DNA of 64,000 bases, from positions 818 through 64,817 of the forward strand of contig JAKZTI010000009.1 of assembly GCA_047517145.1 (NCBI GenBank). The letters run 5' to 3'. This document shows, piece after piece, positions 1 to 64,000 of the stretch (the stretch's first letter is position 1; each line of letters starts with the position of its first letter). The notes beneath the pieces were generated by a model that was given only the letters and a program-made list of their open reading frames with translations, searched no databases and was not told the DNA's origin. Source of the stretch: Gammaproteobacteria bacterium. Lineage in GTDB: Bacteria > Pseudomonadota > Gammaproteobacteria > Eutrophobiales > Eutrophobiaceae. The translations under genes and the position numbers were made by a program.

Positions 1-97
1 GCTGCATGATCTGTTTGTAATCAGCCTTGCGTTCTTCAATCGGACGATAGGGTTGTTTTACTCTGCCCTCTTCCATGAATCCTGTGATCTTACCCAT
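1..97 (-). CDS. gltD: glutamate synthase small subunit, N-terminal 32 codons only (gene runs off window start)
   Basis: Reverse-complement of 1-97 reads [32 protein letters not shown]..., a typical GltD N-terminus. The ATG at 97 overlaps the gltB stop by 8 nt. Confidence 0.7.
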
Positions 98-3000
98 GAG
101 CGGCCTCCATCACTGCATCGTCTTCCGAGGTGCCTTCTGCCCGGGCCTTTTTGATGGCGGCCAATACGCGTTTGTAATCCTTCGGCATGACTTTAATAAA
201 TTTAGACTGGTATTTACTCCAGTGATCCAGGATGTTCCTTGCTACCGTACTCTGTGTGTAATCAATGTGTTTAGTCAGTAATGTTTTTACTATTATTAAA
301 TCTTCTTCTTCTTCAAGCGCATCCAGATCGACCATGCCCTGATTACAGAGGATCTTGAAGTCTTTTTTGTCTGCCAATACATAGGCAATGCCGCCCGACA
401 TACCTGCACCAAAGTTTCTGCCTGTCGAGCCAATGATGATCACACGACCGGCGGTCATATATTCACAACCGTGATCACCAATACCTTCGACCACGGCATT
501 GACGCCACTGTTACGTACAGCGAAGCGTTCACCGGCCATGCCACGAATATAAACTTCACCTGCGGTGGCACCATAGAGACAGACATTACCGACAATAATA
601 TTTTCTTCCGGGACAAAGGTGGAATGTCTTGGTGGGAAGACTGTGATCTTGCCCCCGGACAGTCCCTTACCAAGGTAGTCATTGGCATCGCCTTCCAGCG
701 TCATGGTTACACCTTTCGGCACGAAGGCACCGAAGCTCATGCCTGCCGATCCGTTGAAGTGGGCATTCACTGTATCTTCTGGCAAGCCTTCTGCGCCATA
801 CTTTTTGGTGATGTGATAACCGAGGATGGTACCGACGGTACGGTTGGTATTCAGCACCGGTAAGATAATATCCACAGGCTTTTTATCTTCCAGTGCGTCC
901 TTACATAAGGGCACCAGTGTCTTCACGTCCAGTGATTTTTCCAGACCATGATCTTGTTTATTCACGCAATACAGACCGGTCCCTGCATGCGGTTCTGGCT
1001 TATAAAGAATATTGGTGAAGTCCAGGCCCTCTGCCTTCCAGTGATTAATGGCTTTTCTGGTTTTAATCTTATCGACCTGTCCGATCATTTCATTGATGGT
1101 TCTAAATCCTAATTCAGCCATGTATTCACGCACTTCTTCAGCAATATATTTGAAGAAAGTTTCAACAAACTCTGGTTGGCCTGCGAATTTCTTACGCAGC
1201 TCCGGATTCTGGGTGGCGACACCGACGGGACAGGTATTCAGATGACAGACGCGCATCATGATACAGCCCATGACCACCAGCGGTGCAGTTGAGAATCCGT
1301 ATTCTTCAGCGCCGAGCAAGGTCGCAATCACCACATCGCGTCCGGTTTTTAACTGACCATCGGTTTGCACCACAATACGGTCACGCAGGCCATTCTCAAC
1401 CAGTACCTGTTGTGTTTCGGCCAGGCCTAATTCCCATGGCAGACCAGCGTGTTTCAGTGAACTCACGGGCGATGCACCGGTGCCGCCGTCATAACCTGAG
1501 ATCAGCACCACATCAGAATGAGCCTTGGCCACACCTGCGGCCACCGTACCAACACCAACTTCTGCCACCAGCTTCACATGGATACGCGCCTCTGGATTTG
1601 AATTCTTCAGGTCATGAATCAACTGCGCCAGATCTTCAATGGAATAAATATCATGGTGTGGTGGTGGCGAGATCAAACCCACACCTGCGGTTGAATGACG
1701 AACCTTGGCAATCCATGGATAAACTTTGGTGCCCGGTAACTGCCCGCCTTCACCCGGCTTGGCACCCTGTGCCATTTTAATTTGCAGATCATCGGCATTC
1801 ACCAGATATTCGCTGGTAACGCCGAAACGACCGGAAGCCACTTGCTTGACCGCGCTTCTTCTCAGATCACCATTTTCATCCGGGGTAAAACGTTTCGGAT
1901 CTTCACCGCCTTCACCAGTATTTGATTTACCGCCGATGCGGTTCATGGCAATGGCCAATGTTTCATGTGCTTCACTACTGATGGAACCGTAAGACATGGC
2001 GCCGGTTGAAAAGCGTTTCATGATGTTTTCAATCGGTTCGACTTCTTCCAGTGGAATCGATTGATCTGTCTTGAATTCAAACAGCCCTCGCAAGGTTGCC
2101 AGGTTTTCATTTTGATCATTTACCAGTGAGGTGTATTCCTTAAAGATATCGTACTGACCGGAACGTGTTGCATGTTGTAACTTGAAAACTGTATCTGGAT
2201 TGAACAGATGATATTCACCATCACGACGCCACTGATATTCTCCGCCCCATTCCAGATCGGGTTTCTTGACCTGTCTTTCAGGGAAGGCATTGTAATGATG
2301 CAAACTGTTTTCCCTGGCAACTTCTTTCAGACCGATACCGCCGATGCGTGACGCGGTCCAGGTAAAATATTTATCGACGAATTCCTTGTTCAGGCCAATG
2401 GCTTCAAATATCTGTGCACCACGATAGGACTGCACTGTTGAGATACCCATCTTGGCCATGGTCTTGGTCAGACCCTTATTCACTGCCTTGATGAAATTTT
2501 TCACTGCCTTATCATGCGACATCTCAGGCACAAGACCTTTGCCGATGAGGTCAGCCAGTGATTCAAAGGCAAGGTATGGATTCACCGCGCCGACACCAAA
2601 ACCAAGCAACACAGCAAAATGATGCACTTCTCTGGGTTCACCAGACTCAAGAACAAGACCGACCTTGGTTCTCGAACCGACGCGAATCAAATGATGGTGA
2701 ACGCCCGCTACCGCTAATAATGCTGGTATTGCTGCCTTGTTCTCATCAAGTCCACGATCAGAAAGAATAATGTTGGTGAAACCACCTTCAATGGCAGTAT
2801 CAATTTCTGCGCAGATGTCTTTCAGTGCCTTATCCAGCCCGGCTTCGCCATCAGCAACCGGATATAAGATTTCAACGACCTTGGTTTTCAATCCCGGCAG
2901 ATCCATATCGCGGATACGTGCCAATTCATCATTTGTCAGGACAGGTGAGCTTAGTTTTACCTGCCGACAACTTTCCGGGGTGGGTTTTAACAGATTGCCT

Positions 3001-4664
3001 TCAGGGCCAATGGTAGTCGCCACCTGTGTCACCAGCTCTTCACGGATACCATCCAGCGGTGGATTGGTGACCTGTGCGAAAAGTTGTTTGAAATAGTCAT
3101 ACAGCAAACGTGACCGATCGGACAAGACGGCGAGTGCGGCATCGGTGCCCATGGAACCGTTGGGTTCCAGGCCATTGGCTGCCATCGGCGCCATCAGTAC
3201 TTTCAGATCTTCGTGGGTATAACCGAAGGCCTGTTGTCTTTGTAATAAGGTTTCGTAATCGGAGCCATAAATCTGTTTCGGGCTGGGTAAATTTTCAACC
3301 GGGACCAGGTTTTCTTTTAACCAGTCTGCATAAGGATGTTCTGTAGCAAATTCTTTCTTCAGTTCTTCGTCATCAATGATGCGACCCTGTTTGGTATCCA
3401 CCATAAATATTCGACCCGGGTGCAGGCGATTTTTTACCAGCACATTTTCAGGTGGGATATCCAGCACCCCGACTTCAGATGCCATCACTACCATGTCATC
3501 TTTGGTCACGTAATAGCGTGAAGGTCTCAGTCCATTACGATCCAGTACCGCACCAATGACATCTCCATCGGTAAACGCAACAGAAGCGGGGCCATCCCAG
3601 GGTTCCATCAAACAGGCATGATATTCATAGAAGGCCTTGCGTTCTGCATCCATGGTTTCATGACCACTCCAGGCTGCCGGGATCATCATCAGGATGGCAT
3701 GTGGCAAAGAACGACCGGTCATGTGTAAAAATTCCATGGCATTATCGAAGATTGCTGAATCACTGCCGCCTTCAATGACAATGGGAAATAAATTTTTCAG
3801 ATCATCGCCAAACAATTCTGATTCACACAGTGATTCACGCGCACGCATCCAGTTGCTGTTACCACGGCAGGTATTAATCTCGCCGTTATGTGCAATGTAT
3901 CTGAAAGGATGGGCCAGTTTCCATTCAGGAAATGTGTTGGTAGAGAAACGTTGATGCACCAGTGCCAATGCAGATTCGAAATCCGGTTCATTAATATCCG
4001 GAAACATGGCTTCGATCTGATATCCGGTGAGCATACCTTTATACAGACATGTCCTGTAGGACAGTGAAGGCACATAAAATTTATCCTGTTCAGTTAAGTC
4101 TGAGTTCCATATGGCATGCTCAGCTAGCTTGCGTATGACATAAAGCTTTCTTTCGAAGCTTGCTTCATCTTTTATATCATCACTACGTCCAATAAATATT
4201 TGTTTAAATGTCGGTTCACCCATCAGGGCTGTTGGGCCAAGTGCAGAATCATCTGTAGGAACATCCCTCCAGCCCAGGACTTTCTGGCCTTCTTCTGTCA
4301 CTATCTTCTCGAGTATTTTTTGACATTGCTTTGACTGTTTAGAATCAGTTGGCAGAAAAATCATGCCTGCACCGTAGTGGCCATATTCGGGTAATTCGAT
4401 ATTGAGTTCTTTACATACACGAAGGAAAAATTTATGCGGCGTCTGGACTATTATGCCAACACCGTCACCGGTATTTTCTTCGCAGCCACAGGCACCACGA
4501 TGGATCAGATTTTTGAGGATTGTCATGGCGTTGGTGACAATCTTGTGGGACTTGCGCCCCTTGATATCAACGACAAAACCAACACCACATGAATCATGTT
4601 CATAAGCAGGATCGTATAGGCCCTGTGTTGGAGGTGTGGGTATTGATTGATTGTTTTTTTGCAT
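90..4664 (-). CDS. gltB: glutamate synthase (NADPH) large subunit
   Basis: 1545-aa ORF with an N-terminal Cys nucleophile context (HDSCGVGF), amidotransferase, FMN and GXGXG domains. Start chosen at MQKNNQS (ATG at 4664) rather than the ORF-track start at 4727. Confidence 0.93.
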
Positions 4665-4976
4665 TCGGTATTTCGTCAATTTTATGAGTAGTGACCTATG
4701 TGTTAATGGGCCGCGCCCTAAATACACGCTTATCGCGATCCCGGCCCCATGTAATTATTATTATTTTTACTACGAAGACCAGGTTTCCTGGCCAGCTGCT
4801 ACCTGCCTGGCTAATCTTCAGGCGGCCGGTAATTATAGTGCTGATTCGGTATTTTGTCACGGTGCAACATAGGAAAAATGGTAGATTCAGGGGAGCTATC
4901 GACGGGCGTTTGTAATAGTTAACTAGTTGATTTTAATAGTAATATAAGAATTTTTAGTTGATTATGAGCATATTTT

Positions 4977-6110
4977 TCATTGGCTGATTCGTTCGCACTC
5001 AGTAAATGCAAATCTGTCTGTCATCCCGGCAATATAGTCAGCAATGACCCTTGCCCGGCCCTGTTCGCCCAGCTCAGCTTCGTGCGCTCCGATATTTATC
5101 TGCACCTCTTCTGGCAATAATGCTGGCACCGACATAAACCCATCAAACAGTTGTCGGATCACCTGCTTTGCTTCTTCACTCATCTTTTCTACTTTTGGAT
5201 GTTTATACAGATGTTTATTGAGAAAACGTTTTAATTCCAGATTCTCTGCGGCAACATCATCACTCAAACCTATCATAGGTTTTCCCGCAGCCCGAACATC
5301 ATGGATCGTTGATGGATTTAGCGATTTGATATTTACCTGACTATTGACGATAAGATCACTCACCAGCGTATTAATCATGCGGCGTATCACTTCATGGATC
5401 ATTCTTTTATTAGATAAACTTGGCCACTTTTTGGTGACCACCGTCAGCTCATTGGAGAACAATTCACATTCTGCCAACTGCTCAAAGGTAATCAATCCTG
5501 CTCGCAAACCATCATCAACATCATGATTGTTGTAGGCGATCTGATCAGCAATGTCTGCCACCTGCGCTTCCAGACCCGGTTGTAATCCATCCAGAAACCG
5601 CTGCCCTATCGCGCCTAACTCTTTGGCCTTGCTACGAGAACAATGCTTGAGTATGCCTTCCCTGGTTTCATACATCAGGTTCAAACCGGTAAACTCCGCA
5701 TACTTCTCTTCAAGTACATCAACGACCCTCAGGGATTGCAGGTTGTGTTCGAAGCCACCGAAATCCTTCATACAAAGATTGAGTTCATCCTGTCCGGCAT
5801 GGCCAAAAGGTGTATGACCAAGATCATGTGCCAGACAAACGGCTTCTGTTAAATCTTCATTGAGTTGTAATGCACGGCTGATGGTGCGTCCAATCTGGGC
5901 GACCTCAATGGAATGGGTCAAACGTGTACGGAACATATCCCCGACATGATTGACGAATACCTGGGTTTTATATTCCAGTCTGCGAAATGCTGAGGAATGC
6001 ACGACGCGATCGCGATCTCTCTGGAACTGGTTACGATGGGAAGGCTCTGATTCCTGAAACTCGCGCCCTAAAGAATTTTCTTCACTGGCCGCATAGCATG
6101 CCAGCTTCAT
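4977..6110 (-). CDS. dgt: dGTPase-like deoxynucleoside triphosphate triphosphohydrolase (HD domain)
   Basis: 377 aa with an HD-domain motif ([10 protein letters not shown]) and dGTP triphosphohydrolase-like architecture. Confidence 0.8.
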
Positions 6111-6111
6111 T

Positions 6112-7203
6112 TTACCTCTCCCTATTTGAGGAAAAGTGGCGTAATGTTTCCATTAATAAGTCTTCATCAAATTCATCTGTGACCACAGCTTCACCAATGC
6201 CTTTTAACAGGATCAAAAATAACACACCATCTTTCGCTTTTTTATCGACAGACATTATCTCGCGCATCTTTTCCGGAACTAAGTTGTCAGGTAATGTCAC
6301 AGGCAAATTTAATTTAACCAATATGCTTTCTATACGTTCTGTATCTTCTTCTGTAATCCAGCCTAGTCGATGGGAAAGATCTGCTGCCATCAGCATGCCC
6401 AGGGCAATGGCCTCTCCATGTAACCATGTTCCATAACCAAGACCTGTCTCAATGGCATGGCCAAAGGTATGACCCAGATTGAGTATTGCACGAACGCCAG
6501 ACTCCTTTTCGTCTTCTGCTACAACTTCTGCCTTGTTTCTACAGGACTGTTCAATAACATGTGCAAGCGCTTCTGTTTCGCGAATTACTAATCGATCTAT
6601 ATTCTGTTCTAACCAGTCGAAAAATTTTGCATCTCTGATCAGTCCATACTTAACGACCTCGGCAAGTCCTGCACTGACTTCTCTATCACCAAGTGTGTCT
6701 AATACAGAGGTATCAGCGATCACGGCTTGAGGTTGATGGAATGCACCGATCATGTTTTTGCCCGCGGCATGATTAACACCGGTTTTACCACCTACCGATG
6801 AATCTACCTGTGCCAGGACAGTCGTGGGTATTTGAATATAATCTATACCACGTTGATAACAGGCCGCAGCGAAACCGGTAATGTCTCCGACAACACCGCC
6901 GCCTAACGCAACCAGGCAGCTGTTTCTACTAAATCGTTTTTCCAGCAATGCAGTAATAATGTCATTAACTGAATCCAGTGTTTTATATTGTTCACCATCG
7001 GCAAGAATCACTGAAGCAACATCAAACTTTTTCAAGGACTGCATGACTTTGTCCAGGTATAAAGGTGCAACCGTTGTATTGCTTACAACCATCACTTGTT
7101 TAGACTTGATATTATCAGAGAATAAAATTTCTTTACCAAGCAGGCCATTGCCTGCGTAGATTGGATAACTTCGTTCGCCTAGTTCTACGATTATTTTTTT
7201 CAT
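6112..7203 (-). CDS. aroB: 3-dehydroquinate synthase
   Basis: 363 aa with a Gly-rich NAD-binding loop (GGGVVGD) and metal-binding His residues. Lies in the conserved aroK-aroB arrangement. Confidence 0.92.
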
Positions 7204-7211
7204 TTATTTTA

Positions 7212-7721
7212 TTATTCAACCGACATTATCTTCGCAATTATATCATTGATAGAAAGCTCCGCTGTATCTATAACCATATCGGCAACTTCTCCATATAATG
7301 GTCCACGTGTTTCAAGTAATTCTCTGAGGACAGCTTCTGGTTCAGTATTCTGTAGCAAAGGTCTTTTACTGTCTCTGGAGGTTCTTTTTAATAATTGATT
7401 GATATCTGATTTAAGATAGACCACAAACCCTCTTGCTGAAAGACGTGTCCTGTTTTCCTTATCCAGTACTGCACCACCGCCTGTTGCCAACACTATATTG
7501 GACATCGATGTCAGCTCATCTAATAATCGTGTTTCTCTCTTGCGGAAACCTTCTTCACCTTCTATTTCGAAGATAAGATTAATTGATGCACCGGTGCGGT
7601 TTTCAATCTCACGATCACAGTCATAAAATTGCTGCGATGATTCCTTCGCCAGTTTTCTTCCAACAGTCGACTTGCCAGTACCCATTGGCCCAATCAGAAA
7701 TATATTAGAGCTAGATTTCAA
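7212..7721 (-). CDS. aroK: shikimate kinase
   Basis: 169 aa with Walker A (GPMGTGKST) and a shikimate kinase fold. Sits upstream of aroB as in many gammaproteobacteria. Confidence 0.92.
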   Translation of the reverse strand: MKSSSNIFLIGPMGTGKSTVGRKLAKESSQQFYDCDREIENRTGASINLIFEIEGEEGFRKRETRLLDELTSMSNIVLATGGGAVLDKENRTRLSARGFVVYLKSDINQLLKRTSRDSKRPLLQNTEPEAVLRELLETRGPLYGEVADMVIDTAELSINDIIAKIMSVE

Positions 7722-7811
7722 AACAACGGTTTACCTATGCTGATTACCGGATTTTGGTAATGTTTAGATTAGAAGCAAAATAATATGCCAAGGATAAATC
7801 ATGAGCAGAAA

Positions 7812-7850
7812 ATAAAAAAGGATGTGGCATAGGTGCCACATCCTTTTTCA
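7812..7850. terminator. bidirectional rho-independent terminator downstream of pilQ
   Basis: Perfect 15-bp stem (AAAAAGGATGTGGCA / TGCCACATCCTTTTT) with loop TAGG, flanked by A-runs and T-runs on both sides. It sits between the pilQ stop and the aroK start. Confidence 0.75.
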
Positions 7851-7875
7851 AAGAAATATATAAAATTGTTAGGCG

Positions 7876-9943
7876 TTATATATTGACATTTTCTCCCAGA
7901 ATCTTTGGTGTAACAAAGATAAGGAGTTCAGTTTTCGTACTCTCATCAGATGTACGTTTAAACAAAAACCCCAGGTAGGGTAAATCTCCAAAGAAAGGTA
8001 TCCTTTCTGTATTCTTGTTAGATGTCGTTCCGTATATACCTCCCAGTACCACCGTTTCGCCATTATCTACCATGACCTGTGTTCCAACATTCTGAGTATT
8101 AATGGTAGGAATACCACCGGCTACAGCTGCCCCCTGGGTATCCTGATTGACCTGTAAATCAAGCAATATCTTGTTATCAGGTGTAATCTGCGGTGTTACT
8201 CTCAAGGACAATACAGCTTTCTTGAACGATACTGTTGTCGCACCACTTGATGATGCTTCAGTGTAAGGTATCCTCGACACCTGACTCGATAATAGCTTCT
8301 CGCTGGTTAGTTGTAATAACTTTTGGACTGGCAATATTTTCACCTCGCCCTTCTGCAAGTAAGGCAGAAAGTTCTAACTGCAACAACCATGATCCTACTT
8401 TACCGACTGCAAGACCTATTGCGCCAGCATCTGCTGCGGTTACGGGTAAATCTACAATGAGATTTTCTACATCATCAACGTTAAAAGATGTTGGTGTAGC
8501 AAATTCTGTAGTAATACCTTCTTTACCACCACCTACTGTCCTAATGCCACCATTCACTGCAAAAAGAGATTTAGCGGCACCAAAACGCACACCTATGTCC
8601 TTGGCAAAAGTCTCATCCGCATTGACAATCCTTGATTCGATAAGCACTTGCCTGACCGGAACATCCAGCTTGGCGATCATTTCTCTCACACTCTGCAGAC
8701 TTTTAGCGACATCCTGAACAATCAAGGTATTGGTTCGAGCGTCAATCGTCACGGTACCGCGATCTGTTAATAAACTGTTCTCATCGGCACTGATCAAAGC
8801 AGCCAGTTCATCAGCCTTGGCGTAATTTATTTGCATGAATTCAGTGCGCATTGGGGCAAGTTCATCAACCTGTTTATTAGCTTCAAGCTCAAGTTTTTCA
8901 CGTGCTGCGATCTCTGCATTTGGCGCAACCATGATGACATTATCAATCTGTCTCATGCCCAGACCTTTTGCCTTCAGAATAATATCCAGGGCCTGATCCC
9001 AGGGTACATTCTTCAATCGTAAGGTCACGTTACCGCCAACAGTGTCACTGGCGACCATGTTCAGTCCTGTAAAATCAGCAATCAACTGTAACACTGCGCG
9101 TACTTCGATATCCTGAAAGTTCAGAGATAAACGCTCTCCGGTGAAGCCCACCTGCTCTTTTCTGGCCTCCTGCTCTTCTTCGTCCAGGGTCCGTACTTCA
9201 ACAACAAACGTATTGTCTGACTGATATGCCAGGTATTCATAGTCATCACTAATTGTTGATATCAGCATCCGTGTTCCACTATTACTTGCCTTTGTATCAA
9301 TCTCCTTAACGGGTGTTGCAAAATCAATAACATCGAGCTTTCTATCCAGTTCACCAGGAAGCCCGGCACCTATAAAATCAAGTACAATATTGCCACCTAT
9401 CTGATTCATATCCACACTAATTGAAGGATCAGACAAGGTGATAACAACTCTACCTTCACCATCATCACCCCTTCTAAAGTCGATGCCTTCCACCATGAAA
9501 CCTGTATCGCTGGTATAAGCACCAGTTGTCCCAGCTGAGCTTGCTACAACGCTGCTCGATACATCGCCAGCCAGCGTTACCGTTACTGTGCTGCCCTGAA
9601 CTTCGATATCATATCCTACGGATTTGACAAGATTCAGCACAACTCTAGTTCTGCCTGCTGCCTCTACTGCAGAAACACTATGCGCCACACCAACATCTAT
9701 TGACTGGTTTTTGGTGACATCACCAAGGGTAGTATTTGGAAAGTCCAATGCGATCCTTGCAGGATTATCGATAGTGAAACTCAGCGGTTCATCCTGTAAG
9801 GGTTCCGATAGCTCAATTTGTAATTGAACTCTTTCACCTGGCAAGACTGAATAACTGATATCGTCCAGTGTCGCTGCTTGTGTTAGAGCAAAAACACACA
9901 TTAAACCGAAAATAGTTACGATATGACCGAGTCGATTTATCAT
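7876..9943 (-). CDS. pilQ: type IV pilus secretin PilQ; reading frame interrupted by an apparent 1-nt insertion near 8275-8282 (two ORF fragments, 8258..10015 and 7876..8358)
   Basis: The N-terminal fragment carries a signal peptide (MINRLGHIVTIFGLMCVFALTQA), AMIN/N0 domains and the start of the secretin domain. The C-terminal fragment (VLSLRVTPQITPDNKILLDLQVNQDTQG...) is the conserved secretin C-terminus in a different frame. Joining the frames restores the expected ...IESGVE-IPYTEASSSGATT... sequence. Start set to the second Met after the basic n-region. Confidence 0.85.
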
Positions 9944-10011
9944 CACCTGTCCACCCCTAGTATTACTGTTAATATTATTCGCAGTCATCATCATGCCACC
10001 CCAGATTCTAA

Positions 10012-10581
10012 TCATTCTATTTCAACCAGCGCAATTGCTGCCTGACGTTCTTCCCAGCGTCCCTGACTATTCCTGACGATCTCCCTGACCTCTATCCTGT
10101 CTTCAAAAACATTCAGCACTTTTCCTGTATTACGTCCCATATAATTTCCAACGCGGATCCTATGTACAGCACCATCAGGATCCTGAATAATTCCCCAATT
10201 GGTTTCTCCATTATCCATCGTGCCAACCATACGCAGACTGTCCAGTTCGTATTGCTCTAGCTCTTCCTTGTTCCGGTTCCTTAACTCGTCTTCCATTTCT
10301 TTTGTTAAACCACCACTTTCACTTTCTTCTGCCAGCGATACTTCATCAGCCTGGTAAAAAAGTCTAAACGGATCACGTGCATCCTGTTCTGCAGATTGAT
10401 AGGCATATGCCTCATAGGGCTTAATCTCAGGTAAAGGCTCAATTCTGCCTCCCGGTCTCGCCAATATTTCTGCTATGTAGTTATCCAAATCGCTGGTATC
10501 AGTCGAAACACAGCTACCCAAAACCAGAAAGGTAGACACCAGGCCTGTTATCCAAATGACCTTCATACGAAACACAGCCAT
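10012..10581 (-). CDS. pilP: type IV pilus assembly lipoprotein PilP
   Basis: 189 aa with a lipoprotein signal (LVLGSC). Position and size match PilP; the TAATG overlap with the pilO stop suggests translational coupling; GGAGG SD 7 nt upstream. Confidence 0.85.
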   Translation of the reverse strand: MAVFRMKVIWITGLVSTFLVLGSCVSTDTSDLDNYIAEILARPGGRIEPLPEIKPYEAYAYQSAEQDARDPFRLFYQADEVSLAEESESGGLTKEMEDELRNRNKEELEQYELDSLRMVGTMDNGETNWGIIQDPDGAVHRIRVGNYMGRNTGKVLNVFEDRIEVREIVRNSQGRWEERQAAIALVEIE

Positions 10582-11183
10582 TATGATTCCTCCTCGTCTT
10601 CGTCCAAAGCTCGGTAAGTCTTGGCTGTTGCTGTCATGATCAGCGAACCTTTTTTATTATCTTTCGCTGATTTTGTGATATTGATATCATGAGTTGTCAC
10701 AATTCTGGGTAATGTTGCTATGCCACTGACAAATTCACCGAACTGATGGTATTCACCGACAACCCGAATGGAGATTGGCAACTCTGAATAAAATTCAGCA
10801 GGTTTTTCCTTGCCAGGCTTGAATAGCTCAAAGACCAGCCCTGCAGCAAGCCCTGTTTGTGATATATCAACAATAAGACCTGCAACTTCCGTTTTATCCG
10901 GCAACTGTCTAATCATGTCACCAAACGATTGTTTCATTTCAGCCAGTTGTTCTTTCAGTGCTTCCAGGTTGGCTGCTTTTCTTTGCTTGGTATCAAGGGT
11001 TTGCCTTAACTCAACCTCTTCATTTTCTACCTTCTCGAGTTCCTGTAGTTGTAGCTGCACATCTTTAAGCCAGACACCGTATGCGATACCAGCACAAACC
11101 AAAACAATAATAACGGCTCTTATAGGTAGCGGCCAGGCACCAATATTCTGCGGGTCAAGACTATTGAGTTCATCTAAGGTCAT
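10581..11183 (-). CDS. pilO: type IV pilus assembly protein PilO
   Basis: 200 aa with a single N-terminal TM segment and a coiled coil. Lies in the conserved pilMNOPQ order; start overlaps the pilN stop (ATGA). Confidence 0.85.
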   Translation of the reverse strand: MTLDELNSLDPQNIGAWPLPIRAVIIVLVCAGIAYGVWLKDVQLQLQELEKVENEEVELRQTLDTKQRKAANLEALKEQLAEMKQSFGDMIRQLPDKTEVAGLIVDISQTGLAAGLVFELFKPGKEKPAEFYSELPISIRVVGEYHQFGEFVSGIATLPRIVTTHDINITKSAKDNKKGSLIMTATAKTYRALDEDEEES

Positions 11184-11752
11184 GTGTCATCCTCCTCTTC
11201 ACCAGCCGCTTTAGCTACAACCTGGTTAAAACGCATGGTGAAATTACTCACTCGCTGCCCCTGGGTATCTTTTGCCTCAATCACATCAAGCTGCGGATCC
11301 GCTAACCAATTAGAGGCTTCCAGTTTTCTCATAAACGATGAAACCCTGGCATTTGACTGGGCAACACCATTAATCGTGACTGTTTTACCCTTTTGAGTTA
11401 CAGATTTGAGGCTGACGCCTTCGGGTAAACTGGTAACCAGTTCATCAAAAAGGCGAACAATCAATGGACGGTTACCCTGTAATTGCTCAATGGCTTCAAT
11501 TCGTGCTTTTAATCTTTGTTTTTCTTTTTCGAGACGTTGTATCTCTTCAATTTTCTTATCTAGCTTAACAATTTCAGTATCAAGAGTAGTATTTCGTGAT
11601 AGCTGATAATCGATTCGCTGAGTATTGAAAAAATGAACTGCGCCCCAGACACAAAGCGTTAAAACGACGAACATTCCCACCATCGCATAAAATTGTTGCT
11701 GAAGCTCCTTGCGTAGCTCTTCTCTCCATGGCAGCAGATTAATTTTGGCCAT
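11180..11752 (-). CDS. pilN: type IV pilus assembly protein PilN
   Basis: 190 aa beginning MAKINLLPWRE, the characteristic PilN N-terminus, followed by a TM segment. Confidence 0.88.
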   Translation of the reverse strand: MAKINLLPWREELRKELQQQFYAMVGMFVVLTLCVWGAVHFFNTQRIDYQLSRNTTLDTEIVKLDKKIEEIQRLEKEKQRLKARIEAIEQLQGNRPLIVRLFDELVTSLPEGVSLKSVTQKGKTVTINGVAQSNARVSSFMRKLEASNWLADPQLDVIEAKDTQGQRVSNFTMRFNQVVAKAAGEEEDDT

Positions 11753-12813
11753 TAGTCAAAACTCCTCAGTGCTAATCCACAGGACACCATTAAAGATGGG
11801 GCATCATTACTCAACGCCTGTGCAGGTACCCTTGATGACAAAGACATATTTGCAAATGGATTTGCAATAATTGTTGGAACACCTACTGCTGCCTCAACAA
11901 TTTCTGCTATACCGGCGATAGATGCACAGCCACCCGCGAGTATCAGGTGATCAATTTGCGCAGTTGAGCTGGATGAAAAAAAGAATTGTTGTGCACGGCT
12001 GATTTGCTGAGCCATAGATTCCTTAAATGGCTCTAATACTTCCGGTTCATAGTTGTCTGGTAAACCACCTTGTTTTTTTGCCAAGCCTGCTTCTTCGAAA
12101 GAAAGCCCATATCGGCGCTGAATATCTTCGGTTAACTGGGCACCACCAAAGGCCTGCTCTCTGGAATAAATGATTTTCAGGTTTTCCAATACACTAAACG
12201 TGGTCACCGCAGAGCCTACATCGGCCACCGCAATTACTCGGCCTTCGCCACCGCCAAACAGATCCTCTGCCATCATGGCAACGGTATTTTCCAAAGCAAA
12301 GGCTTCAACATCGACAACCTTTGCCTCCAGACCGCCCACCTCCAGTGCAGCGATTCTCAAATCGACATTCTCACTTCTTGATGCTGCAAGCAGCACATCC
12401 ACTTGAGCCTCATTCCCTTCTGTTGGACCCATAATTTCAAAATCCATACTGACTTCTTCAAGCGGAAACGGAATATATTGATCAGCTTCCAGTTGTATTT
12501 GGCTTTCCATATCATCTTCAGATATATCTGCAGGCATGGTAATTACTTTGGTAATTACTGCAGAACCAGAAACTGCTGCTGCACCATCTTTGATACGCGA
12601 ACCAGATTTTTTTACAGCTTTACCGATTGCCTCTCCGACAGCATCTGTATCAGCAATATTTTTTTCTACAACAGAATTTGCAGGAAGTGGCTCAACAGAG
12701 TAACTTTCAATACGGTATTTGCCGCCGCCGCTCTTACTCAGTTCGAGTAATTTGATTGCAGTCGCAGTAATATCGATACCCAATAGTGGTTTAGACTTTT
12801 TCTTAAAGAACAC
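11752..12813 (-). CDS. pilM: type IV pilus assembly ATPase-like protein PilM (actin-like)
   Basis: 353 aa with the LLGIDI motif in the N-terminal actin-like fold. It is the first gene of the pilMNOPQ operon, divergent from ponA. Confidence 0.88.
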   Translation of the reverse strand: MFFKKKSKPLLGIDITATAIKLLELSKSGGGKYRIESYSVEPLPANSVVEKNIADTDAVGEAIGKAVKKSGSRIKDGAAAVSGSAVITKVITMPADISEDDMESQIQLEADQYIPFPLEEVSMDFEIMGPTEGNEAQVDVLLAASRSENVDLRIAALEVGGLEAKVVDVEAFALENTVAMMAEDLFGGGEGRVIAVADVGSAVTTFSVLENLKIIYSREQAFGGAQLTEDIQRRYGLSFEEAGLAKKQGGLPDNYEPEVLEPFKESMAQQISRAQQFFFSSSSTAQIDHLILAGGCASIAGIAEIVEAAVGVPTIIANPFANMSLSSRVPAQALSNDAPSLMVSCGLALRSFD

Positions 12814-13002
12814 AACTTTTTCCTTTTAGTGTCACAGAGTTATATGCCTTACACATAAATAACATTAAGTACTGTCGCCAACTATAGCCAACGATAACTT
12901 AAAAAACAAATAGTTTTTTACGTTAATTAAAGTATTACATTAATAATTTTTTGAGCTGAAAAAGCCATATATATAGGATAATTCTGAGTTAGACTACACA
13001 AC

Positions 13003-15453
13003 ATGTTGCGATTTGCCTTCAATTTCATCCTCTTTTCTTTCGTACTTGGACTAATATTTATTGTCGGATTATCCTGGTATTTGCTGCCTCAACTGCCTGA
13101 TATAGGCAAATTACAGGATGTAAAACTACAGGTTCCATTGCGGATTTATAGCCAAAGTGACTCACTGATCGCAGAGTTTGGCGAAAAAAGACGGCGGCCA
13201 ATCTCAATCGATGAGGTGCCTATCCCAATCATACAGGCCTTTCTTGCTGCAGAAGATGATCGCTTCTATCAACACCCAGGCGTTGACTGGCAAGGCATCG
13301 TGCGCGCAGTCGTACATCTGATTAAAACCGGTGATAAGGCACAGGGTGGAAGTACCATCACCATGCAGGTTGCCAGGAATTTTTTTCTTAGTCGTGAAAA
13401 AACCTACCTTAGAAAATTAAATGAAATCTTTCTGGCGCTGAAGATCGAGCGAGAGTTATCGAAAGACAAGATACTGGAACTCTATTTGAATAAAATTTAT
13501 CTCGGACATCGTTCCTATGGTATTGCCGCTGCCTCACAAGCATATTATGGCGTCGATATAGACGAGCTTACCCTGGCGCAGGTGGCCATGCTTGCATCCC
13601 TGCCAAAAGCACCCTCATCAACAAACCCGATAAGCAACCCTGCTCGCGCAAAAATCAGACGCAATTATGTTTTGCAGCGTATGCTCGAAGAAAATTTTCT
13701 TTCAGAAGAAGATTATCAAACGGCACACACTTCACCCATCACTGCGAGCTTGCATAATCCTTTCGTAGAAGTGGAGGCACCCTATGTCGCCGAAATGGTA
13801 AGGAAACAACTGATAGAGCAATATGGAAACAGTGCTTATATAAGCGGCCTGGTGGTAACAACGACTATCAGGGATAAAAACCAGATCTCAGCTAACCATG
13901 CATTGAGAAAAGCCTTATCTGAATATGATGAGCGCCACGGTTACCGTGGCCCCGAGCATCATTATGATTTAAAGACAGAGGATGGCGAAACAGAATGGCA
14001 ACGATTGCTCGAAAGCTTTCCTTCAATCGGCAGCCTTTATCCAGCCCTGGTCGTGCAGGTCAATGAAAAATCCATCACTAGCTACTTATCAGGTATCGGT
14101 TTGATTGATGTTGAATGGTCCGGACTATCATGGGCGCGTGCTTACCGGAGTGAAAATCGAAGAGGCGCAAAACCAAAGTCTGCATCTGAATTTCTGAAAA
14201 CAGGCGATATCATCAGGCTCAGTGAAGATAGTGAAGGTAACTGGAAACTTGCCCAGATACCCGAGGTAGAAGGTGGCTTCGTCTCAATGGATCCAAATGA
14301 TGGCTCAACTTTGGCTCTGGTTGGAGGGTTTGATTACCAACGCAGTAAATTTAATCGTGTCACTCAGGCCTTCAGACAACCGGGCTCAGGATTTAAACCT
14401 TTTATATATTCTGCCGGACTGGCTGCGGGAAATACCGCCGCCACTCTTATCAATGATGCGCCGGTGGTATTTGAAGATCCCGGTGTTGAAGATATCTGGC
14501 GACCAGAAAATTACAGTCACAAAAGTTATGGCCCAACACGACTGCGCGAAGCGCTTACACATTCTCGCAATCTGGTGTCGATCAGATTACTACATGCTCT
14601 CGGCGTTCCTTTTGCCCTGGAACACATCAAAAAATTCGGTTTCAATATCGACGACTTACCCAAAAATTTATCTCTCTCACTCGGCAGCGCAACCTTATCT
14701 CCCTGGCAGATGGCAAGTGCTTATTGTGTCTTCGCCAATGGTGGTTATAAAGTTGAGCCCTACATTATAGAAACCATAGCAACTGGTGAAGGTGAAATTC
14801 TCTATCAAGCCGAGCCCGTATCTGTGTGTCGAGTATGTGTCGATCAGGAAGACGATCCTGTCGATAATTTATCAGGCAACGATTCACTAGATGAAGAACT
14901 TCAATCTGGTGAGTATCCAGTTCACCCCAGTAAAAAATCAACCTATGCAAAACGCGTAGTTGATGAGCGCAATATATGGATTATGAATTCAATCACCCGA
15001 GACGTAATCAAGCATGGTACCGGCCGTAGAGCTTTAGTACTCAACCGTAAGGATATGTCAGGTAAAACAGGCACAACCAATGATCAAAGAGATGCCTGGT
15101 TCTTTGGATATAATGCGGATATTGTTGCTGTCGCATGGACAGGCTTTGACAAATTCCAGCCACTGGGCAGCAGGGAGACTGGTGCGCGTGCAGCGTTACC
15201 TATCTGGCTTGAGTATATGAAGACCGTATTGGAAGGTATACCCGAACACATCCTGCCTGAGCCACAAGGACTCGTATATGCCCGTATCAATAAGATCACA
15301 GGAAAATTAGCACAACCAAATGACCCCGACGCCATGTTCGAAGTCTTCCGCACAGAACATGCACCAACGGCCTTGAATGATGAAACCCAGACTCCAGTAT
15401 TTGACAGCAATTCAACGAATCCGGCAGATTCGGGAATTATCGACCTGTTTTAA
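13003..15453 (+). CDS. mrcA: penicillin-binding protein 1A (bifunctional transglycosylase/transpeptidase)
   Basis: 816 aa with an N-terminal TM segment, GT51 transglycosylase motifs (EDxxFxxHxG; GGSTITMQ) and a transpeptidase domain. The divergent arrangement with pilM is typical. Confidence 0.92.
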   Translation: MLRFAFNFILFSFVLGLIFIVGLSWYLLPQLPDIGKLQDVKLQVPLRIYSQSDSLIAEFGEKRRRPISIDEVPIPIIQAFLAAEDDRFYQHPGVDWQGIVRAVVHLIKTGDKAQGGSTITMQVARNFFLSREKTYLRKLNEIFLALKIERELSKDKILELYLNKIYLGHRSYGIAAASQAYYGVDIDELTLAQVAMLASLPKAPSSTNPISNPARAKIRRNYVLQRMLEENFLSEEDYQTAHTSPITASLHNPFVEVEAPYVAEMVRKQLIEQYGNSAYISGLVVTTTIRDKNQISANHALRKALSEYDERHGYRGPEHHYDLKTEDGETEWQRLLESFPSIGSLYPALVVQVNEKSITSYLSGIGLIDVEWSGLSWARAYRSENRRGAKPKSASEFLKTGDIIRLSEDSEGNWKLAQIPEVEGGFVSMDPNDGSTLALVGGFDYQRSKFNRVTQAFRQPGSGFKPFIYSAGLAAGNTAATLINDAPVVFEDPGVEDIWRPENYSHKSYGPTRLREALTHSRNLVSIRLLHALGVPFALEHIKKFGFNIDDLPKNLSLSLGSATLSPWQMASAYCVFANGGYKVEPYIIETIATGEGEILYQAEPVSVCRVCVDQEDDPVDNLSGNDSLDEELQSGEYPVHPSKKSTYAKRVVDERNIWIMNSITRDVIKHGTGRRALVLNRKDMSGKTGTTNDQRDAWFFGYNADIVAVAWTGFDKFQPLGSRETGARAALPIWLEYMKTVLEGIPEHILPEPQGLVYARINKITGKLAQPNDPDAMFEVFRTEHAPTALNDETQTPVFDSNSTNPADSGIIDLF

Positions 15454-15487
15454 AATTGGAAGCTGCTCTCAGACTAGAAATAGCGTC

Positions 15488-16087
15488 ATGCAAAAAACTA
15501 TCCTCAGGACAAGGCAGGCCATAGCCGAGTTGGCCGCACAATATATCGCCGAAGATGGTTTGATCACCTACCATGCCGCAAAACGTAAGGCCGCTGATCA
15601 GCTCGGTTTTAAGCAGAAAGATCTGCCAACGAACATCGAAATTGAACGCGCTGTGATCTCTTATCAAAACCTGTTTCAAAATTCATTCCAGCCTGAAGAA
15701 TTATTCAAACTGAGAACAACAGCAATTGATGTTATGAACTTGTTCGAAAAATTTGACCCCCGCCTGGCAGGTCCTGTCCTCGCAGGGACAGCAGGCAAAC
15801 AATCCGAAATTATTGTTCATCTTTTCTCGGATAATCCTGAGGCCATCAGTGCCCGGTTAATGGAAAATAGCATTCCCTACAAAAATAGTGAGCGAAGAAT
15901 ACGAACGACAGACAAAAACACGATAATATTTCCTGCCTATTGTTTCCTGGCTGGACACATGTCCGTTGTCCTGATTATTTTTCCTGAAAAACAGTTTAAA
16001 CAAATGCCTGTTTGCCCCATTGATGAAAAGCCGATGAAGCGTGCTAATATCAAAAAGCTACAGTCATTGATACAGGAAAGTAGATAA
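15488..16087 (+). CDS. hypothetical protein (about 200 aa, no recognisable motif)
   Basis: Intact ORF between ponA and priA. The ORF-track start at 15377 overlaps ponA, so I chose the internal ATG at 15488. Confidence 0.45.
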   Translation: MQKTILRTRQAIAELAAQYIAEDGLITYHAAKRKAADQLGFKQKDLPTNIEIERAVISYQNLFQNSFQPEELFKLRTTAIDVMNLFEKFDPRLAGPVLAGTAGKQSEIIVHLFSDNPEAISARLMENSIPYKNSERRIRTTDKNTIIFPAYCFLAGHMSVVLIIFPEKQFKQMPVCPIDEKPMKRANIKKLQSLIQESR

Positions 16088-16132
16088 GCTATTGCTACAC
16101 TTTCCGCTGTACATGAGTGATGATCGATAACT

Positions 16133-18361
16133 ATGCTTATCCTTCGTGTTGCACTTAATTCCACCCTGCGTAGCCTGTTTGACTATCTTCCCCCTGATAA
16201 TTATGGCCTAAAGCACTTTGCCCCCGGGCAAAGACTACAAGTCCCTTTTGGCAATAGCGGTGTGCGAACCGGCATCATCATTTCCCTGGCAGACACAACC
16301 CAGGTTCCAAAACATAAACTGAAAAAACCCCTGGCACTGTTAGATGAAACACCATTATTCCCGGCAAAACATCTTAAGCTGGTTGAATGGGCCAGCCATT
16401 ATTACCACCACCCCATTGGTGATGCAGTATTTACCTCTATTCCCTCTTTACTGCGCAAAGGCAAGGCCGCAAAAATTAAACAGGAAATCATCTGGCGCCT
16501 GACTGCTCATGGAAAAACATATGAAGGAAAACAAAATCCGGATGAACTTTCACGTGCAAAAAAACAACTGGCGATCTTCCACTTCATAAAACAACATCAG
16601 GATGGCGTATCACAAACACGTATACAGAATGAATTTGAAAATGCACGAACCCCACTGAACGGACTATCAGTAAAGAACCTGATTGAAAAAACAACTGCAA
16701 CAGCAAAAAAATCTGATGAAACGGTTCCTTCCCAAAATGACAAGGCATGGACCCTGAAGCCAAATAAAGAACAACAAAGTGCAATAGACAAAATAATTAC
16801 TGCCTCGACTGCATACCATGCCTTTCTTCTTAATGGCATTACTGGTAGTGGTAAAACTGAAGTTTACCTGCAGCTTATTCGACATATATTGGAGTCAGAC
16901 AAACAGGTACTTGTTTTGATCCCTGAAATCGGACTCACCTCTCAATTCATTGAACGCATCAAAGACAGGTTTGGAGACAATATCGTTGCGCTACACTCTG
17001 GCTTATCCGAAACTGAGCGATTAATTGCCTGGCTAAAAGCACGCGATGGAACAGTGTCTGTTGTCCTCGGCACACGCTCTGCCATATGGACACCAATGCC
17101 AAAATTAGGAATGATTATTATTGATGAAGAACATGACCTTTCCTACAAACAGCAAGACGGCTTACGTTACTCGGCAAGAGATCTTGCGCTAATACGCGGA
17201 CAAAAAGAAAGAATTCCAGTAGTACTCGGCTCTGCAACACCTTCTATGGAGTCAATGAAAAACGCCAGAGATGGACGCTATTATGAACTTCTGTTAACCA
17301 AGCGGGTTAGCAACGCAATACTGCCTGATATCCAGATCCATGATCTCAAAAACGAAAAGATGCACGGGGCAATATCCCAGTATTTGCTGAAAAATATCGA
17401 ACAGCGTCTACATAACGGACAGCAAACTTTATTATTTCTTAATCGTCGTGGCTACGCCCCGGTCATCATGTGTCACGACTGCGGTTTTATCTCGCAGTGT
17501 CCCCGTTGTAATGTTTATATGACATTTCATAAACGCAAAAATCGATTGCACTGCCATCATTGTCAACACAGTGAACGCTTGCCAAGTACCTGTCCTGATT
17601 GTTCCGGACATCAACTTATCGAAGTTGGTCATGGCACAGAACGGCTGGAAGAAACACTGGCAGAACTATTGCCCGCAGCGAAAATTTTAAGAATCGACCG
17701 GGATAGCACGCGACGCAAAGACGCCATGAAAAAAATGCTGGACGATATCCATGCGGGTGATGCAGACATTCTTGTTGGTACACAAATGTTGGCCAAGGGG
17801 CATCATTTTCCTGATGTCACGCTGGTTGGGATTATTGATGCTGACAGGGGTCTTTTTAGTGTCGATTACCGGGCGAGTGAACGTATGGCACAGATATTGA
17901 TGCAGGTCAGTGGTCGTGCAGGTCGCGGAGATTCCCCGGGAACTGTAATTGTCCAGACCCATTATCCTGAACACCCTTTGCTCAATAAACTATCCATGCA
18001 TGATTATGCACAGTTCACACAATTACTGCTTGAAGAACGACAACAGACACAACTGCCGCCATTTTCCTTTCAGGCATTGATACGTGCAGAATCAAACCAG
18101 CAACAAGTCGCTATTCAATTCCTGCATATTGCCAGGACAAGATTACAAACCCTGACTCAAGGGAAACTGGAGATTTATGGTCCAGTTTCAGCCCCCATGG
18201 AAAAACGAGCAGGACGTTATCGATTTCAGCTCATTATTCAGGCAAAAAGCAGACAAACCATGAATAGATTTCTAGGCCCCTGGATAGAGGGCCTTGATAA
18301 ACTTCCCCAGGCACGTAAAGTGCGATGGTCTGTGGATGTCGATCCACAGGAGATGATTTGA
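16133..18361 (+). CDS. priA: primosomal protein N' (replication restart helicase PriA)
   Basis: 742 aa with Walker A (GITGSGKTEVY), a DEEH box (IIIDEEHD) and a Cys4 zinc-binding region (CHDCGFISQCPRCN...CHHC...CPDC). Confidence 0.93.
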   Translation: MLILRVALNSTLRSLFDYLPPDNYGLKHFAPGQRLQVPFGNSGVRTGIIISLADTTQVPKHKLKKPLALLDETPLFPAKHLKLVEWASHYYHHPIGDAVFTSIPSLLRKGKAAKIKQEIIWRLTAHGKTYEGKQNPDELSRAKKQLAIFHFIKQHQDGVSQTRIQNEFENARTPLNGLSVKNLIEKTTATAKKSDETVPSQNDKAWTLKPNKEQQSAIDKIITASTAYHAFLLNGITGSGKTEVYLQLIRHILESDKQVLVLIPEIGLTSQFIERIKDRFGDNIVALHSGLSETERLIAWLKARDGTVSVVLGTRSAIWTPMPKLGMIIIDEEHDLSYKQQDGLRYSARDLALIRGQKERIPVVLGSATPSMESMKNARDGRYYELLLTKRVSNAILPDIQIHDLKNEKMHGAISQYLLKNIEQRLHNGQQTLLFLNRRGYAPVIMCHDCGFISQCPRCNVYMTFHKRKNRLHCHHCQHSERLPSTCPDCSGHQLIEVGHGTERLEETLAELLPAAKILRIDRDSTRRKDAMKKMLDDIHAGDADILVGTQMLAKGHHFPDVTLVGIIDADRGLFSVDYRASERMAQILMQVSGRAGRGDSPGTVIVQTHYPEHPLLNKLSMHDYAQFTQLLLEERQQTQLPPFSFQALIRAESNQQQVAIQFLHIARTRLQTLTQGKLEIYGPVSAPMEKRAGRYRFQLIIQAKSRQTMNRFLGPWIEGLDKLPQARKVRWSVDVDPQEMI

Positions 18362-18512
18362 TCCCGTAATATTACCTGGGAATATTAATCCTGGAATATT
18401 GATTAAACGGACATCCAATGTAATGTAGCCACAGGTTGAACTCGTATTAGAGCATTGCATCAAAGCAGATAAGAATCAGATAAAAAAGACTCCAGACAAG
18501 GGGAACATTGAT

Positions 18513-19160
18513 ATGTACAGCAAGCTTTACTCTATATTACTTGTATTCCTAGCGGGGACTTTTCTGCCTCTGCAAAGCATCGCCCATGAGACAGCAATCA
18601 CCAGAGAGATCGAGTCCGTTGAGGTTATCCACAATGGCCAGAAAGTCACCATTATGCGCAATCAGAATACAAAGAATACCGTTGATTCGGCCTATGCCAA
18701 AACTTCACGAAAATGTCCGCCATTTTGTATTCAGCCATCTAAACTCGCAGATGGTGTAGAAACAATTGGCGAACTGGAAATGCTGGATTACCTGAAACGC
18801 TCTAGCCAGGGTGACCAAACCATCCTTGTCATCGATTCACGCACACCTGACTGGATAAAGCATGGCACCATCCCTGGCAGTATTAACATTCCCTGGACTG
18901 AACTAAAACCGGGTGCGGGTGCGGATTCTTTCACGATTGCCGATATTCTGGAAAAAAAGTTTGGTGCACAGTCATTAGAGGGTCTGTGGGATTTCTCCAA
19001 TGCAAAGACACTGGTTCTTTTTTGTAATGGCATGTGGTGTGGACAATCGCCATCCAATATAAAAACACTACTGAGATTTGGCTACCCGGCACACAAGTTA
19101 AAATGGTACCGGGGCGGCATGCAAAACTGGCACAATCTCGGCCTGACGGTTGTCAAATAG
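18513..19160 (+). CDS. periplasmic single-domain rhodanese-like sulfurtransferase
   Basis: 215 aa with a signal peptide and a rhodanese fold. The active-site Cys loop is FCNGMWCGQS. Confidence 0.75.
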   Translation: MYSKLYSILLVFLAGTFLPLQSIAHETAITREIESVEVIHNGQKVTIMRNQNTKNTVDSAYAKTSRKCPPFCIQPSKLADGVETIGELEMLDYLKRSSQGDQTILVIDSRTPDWIKHGTIPGSINIPWTELKPGAGADSFTIADILEKKFGAQSLEGLWDFSNAKTLVLFCNGMWCGQSPSNIKTLLRFGYPAHKLKWYRGGMQNWHNLGLTVVK

Positions 19161-19265
19161 ACAAATTAGAAATCCACCTGATAAACAATAAAACATCTTC
19201 TACTGTCCAGGCCCTCACGTTACAATGCGCGATTTTCCACAGGTCTAAACATCAGGAGTGAACGT

Positions 19266-21002
19266 TTGAAACAAGAATTACAGCAACTCCTCATGGAGGC
19301 TATTTCAATCGTTCAGAAGAAGATGGATGTTTCATTCACTGCCATTGATGATATTCAGATAGAACGAACCCGTGACAAGTCCCATGGTGATTTTGCCTGC
19401 AACATCGCCATGGTACTTGCCAGGCAGGCAAAGACAAATCCCAGAAAATTGGCTGCTGCACTACTTGAAAATATACCTGAATCCGAAACTATTGAACGCG
19501 TCGAAATTGCTGGGCCAGGTTTCATTAATTTTTACCTCACCAAACAATCTCGTCTGAATGTTATTACCAGGATCCTGCAAACAGCTGAAGCCTATGGTCG
19601 TTCAGAGTTTGGAACTGGAAAATCGATATTGATTGAATTCGTTTCAGCTAACCCCACAGGTCCCCTGCATGTAGGTCACGGACGTGGCGCCGTTTATGGT
19701 GCTGTGGTTTCCGATTTACTTGAGGCCATTGGTTATAAAGTAGACAGAGAATATTACGTCAATGATGCTGGACGACAGATGGATATTTTGACCGTCAGTA
19801 TCTGGCTTCGCTATCTTGAACTATGTGCAATCAAGATTGATTTCCCTGAAAATGCCTATCAGGGAGATTACATTCGAAACATCGCAGACAAACTGTTAAG
19901 AGACAAAAAACAGTCTCTCAGTTCTGACATAGATTTTCCTGAAACAAAGGACGATCCAGAAATAAATATAGATCAATTAATCGCCTTTACCAAAACGACA
20001 CTTGGTAGTGAAAATCATCAGGCCATCCTGGATTTGGGCTTGAATGAAATACTTGATGAGATACGTGCTGACCTGGCTGACCTTGGTGTGGTCTTCGACC
20101 GTTGGTTTTTTGAACATTCACTGGAAGACGACGATCAAATTCAGGAATGCATAGCCAAACTCAAGGACAGTACTTTTGTTTATGAAGAAGAGGGCGCACT
20201 CTGGTTTCGCTCAACAGCGTTTGGGGATGAAAAAGATCGAGTCATCATCCGTGATAATGGACAAGCAACTTATTTTGCATCGGACATTGCTTACCATGTG
20301 GAAAAATTCTCACGAAGCTATGACAAAGCCATTAATATCTGGGGAGCAGATCATCATGGCTATATTGCCAGGGTAAAGGCAGCGCTTTCTGCGCTTGATG
20401 AAAACCCTGATGCGCTGGAAATATTACTGGTCCAGTTTGCAACACTATACCGAGGCACTGAAAAATTACCGATGTCTACCCGCTCAGGGCAGTTCGTTAC
20501 ATTAAAAGAATTACTTAATGAAGTGGGGAAGGATGCCACGCGTTTCTTCTACATTTCACGTAAGAGCGAACAACATCTTGATTTTGATCTGGAACTGGCA
20601 AAATCAAAATCCAATGAAAATCCTGTCTACTATATCCAGTACGCACACGCCAGGATCTGTAGCGTACTGAAACAAGTAAAGGAGAAGGGATTTACCTATA
20701 ACACAGAGATCGGAAATAACAATCTACACATCCTGACCGAGCCAGCCGAAGAGAAATTAATCACAACGCTATCCCGTTATCCGGAGGTCATACATTCTGC
20801 CGCGACAGAATATGAGCCCCATCAAATCACTTATTACCTGAGAGATCTCGCAAACGAGTTTCATAGCTATTACAACTCATGTCAGTTTATCGTCGAACCT
20901 GACGATCTGAGAAATGCACGTCTTAACCTGATTAGTGCCAGCAAACAGGTTATTTGCAATGGACTTGGGATCCTAGGTGTATCGGCACCGGAACAAATGT
21001 AG
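19266..21002 (+). CDS. argS: arginine--tRNA ligase
   Basis: 578 aa with a class I HIGH motif (PTGPLHVGHGRG) and a KMSK-like motif (LPMSTRSG). Likely a TTG start at 19266, preceded by a CAGGAGTG SD. Confidence 0.93.
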   Translation: MKQELQQLLMEAISIVQKKMDVSFTAIDDIQIERTRDKSHGDFACNIAMVLARQAKTNPRKLAAALLENIPESETIERVEIAGPGFINFYLTKQSRLNVITRILQTAEAYGRSEFGTGKSILIEFVSANPTGPLHVGHGRGAVYGAVVSDLLEAIGYKVDREYYVNDAGRQMDILTVSIWLRYLELCAIKIDFPENAYQGDYIRNIADKLLRDKKQSLSSDIDFPETKDDPEINIDQLIAFTKTTLGSENHQAILDLGLNEILDEIRADLADLGVVFDRWFFEHSLEDDDQIQECIAKLKDSTFVYEEEGALWFRSTAFGDEKDRVIIRDNGQATYFASDIAYHVEKFSRSYDKAINIWGADHHGYIARVKAALSALDENPDALEILLVQFATLYRGTEKLPMSTRSGQFVTLKELLNEVGKDATRFFYISRKSEQHLDFDLELAKSKSNENPVYYIQYAHARICSVLKQVKEKGFTYNTEIGNNNLHILTEPAEEKLITTLSRYPEVIHSAATEYEPHQITYYLRDLANEFHSYYNSCQFIVEPDDLRNARLNLISASKQVICNGLGILGVSAPEQM

Positions 21003-21004
21003 AC

Positions 21005-21574
21005 ATGCCTAAAGATTATAAAAACATCACATCAAAGAAAAAAACCAGGTCTGGCAATAACAACCAGCTAAAATCTTTTTTTTCTGGCCTGGCAGTCGGT
21101 CTCTGTGTCGCGGTTGTTGTTTATTTCTATGAACATGATCTCGCACAACAAACAGGAATAATGCCACCTGAAGTTACCATAGAGAGTCCTGAACCAGAAT
21201 TAGACCTGTCAAATGACAACCCGCCACCCTCGTTTGATTTCTATGAAATTCTCCCCAATATGGAAGTCAATGTTTCCGAATGGGAAGCTGAAGAAGATGA
21301 GGATATTAATGAACAATATAAACCAAGCGATGAAAAATCCGGGATCTATATCCTGCAAATTGGGTCCTTCAAACAATATAATGCAGCTGACGAAATAAAG
21401 GCAAAACTTGCACTCATGGGCATCACGGCTGATATACAACGTGTCGTGATCAATGGCAAAGATATACGACACCGGGTAAGGGTCGGACCCTATGCTGAAT
21501 CAGATAAACTCTCAATGGTGCGCCAACAGCTGACCGAAAATAATCTTAATTATCTGTTACTAAAACTTAAATAG
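21005..21574 (+). CDS. SPOR-domain cell-division protein (FtsN/DedD-like)
   Basis: Basic N-terminus, one TM segment, an acidic/Pro-rich linker and a C-terminal SPOR domain (GIYILQIGSFKQYNAADEIKAKL...). An argS-SPOR gene pair is conserved in Pseudomonas. Start set to the ATG at 21005. Confidence 0.8.
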   Translation: MPKDYKNITSKKKTRSGNNNQLKSFFSGLAVGLCVAVVVYFYEHDLAQQTGIMPPEVTIESPEPELDLSNDNPPPSFDFYEILPNMEVNVSEWEAEEDEDINEQYKPSDEKSGIYILQIGSFKQYNAADEIKAKLALMGITADIQRVVINGKDIRHRVRVGPYAESDKLSMVRQQLTENNLNYLLLKLK

Positions 21575-21605
21575 GTAAAATAACGACAACATCACACACT
21601 GGAAT

Positions 21606-21679
21606 TGGAGCGGGTGATGGGAATCGAACCCACGTATTCAGCTTGGGAAGCTGATGTTCTACCATTGAACTACACCCGC
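21606..21679 (-). tRNA. tRNA-Gly (anticodon CCC)
   Basis: Minus-strand sequence GCGGGTGTAGTTCAATGGTAGAACATCAGCTTCCCAAGCTGAATACGTGGGTTCGATTCCCATCACCCGCTCCA folds as a cloverleaf. The anticodon loop is TTCCCAA, and the sequence is very similar to E. coli glyU. Confidence 0.93.
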
Positions 21680-21912
21680 ATTGAGAAACTAGAATCAATC
21701 TACATTCAAGGTATCAGAAAAACCCACCTTCCGCAGTGTGCTCTCTATCATATTTTCGTGTAATATTCGCCGTAGATATCAAATAAAGCCTGCATTTAAA
21801 AGTAGGAAATTCTTTGATTTTAATAATATAATCAGACGGTTGAACATTTATTATTAGCCACGGCCCAAAGTGGATTCGGAAAGTAGGCTGGCTGGGAGAT
21901 AAGGCTAGATTC

Positions 21913-22311
21913 ATGGGGAATACAAAGCCAATTGTCGTTGCTGTGGACAATAGTCCATCAATGAAAAAATTACTCGAAAGAAGCACGGAAAATCTGGATA
22001 TTGATTTAACTGTGTTTGCTTCCGCAAAGGAAGCGTGGTCGTATCTTCAATCAAACACTCCGGACCTGCTTATTCTTAATATCATAATGCCTATCAAGGA
22101 TGGCTTATCCTTGTTAAACGAAGTTCGGCAGTTGCCCAATAATCGGCAAACACAAGTAATCATTGTCAGTTCAAAGGATTATGCTCAAGATCGAATCCTC
22201 GCGAACGAGCTTGGAGTCCTGGAATTCATCGCCAAACCCATGCCGATGCAGACAATTACTGATGTTGTAGTAAAATACACCCAGGCAAGCTCGAAAAACC
22301 AGGATAAATAA
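21913..22311 (+). CDS. stand-alone receiver-domain protein with the phospho-acceptor Asp replaced by Asn (pseudo-receiver)
   Basis: 132 aa with a CheY-like fold. DD is replaced by DN (VDNS), and the acceptor position reads LILNIIMP instead of LILDIIMP. The downstream S and K (IAKP) positions are conserved. Confidence 0.75.
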   Translation: MGNTKPIVVAVDNSPSMKKLLERSTENLDIDLTVFASAKEAWSYLQSNTPDLLILNIIMPIKDGLSLLNEVRQLPNNRQTQVIIVSSKDYAQDRILANELGVLEFIAKPMPMQTITDVVVKYTQASSKNQDK

Positions 22312-22329
22312 GCAAATAATAATAATCAA

Positions 22330-23238
22330 ATGAGTAAAACACAACTCCGATTCTGGGGTGTGCGTGGGTCTTACGCAGCACCTTTTTCTACCCACCTTGG
22401 TGTCGGTGGAAATACTTCGTGTGTGGAGATCAGATCTGGCGATCACCTGCTCATCTGTGATGCTGGAACAGGCATAATCCCGCTTGGGAACGAATTAATG
22501 CAACAGGATAAAATCCGGGAAATAATGGTCATTCTGACACACTATCACTGGGACCATGTCTGTGGCCTGCCTTTCTTTGTCCCTGCCTTCGTGCCTGACT
22601 GGAAGATCAATTTTTTTGGTCCTGGTGAGGACCCTAGAGTAATGGAGCAAAATATTTCTTCACAGATGCAGGCTCCTTATTTTCCAGTTGGCACAGAAAC
22701 CTGGCTGGCTGAAATAAATTATCTCGATCTGAAAGTTGATAGCTTTGAATATGGTCCTATGAAAATTGACTTCTCCAACGTACATCATCCAGGCATTACT
22801 TATGGATACAAGATTGAAGTTAGTGGTAAAACAGTTATTTATGCATCAGATAATGAGTGTATGTTTATTGAAAAAGCTATTCAACACCGCTCTGATGAAC
22901 TCAACAAAGAAGAGCTTGAGCTCTTTAATGAAATGATTCATGAAGAACATCAATCGGAATTAAATTTTTTTAAAAACGCTGACATCCTTATCCACGATGC
23001 TCAATATACACCTGAAGATTATGATAAAAAACGCGGATGGGGCCACTCTTGCTATATCGATACCATTAAAACGGCGATAGGAGCCAATGTGAAAGAGCTT
23101 TACCTTTTTCACCATGATCCAAACTATAATGATGATGCTATGGAAGCAATACTCAAACATTCTAATGAAATTATCAAAGAAAAAGGCGCTTCACTTATCT
23201 GTCACATTGCTAAGGAAGGCATGGTCATAGATATTTGA
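22330..23238 (+). CDS. metallo-beta-lactamase-fold hydrolase (PhnP / RNase Z-like Lactamase_B_2 family)
   Basis: 302 aa with an HxHxDH motif (LTHYHWDHVCG) and later His/Asp metal ligands (HHDPNY). It begins 18 nt after the receiver gene. Confidence 0.75.
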   Translation: MSKTQLRFWGVRGSYAAPFSTHLGVGGNTSCVEIRSGDHLLICDAGTGIIPLGNELMQQDKIREIMVILTHYHWDHVCGLPFFVPAFVPDWKINFFGPGEDPRVMEQNISSQMQAPYFPVGTETWLAEINYLDLKVDSFEYGPMKIDFSNVHHPGITYGYKIEVSGKTVIYASDNECMFIEKAIQHRSDELNKEELELFNEMIHEEHQSELNFFKNADILIHDAQYTPEDYDKKRGWGHSCYIDTIKTAIGANVKELYLFHHDPNYNDDAMEAILKHSNEIIKEKGASLICHIAKEGMVIDI

Positions 23239-23277
23239 ATTTTTCAGTGTAAGCGTTTCATCAATCAACCAGTGTCC

Positions 23278-23475
23278 ATGCAAATCACCCTCAACGGCGA
23301 ATCACTTGTAGTTGATAATCAAGTGAATATTGTTCAGTTACTCTCCAGACTGGAAATTTCGGGTCGCCTTGCTGTAGAGGTCAATCAACAAATTATTCCC
23401 CGCAGTTTATTTTCCACTTATGAAATTGAGTCAGGTGACAATGTTGAAATCGTTGAAGCTATCGGTGGTGGTTAA
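23278..23475 (+). CDS. thiS: thiamine biosynthesis sulfur-carrier protein ThiS
   Basis: 66 aa beginning MQITLNGE and ending ...IVEAIGGG, the C-terminal Gly-Gly. Its stop overlaps the thiG start (TAATG). Confidence 0.88.
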
Positions 23476-24272
23476 TGGCAGCTAAAAACAATCTTGAAGA
23501 TCCGGTCGTCATCGCCGGGCAAACATACACATCAAGATTACTCCTGGGTACCGGTAAATATAAGGATATGGATGAAACCCGGCTTGCCATCGAGGCAAGT
23601 GGATCACAAATCATTACTGTTGCTATCCGTAGAACCAACATTGGTCAAAACACCGATGAACCAAATTTACTGGATGTCATCTGCCCGGATAAATACACCA
23701 TCCTGCCAAATACGGCCGGGTGCTACGACGCAGACTCCGCCATAAGAACCTGTCTGCTGGCGCGCGAATTACTTGATGGCCATAAACTGGTCAAGCTTGA
23801 AGTGCTCGGCGATGAAAAAACTCTTTTCCCTGATGTGCCAGCAACAATCATTGCCGCAGAAGCTCTAATCAAAGAAGATTTTGATGTCATGGTTTATACC
23901 AATGACGACCCTGTTATGGCTAGACGCTTTGAGGAAATGGGCTGTGTTGCCGTCATGCCACTGGCTGCACCTATCGGCTCAGGCCTTGGCATTAGAAACC
24001 CGTACAATATAAGAACAATCGTAGAAAATGCATCTGTTCCCATTATTGTAGACGCTGGCGTTGGCACGGCTTCAGATGCTGCAATTGCCATGGAACTAGG
24101 TTGCGATGGTGTTTTAATGAACACAGCTGTTGCCGAAGCCAACAACCCTGTGTTGATGGCCAGCGCAATGAAAAAAGGTATTGAGTCCGGTCGTGAAGCA
24201 TTCCTTGCAGGTCGTATGCCGCGCCGCGCCTATGCCAGCGCATCATCTCCCATTGATGGCACATTTTTCTAA
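23475..24272 (+). CDS. thiG: thiazole synthase
   Basis: 265 aa with a ThiG TIM-barrel, including the conserved [14 protein letters not shown] and [13 protein letters not shown] segments. Confidence 0.92.
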
Positions 24273-24309
24273 CTCAGAATAATACCCTCAGCAGTAAAGC
24301 TACGTTGTA

Positions 24310-25002
24310 ATGACAGCAGATACAAAACAGCATCCACCAATACGTAGTTTTGTATTGCGCGACGGGCGTATGACAGCAGCACAAAAAGATGCGCTTGAAA
24401 CATCATGGCCAGTACACGGTATTGAATTTAGTAAGGTGCCTTTAGATATGCATAAAATATTTGCACGACATGCACCCAGAATACTGGAAATCGGAACTGG
24501 TATGGGGGATGCCACCGGCCAGATGGCAGAAAACCATAAAGAGAATGACTATCTGGCTATTGAGGTGCACCGTCCTGGCATCGGTAGCCTCATGCGACAA
24601 ATTGAAGAAAAGCAACTATCGAATATTCGCCTCATCTCTCATGACATCGTTGAAATTTTAAAATTCCAGTTACCTGAAAATAGCATTGATTGCGTTTATA
24701 TATTTTTCCCCGATCCATGGCCCAAGAAAAAACACCATAAAAGACGCCTGATAAATTCATCACTCCTGTCTTTGATTAAACCCATTTTAAAAAAACACGG
24801 TCGTCTTTTTATCGCAACCGACTGGGAAAATTATGCAGAACAAATCATTGAATTAATCGCGTGTGAATCAGGGATCATAAATCTCGCCGGGGAAAATCAG
24901 TATGCACCCCGTCCACGATGGCGGCCAATGACAAAATTTGAAAATCGGGGGTTAAATAAAGGTCATCGTGTATTTGATTTTGCGCTGGCTTATAAATATT
25001 AA
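24310..25002 (+). CDS. trmB: tRNA (guanine-N7)-methyltransferase
   Basis: 230 aa with a SAM-binding motif (ILEIGTGMGD) and FPDPWPKKKHHKRR. Lies in the conserved thiSG-trmB order. Confidence 0.9.
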   Translation: MTADTKQHPPIRSFVLRDGRMTAAQKDALETSWPVHGIEFSKVPLDMHKIFARHAPRILEIGTGMGDATGQMAENHKENDYLAIEVHRPGIGSLMRQIEEKQLSNIRLISHDIVEILKFQLPENSIDCVYIFFPDPWPKKKHHKRRLINSSLLSLIKPILKKHGRLFIATDWENYAEQIIELIACESGIINLAGENQYAPRPRWRPMTKFENRGLNKGHRVFDFALAYKY

Positions 25003-25006
25003 TCTT

Positions 25007-25660
25007 CTAGGCAGAAAATAATTCTCTGAAATCATCGACAGCAAAAAATTCCGCTGATGTTCGTATTGGCAAATGGCTGTCTGGTTTGGCAATGCTCAGC
25101 AAATGACGGATCCCATATTCTTGCGCAACCCGCAATACCGTCAGGTTGTCATCAATAAACAAAGACTTCTCCTGGCTGAATTGAACAGTATCGGAGAGTA
25201 ATTCCCAGAATTCCCTGTGCTCTTTTGGACTGCCCAATGCATGGGCTGAAATAATATGATCAAAATGTTTTTTAAGTCCTGTTTTTTCAAGTTTTACCTC
25301 AAGAATTCTTTCATGGGCATTGGTGACCAGTACAATTTCCTTGCCCATTTCTTTCAACTTACACAGTAACTCCTCTGTAAAAGGTCTCGTTTTTATTAAA
25401 TGCTCAACGTCCTGTTTAAGTCTAAAAACATCCAGCTCTAGCTCATCAGACCAGTAATCCAGGCAGTACCACGCCAATGTACCTTCCATGGCTTTAAATC
25501 TTGGGATCAATGCTGCTTTCGCAGTATCAATATCCATGCCTTTTGGTTTTCCCCAACATTCGGGCAGGTATTCTTGCCAGAAATAGTTATCAAAATGGAG
25601 ATCGAGCAAGGTGCCATCCATATCCAGCATCACCGTATCAATCTCATTCCAGTTAATCAT
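25007..25660 (-). CDS. HAD-superfamily hydrolase (nucleotidase YrfG-like, subfamily IA)
   Basis: 217 aa with HAD motif I (DMDGTLLD) and downstream motifs. It converges on trmB with a 4-bp gap. Confidence 0.75.
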   Translation of the reverse strand: MINWNEIDTVMLDMDGTLLDLHFDNYFWQEYLPECWGKPKGMDIDTAKAALIPRFKAMEGTLAWYCLDYWSDELELDVFRLKQDVEHLIKTRPFTEELLCKLKEMGKEIVLVTNAHERILEVKLEKTGLKKHFDHIISAHALGSPKEHREFWELLSDTVQFSQEKSLFIDDNLTVLRVAQEYGIRHLLSIAKPDSHLPIRTSAEFFAVDDFRELFSA

Positions 25661-25731
25661 TTGTTATGCCCTGTTGGTATTCTCTATTATCATAAGCAAC
25701 TAATGTCTCACATAATACCCGTAAAACTAAA

Positions 25732-26538
25732 ATGGAAATAAACCAAGAGCTAATTGAAGAAATTTGTCAGATTGCCAGCAATGCTGCGAATTGCATTCTT
25801 GAAATTTATGATACTGATTTTTCTGTTGAGAGTAAGAAAGATCGTTCTCCCTTAACCGCTGCTGATCTGGCTGCACATAATACCATCTGTACGGCCCTCG
25901 AAAATTTAACACCTGATGTACCGGTGCTGTCAGAAGAGTCTTCGGAACTGCCTTACGCCGTGCGCAGTCAATGGTCGCGTTACTGGCTGGTTGATCCATT
26001 AGATGGCACGCGTGAATTTATCAAGCGTAATGGTGAGTTCACAGTCAACATCGCCCTGATTGAAAATGGGCAACCAAGCCTGGGGGTGATCACTGTTCCT
26101 GTCACAGGTGTTTGCTATTACGCCGCAACATCACTCGGCGCTTTTAAAACGAATGCTGATGGAATCACAGAATCGATAAAGATAAAAAAATCCGAGCTCA
26201 ATAAATTAACCATCGCTGGCAGTCGTTCACACGGGAGTGAACAACAGCAGGCCCTTATCGATCAGTTGGATGGCGCTGAAATTATTGCTATTGGTAGTTC
26301 CTTGAAATTTTGCCTGGTCGCAGAGGGCAAGGCAGATATCTACCCAAGGTTCGGATTAACTTCAGAATGGGATACCGCTGCGGCACAATGTATTGTTGAA
26401 GAGGCCGGTGGCTGTGTTGTCGATATGGATTTCAAACCAATTCGTTACAACACTAAAGACTCCCTGCTGAATCCAGAGTTTCTGGCAATTGCAGACCCAT
26501 CATTTAACTGGAAGCAGTATTTGGACAAAATAAAGTAA
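25732..26538 (+). CDS. cysQ: 3'(2'),5'-bisphosphate nucleotidase
   Basis: 268 aa of the inositol monophosphatase family, with WLVDPLDGTREF and GSSLKF motifs. Confidence 0.88.
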   Translation: MEINQELIEEICQIASNAANCILEIYDTDFSVESKKDRSPLTAADLAAHNTICTALENLTPDVPVLSEESSELPYAVRSQWSRYWLVDPLDGTREFIKRNGEFTVNIALIENGQPSLGVITVPVTGVCYYAATSLGAFKTNADGITESIKIKKSELNKLTIAGSRSHGSEQQQALIDQLDGAEIIAIGSSLKFCLVAEGKADIYPRFGLTSEWDTAAAQCIVEEAGGCVVDMDFKPIRYNTKDSLLNPEFLAIADPSFNWKQYLDKIK

Positions 26539-26540
26539 GG

Positions 26541-26882
26541 CTATTCTTCTTCAGGGAGATCTTCTGGCAAAGAATAAGCAGATACACAATCAAGATTAGA
26601 CATATAAATCAGTCCGCCATGGGGCTTGTTTATCCCGACCTCATCATGGATAAATCCAAAAATCTCATCCGCATCTTCACTGGAAACTGTTACGGTTAAA
26701 ATCTCTTTTTCTGTTTGCTCACCAACACCTCTATATGCCAGCGGTGTTAATTTCCCCAATCCTCTTGCTGTATTAATATTGGCCGTGACAATACCCTTTT
26801 CTCCCTTGAGGGATTTAACAACATCAAAACAGATACCTTTGGGCAATATACAAGTAATCAATTTTTGATTGTTGATAAACAT
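26541..26882 (-). CDS. PII-like (GlnB-fold) small regulatory protein, copy 2
   Basis: 113 aa. A segment (KLITCILPKGICFDVVKSLKGEKGIVTANINTARGLG) resembles the PII N-terminal region. It is the last gene of a three-gene minus-strand operon. Confidence 0.6.
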   Translation of the reverse strand: MFINNQKLITCILPKGICFDVVKSLKGEKGIVTANINTARGLGKLTPLAYRGVGEQTEKEILTVTVSSEDADEIFGFIHDEVGINKPHGGLIYMSNLDCVSAYSLPEDLPEEE

Positions 26883-27280
26883 TACTGATTGCTCACTGCA
26901 GCAGATTTGGCACCAGCTTCTTCTTTTTCTAGTTTCTCGGCAATTTCTCTGGGTATGTATGTTGCCGCTTTGTCCAAAGGAGTTAAATAGATAAATCCCA
27001 TTCCCGGGGTATCAAGATTTCCAGCGATGTACATCCTTTCAAGAATTCTATCTGCTTGATCCTTTGCCACCACGACGTTGATCACTTCCTTATCAACTTC
27101 AATAGCCAGCGCGAGGATACCCAGCCGTTCCCTGACACCTTCCCCTCGTGCATAATGGACAGTTGCACCTTGCGCACCTGCCTCCTGTGCCGCTTTGACG
27201 ATGGTATCGGCAATTCCCCTTTGAACAATACATGTGATTAGTGAGACATCCGTTAATACCGTGACTTCTCTTTTGCTCAT
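26882..27280 (-). CDS. PII-like (GlnB-fold) nitrogen-regulatory-protein-family protein, copy 1
   Basis: 132 aa. The segment VSLITCIVQRGIADTIVKAAQEAGAQGATVHYARGEG resembles the GlnB KKIEAII...VGITGMTVTEVKGFG core. Its start overlaps the upstream membrane-protein gene. Confidence 0.65.
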   Translation of the reverse strand: MSKREVTVLTDVSLITCIVQRGIADTIVKAAQEAGAQGATVHYARGEGVRERLGILALAIEVDKEVINVVVAKDQADRILERMYIAGNLDTPGMGFIYLTPLDKAATYIPREIAEKLEKEEAGAKSAAVSNQ

Positions 27281-29052
27281 GTGACTGCTACCTCCACATT
27301 ATTATTGTCCTCAAGATCCTCTGCATGGTGTCTGCGATTAATCTTCCACTGTACCCATAATCCTGTAGATAACACCGCAATTATGGGGCAGATAGAGGCC
27401 ATAGATAAAATACCAAAGCCTTCGACAGAGCCCATGGCACTACCAAAGCCCAGTCCCATGGCCAAAACCAGGGGCACTGTGACGGGCCCCGTTGTCACTC
27501 CGGCACTATCCCAGGCAATATTTACAAATTCCTCCGTAGACAGAGAGGTCAATATCAATCCAAAGACATAGCCTGGCAAGAGTAAATAGGCGATGGGGAT
27601 ATCAAAGATAATTTTTAATACGCCGATCGCAATACCAAAAGCAACCCCGATAGAAACTGCATACATGAGCATGGATTTTTTAAACGCACTATTGGTGAGG
27701 TTTTCAACTGTTGTGCCCAATGCGTTCAGTGCCGGTTCAGCCAATGTTGCACCCAGGCCTAAAAACCATGCGAACAAGGCAGCAATTGAAATACCCATTG
27801 TTAGAGAATAAAGAGGCGAGTTCTCTACTAGCGCGATGTTGGTAAAAGCAGCCGGCACCAGACCACCCGATTGACCGCCCAGCTTTGCCAGGCCATAGCT
27901 CAGCCCAACATTAAAAACCACCATGCCAATAACACAGAGAGAAATACCATAAATTGTCATCGCCTTATTTTTTATTTTTTCATTGAGAATGAAATACATT
28001 ACAAGAATCAGAAATAATACCAGAGGAATAATCGCTCGCACTCCCAGTATTATCTCTTGCCATGGTGTCAGTTCATGCCAGGGAATAACATGGGCAGCGT
28101 TGTCAATTTGACTCGCACTTGCAATGATTGAATCAACGGATGTGGTTGAAGAGACAAATATTGCCAATATCATCACACCAATGATCGGAAATAATGAAGC
28201 AAGCGTCACAATCCCGAACCCGGACAATGACGAATGACCTTTCCCAGCAGACGATGCGATGCCTATCCCCAAAGAAAGCACCAATGGAACCGTAACCGGT
28301 CCGGTGGTGACAGCGCCACAATCCCAGGCAAGGCCTAAAACCTTGCTCAGCTCCGGATCGGTCATGATATAAAGTGTCAGACCGAGTGTTGGTATCATCG
28401 TACAATAAATAAAGGGTTTCAGGCTCCAGCCGTTGATAAAACGTAGCGTTCCAAGAACTGCTGCCAGACCAACGCCCATGCCAACGATTAATACCAACAC
28501 ACCAGACCATTCGTTGAGTAAGGTATATAAATAGGGCGCCTTAGCAACATCTACAATCGAACCGGCAGTTTTTAATGCGCCTATAGCCGGTTCAGCAAAT
28601 GTCACGCCTATCCCTAACAAGAAAGTAACCGTGAGAACCACGTATAGTGGGGATTTGGTGGGTAAAATATTGCCTATGGTTTCACCAAAGGGCATCAAAC
28701 CAACCTTCAGACCTTCCATGAACAGCATCAAGCCAATGATTACGGAGACCAACCCTGCCGTTATCACCCATGAATCTGTCAAATCCTGTCTTAAAATAAA
28801 GAGTTGAAACAAAATCAGATATAACGCTAAAGGTAAGACTGCCTTTATCTGATCATATAACCTGATACTGACATAAGGCTGGACCAGTCGGTATATATCT
28901 ATATTTCTTAATTTTAACTTTGGCGGGACATAGGGAATATCGTTGCCAGCAGAATCCTGCTTGATTTCGGGGGCGAGATCATTGTAGCTGATCAACTTCT
29001 GTTGAATCGTTATCTCTCGAATATAAGACCCAAATCGTATCTTCCTGTCCAC
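27277..29052 (-). CDS. polytopic membrane protein made of two tandem DUF1538-like repeats (putative transporter)
   Basis: 591 aa, highly hydrophobic. Two homologous halves each contain LAWDCGAVTTGPVTVPLVLSLGIG / IAWDSAGVTTGPVTVPLVLAMGLG and FAEPAIGALKTAG / LAEPALNALGTTV signatures. Confidence 0.7.
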   Translation of the reverse strand: MDRKIRFGSYIREITIQQKLISYNDLAPEIKQDSAGNDIPYVPPKLKLRNIDIYRLVQPYVSIRLYDQIKAVLPLALYLILFQLFILRQDLTDSWVITAGLVSVIIGLMLFMEGLKVGLMPFGETIGNILPTKSPLYVVLTVTFLLGIGVTFAEPAIGALKTAGSIVDVAKAPYLYTLLNEWSGVLVLIVGMGVGLAAVLGTLRFINGWSLKPFIYCTMIPTLGLTLYIMTDPELSKVLGLAWDCGAVTTGPVTVPLVLSLGIGIASSAGKGHSSLSGFGIVTLASLFPIIGVMILAIFVSSTTSVDSIIASASQIDNAAHVIPWHELTPWQEIILGVRAIIPLVLFLILVMYFILNEKIKNKAMTIYGISLCVIGMVVFNVGLSYGLAKLGGQSGGLVPAAFTNIALVENSPLYSLTMGISIAALFAWFLGLGATLAEPALNALGTTVENLTNSAFKKSMLMYAVSIGVAFGIAIGVLKIIFDIPIAYLLLPGYVFGLILTSLSTEEFVNIAWDSAGVTTGPVTVPLVLAMGLGFGSAMGSVEGFGILSMASICPIIAVLSTGLWVQWKINRRHHAEDLEDNNNVEVAVT

Positions 29053-29187
29053 TTAGCTATCCCCCACTAAACTGACACTTATCTATACAGAGCAACGGTA
29101 GTATAGTACCCCCTTTGATTATAGTTGACCTAAATAATTATACATTGATGGAGATCAAGCAAACCACTTTTTATGGGTGACCACATT

Positions 29188-29550
29188 TTAAGTAAACAAA
29201 ACACATCCCCAGACAAGCACTACATTAAGTAAAGCGATCAACACCGCCGCTGAACCAACATCTTTTGCCCGACCTGATAGCTGGTGATGCTCTCCTCCAA
29301 ATCTATCTACAACTGCTTCCATGCCAGAGTTAATCAATTCAGTAATCAACACCAGGACAATCACACTCACAAGCAGAGCAATTTCTACGCCAGTTTCTCC
29401 AAGATAAAAACCCAACGGGACAAGAATAATGGAAAGATATATTTCCTGTCTAAAGGCCGCTTCATTTTTGAAGGCGGCAGTCAGCCCTTGCATGGAAAAA
29501 CCAAGAGCCTTGAACAAACGTTCAAGGCCAGCAGTTCCCTGTGAAGACAT
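29188..29550 (-). CDS. dgkA: diacylglycerol kinase
   Basis: 120 aa with three TM segments and conserved DgkA residues (...EAVVDRFGGEHHQLSGRAKD...). Confidence 0.88.
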   Translation of the reverse strand: MSSQGTAGLERLFKALGFSMQGLTAAFKNEAAFRQEIYLSIILVPLGFYLGETGVEIALLVSVIVLVLITELINSGMEAVVDRFGGEHHQLSGRAKDVGSAAVLIALLNVVLVWGCVLFT

Positions 29551-29598
29551 GGTGTTGAATTAATATTTTTTAATCGGAATGTTCTTACAATAAGGCCG

Positions 29599-30096
29599 TC
29601 ACAATAAAGCAAGAGCAGCGTTGTAATTTGGCTCGTCGGCAATTTCGGAAACCAACTCTGTATGTATCACCTTGTCATTCTCATCTATGACAACAATGGC
29701 ACGTGCAGTAATCCCCGCCAGTGGGCCATCTTCAATCAACACGCCATAATCTTTTGCAAATTTACGTGAGCGCATCATTGAAAGCGATACAACATTTTCA
29801 GTGCCTTCTGCTGAACAAAAACGTGACATGGCAAAGGGAAGATCTGCAGAAATCATCAGGAAGACAGTGCCTTCTCTGCTCGCAGCCGAATCATTAAACT
29901 TTTTTGTCGATAAAGCGCAAGTGGGGGTATCAAGACTGGGAACGATATTCAGTAATTTTTTTTTACCACTGTAGTTGTCCAGGCCAATATCAGCCAGCTC
30001 ACTATTCACCAACGAGAAGGCGGGCGCCTGTTCACCAATAGCAGGCAAATCTCCGTTGGTATTTATTTCATTCCCATGCAAGGTTATTTTAGCCAT
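29599..30096 (-). CDS. tpx: thiol peroxidase (atypical 2-Cys peroxiredoxin)
   Basis: 165 aa with the Tpx active site (VPSLDTPTCA) and a resolving Cys further downstream. Confidence 0.9.
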   Translation of the reverse strand: MAKITLHGNEINTNGDLPAIGEQAPAFSLVNSELADIGLDNYSGKKKLLNIVPSLDTPTCALSTKKFNDSAASREGTVFLMISADLPFAMSRFCSAEGTENVVSLSMMRSRKFAKDYGVLIEDGPLAGITARAIVVIDENDKVIHTELVSEIADEPNYNAALALL

Positions 30097-30140
30097 TTCA
30101 GTTTCCTCTATCCTGTAATGTAATTCTTACGGCATTAGTA

Positions 30141-30166
30141 TACCCAAACTACCCGGAAATGCAGGT
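30141..30166 (+). repeat. 26-bp dispersed motif, copy 1 (TACCCAAACTACCCGGAAATGCAGGT)
   Basis: Near-identical copies occur at 52036-52061 and 56141-56166. This copy lies 45 bp upstream of the minus-strand tpx start. Confidence 0.7.
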
Positions 30167-30206
30167 AATTCGGGTATGGACATAAGGAACTACGAGATCA
30201 TCTGTT

Positions 30207-30929
30207 TTATCTGTATTTGTACCACATCCAGACACCGCTCATGGCCAACAGTAAAAATAATACCGCCATAAAATCAACCAGCAATACACCTGCCTGTCCC
30301 AGTATCCTGCCACTGTGAATATCAATAATCACTCTTTCCAGTGGCAACCCTTTACCACGATAAAGCGTTAGTAACTGTTCATTTAATTTATTTGGTATTT
30401 CATCGGGGACCGACCAGCTAACGACCAGTTCTTTTTGTTCCTGCCATTCTGTAGTATCAAGATCAGCAATGTAATCACCATGCGCTGCCTTGATAACGAT
30501 ATCTCCTCTACTGGACAAACCAATTGATTTTATACCTGCAGGGACACCTTCGCTTCCTGATAATCTTTCGACAATTTCTCCGGATTGAGTCAGAATTAAT
30601 AAACTTCCATCCAATGCAACGACAAAGCTATCACTACTACGAATTGCTCCGTATAAATCTTCAATATGATCTGCAAGCTCAATCTGATCAAAATATAAAC
30701 GACCATCGATTTGGGTAAGCCAATGCTGATCTACCTTGAAACCTTTCATCTGACCTTTAGGTTGAATGCTATACCACTCAAGAAGTTTCTCGCTTTGAAC
30801 AAAAATATTTTGTAAGTTTAACTTATCAGTATGATTCAATAGCAGTCCAGTAACGACGAGCAGCATGACAAAAAATGCAGCAGTAATACCCACCTTTCTG
30901 TGCCATTTATGAATAAAAGCCCACATCAT
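30207..30929 (-). CDS. PepSY-associated TM-helix membrane protein
   Basis: 240 aa with an N-terminal TM segment (HKWHRKVGITAAFFVMLLVVTGLLLNH), a periplasmic domain and a C-terminal TM segment. It is the last gene of the porin/FMN-binding/PepSY operon. Confidence 0.65.
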   Translation of the reverse strand: MMWAFIHKWHRKVGITAAFFVMLLVVTGLLLNHTDKLNLQNIFVQSEKLLEWYSIQPKGQMKGFKVDQHWLTQIDGRLYFDQIELADHIEDLYGAIRSSDSFVVALDGSLLILTQSGEIVERLSGSEGVPAGIKSIGLSSRGDIVIKAAHGDYIADLDTTEWQEQKELVVSWSVPDEIPNKLNEQLLTLYRGKGLPLERVIIDIHSGRILGQAGVLLVDFMAVLFLLLAMSGVWMWYKYR

Positions 30930-30965
30930 ATTTTCACTATAATCCCACCCAATTTTTACCTGATG

Positions 30966-31502
30966 TTATTTTCCTGACTCTTCAACTTCTTGATGCAACA
31001 ATAAGGCAAGCCGCGCCATTTTTTTCATCGCATTGACGGAAAGTGTGGCACCCGATATCCCATCGATATGCCTGTCTAGTTGTTTGTCTTCTTTAAGTGT
31101 CGCATCACTGAATTGATCAGTAAAAAATGGGTAACGTACCTCCCAACCCCGACTCTCACGGAAAACCAGCACATTGAGGCTTTCGATCTTGTTGTTATTA
31201 ACAACTATGCCTGCGGTAATGGGCCTTTCCTTACCAATCTCTTCAAGTATCCAGGCAGTGCGCCCTGCTTTTTCCCAGTATTTTAATCTAAGTACACCGA
31301 GGTCATGCTCCATGATCTCATATATTTTCATTTTAAGATCTTTCTTAATCCAGATTTTACTGACCTTCGGCGCATCACCGGAAAATACCTCCTGAATAAA
31401 CTCTGACGGTTCCTGATAAGTCCCCCTTGCATTAACACACATCGCCATGCCTAATATCACAGGCAAAATCAAATACTGACTAAACAATTTAACTGTCATC
31501 AT
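30966..31502 (-). CDS. secreted FMN-binding-domain protein (FMN_bind; predicted covalent flavinylation site)
   Basis: Signal peptide (MMTVKLFSQYLILPVILGMAMCVNA) and a C-terminal DGISGATLS motif, as in NqrC/RnfG FMN_bind domains. Start set to the ATG at 31502, not the GTG at 31538. Confidence 0.65.
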   Translation of the reverse strand: MMTVKLFSQYLILPVILGMAMCVNARGTYQEPSEFIQEVFSGDAPKVSKIWIKKDLKMKIYEIMEHDLGVLRLKYWEKAGRTAWILEEIGKERPITAGIVVNNNKIESLNVLVFRESRGWEVRYPFFTDQFSDATLKEDKQLDRHIDGISGATLSVNAMKKMARLALLLHQEVEESGK

Positions 31503-31627
31503 TCTATATTTTGTGTCCATTGATACTTTAACATGCACCTAACTATAAAATTTGTAACCATTTAACGTAAAACGCAAGACACCTCCGCAAGGAGGTGTCT
31601 TGATATTCTCTTGCCACTTTAACTTAC

Positions 31628-32962
31628 CTAGAACTGATACCCAAGACCCAGATTAAATCCATCTAGTAATTTATCGGCACGACTATCTCCACTTTCATTT
31701 TGATAATCAAACTTGAATACAACATTGGAATGTGGCCACCAGTTCAAACCTGCTTTCCATCTCTCAAACTGAACATAGGTACCATCTGGCACCATCCCTT
31801 GACCCCTGGCATCCCATTCCGAATAACGCGCAAAGACACCAAGCTCACCGGGAATAATACCTGGTGATCTGAAACGGTACGCAGGTTCTATATACCAACC
31901 GTCGATACTGTCCTGTGTGAAGGTTATCCCGGTTGGCACATCCATATCCCAACGCGCATACAAACCACGAAAGCCTAGACCACTGGAATGTTTATAGTCT
32001 ACATGCCCTTCAAACAAGGTTGCATCCACATTGAAAGCATCTGCAGTACCCGTCATGTCCGCTTGATATTGACCCGATATTCCGACTTCCAGGCCAGGCA
32101 TACCTGTATAACGAATACTACCAGTAAAGGCGATATCCTGATCATCAGCATTTCCAACTTTAAGTCGTCCACTTCTTGGTCTTAATGTTGATGAACCGGT
32201 AGTTGGTGTGACCAAACCACTATGGGCAACAACATCATAATTCCATCCCGGCGCGATCTCACCGTTAAATCCAGCGCCTGCTTCCCACCATGTGGCTGGA
32301 ATAATCTCCGCCTCTACAGTATTACGTTCAACCCCATAGAACGTATTAGGCTCATGGGTTCTATTAATGATCCCTATAGGAAGGATATCCAGCCCCCCCC
32401 GGAAACGGTGATGGTCGTTGATGTCCATTTCAATCCATGCCTGTTCCAATTCTACTTCGCCCGGTTGACCGTCACCAGATATGGCATGTTCCACTTCCAG
32501 TTCAGAAAAGAATCGAATGTTGTCGTTAAACTCGTGACCAAAATATAATACGAAGCGATGAAAATCGACACGATCAAGAGAATTATCACCACCTACCGTA
32601 TCATTATTATCACTCAAATTATTATAATGTAATTCACCATAACCACCGATACTGGTTTTGTCCCACCAGCCACTTCCGCTTGATGAAGATGCTGATTCGA
32701 ATGCCTCGGTCGCAGCTTCAACTTCCTCCGCGTTTTCTTCTACCTTTTCTTCATTAACAGCAACACGTTGATCAGTTTCATCGAGTCTTGCTTTAAGTTC
32801 ATCAATAACCTGTTGTTGTTGTTGAATCATCTCCCACATTTCTTCAGCGGAAGGCGGTTTAGCAAAACTGGATTGAACTCCAGTCATTAAGCTTAGAGTT
32901 AAAACACACGGGATAGTGGAATGAAGATTTATTTTTCGATGGTTTACAACAAAAGATCGCAT
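31628..32962 (-). CDS. outer-membrane beta-barrel porin with an N-terminal coiled-coil extension
   Basis: 444 aa with a signal peptide and a Gln/Glu-rich coiled coil, then alternating aromatic beta-strand pattern. It has a C-terminal Phe (…LGLGYQF), as in outer-membrane proteins. Confidence 0.7.
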   Translation of the reverse strand: MRSFVVNHRKINLHSTIPCVLTLSLMTGVQSSFAKPPSAEEMWEMIQQQQQVIDELKARLDETDQRVAVNEEKVEENAEEVEAATEAFESASSSSGSGWWDKTSIGGYGELHYNNLSDNNDTVGGDNSLDRVDFHRFVLYFGHEFNDNIRFFSELEVEHAISGDGQPGEVELEQAWIEMDINDHHRFRGGLDILPIGIINRTHEPNTFYGVERNTVEAEIIPATWWEAGAGFNGEIAPGWNYDVVAHSGLVTPTTGSSTLRPRSGRLKVGNADDQDIAFTGSIRYTGMPGLEVGISGQYQADMTGTADAFNVDATLFEGHVDYKHSSGLGFRGLYARWDMDVPTGITFTQDSIDGWYIEPAYRFRSPGIIPGELGVFARYSEWDARGQGMVPDGTYVQFERWKAGLNWWPHSNVVFKFDYQNESGDSRADKLLDGFNLGLGYQF

Positions 32963-33034
32963 GGCGGCTCCTCCACAGATGGCTTACAAGTAATGACGCA
33001 GCACAGCATATACAGATCACTATGTAATGTAAAT

Positions 33035-33053
33035 GATAATTATTCTCATTATC
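33035..33053. promoter_or_regulatory. putative Fur box
   Basis: GATAATTATTCTCATTATC matches the 19-bp consensus GATAATGATAATCATTATC at 16 of 19 positions. It is embedded in a longer AATGATAAT...ATTATCATTAT run, about 75 bp upstream of the porin start. Confidence 0.6.
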
Positions 33054-41783: not shown

Positions 41784-42380
41784 TTATGCGTAACCAAACC
41801 ACTGATCAAGTACCGCCCTGGCATCTTCCGCACCCGTCTTTTTCAAGGCTGAAAATAGCTGAATTGACACCAGATCATCGTTAATACGGCCTTTGAGCTC
41901 TTGTAATACAGACATCCCGGCACCACGGGAGAGCTTGTCTGATTTGTTCAATAAGATATGTGTGGGCAGTCCCACATCGAGCGCCCAGTCAAGCATCTGC
42001 TGGTCTTCAGGCTTAAGCGGGTGCCGAATATCCATGATCAAAATCAGGCCCAACAATGCATTTCTTTCCTGAAAATATCTGTTCAATGTTGCCCCCCAAT
42101 GCTTGCGCATCGCGACAGGAACCTTTGCATAACCATATCCGGGCAGATCAACCAGGCGTCGTTCATCGTCCAGAACAAAGATATTCATCTGCTGGGTTCG
42201 GCCAGGCGTTTTGCTGATGCGTGCCAGCTTCGAATTCGCCGTAATCACATTCAGGACGCTGGATTTACCGGCATTAGATCGTCCGGCAATCGCGACCTCA
42301 GTGCCAATATCATCAGGCAACTGCCTGATTTCATGTGCCCCCATGAGGAATGTGCTCTTGTTATAGTTGTTTTTTGACAA
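41784..42380 (-). CDS. engB: ribosome-biogenesis GTP-binding protein EngB/YihA
   Basis: 198 aa with G1 (GRSNAGKSS), G3 (DLPGYG) and G4 (NKSD) motifs. Confidence 0.92.
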   Translation of the reverse strand: MSKNNYNKSTFLMGAHEIRQLPDDIGTEVAIAGRSNAGKSSVLNVITANSKLARISKTPGRTQQMNIFVLDDERRLVDLPGYGYAKVPVAMRKHWGATLNRYFQERNALLGLILIMDIRHPLKPEDQQMLDWALDVGLPTHILLNKSDKLSRGAGMSVLQELKGRINDDLVSIQLFSALKKTGAEDARAVLDQWFGYA

Positions 42381-42540
42381 AATTTTGTCTCCAAAGATAG
42401 TAATAGTACACGTCCGTGCTGATATTGAGTAAAATGCAGGCTTGTAATCAAGTCTACTTAAGGTTCTGCAGATACATTAAAATATGCAGGAGAACCTTAG
42501 GTAGAAAAATAACATTCATTCTCAGGGTTCGACAGTCATT

Positions 42541-43440
42541 ATGAAACAAGCGTTAATGTTCAGTTCATTGGTTCTATTTATTTTCTCTAGTCACGCTTAC
42601 GCCGGTGATACGGCTGCCGAGGATGTTGCCGGGAAAACAACTTATGACAGTACTTGTATTGCCTGTCATGGCTCCGGCCTTCCGGGTATTCCACAATTAG
42701 GTGATGCTGCTGCATGGGCTCCACGTATTGAACAAGGAAATGACACGCTCTATAAACATGCGATATCCGGCTACACTGGCTCATCAGGCATGCCAATGCC
42801 TGCCAAAGGCGGTAATCCGGATCTCAGTGATGATGATGTTAAAGCAGCTGTAGATTATATGGTAACGAATAGTCAGGGCAACTCGACTGTAGCAAGTAAC
42901 CAGATGGCGCCGGCCGGAAATGAAAAAACAAAGACATGTGCAGCTTGTCATGGGGTCGACGGTAATAGTGTCAACCCTGTCTGGCCTAAATTAGCAGGTC
43001 AGCACGCGGAATATATCTTTAAGCAGCTAAAAGATTTTCATTCAGGATCACGCAAGAATGTTCAAATGAGTCCTCTTGCTGCTCCGCTCAGCGAGGAAGA
43101 CATGCAGGATATCGCCACCTATTACTCTTCGCAGAAAATAAAGATTGGACATGCCAGTGCTGAAACACTTCCACTGGGTGAACAAATATATCGTGCAGGT
43201 GATGCCAGCAAAGGACTCCCGGCATGTTTGGCTTGTCATGGCCCCAGTGGTGCTGGCAATCCAGCGGCATCATATCCAGCCTTAAGTGGTCAGCATGCTG
43301 AATACACAAAATTACAATTGCTGGCTTTTCGGGATAACATACGTACCAACGATTCCAACAAAGTTATGCAGATAGTCTCGGAAAAAATGACCACGGATGA
43401 AATTGATGCCGTTGCCAATTATATTCAAGGTTTACATTAA
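42541..43440 (+). CDS. triheme c-type cytochrome: N-terminal cytochrome c5 domain fused to diheme cytochrome c4
   Basis: 299 aa with a signal peptide and three CxxCH sites (CIACH, CAACH, CLACH). The first module has c5 signatures (LPGIPQLGDAAAWAPRIEQG...MPAKGGNPDLSDDDVKAAVDYMV). The C-terminal 190 aa is c4-like and ends ...ANYIQGLH. No signal peptide or stop codon separates the modules. Confidence 0.85.
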   Translation: MKQALMFSSLVLFIFSSHAYAGDTAAEDVAGKTTYDSTCIACHGSGLPGIPQLGDAAAWAPRIEQGNDTLYKHAISGYTGSSGMPMPAKGGNPDLSDDDVKAAVDYMVTNSQGNSTVASNQMAPAGNEKTKTCAACHGVDGNSVNPVWPKLAGQHAEYIFKQLKDFHSGSRKNVQMSPLAAPLSEEDMQDIATYYSSQKIKIGHASAETLPLGEQIYRAGDASKGLPACLACHGPSGAGNPAASYPALSGQHAEYTKLQLLAFRDNIRTNDSNKVMQIVSEKMTTDEIDAVANYIQGLH

Positions 43441-43518
43441 TCTGCTTGTAGGTTTGTCCTGAAATATCAAATGCATTGCTATCAATACGGAATGTCTGAA
43501 TATTAATTCTTCAGACAC

Positions 43519-45498
43519 TTGTTTTACGTGAAAAGTTTAGCCAGTATTTTCTTTCGTTTCCTGGGTTCAATGAACCTGGCTATCACTTTACTTGTGGCCG
43601 TTGCCCTGTCTTCGGTCATAGGTACGCTACTTAAGCAAAACGAATCCTATCAAAGCTACATCATAAAATTCGGCCCTTTCTGGCATGAAGTGTATTTATC
43701 ACTTGGGCTGTACGATGTTTATAGTAGCGCATGGTTTATCGGCATCCTGTCTTTTCTGGTTATCACAACCAGCATCTGCATCACGCAAAATGGCCCAGGT
43801 ATTCTGCGTAGCATGCAACGATTCAAAGAGCTCATTTCGGCACGGTCCTTGAGGACAATGAAGCAACATGAAGAATGGCGCTGTGATATGGATATAGATA
43901 AGGCATACAAAGGCCTGTGTTATTTTTTTAAAAAATCAGGCTATCGAGTGCGAACACGTGAAAATGAACAAGGCTACACCCTCGCTGCCATGCATGGCGC
44001 GAGCAATCGGCTTGGCTATATCCTGACGCATGTCGCTATCGTCGTCATCTGCCTGGGAGGATTAATCGATGGCAATCTTCCTTTAAAGGTTAAAACACTG
44101 ACAGGCCAATTAAGAATTGAAAAAGATAATAATGCCCGCGTCTCAGAGATCCCCGATGCTAGCATATTGAGCATTGACAATCCTTCTTTCAGGGCAAGTG
44201 TCACTATTCCTGAAGGCAAGACAGTAAGTGTTGCTTTTCAGAATATTGCCGATGGTTATCTGGTACAAAGACTGCCTTTTTCAATCGAGGTAGTAGATTT
44301 TCGTATTGAACATTATGAAAGTGGCCAACCGAAATCATTTGAAAGCGATCTCATCATCCATGACCCGGAAGCAGATGCGCGCATCACCGAAACAATATCA
44401 GTCAACCACCCTTTGAGTTACAAAGGTTATACAATTTATCAGGCGAGCTTCACAGATGGCGGCTCACAGCTCGATATGCTGCTGCATCAACTGCGTAATA
44501 ATGAAGTAAGTTCGCTTGAAATCAGTGGCCGTATCAACGAGACATTATCTATCAATACCAATAACGATCCGATCACGCTCGAGCTTGATGAATTTCGTTT
44601 ATTCAACATTTTCCCTGTTGCCGAAGATGAGGCTACAGATAAAAAATTCAGGGATCAGGGCCCAAATTTTACATTTAAATTAAGAAAACAGGATGGCAGT
44701 GCCGTTGAGTTTGTTAATTATATGCAGCCATTAATGATTAATAGCAGAAAATATTTTTTGAGTGGCATGCGTACGACACCTGCAGATGAATTCAAGTATC
44801 TACATATCCCTGCAGATAATGCTGATTCACCTCAGCGCTTCCTGAAATTTCAGGCATTGCTGAGAGACGACGAAAACATCCTACAAGCCGCCAGAACTAT
44901 TGCCAAAAGAGAAAATATTCTGGAATCAAATGAAGAATTTCTTGGCGCGACCAAAACACTTGTTGAATTATTTTTATCAGGCGGGTTTGAAAGTATTCAA
45001 AATCATCTGCAAGCAAATGTGCCAGAAAAAGAACAAGCCGAAGTCTCCGAGATTTATATGAAGATGTTACAGAACACTCTGCAGCAAGTATTTGTCGATA
45101 TGCTGATAACCGAGGGAGTTCAGAACACGGATGAAGTGAGTCAAAATGAAACCCGGTTTTTCCAGGATACAGTACTCGCGCTATCTGCCTTACCATTCTA
45201 TCAATCACCTTTTTATCTGGAACTGAGAAATTTTGAACACAAACAAGCAACTGGTTTACAGATCACCAGGACGCCAGGAAAAATTTATGTGTATATCGGC
45301 TTTGCCATGCTGATTACTGGTGTTTTTCTGTTATTTTACGTTTCCCACCAACGAGTCTGGGTCATCCTGGAAAGACATGACAACAGCACTCGACTGCTAA
45401 TTGCAGGGAATGCAAACCGTCATAAAACTGAATTTTCCGAAAAATTTAGAGAAATGACTGGCATAATAAAAGGTGAACTAAAACCGATAGATAGTTAA
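43519..45498 (+). CDS. ccsB: cytochrome c biogenesis protein ResB/CcsB (system II)
   Basis: 659 aa with an N-terminal TM segment (…AITLLVAVALSSVIGTLLKQNE), a large periplasmic domain and C-terminal TM segments. Confidence 0.88.
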   Translation: MFYVKSLASIFFRFLGSMNLAITLLVAVALSSVIGTLLKQNESYQSYIIKFGPFWHEVYLSLGLYDVYSSAWFIGILSFLVITTSICITQNGPGILRSMQRFKELISARSLRTMKQHEEWRCDMDIDKAYKGLCYFFKKSGYRVRTRENEQGYTLAAMHGASNRLGYILTHVAIVVICLGGLIDGNLPLKVKTLTGQLRIEKDNNARVSEIPDASILSIDNPSFRASVTIPEGKTVSVAFQNIADGYLVQRLPFSIEVVDFRIEHYESGQPKSFESDLIIHDPEADARITETISVNHPLSYKGYTIYQASFTDGGSQLDMLLHQLRNNEVSSLEISGRINETLSINTNNDPITLELDEFRLFNIFPVAEDEATDKKFRDQGPNFTFKLRKQDGSAVEFVNYMQPLMINSRKYFLSGMRTTPADEFKYLHIPADNADSPQRFLKFQALLRDDENILQAARTIAKRENILESNEEFLGATKTLVELFLSGGFESIQNHLQANVPEKEQAEVSEIYMKMLQNTLQQVFVDMLITEGVQNTDEVSQNETRFFQDTVLALSALPFYQSPFYLELRNFEHKQATGLQITRTPGKIYVYIGFAMLITGVFLLFYVSHQRVWVILERHDNSTRLLIAGNANRHKTEFSEKFREMTGIIKGELKPIDS

Positions 45499-45576
45499 GC
45501 TTCTCGAATGCAACAAATTTCAGGTTTACGCATCAAACGGATAACTCATTACAGTTAAATTAATACAAAGGCATAA

Positions 45577-46749
45577 ATGGCAAGCGATACTCTTTTTAAA
45601 AACACCGGTAGAAACTATTGGCTAGAGCAATTAACACCCATCAGCATGTTGTGGGTCTTATTGCTGTTGGCAGGAACTGCTTTCGCGGCCAGTCAATACC
45701 AACACAATATGGACGCCTATGAATTAGGTATCCTCATAAGTGCAGGAATTGTATTCAGTTTTCTTGGTCTGTCCTGGCGCCCTATACAAGGCCTCATCAT
45801 GGTCGTTTCTCTTTTAAGTCTCTGCAGCATTTCGTTATATGGTGCTAACCTGGAGGCATCCGAACAGAATTTCTTTCTAAGATTTTTACTCTCCAGTCAA
45901 TCAGCAATCATGTGGATGAGTGCACTGTATGTTATGGCAACAGTGGCATACCTTGGAAATCTCTTGTCAGGTTCCAGCTTCACGGGAAAAGTCGCGACCG
46001 CTTTTACCTGGTCTGCAACCATCATGGGGCTAACCGGATTACTGGTTCGTTGGCGCGAATCCTATTTGATGAGCCCGGACATCGGCCATATACCCGTCAG
46101 TAATCTGTATGAAGTCTTTATCCTGTTTTGTTTGATTACTGGCCTGGTTTATCTCTATTACGAAAATAAATTTAGAACACGAAGCATGGGAACTTTTGTG
46201 CTCCTGGTCATCAGTGCTGCAGTCGGCTTTCTGCTTTGGTATACATTTTCAAAAGGTGCCAACGAAATTCAGCCACTGGTACCTGCGCTAAAAAGCTATT
46301 GGATGAAAATCCATGTGCCTGCAAATTTTATTGGCTATGGTTGTTTCAGCCTCTCAGCCATGTTGGGGACAGCCTATTTAGTTAGAAATTTTATAGAACG
46401 TAAGGCACCAGGCTCATTCATCCTCTCTCGTCTGCCGTCTTATGATTTGCTTGATGATGTGATGTATAAATCCATCGCACTAGGTTTTGCCTTTTTCACC
46501 ATCGCAACCATCCTCGGTGCCTTATGGGCAGCAGAGGCATGGGGAGGTTACTGGTCATGGGATCCAAAAGAGACCTGGGCACTTATTGTCTGGTTAAATT
46601 ACGCTGCCTGGTTACATATGCGCATGACCAAAGGCTGGAAAGGCACACCTATGGCATGGTGGTCTATCATTGGTCTATTCGTGACATTATTCGCTTTCCT
46701 CGGTGTTAATATGTTTTTATCCGGTTTACATTCCTACGGTGAATTATAA
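45577..46749 (+). CDS. ccsA: cytochrome c biogenesis protein CcsA/ResC (system II heme-handling)
   Basis: 390 aa, polytopic, with a WWD-type heme-binding motif (WGGYWSWDPKETW). Confidence 0.9.
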   Translation: MASDTLFKNTGRNYWLEQLTPISMLWVLLLLAGTAFAASQYQHNMDAYELGILISAGIVFSFLGLSWRPIQGLIMVVSLLSLCSISLYGANLEASEQNFFLRFLLSSQSAIMWMSALYVMATVAYLGNLLSGSSFTGKVATAFTWSATIMGLTGLLVRWRESYLMSPDIGHIPVSNLYEVFILFCLITGLVYLYYENKFRTRSMGTFVLLVISAAVGFLLWYTFSKGANEIQPLVPALKSYWMKIHVPANFIGYGCFSLSAMLGTAYLVRNFIERKAPGSFILSRLPSYDLLDDVMYKSIALGFAFFTIATILGALWAAEAWGGYWSWDPKETWALIVWLNYAAWLHMRMTKGWKGTPMAWWSIIGLFVTLFAFLGVNMFLSGLHSYGEL

Positions 46750-46777
46750 TTCACTCCATTTCAAGGGTCTTAGATAC

Positions 46778-47521
46778 ATGAGTAAAAAATCACTTTGGAC
46801 ACAATTAACCAGTATTATTCTGCTTGCTACTCTCAGCTTGCTTTCAGCTTGTTCTGATGCTGAAGAAAATCTATCTAAAAACAATATTGAGGCAGTTCCT
46901 GCGATACAAGAGCAGGCTGCAACGTTAGCTCCAGCTAAACAGACAAAGGTAGTATTGAAAAATGTCACTGGCCTCTATAAAGAACTTCCCTCCGTACAGC
47001 CGACCAGGACAGGCGATAAGATAGAAGTCCTGGAAGTCTTCTGGTATGGCTGTCCCCATTGTTATCATTTTGAACCGGTAATTGAAAAATGGCTCGAAGA
47101 AAAGGCTGAGTACATTGAGTTTGTTCGTATGCCAGGTATTCTGGGCAAAAACTGGTTGCCCCATGCCAGGGCTTTTTATGCAGCAGAGAAATTAGGCATC
47201 CTTGATATAATTCATAAACCTTTGTTTGATGCGATAAACAAAGATAAAAGAAAAATCCTTGATGAAAAGAGCCTCAGGGTGTTCTTCTCAGAACATGGTG
47301 TCAGTGGTGATGAATTTGACCAGGCCTACAACTCAAGGGAAGTCGAAGAAAAAGTCAGAGCAGCCTTTACAGCAGGACAGGGTTATGCGCTAACAGGCGT
47401 TCCAGCCATCATTATCAACGGTAAATATACGACAAGTGCATCAATGGCAGGTAGCTTTGAAAAAATTATTGATGTGATAAACACCCTGGCAGCAAAAGAA
47501 TATAAAAAATTAAATGAATAA
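46778..47521 (+). CDS. dsbA: thiol:disulfide interchange protein, DsbA family, lipoprotein-anchored
   Basis: Lipobox (LLSAC) and a CPHC active site (VFWYGCPHCYHFEP). The position after cc4-resB-ccsA matches the Pseudomonas cc4-dsbA neighbourhood. Start set to the ATG at 46778. Confidence 0.82.
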   Translation: MSKKSLWTQLTSIILLATLSLLSACSDAEENLSKNNIEAVPAIQEQAATLAPAKQTKVVLKNVTGLYKELPSVQPTRTGDKIEVLEVFWYGCPHCYHFEPVIEKWLEEKAEYIEFVRMPGILGKNWLPHARAFYAAEKLGILDIIHKPLFDAINKDKRKILDEKSLRVFFSEHGVSGDEFDQAYNSREVEEKVRAAFTAGQGYALTGVPAIIINGKYTTSASMAGSFEKIIDVINTLAAKEYKKLNE

Positions 47522-47554
47522 ATATAATGTTGAGATAACTTCTATATAAAACAA

Positions 47555-47580
47555 AAAGCCCTTTACTGAGGGCTTTTTTA
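47555..47580. terminator. rho-independent terminator after dsbA
   Basis: AAAGCCC-tttactga-GGGCTTT hairpin followed by a T-run, and preceded by an A-run, so it can act bidirectionally for the convergent esterase gene. Confidence 0.75.
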
Positions 47581-47598
47581 TTACATAGTAATAATTAG

Positions 47599-48258
47599 TT
47601 ACAAAAGTATCTTTTGCAGCCATCTTGAAATATCCATTATCTCTTCGGTGCAAACACTGTGTTGCATGGGGTATGTTTGATAATTAACACTGTAGCCTTT
47701 TTCTTTTAAAGCCCTGCAGGCAATCTGTCCTAGAGGCTCCGGAACAACCGGATCCATTGTTCCATGATAAATCTGAACAGGTAATGCCTTGTTTTCCCGG
47801 CTGGGCACAATTGATTCACTGGTCGCAAAGTATGTCGACATTGCCAGTAGGCCTGCTAGCGGTTTGGGATAAGTTAAAGCCGTTTGATAACACACAGCTC
47901 CGCCTTGCGAAAAGCCGGCAATCACAATACGTGAGCTATCTATACCACGTTCTATCTCTCTGTCTATCAAGGTTCTTATCTTTTCAGCAGCTACCAGTAA
48001 TTGCTCCTCATCAACCTTCTTCTCAATACTCATATCCAGGATGTCATACCAGGCGGGCATTACCATACCGTTGTTAATAGTGACAGATATCGATGGTGCA
48101 TGAGGAAAGATAAAACGAACAGCCGCGCTATCTGGCAACCTTAGCTCCGGGACAACAGGTTCAAAATCATGTCCGTCCGCACCTAGGCCATGCAGCCAGA
48201 TTACGGCAGCATCGGCGAGTCTTTGAGGTTCTACTTCAACGCAAGGTAAGTAATCCAT
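47599..48258 (-). CDS. alpha/beta-hydrolase carboxylesterase/phospholipase family protein
   Basis: About 220 aa with a nucleophile elbow (GFSQGG) and downstream Asp/His. Start set to the MDYLP Met at 48258. Confidence 0.78.
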   Translation of the reverse strand: MDYLPCVEVEPQRLADAAVIWLHGLGADGHDFEPVVPELRLPDSAAVRFIFPHAPSISVTINNGMVMPAWYDILDMSIEKKVDEEQLLVAAEKIRTLIDREIERGIDSSRIVIAGFSQGGAVCYQTALTYPKPLAGLLAMSTYFATSESIVPSRENKALPVQIYHGTMDPVVPEPLGQIACRALKEKGYSVNYQTYPMQHSVCTEEIMDISRWLQKILL

Positions 48259-48377
48259 AAAAATAATATTCTCTAATGATGTGTGGGACAAAATGAACTC
48301 TTTATACTCTACCTGTCTTAGAAAAAACAACTATGAGATAAATATATCTTCAAAGAAATTTAATTGAGACAATAATA

Positions 48378-49007
48378 ATGAAATTACTGAAATATACTCT
48401 GGCTGCTTTTATCCTGAGTCTGTTGGCAATGACCATATTATCGGCAGACGAAACGGCTATCACCACTGAAAATAAAGATCTATCTGTTGCCACATTTGCT
48501 GGCGGTTGCTTTTGGTGTATGGAAGCTCCTTTCGACAAACTTGAAGGTGTGGCCTCTACTACCTCTGGCTATACGGGTGGTCATACAAAAAACCCGACCT
48601 ATAAACAAACTTCCTCAGGCAGGACCGGTCACACAGAGGCCGTCCAGATCGTCTATGACCCCGAACAAGTAAGTTACGAGAAATTACTCGATGTCTTCTG
48701 GCACAATATTGATCCAACCACACCAGATCAACAATTTTGCGATCGAGGCAATCAGTATCGATCTGAAATTTTTTATCATAACGATGAGCAAAAACAACTG
48801 GCAGAGTCATCAAAGGCTGCTCTCGACAAAAATAAACCTTTTAAAGAACCCATCGTCACCCAAGTAAGTAAAGCTTCAACATTCTATGCTGCGGAGGATT
48901 ATCATCAGGATTACTACAAAAATAATCCGATTCGCTACAGATATTACAGATATGGTTGTGGTAGAGACAAACGACTGGAACAACTATGGGGTGAATATAA
49001 ACACTAG
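48378..49007 (+). CDS. msrA: peptide-methionine (S)-S-oxide reductase, secreted
   Basis: 209 aa with a signal peptide and the MsrA active site (GGCFWCME). Confidence 0.9.
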   Translation: MKLLKYTLAAFILSLLAMTILSADETAITTENKDLSVATFAGGCFWCMEAPFDKLEGVASTTSGYTGGHTKNPTYKQTSSGRTGHTEAVQIVYDPEQVSYEKLLDVFWHNIDPTTPDQQFCDRGNQYRSEIFYHNDEQKQLAESSKAALDKNKPFKEPIVTQVSKASTFYAAEDYHQDYYKNNPIRYRYYRYGCGRDKRLEQLWGEYKH

Positions 49008-49011
49008 GATA

Positions 49012-50019
49012 TCAGAATAATAAGTATTTAAAAAATGCATCGCTCCAGTCACCGCGTCGATCCAATGTAAAGCGTGTCAGTTCTTTTAACAGAATATCTG
49101 AATTGGCATGTAGCTCATTATATTCAGGAATGTCCATCACTCTTAATTCGTCCAATGAATCTGGATTGGCTTCGATCAGAACCTTTCGGACTTCGGGCGA
49201 ATTCATTCCCGTCATGAAAACTTCGTAAGCATCAATTAATATATTAAAACCACTATCATTATTTAACGCATAGACTTTTTCAATCCTTTGCAAAGGTGTC
49301 AGTGAAAGATGTTCACGTAACCAACCAATTTTATCTTGTTTCTCCTTACTGCATTCTCCCAATAAAAAGATCAGTGCAGCAAACATAGGAATCCGACTAT
49401 TGCGCAATTTTGCGTTACGCATATGCCAACTATCAATTGGATCATTTGTCAGATCAAACTGATGCCATGCACAGTATGATCTTAAATAACGAATCAGATC
49501 ATTAAGCAGATAAACCCATTCCTTCTTCTGATCATGTATAAGAAAGCCTGCAGCATAGCGTTCCAGCAAGCCTTGAACCAGAATCTGAAACTTTTCTTCA
49601 CCATAAACTGGTTTTGCATCAAGCAAGATCTGCATACGTTTACCGAAGATATTTTTATCATCGGCGATCAGACCTAAAGTACCATGATCACAGATTTGGC
49701 TATGACTTGCCGGGCTCACGTAAATACCACTGGATTTAGGTAAAGGCATTCCAAGTGGGTCCAGTGCATCCCATACCGCCTGCATGGCTTTTTGACAACG
49801 AGCAGGATCATGAATCGCTTCGTCATTGACTATTACAATCAGATCACAATCAGAATGTGCCATTCCCTCAAGACGACCGAGTGAACCAGAGACGGCGGCA
49901 ATAGTCACATCTGTTGCAGAATCAGCCAGTGGTAATAGTCGCTGTTGCATTTGTTGCAACATACCGTTTGACCAGTTGAGTGCATACGTAAGCGTTGGAT
50001 GTTTTTGGGGATCGATCAT
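49012..50019 (-). CDS. stand-alone GlnD/GlnE/DUF294-type nucleotidyltransferase (Pol-beta NTase fold plus helical substrate-binding domain)
   Basis: 335 aa with a GS...DxD NTase signature (AVSGSLGRLEGMAHSDCDLIVIV) matching the GGYGRxEL...SDIDLL pattern of GlnD/GlnE. Confidence 0.6.
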   Translation of the reverse strand: MIDPQKHPTLTYALNWSNGMLQQMQQRLLPLADSATDVTIAAVSGSLGRLEGMAHSDCDLIVIVNDEAIHDPARCQKAMQAVWDALDPLGMPLPKSSGIYVSPASHSQICDHGTLGLIADDKNIFGKRMQILLDAKPVYGEEKFQILVQGLLERYAAGFLIHDQKKEWVYLLNDLIRYLRSYCAWHQFDLTNDPIDSWHMRNAKLRNSRIPMFAALIFLLGECSKEKQDKIGWLREHLSLTPLQRIEKVYALNNDSGFNILIDAYEVFMTGMNSPEVRKVLIEANPDSLDELRVMDIPEYNELHANSDILLKELTRFTLDRRGDWSDAFFKYLLF

Positions 50020-50029
50020 GATTTATGAA

Positions 50030-50485
50030 TCAGTTATTTGTTATGTGCTTACTCAGAAATCTATCCAGATGATTTGCAAATGCCTGCCTGTCATTCTGAT
50101 TTAGTGTCGGCGGTCCACCTGTATCTACGCCACTTGCCCGTAACGTCTCCATGAAATCTCTCATGCTTAACCGCGCTCTAATGTTGTCCGTTGTATACAA
50201 CTCACCTCGGGGACTGAGCACCACAGCGCCTTTTTCTATCGCATCTGCCGCCAATGGTATATCACTTGTAATTACAAGGTCACCAATACTGAGTCTTTTA
50301 ACAATTTCATTATCAGTAACATCGAAACCCGAGGCGACCCTGAGAAAATTAATATATCGAGATGACGGTACAGACATGGATTGATTTGCGACCAGTGTCA
50401 ACTGTGTTTCTGTACGCTCTGCCGCCCTAAATAAGATATCCTTGATTACGACAGGGCATGCATCTGCATCTACCCATATTTTCAT
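50030..50485 (-). CDS. yaiI: YaiI/YqgE-like UPF0178 (DUF188) protein
   Basis: 151 aa beginning [12 protein letters not shown], the signature N-terminus of the YaiI family. Confidence 0.8.
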
Positions 50486-50513
50486 ATCATACTACTTCTA
50501 TTGAATGCACCAC

Positions 50514-51428
50514 TTAATACCGATATCTTTCACTGGTTATATTCAACAAGCCCGCTAAATACCCTGTTCCCGATGCTAGTTTTATATATGATTTTTCCAG
50601 GTTTTTTAGGCGCTTGCTAAAAGCGGCCCTGATTAAACTGGTGACTGAACCAATTAATTTTCCTAATATCTTTGGAATGAAATGTAACCATGCGGCTAAA
50701 GATGAATAGTTTTTTTTATAGCGCAACACATTATTTATTCCCCCGGTATAATGACGGAATACTTTATATTTAAACGTTTCTCTTTCCGGTAATATTTTTT
50801 CGAAAATTACCGCCTCATTGATCCATACTGAAGTACACCCCAGCTTGCTTGCCCTTGTAAAGTAATCGAAGTCTTCACCACCAATAAAATTATAATAAGG
50901 ATCAAAAGTTAATCCTAGCTCAGCGACCAGTCTTTTTTTAAACATGACATTATTTGTAGAAATATACCTGGGTATCATACCGGTCTTATATTTATGTCCC
51001 TCTTTAAACTTATTTGGGGGAGTATTTTCTATTGTGGGGGTAACTGGGCCGGTAGCAATATCAACAGAATAGGCAATTAGACCGTTATAAATTTTGATTA
51101 ACCAGTCATTGTGAGGCATTTCATCGTCATCAATAAAAGCGATCATATCTGCCTGATGTTGTATAGCTTTTTGAAGTAAACAATTTCGGACTGAAGAAAG
51201 ACCGCGATCGGGCTCAACATAATAATGAAGAGCCTGATTAAGACCGGAAGATATATTGATACAAATTTCTTCGCCAGTTTGATCACTATCATTATCGACA
51301 ACAATAATAATTGCATTAAGATTTTCAGGAAGATTGAGTTTGCCTATAGCAAGCAGGCACTGTCTTAATATGACAGGACGCTTGAAAGTAGGAACACAGA
51401 TTGCAACAAGAGTCTGTTTATCGCTCAT
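50514..51428 (-). CDS. family 2 glycosyltransferase
   Basis: 304 aa with a GT-A fold N-terminus (VAICVPTFKRP...VVDNDSDQT) and a DXD motif (FIDDDE). Confidence 0.8.
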   Translation of the reverse strand: MSDKQTLVAICVPTFKRPVILRQCLLAIGKLNLPENLNAIIIVVDNDSDQTGEEICINISSGLNQALHYYVEPDRGLSSVRNCLLQKAIQHQADMIAFIDDDEMPHNDWLIKIYNGLIAYSVDIATGPVTPTIENTPPNKFKEGHKYKTGMIPRYISTNNVMFKKRLVAELGLTFDPYYNFIGGEDFDYFTRASKLGCTSVWINEAVIFEKILPERETFKYKVFRHYTGGINNVLRYKKNYSSLAAWLHFIPKILGKLIGSVTSLIRAAFSKRLKNLEKSYIKLASGTGYLAGLLNITSERYRY

Positions 51429-51514
51429 ACAGATTTTACTTATTTACTCCGATGGACAGGCATATCTAACTCGTAATTCAATCCTGATCGGATGATTTGA
51501 GTTGTATATGAAAT

Positions 51515-51727
51515 TTATTTTCCCCAAACTCTACGATATCGCCAGATAGTGCGAAGCCTGCCCTTGGGTGCAATTTGTTTTCGCTTTCTGATTTCCACCT
51601 TGCCGTTGACCAAAACCTGACCTTCTGCGATTACAGATTTCGCCTCGCCACCACTGGAGACTATGCCTCTAAATTTCAGGATTTTATAGAGCTCAAGGGG
51701 TTCCTTTGAAACTTCAATTTCTCTCAT
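51515..51727 (-). CDS. ybcJ: S4-like RNA-binding ribosome-associated protein (YbcJ family); C-terminus possibly frameshifted
   Basis: The N-terminal 50 aa (…[25 protein letters not shown]) match YbcJ. The annotated C-terminus ([14 protein letters not shown]) does not. A +1 frame from about 51575 gives [21 protein letters not shown], which matches the family. Confidence 0.6.
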
Positions 51728-51768
51728 TGCAATGTTATGCCAGGATACCCTTGAGTCCTTATTAAATT

Positions 51769-51845
51769 TGGCGCGCCCGACAGGATTTGAACCTGTGACC
51801 TTTGGTTTCGGAAACCAATACTCTATCCAACTGAGCTACGGGCGC
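51769..51845 (-). tRNA. tRNA-Arg (anticodon CCG)
   Basis: Minus-strand sequence GCGCCCGTAGCTCAGTTGGATAGAGTATTGGTTTCCGAAACCAAAGGTCACAGGTTCAAATCCTGTCGGGCGCGCCA folds as a cloverleaf. The anticodon loop is TTCCGAA, and it closely resembles E. coli argX. Confidence 0.92.
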
Positions 51846-51961
51846 ATATTCTTTACTTTGTAATTTTGAGAATATAGTTCTATCTTAAATAGCGCTTAGC
51901 GCTATCAACACTCTCGAAAACGTATTCCCGACGTTTTTTACCTCCTACATCCCTGTAGTCG

Positions 51962-51983
51962 TATCCAACTGAGCTACGGACGC
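51962..51983 (-). other. 22-nt partial copy of the tRNA-Arg 5' end (acceptor plus D-arm), 117 bp upstream of the tRNA
   Basis: Minus-strand GCGTCCGTAGCTCAGTTGGATA matches the first 22 nt of the tRNA at 21 of 22 positions. The rest does not fold as a tRNA. Confidence 0.6.
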
Positions 51984-52035
51984 GTAATCTGACTAAAACC
52001 GGGAAAAGGGTACCTTTTAGTCCAACTGGCGTCTA

Positions 52036-52061
52036 TACCCAAACTACTTGGAAATGCAGGT
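52036..52061 (+). repeat. 26-bp dispersed motif, copy 2 (TACCCAAACTACTTGGAAATGCAGGT)
   Basis: Matches copy 1 (30141) at 24 of 26 positions and copy 3 (56141) at 22 of 26. It lies upstream of the minus-strand tRNA-Arg leader region. Confidence 0.7.
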
Positions 52062-52192
52062 TTCAGAGTAACTTGGGGATATATGAAGTTTTCTCAGGTA
52101 ATAAGTGCAGGTATACTATCCTGCGATAACACATAACGAATTAAATAATAATACTTCACCTTTACCCCCCCTTTGTCACTGGAGAATAGAAA

Positions 52193-52714
52193 ATGAGTCA
52201 AGAACAAGATAAAGCATTTTTCAAAAATTTTTCCATCGTACTGCTTACCTTGGTTGGGCTCATGGCTATTTTCATGGTCCTGGGAGTTATGTTCGGCGGT
52301 ATTGAAAAATCCATCGAAGATGTTGCCGCAGAAACTATGGCAAACACTGCTCCCGTTGCCAAGGTGCAAATGCAAGGGGATGAACCTGAAGCTACACCAG
52401 CTACCGAAGGAAGCACTGCCATGGAAGAAAATACAGAAATGGCAGCCACTGGCAGCGATGACGCAGGCAAGGCAACCTATGACAGCATTTGTGTGGCATG
52501 TCATGGTTCGGGAATACCGGGGATACCTCAACTAGGTGATGCAGCTGCCTGGGCTCCTCGTATCGAACAGGGTAATGATGCACTGTATGAGCATGCCATT
52601 GTTGGTTATACAGGCGCTTCAGGTATGCCGATGCCAGCCAAAGGCGGAAATCCGGATCTGAGTGATGATGCTGTAAAAGCTGCTGTTGATTACATGGTCG
52701 TTAATAGTCAATAG
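52193..52714 (+). CDS. membrane-anchored cytochrome c5 (monoheme)
   Basis: 173 aa with an N-terminal TM anchor, an acidic linker and a CVACH heme site. Its c5 domain is about 88% identical to the c5 module of the 42541 fusion protein. Confidence 0.85.
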   Translation: MSQEQDKAFFKNFSIVLLTLVGLMAIFMVLGVMFGGIEKSIEDVAAETMANTAPVAKVQMQGDEPEATPATEGSTAMEENTEMAATGSDDAGKATYDSICVACHGSGIPGIPQLGDAAAWAPRIEQGNDALYEHAIVGYTGASGMPMPAKGGNPDLSDDAVKAAVDYMVVNSQ

Positions 52715-52739
52715 ATATCATTCATTTCGACATATAAAT

Positions 52740-52768
52740 AAGGAGGCTTTTGCCTCCTTTTTTATTTT
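52740..52768 (+). terminator. rho-independent terminator after cytochrome c5
   Basis: AGGAGGC-tttt-GCCTCCT hairpin followed by TTTTTATTTT. Confidence 0.8.
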
Positions 52769-52793
52769 AGGCAACCATTCAGGCTAACTTAAC

Positions 52794-53915
52794 TCATTCT
52801 CTTAACGCCTTTTGATAGGCTTCGTCAGACATCTTGCTCCACTCTTTGTAACTCTCACTGAATCCCGTATAGGCGTCGTAGACTCGTTTGAATTTAGCAT
52901 TCTTGGATGCCTCATCATCCAATGTTTCTTTGGTCAGGCGTTTTAACTCTGCCAATACTTCAGGGGGAAACTCCAGTACTTCAATATTCTGTTTTAAGTG
53001 TAATTCTTGTAATGCTGCTTGATTGTGGAATTCCATCTGCGCATATATCCATTGACTCACTGCTGCTGCAGCTGTCTCAACCATCAATTGCAAATCCTCA
53101 GGCAATTGCGCCCAGGCGTGACTGTTAATCATCAGCTCAAACTCTGTGCCCGGTTCATGCCAGCCCGGGAAATAATAATATTTTGCTGCCCGATTCAGGC
53201 CGAGACGCATATCGTGAAACGGTGCGACCCATTCCGTCGCGTCAATCGTTCCACGTTCCAGTGCGGTGTAGACCTCACTGCCGGGTAACAAGACCGGGTT
53301 CCCTCCAGCACGCTTGAAGACCTTGCCGCCCAGCCCAGGAATACGCATACGCAAACCTTTGATGTCCTCTATTGACTCGATCTTTTTATTAAACCAGCCA
53401 CCCATTTGCACACCGGTATTGCCCATCGGCATCGGCACCAGATTGAAGGGTGCGTAAACTTCCTTCCAGAGATCAAGACCTCCACCATTATAAAGCCAGG
53501 CATTCATCCCTTTGGCTGTCATGCCAAAAGGAACTGACGAAAAGAACTGTGCTTCAGGGACCTTGCCAGCCCAGTAATAGGCTGAGCCATGACCCATCTC
53601 TATGGTTCCCTGTGATACGGCATCAAAAACTTGTAAAGGTGGCACCAGTTCACCACCTGCATAGACATGAATATCCAAACGACCCTGACTCATGGTCTTT
53701 ACATCTGCGGCAAATTTCTCAGCGCCTTCCTGGAAGATAGGAAAGTTGGCTGGCCAGGTCGTCACCATTTTCCATTTAAATGTCTGCTGACTTGTGTCTG
53801 TCGTTGCGCCTGCAGTCTGCCCACTGTCTGATCCACCACAAGCGGTAAAGAAAAAGCATAAACCTACGACAGCCCACTGAAATAACTTCAATATATTCTT
53901 TTCCTGTTCGTTCAT
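52794..53915 (-). CDS. DctP-type TRAP substrate-binding protein, lipoprotein, with no adjacent DctQ/M permease genes
   Basis: 373 aa with a lipobox (FFFTACGGS) and a DctP-family fold. The flanking genes are cytochrome c5 and uvrD. Confidence 0.7.
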   Translation of the reverse strand: MNEQEKNILKLFQWAVVGLCFFFTACGGSDSGQTAGATTDTSQQTFKWKMVTTWPANFPIFQEGAEKFAADVKTMSQGRLDIHVYAGGELVPPLQVFDAVSQGTIEMGHGSAYYWAGKVPEAQFFSSVPFGMTAKGMNAWLYNGGGLDLWKEVYAPFNLVPMPMGNTGVQMGGWFNKKIESIEDIKGLRMRIPGLGGKVFKRAGGNPVLLPGSEVYTALERGTIDATEWVAPFHDMRLGLNRAAKYYYFPGWHEPGTEFELMINSHAWAQLPEDLQLMVETAAAAVSQWIYAQMEFHNQAALQELHLKQNIEVLEFPPEVLAELKRLTKETLDDEASKNAKFKRVYDAYTGFSESYKEWSKMSDEAYQKALRE

Positions 53916-53939
53916 TATTATTTTATAATCAATTATGTA

Positions 53940-56108
53940 TCAGGCCGTTTCCAGATTTGCATATTCCGCCACCAGCCATTTACTGCCTGCTTCCTCAAAA
54001 TTAACCTGAACCCTGGTGCTTCCTCCTGAACCTTCAAGGTTCAAAATGATACCCTCGCCAAACTTTGCATGGGACACACGTTGTCCTAGTGTGTAGTCAC
54101 TACTGCCATCAGTAATCGTGCCGTTTGATCTTGAACGAACAAACATCGGTTCGGTAATCGATCCACCCATACGCACTTCATCGACTAACTCCTCAGGCAA
54201 CTCGCTAATGAAACGTGAAGGTTGTGGATAGTAATCCTGTCCATGTAAGCGCCGGTGTTGTGTATATACCATCGTCAACGCCTTTTCAGCACGGGTAATG
54301 CCCACATAACAGAGACGTCTTTCTTCTTCTAATTGTGTCAAATCTTCCATGCTGCGTTGATGTGGAAATAATCCTTCTTCCATGCCGATCAAATACACAT
54401 TGGGAAACTCCAGACCTTTGGCAGAATGCAAGGTCATTAAATTCACGCAATCAGTATGAGCATCTGCCTGGGTTTCACCTGACTCCAGGGCGGCGTGCGC
54501 AAGAAATGCCTGCAAAGGCTCCATGTCTTGCAACATTTCATCCTCATCCGTATTAAATTCTTCCGCAGCATTCACCAGTTCTTCCATGTTTTCGATACGC
54601 GCCAAACCACGTTCACCTTTCTCTTTGCGATAATGTTCAATCAGACCACTAGCTTTGATCACATTATCCACCACTTCATCCAGAGACAGTCCCTTGTTTT
54701 CTCCCATAAGGGTGATCAAACGTATAAAACTTTCCAGCGCATTCAAGGCCCGGGCACTGAGTAATTTATCTCTCATAATATTTTGTGCCGCTTGCCACAG
54801 CGAACATTTTTCCTGGCGGGAAATACTTCTAAGTTCTTCGACAGTCCGCTGACCTATGCCTCTGGTCGGGGTGTTAACGATACGTTCAAATGAGACATCA
54901 TCATCTGAAAACGTAGAAAGACGAACATAGGCCAGGGCATCTTTAATTTCAGCGCGTTCATAGAAACGCATGCCGCCATAAACACGATAAGGAATACTGG
55001 CACGCATCAGACTTTCTTCAACGACACGCGACTGGGCACTGACACGATACAACACGGCACTGTCTTTATAATGACCTGTTTTGCCTTGCCAGCTAGATAT
55101 TTGTTCGACTACATAACGGGCTTCATCATGTTCGTTATAGCCATTATATAAAGCGATCTTTTCGCCACTTTCACCATCGGTCCACAATTTTTTGCCTAAA
55201 CGCGAGTTATTATTAGTGATCAGTGCATTGGCAGCATTTAATATGTTCGCGGTCGAACGATAGTTCTGTTCAAGCTTGATCAGTAATGGATTTGAAAAAT
55301 CTTTTTTGAATTGCTGCATGTTCTCAACGCGCGCACCGCGCCAACTGTAGATCGATTGATCATCATCACCAACTGCAAACAGGGATCCCTTATTACCTAC
55401 TAATAATCTCAACCATGCATATTGCAAAGAGTTAGTATCCTGAAATTCATCGACCAGGACAAAACGAAAACGATCACGATACTGCTCCAGTATGTTCTTA
55501 TGATCACGAAATAATTCATGAGCACGTAATAATAATTCTGCAAAATCCACCACACCGGAGCGATTACAGAGATCTTCATAGGCCTGATAGATTCGAATCA
55601 TCTGATGCAATGTATGATCACCATGATCGTCAATATGCTGCGGCCTTAATCCATCATCCTTTCGTGCATTAATAAACCACTGCACTTCTCTTGGCGGACA
55701 ATTTGATTCATCTATTTCCATGGAGCGTAGCAGGCGGCGAATGGTACGATATTGATCATCACTATCCAGAATGGTAAAATTTTGTGGCAACCCGGCTTCT
55801 TGCCAGTGCGCACGCAGGATACGGTGGGTCAGACCATGAAACGTACCCACCCACATGCCCCCAGCGGGTGCATCCAATAAGGTTTCAATACGTGAACGCA
55901 TCTCAGCCGCGGCCTTGTTGGTAAAGGTCACTGCCAGGATACCAAAGGGACTGGATTGGTAGGTTTGAATGTACCAGGCAATGCGATGTACCAGAACACG
56001 GGTTTTACCACTTCCGGCTCCCGCCAATACCATAATGTTTCCGGCAGGCGCAGCAACAGCTTCGCGTTGAGATTCGTTGAGGGTATCTAAAACCAGAGAA
56101 ACATCCAT
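53940..56108 (-). CDS. uvrD: DNA helicase II
   Basis: The N-terminus MDVSLVLDTLNESQREAVAAPAGNIMVLAGAGSGKTRVLVHRIAW is nearly colinear with E. coli UvrD. Start set to the MDVS Met at 56108 rather than the TTG at 56147. Confidence 0.92.
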   Translation of the reverse strand: MDVSLVLDTLNESQREAVAAPAGNIMVLAGAGSGKTRVLVHRIAWYIQTYQSSPFGILAVTFTNKAAAEMRSRIETLLDAPAGGMWVGTFHGLTHRILRAHWQEAGLPQNFTILDSDDQYRTIRRLLRSMEIDESNCPPREVQWFINARKDDGLRPQHIDDHGDHTLHQMIRIYQAYEDLCNRSGVVDFAELLLRAHELFRDHKNILEQYRDRFRFVLVDEFQDTNSLQYAWLRLLVGNKGSLFAVGDDDQSIYSWRGARVENMQQFKKDFSNPLLIKLEQNYRSTANILNAANALITNNNSRLGKKLWTDGESGEKIALYNGYNEHDEARYVVEQISSWQGKTGHYKDSAVLYRVSAQSRVVEESLMRASIPYRVYGGMRFYERAEIKDALAYVRLSTFSDDDVSFERIVNTPTRGIGQRTVEELRSISRQEKCSLWQAAQNIMRDKLLSARALNALESFIRLITLMGENKGLSLDEVVDNVIKASGLIEHYRKEKGERGLARIENMEELVNAAEEFNTDEDEMLQDMEPLQAFLAHAALESGETQADAHTDCVNLMTLHSAKGLEFPNVYLIGMEEGLFPHQRSMEDLTQLEEERRLCYVGITRAEKALTMVYTQHRRLHGQDYYPQPSRFISELPEELVDEVRMGGSITEPMFVRSRSNGTITDGSSDYTLGQRVSHAKFGEGIILNLEGSGGSTRVQVNFEEAGSKWLVAEYANLETA

Positions 56109-56140
56109 GGCGGATGATTTTAACAAACCTTCGGTCTTAA

Positions 56141-56166
56141 TACCCAAACTACTTGGAAATATAGAT
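56141..56166 (+). repeat. 26-bp dispersed motif, copy 3 (TACCCAAACTACTTGGAAATATAGAT)
   Basis: Lies 33 bp upstream of the uvrD start codon on the minus strand, in the divergent uvrD/pmbA intergenic region. Confidence 0.7.
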
Positions 56167-56224
56167 GTTAATATGCGTTTTTATTTTTAATCAGACCAGT
56201 TAGACAGGCAGCGTAAATATAAGA

Positions 56225-57562
56225 ATGAATCGTCGTATTCAACAGGAAAGAGAAGAACTCACAGGCATCATCCAGAAAATTCTTGACGAAGCGAAACGAC
56301 AGGGGGCCACTGCTGCAGAAGCAGACATTGGCACCGGTGCTGGCCTCACAGTGACGACACGTTTGGGTGAAGTCGAAAAAATAGAACACGAGCGTGACAA
56401 AGGTCTCGGTGTAACTGTCTTCATTGGACATCAAAAAGGCAGTGCCAGCAGCTCTGACTTTAGTGCAGCGGCAATCAAGGAAACTGTCACGGCCGCCTGT
56501 AATATTGCCAGGTTTGCCAGTGAAGATGAGTACGCCGGTCTGCCGGATGCCGAACTCATGGCATCAGATACCCCTGAACTGGATCTCTATCATCCCTGGC
56601 AGATAGCACCTGAAGAAGCTATTCAACTGGCCGTTGATTGTGAAGCTATCGCCAGAGATGAAGATAAGCGGATTAATAATTCTGATGGCACCTCGTTAAG
56701 CACCTATGCCGGCAATCATTTTTATGGCAATACCCATGGCTTTATCGACGGCTGGCATTGGTCAAGTCATTCCATCGATTGCACAGTCATTGCGGAAACC
56801 AGTAACGGCATGCAGCGAGATGGCTGGTACAGCAAGGCACGTAATAAAGATGATCTGCAAAGTATTCAGGAGATAGGTAAAGAAGCCGCGAAAAGAACTG
56901 CCCAGCGTCTGGATGCAAAAAAATTATCAACTCGACAATGTCCTGTGATCTTTGAAGCACCAATTGCATCAGGTTTGTTTTCTGCATTTATCACTGCAAT
57001 CTCCGGTGGCAGTCTCTACCGCAAGGCCAGTTTTCTGTTAGATAAAATTGATGAACAGGTATTCGCCAACCATATCCACATCCATGAACGACCCCATATT
57101 AAAGGTGCGCTAGGCAGTGCCCCTTTTGACAACGAAGGAATGGCCACAAGAAACCGCGATTTAATTATCAATGGCGTCTTGCAGGGTTATGTACTCAGCA
57201 GTTATTCAGCAAGAAAGCTTGGCCTGCAACCCACCGCCAATGCAGGCGGCGTGCATAACCTCACCATCGATACCAGCGAACACAATCTGGAAGAACTGAT
57301 TAAACAAATGGATACTGGTCTCTTCATCACCGACATGATCGGTTTTGGAGTCAATCAAATTACTGGAGACTATTCACGCGGCGCTTCTGGTTTCTGGGTT
57401 GAAAATGGTGAACTGCAATATCCCGTCGAAGAGATCACTGTTGCTGGTAATCTCACTGAAATGTACAAACAGATCGTACACATTGGTAATGATGTTGATC
57501 CTAGAGGGAATGTTCTGACAGGCTCAGTGTTGATTGAGAATATGACGGTCGCAGGGGAGTAG
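56225..57562 (+). CDS. pmbA: metalloprotease PmbA/TldE
   Basis: 445 aa with PmbA/TldD family architecture. Confidence 0.88.
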   Translation: MNRRIQQEREELTGIIQKILDEAKRQGATAAEADIGTGAGLTVTTRLGEVEKIEHERDKGLGVTVFIGHQKGSASSSDFSAAAIKETVTAACNIARFASEDEYAGLPDAELMASDTPELDLYHPWQIAPEEAIQLAVDCEAIARDEDKRINNSDGTSLSTYAGNHFYGNTHGFIDGWHWSSHSIDCTVIAETSNGMQRDGWYSKARNKDDLQSIQEIGKEAAKRTAQRLDAKKLSTRQCPVIFEAPIASGLFSAFITAISGGSLYRKASFLLDKIDEQVFANHIHIHERPHIKGALGSAPFDNEGMATRNRDLIINGVLQGYVLSSYSARKLGLQPTANAGGVHNLTIDTSEHNLEELIKQMDTGLFITDMIGFGVNQITGDYSRGASGFWVENGELQYPVEEITVAGNLTEMYKQIVHIGNDVDPRGNVLTGSVLIENMTVAGE

Positions 57563-57604
57563 TCGTATTTAATTTTTCCGATCTGCTTTATATTGAGAAA
57601 TGGT

Positions 57605-57663
57605 CTTGCCCTGTACGGCAAGTACCTTCTTTTTGAAAAGAAGGTACTCGCCGTTTAGGGCGA
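57605..57663. terminator. cluster of three adjacent palindromic hairpins between the convergent pmbA and sthA genes
   Basis: CTTGCC-ctgtac-GGCAAG, then GTACCTTCTTTT-tg-AAAAGAAGGTAC (12-bp perfect stem), then TCGCC-gtttag-GGCGA. A-runs and T-runs flank the cluster. Confidence 0.6.
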
Positions 57664-57682
57664 AACCAATACTAAAAAAACA

Positions 57683-59074
57683 TTAATCCTTCGGGAACCT
57701 GTTATAGGCATCCAACGCCGCTACCTTATAAGCCTCCGCCAAGGTCGGATAATTAAACACAGTGGTGACAAAATAATCCAAAGTCCCCTCCAGGGACAAC
57801 ACTGCTTGCCCGATATGCACCAACTCCGTCGCGCCTTCACCAACAATATGTACGCCAAGTAATTTTCTATCTTCCAGGCTGAATAACATCTTCAATATCC
57901 CTTCACGTAAGCCAAGTATCTGCCCTCGGGCAATCTCACGAAAACGGGCAGTGCCTGTTTCATAGGGGATACCTTTTTCCTTTGCTTCCTGCTCAGTCAT
58001 ACCGACCATACTCATTTCAGGCACCGCATAAATACCTATAGGAAAAAATTCAATATTACTCACGGTATCTCCACCAAAGGCATGACATGCTGCATGTCGA
58101 CCCTGCTCCATTGAAGTAGACGCCAGACTTGGAAAACCTATGACATCACCTGCCGCATAAATATGCTCAACTTCGGTTTGGTAATGTTCGTTAACAACTA
58201 AACGTCCGCGGTCATCGGCACTTATTCCAGCGTTTTCAACTTTTAGACTGCCGGTGCTGCCTTGCCTACCCGCCGCAAACAACACCATATCTGCACAAAC
58301 CTGTTTACCACTTTTTAAAGTGACTTTTGCCCGATCTCGATCATCACGCTCAATGGAAGTTACTGTTTCTCCCAGACGTACGGTCATATTTCGATCACGC
58401 ATATTATGGATAAATTCATCAACAATTTCATCATCAAGAAAATCCATCATCTTGTCGCGACTATCAAGCAGGGTAACTTCGATATCCAGCGCACTAAAAA
58501 TTGATGCGTATTCTGCACCAATCACACCGGCACCCACTACCACCATACTATGTGGTAGATCTGTCAATTTCAGAATACCATCACTGTCCAGCACTACATT
58601 ATTATCAAAGGGAATATGATCTGGACGGGCAGGTGTTGTACCTGTGGCAACTAGAATTATATCTGCTCTGATTTCTCTTTGTAGATCATCACCTGTTTCT
58701 ATGAGAATAGTATGCGGATCAATAAAGGAAGCCATACCACCGATGACATCAACCCGGTTACGAAATAATTGGTGTTGTAATGTTTCAACCTGACCACGAA
58801 TGGTAGTGTCCAGTCTTTGGGTAAGATCCTCTGCAGTAATATATTGTTTTGTCCTGTAACTACGGCCGTAGAATCCGCGTTGTCTCCAGCCGCTCAGATA
58901 AAGCACTGCTTCCCTTAAAGTCTTGCTTGGGATAGTACCTGTATGTAGGGAAACCCCGCCGATAAGAAAGCTTTTATCGACGATAGCTGCTTTCTTGCCA
59001 AGCTTGGCCGCCTGTATTGAAGCGCGTTGACCCGCGGGGCCACTACCAATAACCAGTAAGTCATAACTTTCCAA
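57683..59074 (-). CDS. sthA: soluble pyridine nucleotide transhydrogenase (Si-specific NAD(P)+ transhydrogenase)
   Basis: 463 aa with a FAD-binding GxGxxG motif (VIGSGPAG), a second NAD(P)-binding Rossmann fold and an SthA/UdhA-like sequence. Confidence 0.9.
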   Translation of the reverse strand: MESYDLLVIGSGPAGQRASIQAAKLGKKAAIVDKSFLIGGVSLHTGTIPSKTLREAVLYLSGWRQRGFYGRSYRTKQYITAEDLTQRLDTTIRGQVETLQHQLFRNRVDVIGGMASFIDPHTILIETGDDLQREIRADIILVATGTTPARPDHIPFDNNVVLDSDGILKLTDLPHSMVVVGAGVIGAEYASIFSALDIEVTLLDSRDKMMDFLDDEIVDEFIHNMRDRNMTVRLGETVTSIERDDRDRAKVTLKSGKQVCADMVLFAAGRQGSTGSLKVENAGISADDRGRLVVNEHYQTEVEHIYAAGDVIGFPSLASTSMEQGRHAACHAFGGDTVSNIEFFPIGIYAVPEMSMVGMTEQEAKEKGIPYETGTARFREIARGQILGLREGILKMLFSLEDRKLLGVHIVGEGATELVHIGQAVLSLEGTLDYFVTTVFNYPTLAEAYKVAALDAYNRFPKD

Positions 59075-59216
59075 AACTATTCTCCCCGGATAATTTCCCC
59101 AGAATAATCATCAGAATTAATGTTTCCCGAAATGTATCAGGAATCGATTGGAATTCGAACCATCAGAGCAGTATTATGAACCTATTCTTACAGTCTGTTC
59201 AAAGAACTTTTGAAGG

Positions 59217-60185
59217 ATGGCATTTGCAATTATGAATAGCGCACAGCTAGACACAGCAGTCACAAACACCAAAGAAACCCTGGACAACATTGTCGAAGAG
59301 ATTGGTCGTGTCATTCTTGGTAAAGAACAGGCCATACGTTTATCACTTACCTGTCTACTCGCTCGTGGTCATCTACTGATCGAAGATTTGCCTGGCCTAG
59401 GTAAAACCACATTATCACATGTGCTTGCCAGTACCCTGGGACTAGATTATCAGCGCATTCAGTTCACCAGTGATCTCTTGCCCGCGGATATTCTGGGTAT
59501 TTCAATCTATGATCGAGACTCTAGCTCCTTCAGTTTTCATCCTGGCCCAATCTTTAATCAGTTAATTCTTGCTGATGAAGTTAACCGTGCAACGCCGAGA
59601 GCACAAAGCGCCTTGCTTGAAGCCATGGAAGAAAGTCAGGTCACTGTAGAAGGAAAAACACGCGCCTTGCCAGAACCATTCTTTGTGATTGCTACGCAAA
59701 ACCCTTCAAATCAAGTGGGGACATTCCCCTTACCAGAATCACAACTGGATCGATTCACCATGCGTATCAAGTTAGGTTACCCAAACAACGAAGCTGAACG
59801 AGAATTATTGAAAGGCAGCGATCGCCGACAACTGCTAAAGCGCATTAAGCCGACGATAGGTTCAGTGCAATTAATAGCGATGCAACAACAAGCAGAATCC
59901 ATTCATGTTGCAGAGGCATTACTGGATTATTTACAGGATTTGCTGGATTACAGTCGGCGCAGTGCTGATTATACCAATGGGCTTTCTCCACGCGCCGGTC
60001 TGGCAGTGCTTCGATGTGCCAGGGCATGGGCGTTGATACATGGTCATCCACAAGTACTGCCGGAAGACATACAACAGGTCTTACCTAGCATCATCAGTCA
60101 CCGACTCAATAGTGTTCATGATAATGGACAGCTAACACAGGAAGACAATGCTACTCACCTAATCAAACAAGTGCCTATCCCCTGA
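59217..60185 (+). CDS. moxR: MoxR-family AAA+ ATPase
   Basis: 322 aa with Walker A (PGLGKT) and Walker B (LADEVNRA) motifs. Confidence 0.88.
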   Translation: MAFAIMNSAQLDTAVTNTKETLDNIVEEIGRVILGKEQAIRLSLTCLLARGHLLIEDLPGLGKTTLSHVLASTLGLDYQRIQFTSDLLPADILGISIYDRDSSSFSFHPGPIFNQLILADEVNRATPRAQSALLEAMEESQVTVEGKTRALPEPFFVIATQNPSNQVGTFPLPESQLDRFTMRIKLGYPNNEAERELLKGSDRRQLLKRIKPTIGSVQLIAMQQQAESIHVAEALLDYLQDLLDYSRRSADYTNGLSPRAGLAVLRCARAWALIHGHPQVLPEDIQQVLPSIISHRLNSVHDNGQLTQEDNATHLIKQVPIP

Positions 60186-61201
60186 TGTCAGAAACTGTTG
60201 TCCTTGAGCAATACCCTTTTTCTGCACGTCAGACAACAGCAGAAAACAGGGAGATTACAAAACAACGAGTTTACATTATGCCCACACGGCATGGTGCTGT
60301 TTTCGGATTGATGTTATTTGCCATGGCCCTGGGTGCTATTAATTACAACAACAGCATGGCATATATCCTTACCTTCCTGCTCAGTTCTTTATCCCTTGTC
60401 ACCCTGTTGCATACCTGCAAAAACCTTGCAGGTATACAAATTAAGCAGGCACCTGCCTCACCTGTTTTTGCCGGGGAACTGGCAAAATTTCCATTAATAC
60501 TGGATAACCGTAATAGTCAATTACGTCTTTCTATTTCTTTCATTAAAACGAAAAAAAAGTGGCGACTGCTTGCGGACGTTTTGACCTCGACTGGAAATGA
60601 AATTCCTATAACATCTTGTGACATTGATGCGAATAAATTCAATCGTATTGATTTACCAGTCAAAGCTGAACAACGAGGATTGCTCTATGCAGGTCGCATC
60701 AAGGTATTCACCACATTTCCTTTAGGCTTGTTCAAGGCATGGTCATATATAGATATGAAACAACCTTGTCTGGTTTATCCCAAACCTGCAGGTCAAAAGT
60801 TTTTTCCACCATTTAAACTCACCGAGGAAATTGGTATTCAGGGTAATGCTTCTGGAACGGATGATTTTATAGGCTTCCGGAATTATCGGGCAGGTGACTC
60901 AATCAAGAATATTGCCTGGAAGGCTTATGCTCAGCAAAAAGGTTTATTTGTAAAACGGTTTAGTGGTTCTGGCGCAAACAAACTCCACTTGAGCTGGAGT
61001 GATGTTTCAAACCTGCCTAATGTCGAAATACGGCTTTCACAACTATGTCTATGGATCATTAAAGCAGAATCACAATCCCTGCAATATAGTCTCGAACTCA
61101 CCGAGGTTTTTATTGATACCGGCCATGGGGAAGATCACCAGCACTCGTGTTTATCTGCTCTGGCTCATCACAACCTTAAGAATAAAAATCCGGAAAAATA
61201 A
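60185..61201 (+). CDS. DUF58-domain protein (vWA-like, MoxR partner)
   Basis: 338 aa with an N-terminal TM hairpin. Lies in the conserved MoxR-DUF58-transglutaminase operon. Confidence 0.78.
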   Translation: MSETVVLEQYPFSARQTTAENREITKQRVYIMPTRHGAVFGLMLFAMALGAINYNNSMAYILTFLLSSLSLVTLLHTCKNLAGIQIKQAPASPVFAGELAKFPLILDNRNSQLRLSISFIKTKKKWRLLADVLTSTGNEIPITSCDIDANKFNRIDLPVKAEQRGLLYAGRIKVFTTFPLGLFKAWSYIDMKQPCLVYPKPAGQKFFPPFKLTEEIGIQGNASGTDDFIGFRNYRAGDSIKNIAWKAYAQQKGLFVKRFSGSGANKLHLSWSDVSNLPNVEIRLSQLCLWIIKAESQSLQYSLELTEVFIDTGHGEDHQHSCLSALAHHNLKNKNPEK

Positions 61202-61211
61202 TTCTACCCTG

Positions 61212-63221
61212 ATGAATCATAAGCAAACAGAAGATAACATCCCCATCAACAGCCTTTACTGGTTAGGGGCAGGACTGGTTCTATCTACACTTCCTCATAG
61301 CCTGAGGATTCCTTTCTGGATCATGCCGCTTTTCCTGGCGCTTTGTGCATGGAAACTCTATTTGTCCTCTCAAAAACATTTAAAAGAAAAGAAATTTTTT
61401 ATCACTAAAATTTTAGTATTTATCCTCCTGGTAGTTGGAGTTACCGGAATTTTTCAGCATTTTGGCACGCTTCTTGGCCGCAAAGCTGGTGTTTCGCTAC
61501 TGGTATTACTGGCAGGATTTAAAATCTTTGAAATTAATCATGAACGAGATTTTTATGTAGGCTGTTTTCTTGGTTACTTTCTGGTTATAACAAATTTTCT
61601 ATTCACACAAACCATTGGCACTGCTGTTTATATGGCTTGCACAGTGTTAGTGATGACCCTAAGCCTGGTCTTATTTAATGACACGCAAGGAAAATTGTCT
61701 GCCAAAGCTTCAGGTAAAATCGCCGCAGCATTATTGCTGCAATCCATCCCTGTTATGCTTATTTTGTTTTTTTTATTCCCACGAATATCAGGCCCACTAT
61801 GGGGAATGCCAGATGATGCACATTCAGGCCTGACCGGGATCGATGATGAAATGTCACCCGGTACTATTAGTCAACTGATACAAAGTAATGAAGTTGCTTT
61901 TCGTGCTGATTTCAGGAAGTCACAGCCAGAACAATCGCAACTCTATTGGCGCGGCCCGGTACTCTTGCATACGGATGGCACAACATGGAGTAGAGGGAAA
62001 TCTGAATATCATGGTGCTACATCATTACAAACATTATCAGATCCAGTTATCTATACCGTTACTCTGGAGCCTCATAATAAAGAATGGCTTTATGCGCTTG
62101 ATATGCCCGGTCAGAATCCTGAGTTGGAGACTGGACAAAGCTGGCTGACGTCTGACTTTCAATTACTCACTAGAAACCCTGTGACGCGAAGAATACGTTA
62201 TGACATAACTTCCTATCCAGAATACAGGATTACTGAATTATATGATGGTGAATTACAAATCGCCCTGCAACTACCACAGCGACAACATGGCAAGACAAAA
62301 GCGCTGATTCACCAGTGGCAAAATGAAGGCCTGTCGCAAGACCAAATCATTGATCGCGCATTAAGATTGTTTAATGAAGATGATTTTTATTACACCTTGC
62401 GTCCTCCTCTTCTGGAATACGATCGGGTCGATGAGTTTCTTTTCGAAACAAAACAGGGTTTTTGTGAGCACTACGCGAGTGCATTCGCTGTCATGATGAG
62501 AGCAGCCGGGATTCCTGCGCGTATTGTGCTTGGTTATCAGGGTGGTGAATATAACCCCGTTGGAGATTACATTATCGTTCATCAACGAAATGCACACGCG
62601 TGGACAGAGGTCTGGAGGCAAGGACAAGGCTGGACACGCATAGATCCAACCGCAGCTGTCTCACCCCTAAGAATATTAGAAGGAATCGAAAGTGCACTTC
62701 CCGGTTACATTTTTAATGTGCCATTGGTATTTAGTCAAAATAGTTTCACCAGAAAAATATGGCAACACCTGAGCCTCCGGTGGGACGCTGTTAACAATCA
62801 ATGGAACCAATGGGTCATTAATTATGGACCAAAACGGCAGAAAGAATTTCTTGGTCAATTCGGATTACAGGACATCAACTGGAGCAGTATGATTTTTCTT
62901 ATCATGGCGTTTTCTGCTGTGATATTTCTTTATCTGACATTCATCCTGCTGAGGACAGTTCCTCGAAATAGAGACCCGGTTAAAAGCTTATATAATCAAT
63001 TCTGCAAAAAATTATCGCGTTGTGGAATCCATCATCATGTTTACGAAGGCCCCGTTGATTTTGCCAGACGTGCCTCAGGAAAAAGAAGTGATCTTGCGCC
63101 ACAGATAAAAGAAATTACGGATACGTACGTTGCAATTAGATATGGTTCCAGTATGGAGAAGATCCCCGCAATGCAGGAACAAATTCGGGCATTCAGGCCA
63201 TCGAGCAACTACCACTCATAA
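61212..63221 (+). CDS. tgpA: transglutaminase-like protein TgpA (DUF3488 N-terminal membrane domain, transglutaminase core, DUF4129)
   Basis: About 670 aa, polytopic at the N-terminus, with the transglutaminase catalytic Cys region (GFCEHYASAFAVMMRAAGIPARIVLGYQGG). Start set to the ATG at 61212. Confidence 0.82.
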   Translation: MNHKQTEDNIPINSLYWLGAGLVLSTLPHSLRIPFWIMPLFLALCAWKLYLSSQKHLKEKKFFITKILVFILLVVGVTGIFQHFGTLLGRKAGVSLLVLLAGFKIFEINHERDFYVGCFLGYFLVITNFLFTQTIGTAVYMACTVLVMTLSLVLFNDTQGKLSAKASGKIAAALLLQSIPVMLILFFLFPRISGPLWGMPDDAHSGLTGIDDEMSPGTISQLIQSNEVAFRADFRKSQPEQSQLYWRGPVLLHTDGTTWSRGKSEYHGATSLQTLSDPVIYTVTLEPHNKEWLYALDMPGQNPELETGQSWLTSDFQLLTRNPVTRRIRYDITSYPEYRITELYDGELQIALQLPQRQHGKTKALIHQWQNEGLSQDQIIDRALRLFNEDDFYYTLRPPLLEYDRVDEFLFETKQGFCEHYASAFAVMMRAAGIPARIVLGYQGGEYNPVGDYIIVHQRNAHAWTEVWRQGQGWTRIDPTAAVSPLRILEGIESALPGYIFNVPLVFSQNSFTRKIWQHLSLRWDAVNNQWNQWVINYGPKRQKEFLGQFGLQDINWSSMIFLIMAFSAVIFLYLTFILLRTVPRNRDPVKSLYNQFCKKLSRCGIHHHVYEGPVDFARRASGKRSDLAPQIKEITDTYVAIRYGSSMEKIPAMQEQIRAFRPSSNYHS

Positions 63222-63228
63222 AGGCACA

Positions 63229-64000
63229 TTAGATATTAAACTGCAATTGATGCAACCGCGCATACGTACCATTATGTTTGATCAATTCACTATGTGTGCC
63301 AGTCTCAACAATCGCACCATTATCGATCACAATAATACGATCTGCATTTTCGATTGTTGATAAACGATGGGCAATAATCAGACATGTCCTGCCTTCTTTA
63401 ACCTCTTCCAGTGCCAACTGAATCTGCCTTTCCGAATGTGTGTCCAGAGACGAGGTTGCCTCATCCATAATCAGCACTGGAGCATCTTTAAGCAATGCCC
63501 TTGCAATGGCTAACCTTTGACGTTGTCCTCCGGATAGCTTCAGGCCTTTCTCTCCAATGAACGTATCAAGACCATCCTCAAGCTCTTCAATAAACTCCAT
63601 CGCATGCGCAGACCTGGCTGCTGCAATAATTGATGCTTCACTACAACCATGCAACCCACCGTAAGCGATATTGTTTCTCACAGTATCGTTAAATAAAACA
63701 ACCTCCTGACTAACCAGTGCTATGTTTTGGCGTAAAGATTCGAGTGATATATCCTGAATCTCTTTCCCGTCCAGCAATATTTTTCCTTCTGATCCTGCAT
63801 AAAACAGGGGAACCAGATTTGCTAAAGTTGATTTACCACTGCCGGATGCGCCGACCAGAGCAATGGTCTCACCTGGCTTGATATGCATGGAAACATTAAC
63901 TAATGCTTTTTGGTTATTGCCCTGATAGCTGAAGTTTACATTGCAGAATTCTATTTCACCTTTTGCTCTTTCCAGAGTTTGTTTGCCCACATCAGGCTCG
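63229..64000 (-). CDS. ABC transporter permease/ATPase (MsbA-like), C-terminal nucleotide-binding domain; 5' part lies beyond the window end
   Basis: Walker A (GASGSGKST), ABC signature (LSGGQRQR) and Walker B (ILIMDEATS). The ORF is still open at the window end. Confidence 0.85.

Follow-up and report, generated by a model that had tools for sequence, protein, structure and literature searches.

A CheY-like receiver protein that has lost its phospho-acceptor aspartate and a metallo-beta-lactamase (MBL)-fold hydrolase are encoded side by side in the window, the 64,000-nucleotide stretch of gammaproteobacterial DNA analyzed here, and their order is kept in every assessable related locus. We favor, with moderate confidence, the view that the two proteins form one conserved gammaproteobacterial signalling unit in which a phosphorylation-independent receiver partners a two-metal phosphodiesterase output. 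The relevant features are:

21606–21679, minus strand: tRNA-Gly(CCC)
21913–22311, plus strand: single-domain pseudo-receiver (Asp-less receiver) gene, 132 aa (ORF, PF00072 match, alignment to solved receivers)
21946–21951, plus strand: acidic-pair codons GAC AAT, encoding D12 and N13; Asn takes the place of the second, metal-binding Asp (codon reading)
22078–22080, plus strand: codon 56, AAT, encoding Asn56 at the phospho-acceptor position (codon reading, alignment to the acceptor Asp of PleD and others)
22168–22239, plus strand: retained switch residues Ser86-Ser87 (T, T+1), Phe105 (K-3) and Lys108-Pro109 (columns conserved in all homologues)
22312–22329, plus strand: 18-nt spacer between the receiver and MBL genes (TAA ends at 22311, MBL ATG at 22330)
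22330–23238, plus strand: predicted MBL-fold binuclear metallo-phosphodiesterase gene, 302 aa, of an uncharacterized family (ORF, Pfam)
22537–22557, plus strand: motif II, T70-H71-Y-H73-W-D75-H76 ([T/S]HxHxDH) (sequence, homologue alignment)
22786–23118, plus strand: H153 (motif III), D174-N-E176 (motif IV), H222-D223-A-Q-Y (like the RNase Z 'HEAT' motif), W-G-H239-S ('HST'-like) and H261-H-D263 (motif V) (invariant or nearly invariant columns)
from 23272: thiS
from 23475: thiG

The receiver ORF matched PF00072 over residues 8–118 (E = 1.1e-19; 71 bits against a cut-off of 30.2) and had 181 matches at E<0.01 among solved receivers. In alignments with PleD and other solved receivers, its LILNIIMP segment falls on their ...LD..MP acceptor segment. 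The phospho-acceptor Asp at the end of beta3 is absent from the protein, Asn56 standing in its place, and the Mg2+-binding acidic pair DD is incomplete (D12-N13). With the acceptor and the second metal-binding Asp both replaced by Asn, the protein can no longer take part in His-Asp phosphotransfer. The active-site Thr/Ser and Lys are present and nearly invariant (Ser86 and Lys108-Pro109), and Pro60 and Gly64 (D+4 Pro, D+8 Gly) are also kept; the roles of the T, T+1, K-3 and K positions are taken from Bourret et al., 2025. By its profile match, the loss of its phosphotransfer residues and the conservation of this state, the protein is a pseudo-receiver. The preliminary description had read canonical receiver fold signatures in these 132 residues, an AAT codon at the acceptor within LILNIIMP and a first acidic pair of DN rather than DD; these readings were borne out, as was its view that the usual phosphorylation is impossible, a state that is conserved in the lineage.

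The preliminary description had also called for the AAT codon to be confirmed. The exact 132-aa N56 protein recurs in contigs of at least five separate ENA samples (six contigs were read, and five places are shown), and the state is conserved in relatives, so that a sequencing error at this codon is ruled out. When 120 close homologues were aligned with the query (121 rows), the acceptor column held S in 88, N in 23, T in 9 and D in 1, and among these close metagenomic homologues the second acidic column was N in 99 of 121 rows, query included. Most orthologous pairs retain a canonical DD..D..T..K receiver: across 54 aligned rows (53 orthologous loci and the window's own protein) the acceptor was D in 33, N in 16, S in 4 and G in 1, and the second acidic column of the orthologues in genomes was D in 44, N in 8 and E in 1. 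An NJ tree, which is a quick distance tree and leaves it uncertain whether one or two of the losses fell within the window's own clade, has canonical DD.D.T.K receivers at its base and at least three separate losses of Asp. The ancestral receiver was canonical (DD..D..T..K), and the Asp-less state is derived. Neither this derived origin nor the canonical receivers of most orthologous pairs had been noted in the preliminary description.

The acceptor codons change by single transitions, from GAY to AAY to AGY (D to N to S). Many Asn-type orthologues retain DD, S and K, that is, an active site complete except for the acceptor. Comparison of the two Asn clades revealed convergent change in the acceptor column only, with no compensatory convergent changes elsewhere in the receiver or in the MBL protein. 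The receiver gene is full length in 120/120 homologues at 60–100% identity, and P60, G64, S86, F105 and K108-P109 are nearly invariant across homologues and orthologues. Its dN/dS is 0.13–0.17 (against loci L001 and L002) at a dS of ~1.1, and that of the MBL gene is 0.08; both genes are under purifying selection.

The MBL ORF matched two Pfam models above their cut-offs, Lactamase_B_2 (4.8e-11) and Lactamase_B (6.3e-8). Motif II is invariant in 51 gammaproteobacterial and 26 distant homologues. HxHxDH and the downstream His, Asp and His ligands expected of the MBL superfamily are all in place, with H71, H73, D75, H76, H153, D174, H239, H261 and D263 invariant. The nearest solved proteins, by sequence and by Foldseek, are YhfI and BA1088 (18–21% identity; the YhfI match has an E of 2.2e-6 at 21% identity), followed by RNase Z, PhnP-family enzymes, yeast PDE1 and Apyc1. 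The placement of the HYHWDH hydrolase in an RNase Z/PhnP/class-II-like superfamily, as first described, is right by both profile and structure matches, and the search for the closest characterized enzyme that had been recommended with it led to YhfI/BA1088 and then RNase Z, at ~20% identity and below the family cut-offs. The RNase Z model TIGR02651 scored 73.2 bits against a cut-off of 292.95 and aligned well only at residues 208–284; the PhnP model TIGR03307 scored 27.6 bits against 272.25, with a match limited to residues 31–80, and the window has no phn operon context around the gene; the NCBIfam cyclic-nucleotide-degrading phosphodiesterase model NF041851 scored 36.7 bits against 400. The typical class-II PDE model PF02112 (HxHLDH) was not matched. 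Since the protein falls below the curated cut-offs of the RNase Z, PhnP and known cNMP phosphodiesterase models, it belongs to a separate uncharacterized family, a point that the preliminary description had missed; literature searches for a characterized receiver-MBL protein or family member returned nothing relevant. Its chemistry is very probably phosphodiester hydrolysis.

Two further ideas about the MBL protein were rejected. A 40-residue clade-specific insertion was considered as a docking site. This segment is longer than in Polyangia-type relatives, but its length varies widely in the family and is similar in many stand-alone relatives; the segment is therefore not diagnostic. A defence or phage link (Apyc1-like) had been prompted by faint precomputed PF23023 matches on some homologues. 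PF23023 was absent from our own Pfam scans at E up to 10, a PADLOC scan gave the MBL protein no defence match, PHROGs returned just a generic 'metal-dependent hydrolase' at 6e-10, and the neighbors are housekeeping genes.

The wider family comprises 8103 cluster representatives at E<1e-3. Among the best 150 of these representatives (50% clusters), 63 are at least 340 aa long, and 37 of the 63 carry a receiver domain, N- or C-terminal; relatives at 35–42% identity are often receiver-fused. Other partners among the 63 were cNMP_binding (5), GAF (about 5), GGDEF (2) and a cyclase with a protein kinase (1). The cNMP-binding domains are C-terminal and occur in only 5 of the best 150. Where the receiver is fused, the acceptor is Asp in 25/29. 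These fusions to receiver, or to cNMP-binding, GAF, GGDEF or cyclase domains, identify the MBL protein, as judged from domain architecture, as a response-regulator output domain.

In the window the receiver and MBL ORFs lie in the same reading frame with one TAA between them, and the 18-nt distance given at the outset is confirmed. Co-conservation of the pair in other genomes had been suggested as a check on the proposed coupling. In 53/53 assessable gammaproteobacterial loci (54 were taken, and L051 has too little upstream DNA to judge) the MBL gene is immediately preceded on its own strand by the receiver gene, with a gap of at most 60 nt or overlapping ORFs. Together with the receiver fusions in MBL relatives, this upholds the coupling. 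The pairing holds whether thiSG is nearby, absent or inverted. One context reads argS-SPOR-tRNA-REC-MBL-thiSG, a second birA-coaX-SPOR-tRNA-REC-MBL without thiSG, and in a third (L022, L033 and L052) the pair is inverted between trmB and thiG. The commonest order is REC-MBL-thiS-thiG-trmB. Thirteen Beggiatoales-type loci have the pair but no thiSG, and in L005, L019 and L021 it sits beside trmB with thiSG missing. The tRNA neighbor also differs by context, being Gly on the minus strand in one and Thr on the plus strand in the other, and it is not adjacent to the pair in the three inverted loci. The window's pair does sit between tRNA-Gly and thiSG, as had been reported; that this neighborhood is synteny only, outside the unit, had been missed. 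Seed searches of the 64-kb window found no cyclase, cNMP-binding protein, histidine kinase, other receiver or GGDEF gene, nor is there a Ser/Thr kinase in it; in related loci, genes for partner kinases, cyclases, cNMP-binding or GGDEF proteins are sporadic only.

Other explanations of the pair were weighed against the signalling unit. A role in the making of thiamine, in which the MBL protein might, for instance, hydrolyse a thiazole or thiamine phosphate intermediate and be co-expressed with thiSG, would suit the commonest gene order and the short gap between the MBL stop and thiS (about 35–40 nt, with no terminator-like site between). We consider it very improbable, for the pair does without thiSG in the Beggiatoales-type and other loci named above, is inverted relative to thiG in three more, and has fusion partners among its relatives that are signalling domains rather than thiamine enzymes; moreover, a search of positions 19000–26000 at E up to 1 matched the tRNA alone, with no TPP riboswitch or other Rfam element upstream of the pair. 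Somewhat more credible, yet still unlikely, is that the MBL protein is a ribonuclease of the RNase Z type with tRNA or another RNA as its substrate, and that it is RNA processing, not second-messenger turnover, that the receiver modulates. The HEAT-like (HDAQ) and HST-like (GHS) motifs do align with RNase Z (MBL residues 214–281 on RNase Z residues 222–289), and both main contexts have a tRNA gene shortly before the pair. Between motifs III and IV, RNase Z carries a flexible tRNA-binding arm of roughly 50 residues (B. subtilis structure); here the stretch from the motif III His to the motif IV Asp (H153 to D174) spans only 21 residues and would probably leave no room for such an arm. The score far under the RNase Z cut-off (73 vs 293 bits), the changing tRNA neighbor and the fusion partners of relatives, among which cNMP-binding and cyclase domains occur and RNA-binding domains do not, argue against a ribonuclease.

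The loss of the acceptor can also be read in other ways. That the receiver is a decaying, functionless relic, with the MBL protein working alone and the adjacency merely inherited gene order, has in our judgment a poor chance of being right. The stepwise loss from DD.N to DN.N to DN.S does resemble relaxation of a phosphorylation site, and compensating changes are lacking in both proteins; nevertheless, the gene has stayed full length in all homologues, its dN/dS is low, its switch and structural positions are nearly invariant, and two separate Asn clades have each diversified with the gene retained. An equally doubtful reading is that phosphorylation continues by another route. Maule et al., 2015, point out that an acceptor Asn can change back into an Asp open to phosphorylation and that kinases could act on Ser, Thr or Tyr substitutes; Asn56 might thus deamidate to Asp, or a Ser/Thr kinase might act on the Ser or Thr of sister lineages. 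Many Asn-type orthologues indeed keep DD, S and K intact, the site holds S in 88 and T in 9 close relatives, and one distant relative fuses the MBL domain to Ser/Thr kinase and cyclase domains. However, the window's protein lacks the metal-binding Asp13 as well, so that even a deamidated Asn56 would be a crippled target for phosphorylation; the mix of N, S, T and G at a single position resembles tolerance of any small residue more than selection for a phosphorylatable one; and the window contains neither a histidine kinase nor a Ser/Thr kinase. Counted against the signalling unit itself were the identity of only about 15–21% to characterized enzymes, the generic nature of REC, GAF and GGDEF as signalling domains with cNMP-binding so rare among the best 150 representatives, and the lack of a cyclase, cNMP-binding protein, histidine kinase or other receiver in the window.

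Under the signalling-unit explanation, a stand-alone receiver protein and an MBL-fold two-metal phosphodiesterase output would act as one unit. Its ancestral form, still present in most lineages, uses a phosphorylatable CheY-like receiver, which when phosphorylated presumably binds the enzyme and changes its activity; we infer both the direct binding and the direction of this regulation. The many receiver-MBL fusions of other phyla have the same arrangement within a single chain. Purifying selection has kept the receiver fold, the Ser/Phe/Lys switch residues and the enzyme's whole catalytic site in the window's lineage, where the Asp-less receiver has most likely survived as a regulatory or structural subunit that works without phosphorylation. 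With such a receiver the enzyme would have a constitutive setting, or would answer to some control other than a histidine kinase. Its likeliest substrate would be a second messenger of the cyclic nucleotide type, such as cAMP, cGMP or a related molecule. A broader proposal, which we hold to be rather unlikely, is that the pair and its fused relatives make up a large class of two-component outputs, receiver-gated MBL-fold cNMP phosphodiesterases, and that in several gammaproteobacterial lineages the module has been uncoupled from histidine kinases and the Asp-less receiver has become an obligatory, phosphorylation-independent allosteric subunit; the Ser/Thr sister lineages may have been rewired to Ser/Thr-kinase control. 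If this were true, D, N, S, T and G orthologues with one enzyme would give a direct readout of pseudo-receiver action.

To our knowledge, most studied pseudo-receivers are DNA-binding regulators without a canonical orthologue for comparison. Here, sister lineages keep the pair with an intact Asp, and therefore provide natural matched versions for testing how a pseudo-receiver works: one conserved enzyme partner occurs with canonical or N, S, T or G receivers according to lineage, and the enzyme's rate would be an easy quantitative readout. Pseudo-receivers account for several percent of bacterial receiver domains, and their on/off switching "remains a mystery" according to a 2025 review. The MBL family has thousands of members, repeatedly fused to receiver, cNMP-binding, GAF and cyclase domains, and our literature searches turned up no experimental study of it. 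Knowing what the enzyme acts on would fill a gap on the degradative side of bacterial second-messenger signalling.

Compared with known enzymes, the window's MBL protein has the HEAT-like and HST-like motifs and motif V in common with RNase Z/ElaC, but its genomic surroundings and the fusions of its relatives point to signalling, not to RNA processing. The signature [T/S]HxHxDH in a PF12706-type MBL domain marks the 'atypical class-II PDEs' (PMC9293780), and THYHWDH at residues 70–76, in a PF12706 domain, is common to the window's protein and the atypical class-II cNMP phosphodiesterases B. subtilis YhfI, M. tuberculosis Rv1339 and C. glutamicum CpdA. From these it is nevertheless remote (18–21% identity to YhfI/BA1088; 36.7 against 400 for NF041851). 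The C-terminal cNMP-binding domains of its relatives resemble the MBL and cNMP-binding architecture of Dictyostelium GbpA/GbpB. Unlike the MBL-fold cNMP phosphodiesterases (the YhfI group, GbpA/GbpB and phage Apyc1), it has motifs of its own (RGS at 12–14, GGNTS at 26–30, E176 and WGHS) and a longer helical segment between motif IV and HDAQ.

The predicted logic, a receiver governing a phosphodiesterase output, is that of Dictyostelium RegA (receiver and class I PDE), which is activated by phosphotransfer to its receiver Asp. By contrast, the catalytic domain here is MBL-fold rather than class I/HD-type, receiver and enzyme are separate proteins, and Asp phosphorylation is impossible in the window's lineage. 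Like ALRs or pseudo-receivers such as RitR (Asn53), the window's receiver matches PF00072 without an acceptor Asp; Asn and Ser are among the commonest ALR replacements, at 16% and 15% (Maule et al., 2015), and it shares the loss of the second acidic residue with about 80% of pseudo-receivers (Bourret et al., 2025). It differs from RitR-type proteins in being stand-alone with an enzyme partner rather than a DNA-binding regulator. Whereas both switch positions are kept in only 47% of pseudo-receivers (Bourret et al., 2025), the window's receiver keeps the D+4 Pro, D+8 Gly, T, K-3 aromatic and K, and, unlike ALRs, it has orthologues with the same partner that still possess the canonical site.

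Two adjacent ORFs of the window very probably constitute a conserved module in which a receiver in the pseudo-receiver state is paired with a putative phosphodiesterase, with the switch residues of the former retained and the enzyme motifs of the latter intact. The features concerned are:

21606–21679, minus strand: tRNA-Gly(CCC), upstream of the receiver
21913–22311, plus strand: receiver ORF, 132 aa, same strand as the MBL ORF
22078–22080: receiver residue 56, codon AAT (Asn), phospho-acceptor position
22330–23238, plus strand: metallo-beta-lactamase (MBL)-fold ORF, 302 aa
Within the MBL ORF, invariant motifs: [T/S]HxHxDH; H153; D174-x-E176; D223 within H-D-A-Q-Y; W-G-H239-S; H261-x-D263

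The preliminary description had read the first ORF as a CheY-like protein with an Asn acceptor (LILNIIMP) and a first acidic pair of DN rather than DD. Both readings hold, and so do all its other factual statements. The ORF matches PF00072 (Pfam profile search, residues 8–118, E 1.1e-19) and can be aligned end to end with solved receivers, e.g. PleD, NtrC, and PhoP; the segment PDLLILNIIMP falls on their ...LD..MP acceptor segment, and therefore residue 56 is the phospho-acceptor position. Residues 12–13 are D-N (GAC AAT), where other receivers have the Mg2+-binding DD pair. Further landmarks are kept: Pro60 (D+4), Gly64 (D+8), Ser86-Ser87 (T, T+1), Phe105 (K-3), and Lys108-Pro109. With these residues, the receiver cannot take a phosphoryl group on Asp.

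A sequencing error at the AAT codon was ruled out, since at least five separate ENA samples yielded contigs that encode the identical 132-aa protein including N56 (two such contigs measure ~2.3 Mb each) and the non-Asp acceptor is conserved in homologues. Among 120 receiver homologues (60–100% identity), the acceptor column holds S 88, N 23, T 9, and D 1, counts that include the query's own row (121 rows in total). At position 13, 99 of the 121 rows have N, and S86/S87, F105, K108, P60, and G64 are essentially invariant. Purifying selection speaks against the receiver being a relic. The dN/dS values against the two nearest genomic orthologues (0.13–0.17 for the receiver, 0.08 for the MBL; dS ~1.1–1.4) point to a maintained protein rather than a decaying gene.

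The receiver stop codon (TAA) is followed by 18 nt and then by the MBL ORF, the spacing noted previously. Scanning one genome per species gave 80 loci carrying MBL homologues (hereafter L-numbers), 54 of them gammaproteobacterial (mostly MAGs, plus Beggiatoales such as Thiomargarita, Thioploca, Marithrix, and Parabeggiatoa), with MBLs 49–80% identical to that of the window. Of the 54, 53 have a same-family receiver gene immediately upstream in the same orientation, with a gap of ≤60 nt or overlapping ORFs; the sole exception, L051, is not assessable, with <300 nt of DNA upstream. The coupling proposed in the preliminary description thus extends to related genomes, and the two genes are one conserved unit. 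Two loci have an insert between them. At L006 (4923–5886, minus strand; one MAG), IS30-like transposase fragments, a remnant, split an otherwise tight pair, and at L026 (4713–5759, Candidatus Parabeggiatoa) an additional MBL-fold ORF of 348 aa with an HPHNDH motif precedes the orthologous MBL. Over 21913–23238 the two ORFs of the window share a reading frame, with TAA and six sense codons (A N N N N Q) between them; a single stop-codon change would restore the fusion architecture known from other phyla. No fused homologue was seen among close homologues.

As described before, the pair sits between tRNA-Gly and thiSG: argS and a SPOR-domain gene lie upstream, and thiS, thiG, trmB, a HAD hydrolase gene, and cysQ downstream. 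The commonest order across loci is argS-SPOR-tRNA-Gly-REC-MBL-thiS-thiG-trmB, REC being the receiver gene. At L022, L033, and L052, the pair lies in inverted orientation between trmB and thiG; L005, L019, and L021 are without thiSG; and no thiSG adjoins the pair in 13 Beggiatoales-type loci, 10 of which have (birA-)coaX-SPOR upstream and six a tRNA-Thr. Because the neighborhood varies while the pair stays, and no TPP riboswitch or other Rfam element was found near the pair, the thiSG and tRNA surroundings are synteny outside the module. A thiamine-related role was rejected, as the pair is independent of thiSG. No histidine kinase, cyclase, or cNMP-binding gene was found within the 64-kb window.

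We also noted that a tRNA gene precedes the pair in both main contexts, usually after a SPOR gene (window 21005–21679). In the first, argS-SPOR is followed by tRNA-Gly(CCC, minus strand). In the second, found at L024, L028, L030, L035, and L041, birA-coaX-SPOR is followed by tRNA-Thr(TGT, plus strand). The SPOR genes of the two contexts differ from each other. L027 has the tRNA-Thr, with no coaX or SPOR gene detected. At these six loci the tRNA lies ~200–700 nt upstream of the receiver. This recurrence may be due to chance, to a site favored for insertion, or to a link in function. Separately, the MAGs behind L002, L004, and L009 bear the titles 'Enterobacteriaceae' or 'Klebsiella pneumoniae'; since their loci show synteny with uncultured gammaproteobacterial loci, at 65–80% identity, these bins are probably mislabelled.

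When 1.84 billion cluster representatives were searched exhaustively with HMMER, 8103 MBL relatives were returned at E<1e-3. The best 150 of the 8103 (34–69% identity) include 63 proteins of ≥340 aa, which were Pfam-scanned. Thirty-seven of these 63 carry a receiver domain, at either protein end, and Asp occupies the acceptor in 25 of the 29 alignable fused receivers; other domains are cNMP_binding (5), GAF (~5), GGDEF (2), STAS (1), and, in one protein, an adenylate/guanylate cyclase domain with a Ser/Thr kinase domain. Repeated fusion to mostly Asp-bearing receivers indicates that MBL domains of the window's type recurrently serve as outputs of bona fide response regulators, with the gammaproteobacterial gene pair as the split version of the fusion. 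Such a fusion may occur in a Chthoniobacterales MAG (L063 1257–2645), where a 463-aa stop-to-stop ORF combines the MBL match with, upstream of it, a weak receiver-like hit (E 1.2e-4). In some distant receiver-less relatives, a cNMP-binding-domain ORF adjoins the MBL (Bryobacteraceae, Bacteroidota), and in one, from Spirochaetes, two receiver genes and a histidine kinase adjoin it (features at L078 3218–4825, L079 1–486, and L074 6901–9249).

In 54 aligned receivers (53 orthologous loci and the window's own protein) the acceptor is D in 33, N in 16, S in 4, and G in 1, most with the full DD..D..T/S..K set. A neighbor-joining distance tree built from the MBL partner, with distant homologues that have no receiver as outgroup, puts canonical receivers on the basal branches and shows loss of the acceptor Asp in at least three places: in a DD.N.S.K clade nested among D-type loci (L018, L019, L023, L031, L034, L037), in the window's clade (DD.N to DN.N to DN.S), and at L052 (Gly). 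Acceptor codons match single transitions, GAY (D) to AAY (N) to AGY (S), with GGC for Gly, and in neither protein does any column other than the acceptor change convergently in both Asn clades. The Asp-less state is thus derived and recurrent. The acceptor was lost first and the metal-binding Asp second, with switch residues and partner enzyme untouched, a pattern that fits phosphotransfer abandoned and some other receiver function retained.

The MBL ORF matches Lactamase_B_2 (4.8e-11) and Lactamase_B (6.3e-8) in Pfam, and its residues 70–76 are T-H-Y-H-W-D-H, in line with the hydrolase and HYHWDH motif noted earlier. All metal-ligand and catalytic motifs are invariant among 51 gammaproteobacterial and 26 distant homologues. 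It scores far below the cut-offs of the curated NCBIfam models for RNase Z (73 bits versus 293), cyclic-nucleotide-degrading phosphodiesterase (37 versus 400), and PhnP (28 versus 272), and is therefore best placed in the phosphodiesterase branch of the superfamily, outside every named family. A helical segment linking motif IV to the HDAQ motif (residues 177–217, window 22858–22980) is exactly 40 residues long in 51/51 gammaproteobacterial orthologues and ~15–17 in Polyangia-type relatives; as its length varies widely across the wider MBL family, it was rejected as a receiver-linked signature.

What is said here on the putative enzyme function is based on homology and on domain context. An RNase Z-like action on RNA draws support from the fold ranking and from motifs in common, but against it stand the sub-threshold RNase Z score, a short motif III–IV spacing, and fusions of signalling type. 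The signature [T/S]HxHxDH is shared with the 'atypical class-II PDEs' YhfI, Rv1339, and C. glutamicum CpdA, themselves close to RNase Z (Thomson et al., 2022; PMC9293780). A cyclic mononucleotide substrate is a tentative proposal, favored mainly, and indirectly, because some relatives share the architecture of Dictyostelium GbpA and GbpB (cGMP/cAMP phosphodiesterases), an MBL followed by cNMP-binding domains.

We consider direct regulation of the MBL through receiver binding somewhat probable: the receiver would bind the enzyme and set its activity, like a fused receiver. In the window's lineage control would no longer come from a histidine kinase, and the enzyme would be either locked in one state or steered via the receiver by other input. 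Cryptic regulation by Asn deamidation or Ser/Thr phosphorylation, a possibility raised by Maule et al. for aspartate-less receivers (ALRs), is weakened by the loss of D13 and by the variety of acceptor residues (N, S, T, G).

Pseudo-receivers are common (put at 4%, 6%, or 13% of receivers, depending on the analysis), with Asn and Ser as frequent acceptor replacements in ALRs (Maule et al.). Receiver-controlled phosphodiesterases, e.g. RegA, and MBL-fold cNMP phosphodiesterases are already known; in full-text literature searches, no work on a receiver-MBL protein came up. What appear to be new are the way these elements are combined here, their division between two genes, how large the uncharacterised MBL family is, and a natural D, N, S, T, G receiver series on one partner enzyme.

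Follow-up and report, generated by a model that had tools for sequence, protein, structure and literature searches.

A family-wide pairing of DUF1538/UmpAB-type membrane proteins with non-canonical PII-like proteins, seen from a putative three-gene operon of a gammaproteobacterium

What is the role of an internally duplicated membrane protein whose gene is followed, at overlapping stop and start codons, by the genes of two different PII-like proteins? The question is raised by a locus of a gammaproteobacterium (Eutrophobiaceae) located in a 64-kb window, which is the whole stretch of DNA that was analysed here (64,000 nucleotides of contig JAKZTI010000009.1). Few signal integrators of microorganisms are as widespread as the PII proteins, and in the well-understood cases of transporter control by these proteins, GlnK–AmtB and SbtB–SbtA, symmetric trimers are found on both sides. 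An earlier note, made from the letters of this DNA without database searches, had suggested a ligand-regulated transporter of unknown cargo. A transporter gated by PII-like subunits is still the most economical reading of the sequence data; neither of the two conditions that the note had set for its refutation was borne out. We propose, with a probability of roughly 0.5, that the transporter would be a cation/proton antiporter and that its PII-like regulator, possibly a heteromer, would sense a non-canonical ligand.

The three open reading frames (591, 132 and 113 aa) are all on the minus strand and occupy the positions that had been assigned to them. The gene encoding the fused DUF1538 membrane protein (27277..29052) begins with a GTG codon, preceded at a distance of 7 nt by the Shine–Dalgarno sequence GGGGGA (29060-29065). 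Its end overlaps the beginning of the gene encoding the first small protein, PII1 (26882..27280), by the 4 nt ATGA (GTCACATGAGC, 27277..27280), a predicted translational coupling of the two genes. The gene of the second small protein, PII2 (26541..26882), follows after a TAATG junction (CAGTAATGT), in which the stop codon of PII1 (26882..26884) has one base in common with the start codon of PII2; both junctions were read directly from the sequence. Upstream of the operon, in the intergenic stretch that separates it from dgkA (29053..29187, minus strand), a possible extended −10 element, TGTATAAT, was spotted by eye at 29137-29144 on the same strand, but it is a candidate promoter only, because a consensus promoter scan of this region detected nothing. 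Riboswitches were searched for as well: there was no Rfam match at E ≤ 1 between positions 26000 and 30000, in 13 related loci no match reached the gathering score, and two tRNAs are the sole RNA genes of the 64-kb window. We give about even odds to the view that the locus is a self-contained three-gene operon, in which a secondary ion transporter of the DUF1538/UmpAB family is encoded together with its own cytoplasmic PII-like regulator.

The internal duplication of the membrane protein was confirmed in Pfam, where DUF1538 (PF07556) is found twice and covers both halves (E 7.6e-106, 352.6 bits for a cutoff of 22.6); the two halves are 31% identical (E 5e-31). The signature motifs of the earlier note needed some correction: FAEPAI and LAEPAL are present as described, one per half, but the AWD-type motifs of the two halves (LAWDCGAVTTGPVTVPLVL and IAWDSAGVTTGPVTVPLVL) start with L or I and not with A or I. 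The two repeats, UmpA-like at residues ~65-303 and UmpB-like at ~334-575, are joined by a linker; a predicted cytoplasmic extension of ~60 aa precedes them at the N-terminus, and the protein ends in a basic C-tail. Its substrate had been regarded as unknown, but a single DUF1538 system has been characterised: UmpAB of Halomonas zhaodongensis is a two-component, pH-dependent Na+(Li+,K+)/H+ antiporter, whose activity was reported in one heterologous study in Escherichia coli KNabc (PMC5484666). We used the NCBIfam equivalogs NF041627 and NF041628 (UmpA cutoff 490, UmpB cutoff 500). The UmpA model gives 212.8 bits on residues 65-299 and the UmpB model 169.2 bits on residues 338-575. Since both scores are below the equivalog cutoffs, the 591-aa protein is an UmpAB relative rather than an equivalog, and it did not fall into a well-characterised transporter family. 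Against the UmpA model the fused type reaches 213-246 bits and against the UmpB model 168-169 bits, more than any other DUF1538 branch. Its N-half corresponds to UmpA and its C-half to UmpB; the window protein is an UmpA-like repeat fused to an UmpB-like repeat.

The resemblance to UmpAB extends beyond the shared Pfam family. Both systems consist of two homologous seven-helix units needed together, the order of the N- and C-halves is that of the umpA and umpB genes, and the stop and start codons of umpA and umpB also overlap. In contrast, the two units of the window protein are joined in one polypeptide with the additional N-terminal extension, the scores of this protein are less than half of the equivalog cutoffs, and its operon includes two PII-like genes. 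Each repeat carries an invariant membrane-embedded Glu in the AEPA motif and an Asp in the AWD-x-x-x-VTTGPVT motif. A positive Lys/Arg bias is seen in 70 of 78 N-halves and all 61 A subunits, a negative one in every C-half (78/78) and every B subunit (76/76). By the positive-inside rule, the two repeats are thus predicted to be inserted in the membrane in opposite orientations, which would make the protein an antiparallel pseudo-heterodimer with its N- and C-termini in the cytoplasm. The AlphaFold2 (AF2) model is all-helical, with moderate confidence (pLDDT 74, pTM 0.75), and none of the solved structures shares this fold. Antiparallel pairs of homologous units, produced from gene pairs or as fused inverted-repeat proteins, are known in the dual-topology families EmrE/SMR and Fluc/CrcB. 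Similar to these families, DUF1538 systems combine units of opposite Lys/Arg bias that are encoded by adjacent genes or by a single fusion, depending on the lineage; however, the family is unrelated, its units are much larger (some seven helices each, of which those at the conserved motifs are broken), and they come with a dedicated soluble regulator. We also considered a fusion of a PII domain to the transporter itself in ten long relatives (707-1332 aa) and rejected it, as Pfam shows DUF1538 only in these proteins; three of the four long relatives that were looked up are eukaryotic entries of EukProt.

The association of the three genes is not a peculiarity of this locus. The order transporter, PII1, PII2 is kept in 69 of 80 related genome loci with differing flanks, and in eight of the 11 exceptions the locus is truncated at the end of a contig. 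This triad is found in Gammaproteobacteria, Nitrospinota, Nitrospirales, Zetaproteobacteria, Campylobacterales, Rhodospirillaceae, SAR324, Bdellovibrionia, Myxococcota, Planctomycetota and Gemmatimonadota. The 4-nt ATGA overlap is present in 50 of the 70 loci where it could be measured, and PII1 and PII2 are separated by at most 40 nt in 93% of loci. The triad is a conserved, translationally coupled unit, whose recurrence is far above chance. Moreover, a metagenome scan with two close split-type B subunits as queries revealed one PII gene after the split A+B pair in essentially all of the 80 loci with room for it, and the same arrangement, a split pair and then one PII gene, occurs on Methylocystis and Chelativorans plasmids. 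In Clostridia, the fused gene is followed by one gene encoding a protein of 222-224 aa, a tandem of two PII domains. The earlier note had presented the two PII-like subunits as a feature of this particular fused protein; the arrangement is real, but the pairing of DUF1538 with PII is family-wide, in three gene architectures (split pair with one PII, fused protein with two PII, fused protein with tandem PII). The tandem fusion of Clostridia argues that both PII units would work in one complex. Split systems, for their part, manage with a single PII, an observation that speaks against heteromery being required.

The DUF1538 family is large, with about 3100 clusters at 50% identity distributed over many bacterial phyla, together with eukaryotic relatives. 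Literature on DUF1538, PF07556 or UmpAB was limited, in our searches, to the UmpAB paper and the works citing it, and no paper linking a PII-like protein to DUF1538 or to a cation antiporter was found. Two matches on PII-like proteins, a Borrelia Tn-seq study (in which BB0017 is a DUF2179 protein) and a Methanococcus RB-TnSeq preprint, were judged irrelevant. The pairing of transporter and PII, although recurrent in many phyla, is thus apparently undescribed in the searchable literature.

The suggestion that both small proteins have a PII-like core has held. PII1 matches the P-II family (PF00543) with 37.8 bits, above the Pfam cutoff of 25, whereas PII2, with 14 bits, remains below it. Nevertheless, the two proteins are 30% identical (BLASTP E 2e-16) and are aligned by hhalign with a profile–profile probability of 99.2%. 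PII1 has weak matches in the PDB to archaeal GlnB/GlnK (profile E 3e-6). The AF2 model of PII2 (pLDDT 79.5) displays the beta-alpha-beta-beta-alpha-beta order of the PII topology, and its top 50 Foldseek matches are all GlnK/GlnB (probability 1.0, TM about 0.65). Both proteins have the PII fold, as judged for PII1 from its sequence (Pfam, hhalign) and for PII2 from its model and its homology to PII1. PII1 has a short T-loop, whose base carries an E-K-E motif; its B-loop reads P-G-M-G, and its C-terminal helix is conserved. PII2 retains an ARGxG...YRG T-loop and has a P-H-G-G B-loop.

Could these proteins be ordinary nitrogen-regulatory paralogues of GlnB/GlnK that couple the membrane protein to nitrogen status via ATP, ADP and 2-oxoglutarate? 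This is what their database names suggest ('nitrogen regulatory protein P-II', 'P-II family nitrogen regulator'), and it agrees with the Pfam score of PII1 and with GlnB/GlnK being the best solved relatives. Comparison with canonical PII proteins, which have a TGxxGDGKIF B-loop with K90, the residues R101 and R103 (which bind ATP/ADP) and a full T-loop with Tyr51 or Ser49, makes it very improbable. The B-loop reads LDTPGMGFIY in PII1 and INKPHGGLIY in PII2, K90 being replaced by Phe or Leu, and neither protein has an Arg in register with R101 or R103. The PII that accompanies split pairs resembles them: in all three DUF1538-linked groups, the T-loop is about five residues shorter, no Tyr is found at the Tyr51 position, the B-loop is of the P-G-x-G or P-H-G-G type and R101/R103 are absent. 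In addition, nitrogen-assimilation genes (amtB, glnA, nif) do not flank the cassette in the window and do not recur among 138 immediate neighbours from the 80 loci, and tblastn with an approximate E. coli GlnB query gave no match in the window at E ≤ 0.01. The same loss of canonical ligand contacts could mean that signalling itself has been lost and that the PII-like proteins have become structural or assembly subunits of the DUF1538 complex, such as a cytoplasmic cap or a chaperone. PII2 evolves fast (median identity 40% across 70 loci, versus 66% for the transporter) and its conserved loops have disappeared in Hydrogenovibrio halophilus. Furthermore, UmpAB was active in E. coli from a 4.2-kb clone that ended after umpB and carried no PII gene, and PII-like genes are not mentioned in that work (PMC5484666). 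We nonetheless consider such a purely structural role quite unlikely. PII1 is as conserved as the transporter (median identity 65% across 74 loci), it keeps an equivalent of K58, and its invariant residues are located in the T-loop (RG-x-G-x-RERLG, E-K-E) and in the B-loop (TPGMG). In PII proteins, these loops form the inter-subunit ligand clefts and the contacts with targets, and other non-canonical PII-like proteins, SbtB, PstA/DarA and CutA, do bind ligands.

A regulated transporter of another substrate has to be weighed too, chiefly one for the uptake of bicarbonate or inorganic carbon comparable to SbtA–SbtB, in which the PII-like proteins would report carbon or energy status. The architecture recalls this cyanobacterial Na+/bicarbonate system, in which the gene of a non-canonical PII-like protein likewise lies just behind that of the secondary transporter, as a dedicated, operon-encoded regulator. 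Many of the closest relatives belong to chemolithoautotrophs (Nitrospina, Nitrospirales, Nitrosomonadaceae, Mariprofundaceae/Ghiorsea, Hydrogenovibrio halophilus, Sulfuricurvum, Thiohalocapsa and symbionts of lucinid clams). SbtB binds cAMP, and genes for cNMP-binding and adenylate-cyclase proteins lie nearby in some loci. However, the 591-aa protein matches DUF1538 only and no SbtA family in Pfam, PII1 and PII2 are two paralogues instead of one, they lack the Cys-containing C-terminal extension of SbtB, and the adenine-nucleotide residues are not conserved in them. RuBisCO, carboxysome and carbonic-anhydrase genes are missing from the recurrent families among the 138 immediate neighbours, and the triad is also present in heterotrophs (Halieaceae, Bdellovibrionia, Myxococcota), with relatives in Clostridia. 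The sole characterised relative is a cation/proton antiporter, and the invariant intramembrane Glu and Asp fit cations better than anions. For these reasons, a PII-gated transporter of another substrate, with bicarbonate or inorganic carbon as the main candidate, appears unlikely to us.

For the cation/proton antiporter with its PII-like regulator, the GlnK–AmtB couple provides a partial model. There too, the genes of a PII-fold protein and of a membrane transporter are transcribed together; a conserved T-loop is the probable contact element, and PII2 keeps a Y-R-G apex corresponding to Y46-R47-G48 of GlnK. In contrast, the transporters are unrelated, and in GlnK–AmtB two homotrimers of three-fold symmetry face each other, whereas the target here would be an antiparallel pseudo-heterodimer facing two PII paralogues devoid of Tyr51 and of the ATP/ADP/2-oxoglutarate residues. 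The analogy with GlnK and SbtB drawn in the earlier note therefore applies to the fold and probably to the mode of action, but it does not extend to the effector, because the canonical nucleotide and 2-oxoglutarate residues are absent. A precedent for two different PII subunits is the 2:1 heterotrimeric NifI1–NifI2 complex, which inhibits nitrogenase in methanogens (PDB 9p1x; bioRxiv 10.1101/2025.09.09.675011). Similar to PII1 and PII2, the NifI proteins are distinct PII paralogues of adjacent genes, and one of them has a short T-loop; they act as a hetero-oligomer on a target that is asymmetric, as PII1 and PII2 may do. When PII1, PII2 or the PII of split systems is compared with PDB sequences, 9p1x ranks with the best matches. 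Yet the canonical ADP/ATP/2-oxoglutarate residues are preserved in the NifI proteins, whose target is a soluble enzyme, and no nif genes (nifHDK) are found near the cassette of the window or recurrently among the 138 neighbours. As the similarity is weak (E 0.003-0.007), they are not orthologues of PII1 and PII2.

From gene linkage and natural fusion, we infer that the PII-like proteins regulate the transporter by direct binding. PII1 and PII2 would assemble into one regulatory complex, possibly a heterotrimer by analogy with NifI1,2, whose conserved T-loops would dock on the transporter at its asymmetric cytoplasmic face and which would open or block transport in response to a small-molecule signal. 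Since K90, R101, R103 and Y51 are missing, this signal would not be bound in the canonical ATP/ADP/2-oxoglutarate manner. The transporter itself may exchange monovalent cations (Na+, K+, Li+) for protons, by homology to UmpAB, and may serve salt, pH or K+ homeostasis. The transfer of substrate is weak, because the 591-aa protein misses the equivalog cutoffs by a wide margin (213 vs 490 bits and 169 vs 500 bits). Only one neighbour recurs in several lineages (Nitrospinota, two gammaproteobacterial lineages and Rhodospirillaceae), a CPA-type Na+/H+ exchanger with a fused cNMP-binding domain, and DUF1538 ranks among the 20 leading Pfam predictors of optimal growth pH (PMC13255231). Both are hints at cation or pH homeostasis. 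The exchanger is adjacent in no more than 9 of the 80 loci, which speaks against this reading. More speculatively, PII1 and PII2 could form an obligate heteromeric PII complex that matches the asymmetric face of an antiparallel DUF1538 transporter, with a fold lacking any solved representative, and that gates cation/proton exchange through a non-canonically bound ligand, for example a cyclic nucleotide or an ion; we regard this fuller version as possible but doubtful.

The locus reveals a conserved and apparently undescribed branch of PII-like proteins dedicated to DUF1538/UmpAB transporters. If the fuller version is true, this would be a new and widespread branch of PII-like signalling, which also accompanies the split and the Clostridial DUF1538 systems, and the PII1/PII2 heteromer would be the only kind known besides NifI1,2, and the first that acts on a membrane transporter. 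With its three natural architectures, the module lends itself to studies of how a regulator fold with three-fold symmetry adapts to a two-fold pseudo-symmetric, antiparallel target. The module thus offers a handle on the cargo of DUF1538 transporters in marine bacteria, on the ligands of non-canonical PII pockets and on the uniqueness of the NifI1,2 heteromer.

The best reading of the cassette on the minus strand of the window is a ligand-regulated transporter with PII-like subunits that would gate it physically. A fused DUF1538 membrane protein of 591 aa (27277-29052) is followed by two PII-like proteins of 132 aa (PII1, 26882-27280) and 113 aa (PII2, 26541-26882), and stop and start codons overlap at both junctions, as an earlier note had claimed (ATGA between transporter and PII1, TAATG between PII1 and PII2). 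The transporter gene starts with a GTG at 29052, with a Shine-Dalgarno sequence (GGGGGA) 7 nt upstream; this start call is correct, since orthologues keep the N-terminus M-x-K/R-x-IRFG. The transporter frame of some loci from Rhodospirillaceae and Gammaproteobacteria runs ~170-210 codons further upstream (765-805 aa; L037:4212-6608, L047:4200-6617, L053:4332-6629), reflecting either a first-start-codon artefact or an extra N-terminal domain. Upstream of the operon lies dgkA, after a gap of 135 nt. On the other side, an inositol-monophosphatase-family gene, probably cysQ (25732-26538), is convergent with PII2; the two stops are 2 nt apart (26538-26541), leaving no space for an intergenic terminator, and the closest terminator-like hairpin, a weak one, lies within the former gene (26462-26478). 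The rest of the window is unremarkable: chromosomal housekeeping DNA, with gltB, pilQ, PBP1A, priA, argS, thiSG and trmB, from an uncultured marine gammaproteobacterium. Canonical glnB/glnK was not found in the window by tblastn (E<=0.01, with E. coli GlnB as query), nor was a riboswitch naming a ligand in the leader region (26000-30000, E<=1) or, at gathering score, in 13 related loci.

Pfam recognizes two DUF1538 domains in the membrane protein (E 7.6e-106), and its halves are 31% identical (E 5e-31), in agreement with the internal duplication proposed in the earlier note; the motifs described for the halves are present too, with the trivial correction that the AWD motif opens with L or I where A or I had been given. 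The protein is not wholly orphan. In NCBIfam, its N-terminal half resembles UmpA (212.8 bits) and its C-terminal half UmpB (169.2 bits), well short of the 490 and 500 bits that mark an equivalog, and the fused type outscores split and Clostridial DUF1538 proteins against both models. A Na+(Li+,K+)/H+ antiporter of Halomonas zhaodongensis is built from UmpA and UmpB, both DUF1538 proteins, and was characterised in everted vesicles and by its ability to complement E. coli KNabc (PMC5484666). The window transporter is best regarded as a sister lineage of UmpAB in which the two units are fused.

We bounded seven membrane segments per repeat by the model helices and tallied Lys and Arg in alternate loops. 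The resulting bias is positive in 70/78 N-terminal halves and 61/61 A (UmpA-like) subunits of split systems, and negative in 78/78 C-terminal halves and 76/76 B (UmpB-like) subunits; the halves of both Clostridial proteins carry the same opposite signs (n=2). Given the positive-inside rule, the repeats would insert in opposite orientations, and the fused protein would be a 7+7 antiparallel pseudo-dimer with cytoplasmic N- and C-termini. In all branches sampled, two acidic residues are invariant in each repeat, a Glu in an AEP motif and an Asp in an xD[S/A]GG...TG motif. The predicted model puts them at helix breaks, a position typical of ion-binding sites, which they may form. Residues 1-60 (28873-29052) form a conserved Lys/Arg-rich extension before the first repeat (invariant R6, F7, G8, P28, D33, G36, R49, D52 and R55). 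Neither the A subunits of split systems nor the fused proteins of Clostridia have this extension, and nothing in the UmpA model corresponds to it. The structural model is of low confidence there, and the extension could be a docking site for the second PII.

The PII-like nature of both small proteins, also put forward in the earlier note, is borne out. PII1 clears the Pfam P-II cutoff (37.8 bits vs 25). PII2 scores under it (14 bits) and is recognized by homology to PII1 (E 2e-16; profile-profile probability 99.2%) and by its AlphaFold model (pLDDT 79.5), which has the beta-alpha-beta-beta-alpha-beta order and canonical GlnK/GlnB as closest structures (probability 1.0, TM about 0.65). We aligned PII1, PII2 and the single PII of split systems with canonical PII. 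All three groups retain the K58 equivalent, in a conserved E-K-E at the T-loop base, but their T-loop is ~5 residues shorter, K90 is replaced by Phe or Leu, and R101, R103 and Tyr51 are absent; the B-loop differs as well, reading P-G-x-G in PII1 and the single PII and P-H-G-G in PII2. The invariant residues of PII1 cluster in the T-loop (RG-x-G-x-RERLG) and B-loop (TPGMG). Among PII2 of its clade, the T-loop ARGxGKxTPLAYRG is almost invariant, its Y-R-G resembling the GlnK loop tip. DUF1538-linked PII proteins combine a PII fold with a non-canonical pocket, and their sequence names no effector. At the PII2 position, Hydrogenovibrio halophilus DSM 15072 encodes a 152-aa protein (L083:7030-7488) that keeps the general PII2 pattern, has lost the ARGxG/YRG and PHGG motifs, has gained terminal extensions and has no match in Pfam.

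A genome scan returned at least 586 motif-bearing stretches, of which the best 80 loci (59-96% identity) were analysed. They belong to Gammaproteobacteria, Zetaproteobacteria, Rhodospirillaceae, Nitrospinota, Nitrospirales, Campylobacterales, SAR324, Bdellovibrionia, Myxococcota, Planctomycetota and Gemmatimonadota, with H. halophilus the sole cultured organism. The order fused gene, PII1, PII2 is found in 69 of these 80, contig ends explaining 8 of the 11 exceptions; the 4-nt overlap is kept in 50/70 loci, and the flanks vary between lineages. Relative to the window, the transporter halves have a median identity of 66-67% and PII1 one of 65%, a near-equality indicating that PII1 co-evolves with the transporter; PII2, at 40%, is the fast-evolving partner. 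One bin (Pseudomonadota MAG016) carries two full triads on different contigs (L043, L049), either paralogous modules or bin redundancy. Zetaproteobacterial loci (Mariprofundaceae, Ghiorsea) have a phosphatase of the SpoIIE/PP2C type, ~560-590 aa long, directly 3' of the cassette (L040:3774-5426, L062:3299-4984, L055:6617-8386); in L055 it directly follows the transporter gene, the PII genes being apparently absent. This neighbour recalls the PP2C PphA, which dephosphorylates cyanobacterial PII.

The arrangement described in the earlier note is not specific to this locus, as the DUF1538–PII link holds family-wide in three gene architectures. Besides the window type, split A and B genes accompany one PII gene (105-122 aa) on Methylocystis and Chelativorans plasmids and at virtually every one of 80 metagenome loci that have space for it, and in Clostridia (Peptoclostridium, Vescimonas, Paraclostridium) a fused transporter accompanies one protein of 222-224 aa made of two PII domains in tandem. 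This tandem fusion is the strongest evidence available for two PII units in one complex. The NCBI pipeline labels these proteins 'DUF1538 domain-containing protein' and 'P-II family nitrogen regulator', and the pairing is not discussed in any paper found in our literature search. In EukProt, a eukaryote protein collection, three close relatives of the fused protein (P0390, P0366, P0426; 44-48% identity, 774-991 aa), two of them named Paulinella micropora and Lentomonas sp., have long additional N-terminal or linker regions and only the two DUF1538 domains in Pfam, which suggests transfer into protists, where an operon-encoded PII partner is impossible.

A precedent for two distinct PII subunits comes from the Methanosarcina nitrogenase-NifI1,2 supercomplex (9p1x), among the best PDB sequence matches, where NifI1 and NifI2 assemble 2:1 into a heterotrimer whose target is asymmetric (bioRxiv 10.1101/2025.09.09.675011). 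By analogy, it is plausible that a mixed PII1/PII2 trimer faces the asymmetric cytoplasmic side of the antiparallel pseudo-heterodimer. Such a heteromer is not obligatory for the DUF1538 family, since split systems have a single PII.

As to the substrate, we infer monovalent cation/proton exchange from the homology to UmpAB, the invariant intramembrane acidic residues, the recurrent exchanger neighbour and the finding that DUF1538 is one of the 20 Pfam families that best predict optimal growth pH (PMC13255231). This neighbour, a CPA-type Na+/H+ exchanger of ~690-850 aa with a Na_H_Exchanger domain and a C-terminal cyclic-nucleotide-binding (cNMP) domain, is the only one recurring across lineages among the best 80 loci; it occurs, in variable position and strand, next to the cassette in nine loci of at least three lineages, several of them unrelated (L009, L010, L013, L016, L018, L019, L029, L037, L047). 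A role in inorganic carbon is a less likely candidate, for which the one pointer is that chemolithoautotrophs are over-represented in the set of close relatives; no CCM genes neighbour the cassette in the best 80 loci, and the module is present in heterotrophs too. In Peptoclostridium acidaminophilum (L084:6441-7997), the DUF1538 and tandem-PII pair adjoins genes for an amino-acid permease and a ClC-family H+/Cl- exchanger, the latter a further neighbour linked to ion homeostasis.

The observation itself is robust: the components with their homologies, their conservation, the gene architectures and the opposing orientation signal are shown, and physical gating, a heteromer, the cation/proton substrate and a ligand are inferred. 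PII-like control of a transporter is already known as a kind. What makes this module worth following up is its breadth, a transporter fold without a solved structure and the chance that it may provide a second heteromeric PII complex.

Follow-up and report, generated by a model that had tools for sequence, protein, structure and literature searches.

A cytochrome c5-cytochrome c4 gene fusion in uncultured marine Gammaproteobacteria

Closest described systems and how the fusion compares

Cytochromes c4 and c5 meet in the bc1-c4c5-cbb3 supercomplex of Pseudomonas aeruginosa, in which the relay from c1 to c4 to c5 to CcoP has been resolved and c5 is held beside c4 non-covalently through its N-terminal tail, with a mobile head (PMC10556555). 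That structure points to c4 and c5 working one after the other, c5 being the mobile element. In Neisseria, a c5 head and a low-complexity linker were recombined onto a diheme partner, giving the tri-heme CcoP while the c5 gene was kept (PMC2924362). A third relevant form is the membrane-anchored tandem array TM-(c5)2-3, seen in the Neisseria diheme c5 and in several sequences retrieved here (P0051, P0080, P0101, P0061, P0245 and L020), whose repeat unit runs AGK-c5 head-NSQ-linker before the next AGK. No described c5-c4 fusion or triheme c4 was found in the literature.

The gene treated here, from a 64-kb stretch of DNA (the window, meaning all of the DNA that was analysed), joins a c5 head to a diheme c4. 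Its residues 125-299 are like cytochrome c4 (6q2u/8smr_K, 1etp) in sequence (44-46% identity), in fold (TM 0.87-0.91, rmsd 1.1-1.4 Å), in having two CXXCH motifs with two Met ligands, and in their engB-side locus; unlike c4, the fusion has an added heme domain that follows the signal peptide and precedes the mature c4. That added domain shares head fold and family with anchored c5 (8smr_L, 1cc5, 5b6q and the window's own c5 gene), as well as an early CXXCH and a Met ligand that lies within GMPMPAKGG, but it has no anchor or N-terminal tail and its C-terminus is joined to c4. The P. aeruginosa supercomplex likewise pairs a c4 with a c5 whose mobile head is flexibly tethered beside it. There, however, the c5 tail binds c4 and c1 non-covalently, while in the fusion the C-terminus of c5 runs by a peptide bond into the N-terminus of c4; the relay geometry therefore differs, c5 being tethered by its C-terminus here and by its N-terminus there.

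As in the Neisseria tri-heme CcoP, grafting of a c5 head makes a triheme protein while the anchored c5 stays. The recipient in our case is a soluble c4 and the graft is N-terminal, whereas the CcoP graft is C-terminal. The fused protein is not a CcoP by TIGR00782 (59 bits, below its 179.95 cut-off), and no cco genes were found near the fused gene. The tandem arrays share its c5 unit, but they stay membrane-anchored and consist of c5 domains only.

The fusion brings no new fold, cofactor or pathway and is a variant built from known parts. Its value is that covalent c5-c4 proteins occur in nature, kept by purifying selection and evolved anew in several lineages and in either domain order, and so lend c4/c5 pairing outside pathogens independent support from comparison, and that one soluble three-heme chain is a simple object for studying intramolecular c4-c5 transfer and the effects of tether length.

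The fused gene, its product and its relatives

Features of the locus are collected in Table 1. The gene is one unbroken open reading frame from ATG to TAA. A first-pass annotation of this DNA had proposed a single-ORF c5-c4 fusion, and the 299-aa frame, the domain matches and a set of full-length homologs (P0001-P0021) bear this out; the peptides that it quoted, CIACH...GIPQLGDAAAWAPRIEQG...MPAKGGNPDLSDDDVKAAVDYMV and ...ANYIQGLH, occur in the product as written, and engB and dsbA are neighbours as it claimed.

Table 1. Features of the fused locus and of the anchored c5 gene, in window coordinates
Feature	Position	Strand	Remarks
engB (GTPase), divergent	41784..42380	-	Conserved left neighbour of fused and unfused loci
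Promoter-like site TTGACA-16-GATAGT	42374..42401	+	engB/c4 intergenic; mostly within DNA that aligns in fused and unfused loci
Whole fused gene	42541..43440	+	299 aa, from signal peptide through c5 head and linker to diheme c4; coordinates take in the stop codon
Sec-type signal peptide MKQALMFSSLVLFIFSSHAYA	42541..42603	+	Cleavage predicted after AYA, by inspection only
c5-family monoheme head (AGKTTYDS...DYMVTNSQ)	42628..42876	+	Residues 30-112; PDB and Foldseek matches
c5-head heme motif C39IACH43	42655..42669	+	CXXCH
c5-head axial Met86	42796..42798	+	Met ligand
Flexible linker GNSTVASNQMAP	42877..42912	+	Residues 113-124; Ser/Asn/Thr-rich, 12 residues
Diheme cytochrome c4	42913..43437	+	Residues 125-299; starts AGNEK, repeat of the AGK junction motif
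c4 heme motif C133AACH	42937..42951	+	CXXCH
c4 Met ligand M176	43066..43068	+	Invariant column
c4 heme motif C229LACH	43225..43239	+	CXXCH
c4 Met ligand M276	43366..43368	+	Invariant column
resB	43519..45498	+	System II heme attachment; Pfam ResB matches L032 ortholog
ccsA	45577..46749	+	System II heme attachment; Pfam Cytochrom_C_asm matches L032 ortholog
dsbA	46703..47521		Downstream of resB and ccsA
Ordinary cytochrome c5 gene, 173 aa	52193..52714	+	N-terminal membrane anchor, acidic linker, c5 head

A Pfam search of the product returned three cytochrome-c stretches (PF00034, E 2e-33). Three CXXCH motifs are present, along with three Met ligands, and all six are invariant in 21 sequences. 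The AF2 model consists of two confident units (pLDDT about 90 or higher) with a low-confidence linker between them (pLDDT 62-64, falling below 50 at residues 120-123). The N-terminus, MKQALMFSSLVLFIFSSHAYA followed by GD, was judged by inspection to have the n/h/c layout and AxA site of a Sec signal peptide; no second hydrophobic segment was seen in the protein. The mature apoprotein has a calculated mass of 29.2 kDa, and the soluble chain with its three hemes one of about 31.1 kDa.

Alignment to stand-alone cytochromes, which had been proposed as a check on the fusion, divides the protein in two: residues 28-111 match the c5 family and residues 123-299 match c4. Against PDB sequences, the first segment finds 4j20 (4e-24), S. 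violacea c5 (5b6q, 5.6e-14), P. aeruginosa c5 (8smr_L, 3.5e-11) and A. vinelandii c5 (1cc5, 2e-9); its Foldseek TM values are 0.89 (4j20) and 0.81 (S. violacea c5). The second finds P. aeruginosa c4 (6q2u/8smr, E 3.5e-50) and P. stutzeri c4 (1etp, E 2.7e-49), with a Foldseek TM of 0.91 and rmsd of 1.1 Å to 8smr_K. Assignment of the second segment to c4 agrees with its invariant C133AACH/M176 and C229LACH/M276 pairs and with the position of the fused gene, which by synteny and collinear upstream DNA is the locus of the relatives' stand-alone c4.

Assignment of the head is to the c5 domain. Its C39, C42, H43 and M86 are invariant across 21 fused homologs and its closest database relatives carry the name cytochrome c5. 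The fused protein has just a c4-type cleavable signal peptide in place of a membrane anchor or N-terminal tail, and because the anchor of the window's c5 paralog (MSQEQDKAFFKNF...GVMFGG) is missing from it, we call the module a c5 domain and not a c5 protein. Classical Azotobacter and Pseudomonas c5 have a second Cys pair that forms an intradomain disulfide. In the fused protein C39 and C42 are the sole cysteines in residues 22-124; the pair is absent from the window's anchored c5 too, and two distant fused forms (P0115 and P0252) carry GTCM(T/D)CS. Public-database entries for such fused proteins have generic names such as 'cytochrome c553'.

Clustering of the full-length fused homologs at 90% identity yields 20 clusters, drawn from NCBI, JGI, ENA and Logan assemblies; P0001-P0012 hold 99 sequences and P0014-P0021, a second and more distant fused group with a like junction style (clade B), hold 29. 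An independent ENA assembly (P0001) has the same protein with one substitution. The synteny M48 peptidase and engB, then the fusion, then resB and ccsA, is repeated in three loci (L001, L002 and L032). Among fused orthologs dS is 0.35-0.55, and dN/dS is about 0.06 for the c4 part and 0.09-0.13 for the c5 head; the linker, at 0.18-0.59, lies above both domains, and in the alignment its sequence differs among the orthologs of clade A (the fused group of the window), with a length of about 12-17 aa.

The first-pass annotation held that this was a true fusion and not read-through or a sequencing error. The contrary account is that two separate genes have been run together in error, by a lost stop or a frameshift near 42880-42940. 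In the window a change of reading frame does break at least one gene (pilQ, at 8258..10015 and 7876..8358), which means that indel errors or real pseudogenes exist in this sequence. Against this stand the unbroken architecture in some 20 clusters with well over 100 member sequences from independent assemblies, the same neighbours in the three further loci, junction codons in frame across the aligned loci and purifying selection on the c5 part; moreover, neither a c5-type start codon or anchor nor a c4-type second signal peptide was found between the fused domains. The fused homologs are not traceable to one erroneous reference, and an artefact, to which we give next to no chance, is ruled out for practical purposes. 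The gene is real and vertically inherited, and its product is a secreted triheme c-type cytochrome of an uncultured marine Gammaproteobacteria clade; heme loading at the three sites and a periplasmic location are predicted.

The promoter-like site in Table 1 is a weak lead, because such sites are no more numerous in the region than in shuffles of it. No terminator-like site was found between the fused gene and resB. An Rfam search of the window returned two tRNAs only.

Origin of the fusion

The stand-alone c4 proteins of the closest relatives have 200 aa, are 78-87% identical to the fusion in the c4 part and share its signal peptide; in sister genomes this plain c4 lies at exactly the locus of the fusion. 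Homology of the signal peptides was seen in protein comparison (P0022-P0050) and in DNA alignment with unfused loci (L003-L007 and L023). Fused and unfused DNA is collinear across the intergenic region, the ribosome-binding site and the signal peptide, and the alignment is then interrupted by one clean in-frame gap, ending at gcNggNaaagaaaaa. The inserted block, c5 head plus linker, comprises about 97-99 codons directly after the c4 signal peptide, and the insertion point falls between '...YAGDV' and 'AGKEK...'. An Ala-Gly-Lys/Asn motif stands at both junctions (gcc ggg aaa ... gcc gga aat); Ala-Gly-Lys opens both c5 and c4 domains, and the boundaries of the inserted unit are those of one repeat unit in the relatives' tandem (c5)n arrays.

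An ordinary anchored c5 gene lies intact 9 kb downstream of the fusion. It is 81.5% identical to the fused module over 92 aa (tblastn), or 88% over an 80-aa core. Its orthologs are labelled 'cytochrome c5' by NCBI and JGI, and the c5-dctP-uvrD locus is conserved in fused and unfused genomes alike. The inserted head stems from the family of this anchored paralog, and because the genome retains the anchored c5, the fused head is an addition and not a replacement. Recent gene conversion between the two was rejected, since their dS is saturated (>1.2) compared with the values among fused orthologs.

From these alignments we infer, with strong support, that a copy of a c5 head with its linker was placed in frame within a c4 gene; the short shared Ala-Gly-Lys motif points to recombination at that motif. 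The head of the lineage's anchored c5 would have been copied, together with a short low-complexity linker, into the c4 gene after the signal peptide, so that the gene kept the promoter region, ribosome-binding site and signal peptide of c4 and the c5 membrane anchor was left uncopied. A duplicated head inserted behind the c4 signal peptide is indicated because the upstream region and signal peptide are c4-like, the anchored c5 is intact, and relatives with the two genes close together have them in the order c4 then c5, the reverse of the fused domain order (L008 and L030). The source of the linker was sought by eye in the DNA 3' of the c5 gene in the window and in the inter-domain linker of P0051, with no convincing likeness to either. 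Such an insertion would parallel the graft that gave the Neisseria tri-heme CcoP, and would be a clean, datable case of a domain entering a gene in frame, behind the signal peptide, at a shared motif of three codons.

The first-pass annotation had implied a different route, in which a c5 gene upstream of c4 at the engB/dsbA locus was joined to it by loss of the stop codon and of the c4 signal peptide. We presume that c5 and c4 are adjacent between engB and dsbA in Pseudomonas (no literature match was found for the P. aeruginosa locus tags PA5490/PA5491), and that adjacency, like the c5-c4 domain order, would fit a merger; a distant fused type (P0252/P0115), in which a long linker leads into an untruncated c4 N-terminus (GDAAAGQ...), could have arisen so. 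In the clade of the window, however, the signal peptide and all upstream DNA are c4-like, the fusion is without the c5 membrane anchor, and the closest unfused relatives lack a c5 gene in the interval from engB to c4; among 32 loci, none had a c5 gene there with a fusion-like signal peptide. The anchored c5 persists at its own locus in fused and unfused genomes, and genes lying close are ordered c4 then c5. We reject merger of neighbouring genes through stop-codon loss for clade A and hold this route to be very improbable.

Trees were made by neighbour-joining on short domains, and their bootstrap values are to be read as such: clade A, the near unfused sequences and P0052 were recovered together in 160/200, which nests fused clade A among unfused c4, and monophyly of clade A had only moderate support (135/200 for the c4 part and 79/200 for the c5 part). 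The c5 tree took its fused sequences from the full-length search, because fused proteins were not among the best 120 matches of a search with the c5 module alone. Monophyly of the clade A modules with the lineage's anchored c5 scored 0/200, but the outgroup list included members of the same lineage, so that this value carries no information on the grouping. Genes flanking the fusion show their highest similarity among fused genomes.

The reverse history, in which the fusion is ancestral and the sisters' 200-aa c4 lost the c5 module again and again by exact excision between the AGK repeats, draws on the 9-bp near-repeat that flanks the module and could mediate such deletion, and on the like junction style of distant clade B. 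It conflicts with the nesting of clade A in many unfused lineages and with monophyly of all fused forms at 0/200 in both c4 and c5 parts. The clade A module is 88% identical to its own anchored c5, as against 71% to the clade B module, and increasingly distant outgroup loci (L003-L011, L023 and L024) are all unfused, so that many independent identical deletions would be needed. We consider an ancestral fusion improbable, and the same 0/200 values led us to reject a single origin of all fused forms. Further fusions have the order c5-c4 (P0252/P0115, P0254 and P0292) or c4-c5 (P0279 and P0309); judged by these sequences, c5/c4 fusions have arisen more than once and in both domain orders.

Proposed function

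The pre-protein would be exported by Sec and cut after AYA, and the ResB/CcsA System II synthase encoded directly downstream would attach three hemes. The c4 part may then dock on cytochrome c1 of bc1, accept electrons and relay them across its two hemes, while the c5 head would swing on its flexible linker between c4 and an acceptor, either a terminal oxidase's c-heme subunit (CcoP of the cbb3 type) or some other. The fusion would in this way be a covalent version of the P. aeruginosa relay from c1 through c4 and c5 to CcoP.

By analogy with that supercomplex, a tethered c4-to-c5 relay between bc1 and terminal oxidase is the likely role, and feeding of cbb3/aa3 oxidases is plausible by homology; no bc1 (petABC) or oxidase (cco) genes were found within the window. 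Repeated c5/c4 fusion in both orders is the pattern expected of functional partners. We think it probable that the joint reading is right, namely a real triheme gene, made by insertion of a c5 head into c4 and serving as a c4-to-c5 relay between bc1 and oxidase. More tentatively, and with somewhat less than even confidence, we suggest that the c4-to-c5 hand-off is a widespread selectable unit, with c5-c4 fused at least two times independently beside the c4-c5 forms, and with the fused head a swinging arm to the oxidase. If so, the fusion is a natural 'Rosetta stone' and a single-chain tool for electron transfer within the supercomplex.

The c5 head might instead pass c4 electrons to another periplasmic acceptor, such as a NirK-type nitrite reductase, N2O reductase or peroxidase. 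In the Neisseria tri-heme CcoP the additional domain derived from c5 serves NirK (PMC2924362), some c5 homologs are named NosC (P0224), and the oxidase route may already be served, since the genome keeps its anchored c5. Such rerouting seems rather unlikely to us: no nitrite or N2O reductase genes were found in the window or the retrieved loci, and the fused head, 88% identical to the anchored c5 head, is similarly acidic (pI about 4.3 versus 4.2), which suggests the same partner surfaces.

Gene layout and conservation

CXXCH occurs three times in the fused protein (C39, C133 and C229), and Pfam recognizes three cytochrome-c stretches in it. Its N-terminus (MKQALMFSSLVLFIFSSHAYA followed by GD) looks, by inspection, like a Sec signal peptide, and no second hydrophobic segment follows in the protein. 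Among sequences of solved structures, residues 123-299 matched diheme cytochrome c4 (P. aeruginosa 6q2u/8smr, E 3.5e-50; P. stutzeri 1etp, E 2.7e-49), and residues 28-111 matched c5-family monohemes (4j20, E 4e-24; S. violacea c5 5b6q, E 5.6e-14; P. aeruginosa c5 8smr_L, E 3.5e-11; A. vinelandii c5 1cc5, E 2e-9). The first-pass annotation had described one ORF with a c5 module, a Ser/Asn-rich linker and a diheme c4, and had proposed aligning it to stand-alone c5 and c4; the ORF, motifs and matches bear it out, both halves matching solved proteins. The neighbours it named are also in place, engB adjoining and a DsbA-domain gene downstream after resB and ccsA. As called, the first 47 nt of the DsbA-domain ORF coincide with the end of ccsA, and the DSBA domain is not reached until residue 109; the gene probably begins downstream of 46703.

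Features of the window discussed in the text
Feature	Position	Strand	Remarks
pilQ, both frames	7876..10015	-	split between two frames
pilQ ORF	8258..10015	-	AMIN, STN and Secretin_N domains
pilQ ORF	7876..8358	-	C-terminal Secretin domain, E 9e-42
engB	41784..42380		divergent from fused gene
Fused gene	42541..43440	+	single uninterrupted ORF, 299 aa
Linker	residues 113-124		Ser/Asn-rich, GNSTVASNQMAP
resB	43519..45498		after fused gene
ccsA	45577..46749		after resB
DsbA-domain gene	46703..47521	+	GTG start (mechanical call)
tRNA-Arg(CCG)	51769..51845	-
Direct repeat	51962..51990		29 nt
Anchored cytochrome c5	52193..52714	+	173 aa: N-terminal membrane anchor, acidic linker, head

The c5-c4 fusion is real. 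Homologs with the whole fused length formed 20 clusters (90% identity) in a word-indexed search of 5.8 billion proteins: 99 sequences in P0001-P0012, 77-100% identical to the window protein, and 29 in P0014-P0021, 56-61% identical. They derive from NCBI, JGI, ENA and Logan assemblies and carry only generic names ('cytochrome c553'); P0001, from an independent ENA assembly, differs from the window protein by one residue. Three further loci (L001, L002, L032) are also fused and keep the window's gene order, M48 peptidase-engB / fusion-resB-ccsA. Each CXXCH motif and each presumptive Met ligand (M86, M176, M276) is invariant in 21 of 21 aligned fused proteins, and dN/dS among the window, L001 and L002 is 0.09-0.13 for the c5 part, about 0.06 for the c4 part and 0.18-0.59 for the linker. 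The fused clusters, independent assemblies, synteny, invariant ligands and dN/dS exclude the artefactual junction that the first-pass annotation worried about, and its call of a true fusion rather than read-through stands, the same architecture recurring across independent assemblies and loci. That worry was not idle: pilQ in the same window is split between frames; the pilQ frame change is either a real pseudogene or an assembly indel error.

An AlphaFold2 model (input alignment of 75 sequences, mean pLDDT 87) is confident over two units, at about residues 30-112 and 128-299, and of low confidence in the linker, where pLDDT falls below 50 at residues 120-123. Foldseek matched the c4 unit to the P. 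aeruginosa supercomplex c4 (8smr_K, TM 0.91, rmsd 1.1 A) and the N-terminal unit to c5-family monohemes (4j20, TM 0.89; S. violacea c5, TM 0.81), and returned no solved chain spanning all three domains.

The C-terminal 175 residues agree with cytochrome c4 on every criterion that could be tested. At the N-terminus stands a head domain of the c5 family rather than a c5 protein: it has neither an anchor nor the second Cys pair that classical c5 has. Nor is the fused protein CcoP; the tri-heme CcoP of Neisseria, in which a c5 head and low-complexity linker were grafted onto diheme CcoP by recombination (PMC2924362), is a direct evolutionary precedent for grafting a c5 head onto a diheme partner. 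No description of a c5-c4 fusion or triheme c4 was found in the literature searched, whose coverage was incomplete. The parts are known, and so is c5 domain grafting as a route to multiheme carriers; the fusion is therefore a variant, new in combination only, and neat rather than surprising to a specialist.

Origin and number of fusion events

The c4 part is closest to ordinary c4 proteins of 200 aa (P0022-P0050, 78-87% identity), and the signal peptide is plainly common to both forms (unfused MKQALTFTSLFLFVFSCHVYAGDVTAGKEKSAICAACHG..., fused MKQALMFSSLVLFIFSSHAYAGDTAAEDVAGKTTYDS...). DNA of the fused loci (window, L001, L002) and unfused loci (L003-L007, L023) is collinear through the engB-c4 intergenic region, ribosome-binding site and signal peptide, beyond which lies one clean in-frame gap of about 97-99 codons, judged from protein lengths, bounded by the codons for GDV(A/T) and for AGKEK (gcNggNaaagaaaaa). 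The inserted block starts with AGK-TTYDS, ends with ...DYMVTNSQ-linker and is followed by AGN-EK, so that an Ala-Gly-Lys/Asn triplet stands at both junctions (gcc ggg aaa / gcc gga aat). In L023 (chromosome OZ244890.1) the unfused c4 is followed by a region, 4800..5560, whose tblastn matches to resB (residues 252-385) and ccsA (residues 267-390) are only fragments that overlap, which suggests that resB-ccsA is degraded or rearranged there.

The lineage's anchored c5 has a head that starts DDAGK-ATYDS, ends DYMVVNSQ-stop and shares 88% identity with the fused head across an 80-residue core. Whether or not a genome carries the fusion, this anchored c5 is kept with its neighbours dctP and uvrD (L012-L017). 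On chromosome OZ253445.1 c4 is unfused (L003) and c5 lies elsewhere (L015), and MAG QNEM01 has the fusion (L001) plus a separate c5 (L014). In more distant relatives where c4 lies near c5 (L008, L030) the order is engB / c4 ... c5 / (dctP) uvrD, the opposite of the fusion's domain order. The merger of neighbouring c5 and c4 genes implied by the first-pass annotation thus fails on the c4-type upstream DNA and signal peptide, the separate c5 and the reversed order; taken together, these rule out loss of a stop codon between two neighbouring genes and indicate an inserted c5 head.

On this evidence a duplicated c5 head and linker went in after the signal peptide of c4; the probable route is recombination at the AGK motif with which both kinds of domain open. 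The donor may have been a repeat unit of an anchored tandem (c5)2-3 array: the 'AGK-head-NSQ-linker' unit of the insert is also the one repeated in such proteins of relatives (including L020 581..1123). Similarity of the fusion's linker to a candidate source was sought and not found. Fused head and anchored c5 differ by a saturated dS (above 1.2), and fused heads of different genomes by 0.35-0.55; this makes the duplication old and the fused heads mutual orthologs, and it rules out recent gene conversion between fused head and anchored c5.

In a neighbour-joining tree of the c4 part, the window's fused clade A falls within unfused c4 proteins, the more distant fused clade B (P0015-P0021, with P0014 nearby) lies among others, and P0115 is far from both. 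Bootstraps grouped all fused forms in 0 of 200 replicates, clade B in 196, clade A in 135, and clade A with its near unfused relatives and P0052 in 160; the c5 part agrees, with A and B grouped in 0 of 200 and clade B in 190. The head of clade A is nearer to that clade's own anchored c5 (88% identity) than to the head of clade B (71%). By flanking-gene identities the fused genomes group together, with unfused ones as successively more distant outgroups. Parsimony favours gain in clade A plus one or more other independent gains; an ancestral fusion followed by many identical precise deletions is less likely. A full HMMER scan of 1.84 billion representatives (50%-identity library) added further c5-c4 clusters (P0252, P0254, P0292), the opposite order with c5 at the C-terminus (P0279, P0309), and trihemes with an extra c4-type half domain before c4 (P0255, P0282, P0291). 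Repeated fusion in both orders is as expected of partners.

Proposed working

The predicted product is soluble, acidic and about 31 kDa. It would be exported by Sec, cleaved after AYA and loaded with three hemes by ResB/CcsA, encoded directly downstream; no terminator-like site was found between the fused gene and resB. In the bc1-c4c5-cbb3 supercomplex of P. aeruginosa, heme c1 sends electrons on through the two c4 hemes; from there CcoP is more than 40 A away, and the c5 head spans that distance, mobile on a flexible linker and kept beside c4 by its N-terminal tail (PMC10556555). By analogy, the fusion would be such a c4-c5 relay, a peptide bond replacing the non-covalent tail. The main functional rival is that the grafted head may open a branch to an acceptor other than the oxidase, as the extra c5-derived head of Neisseria tri-heme CcoP supports electron flow to NirK (PMC2924362); retention of the anchored c5 alongside the fusion speaks for this reading. 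No gene in the window bears on the acceptor (gltB, aroKB, pilMNOPQ, PBP1a, priA, argS, peptidases, msrA, others). The fusion is chiefly of value for the comparative support it gives the c4-c5 relay, and as a single-chain model that is convenient to work with.

Variants of the separate c5 gene

Membrane-anchored c5 proteins with two heads (P0051, P0080, P0101, P0297, P0301, P0312, P0344) or three (P0061, P0245) are common in related Gammaproteobacteria; Ala/Ser/Thr/Pro-rich linkers join the heads, and each unit begins and ends (AGK...NSQ) as the module inserted into c4 does. Some members of the fused clade (e.g. MAG QNEM01, L014 495..1154) have lost the transmembrane anchor of their stand-alone c5, of which a 37-aa ORF is the remnant; the gene starts instead with a lipoprotein-type signal peptide (...LAGLTG/C) in a conserved 160-aa form (P0138, P0149, P0151); a helix anchor is here swapped for a lipid anchor. 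Just upstream of the window's anchored c5 gene, and 138 nt from tRNA-Arg(CCG), the direct repeat is 90% identical to the 5' end of that tRNA and may be the scar of an integration/excision event or of tRNA duplication.
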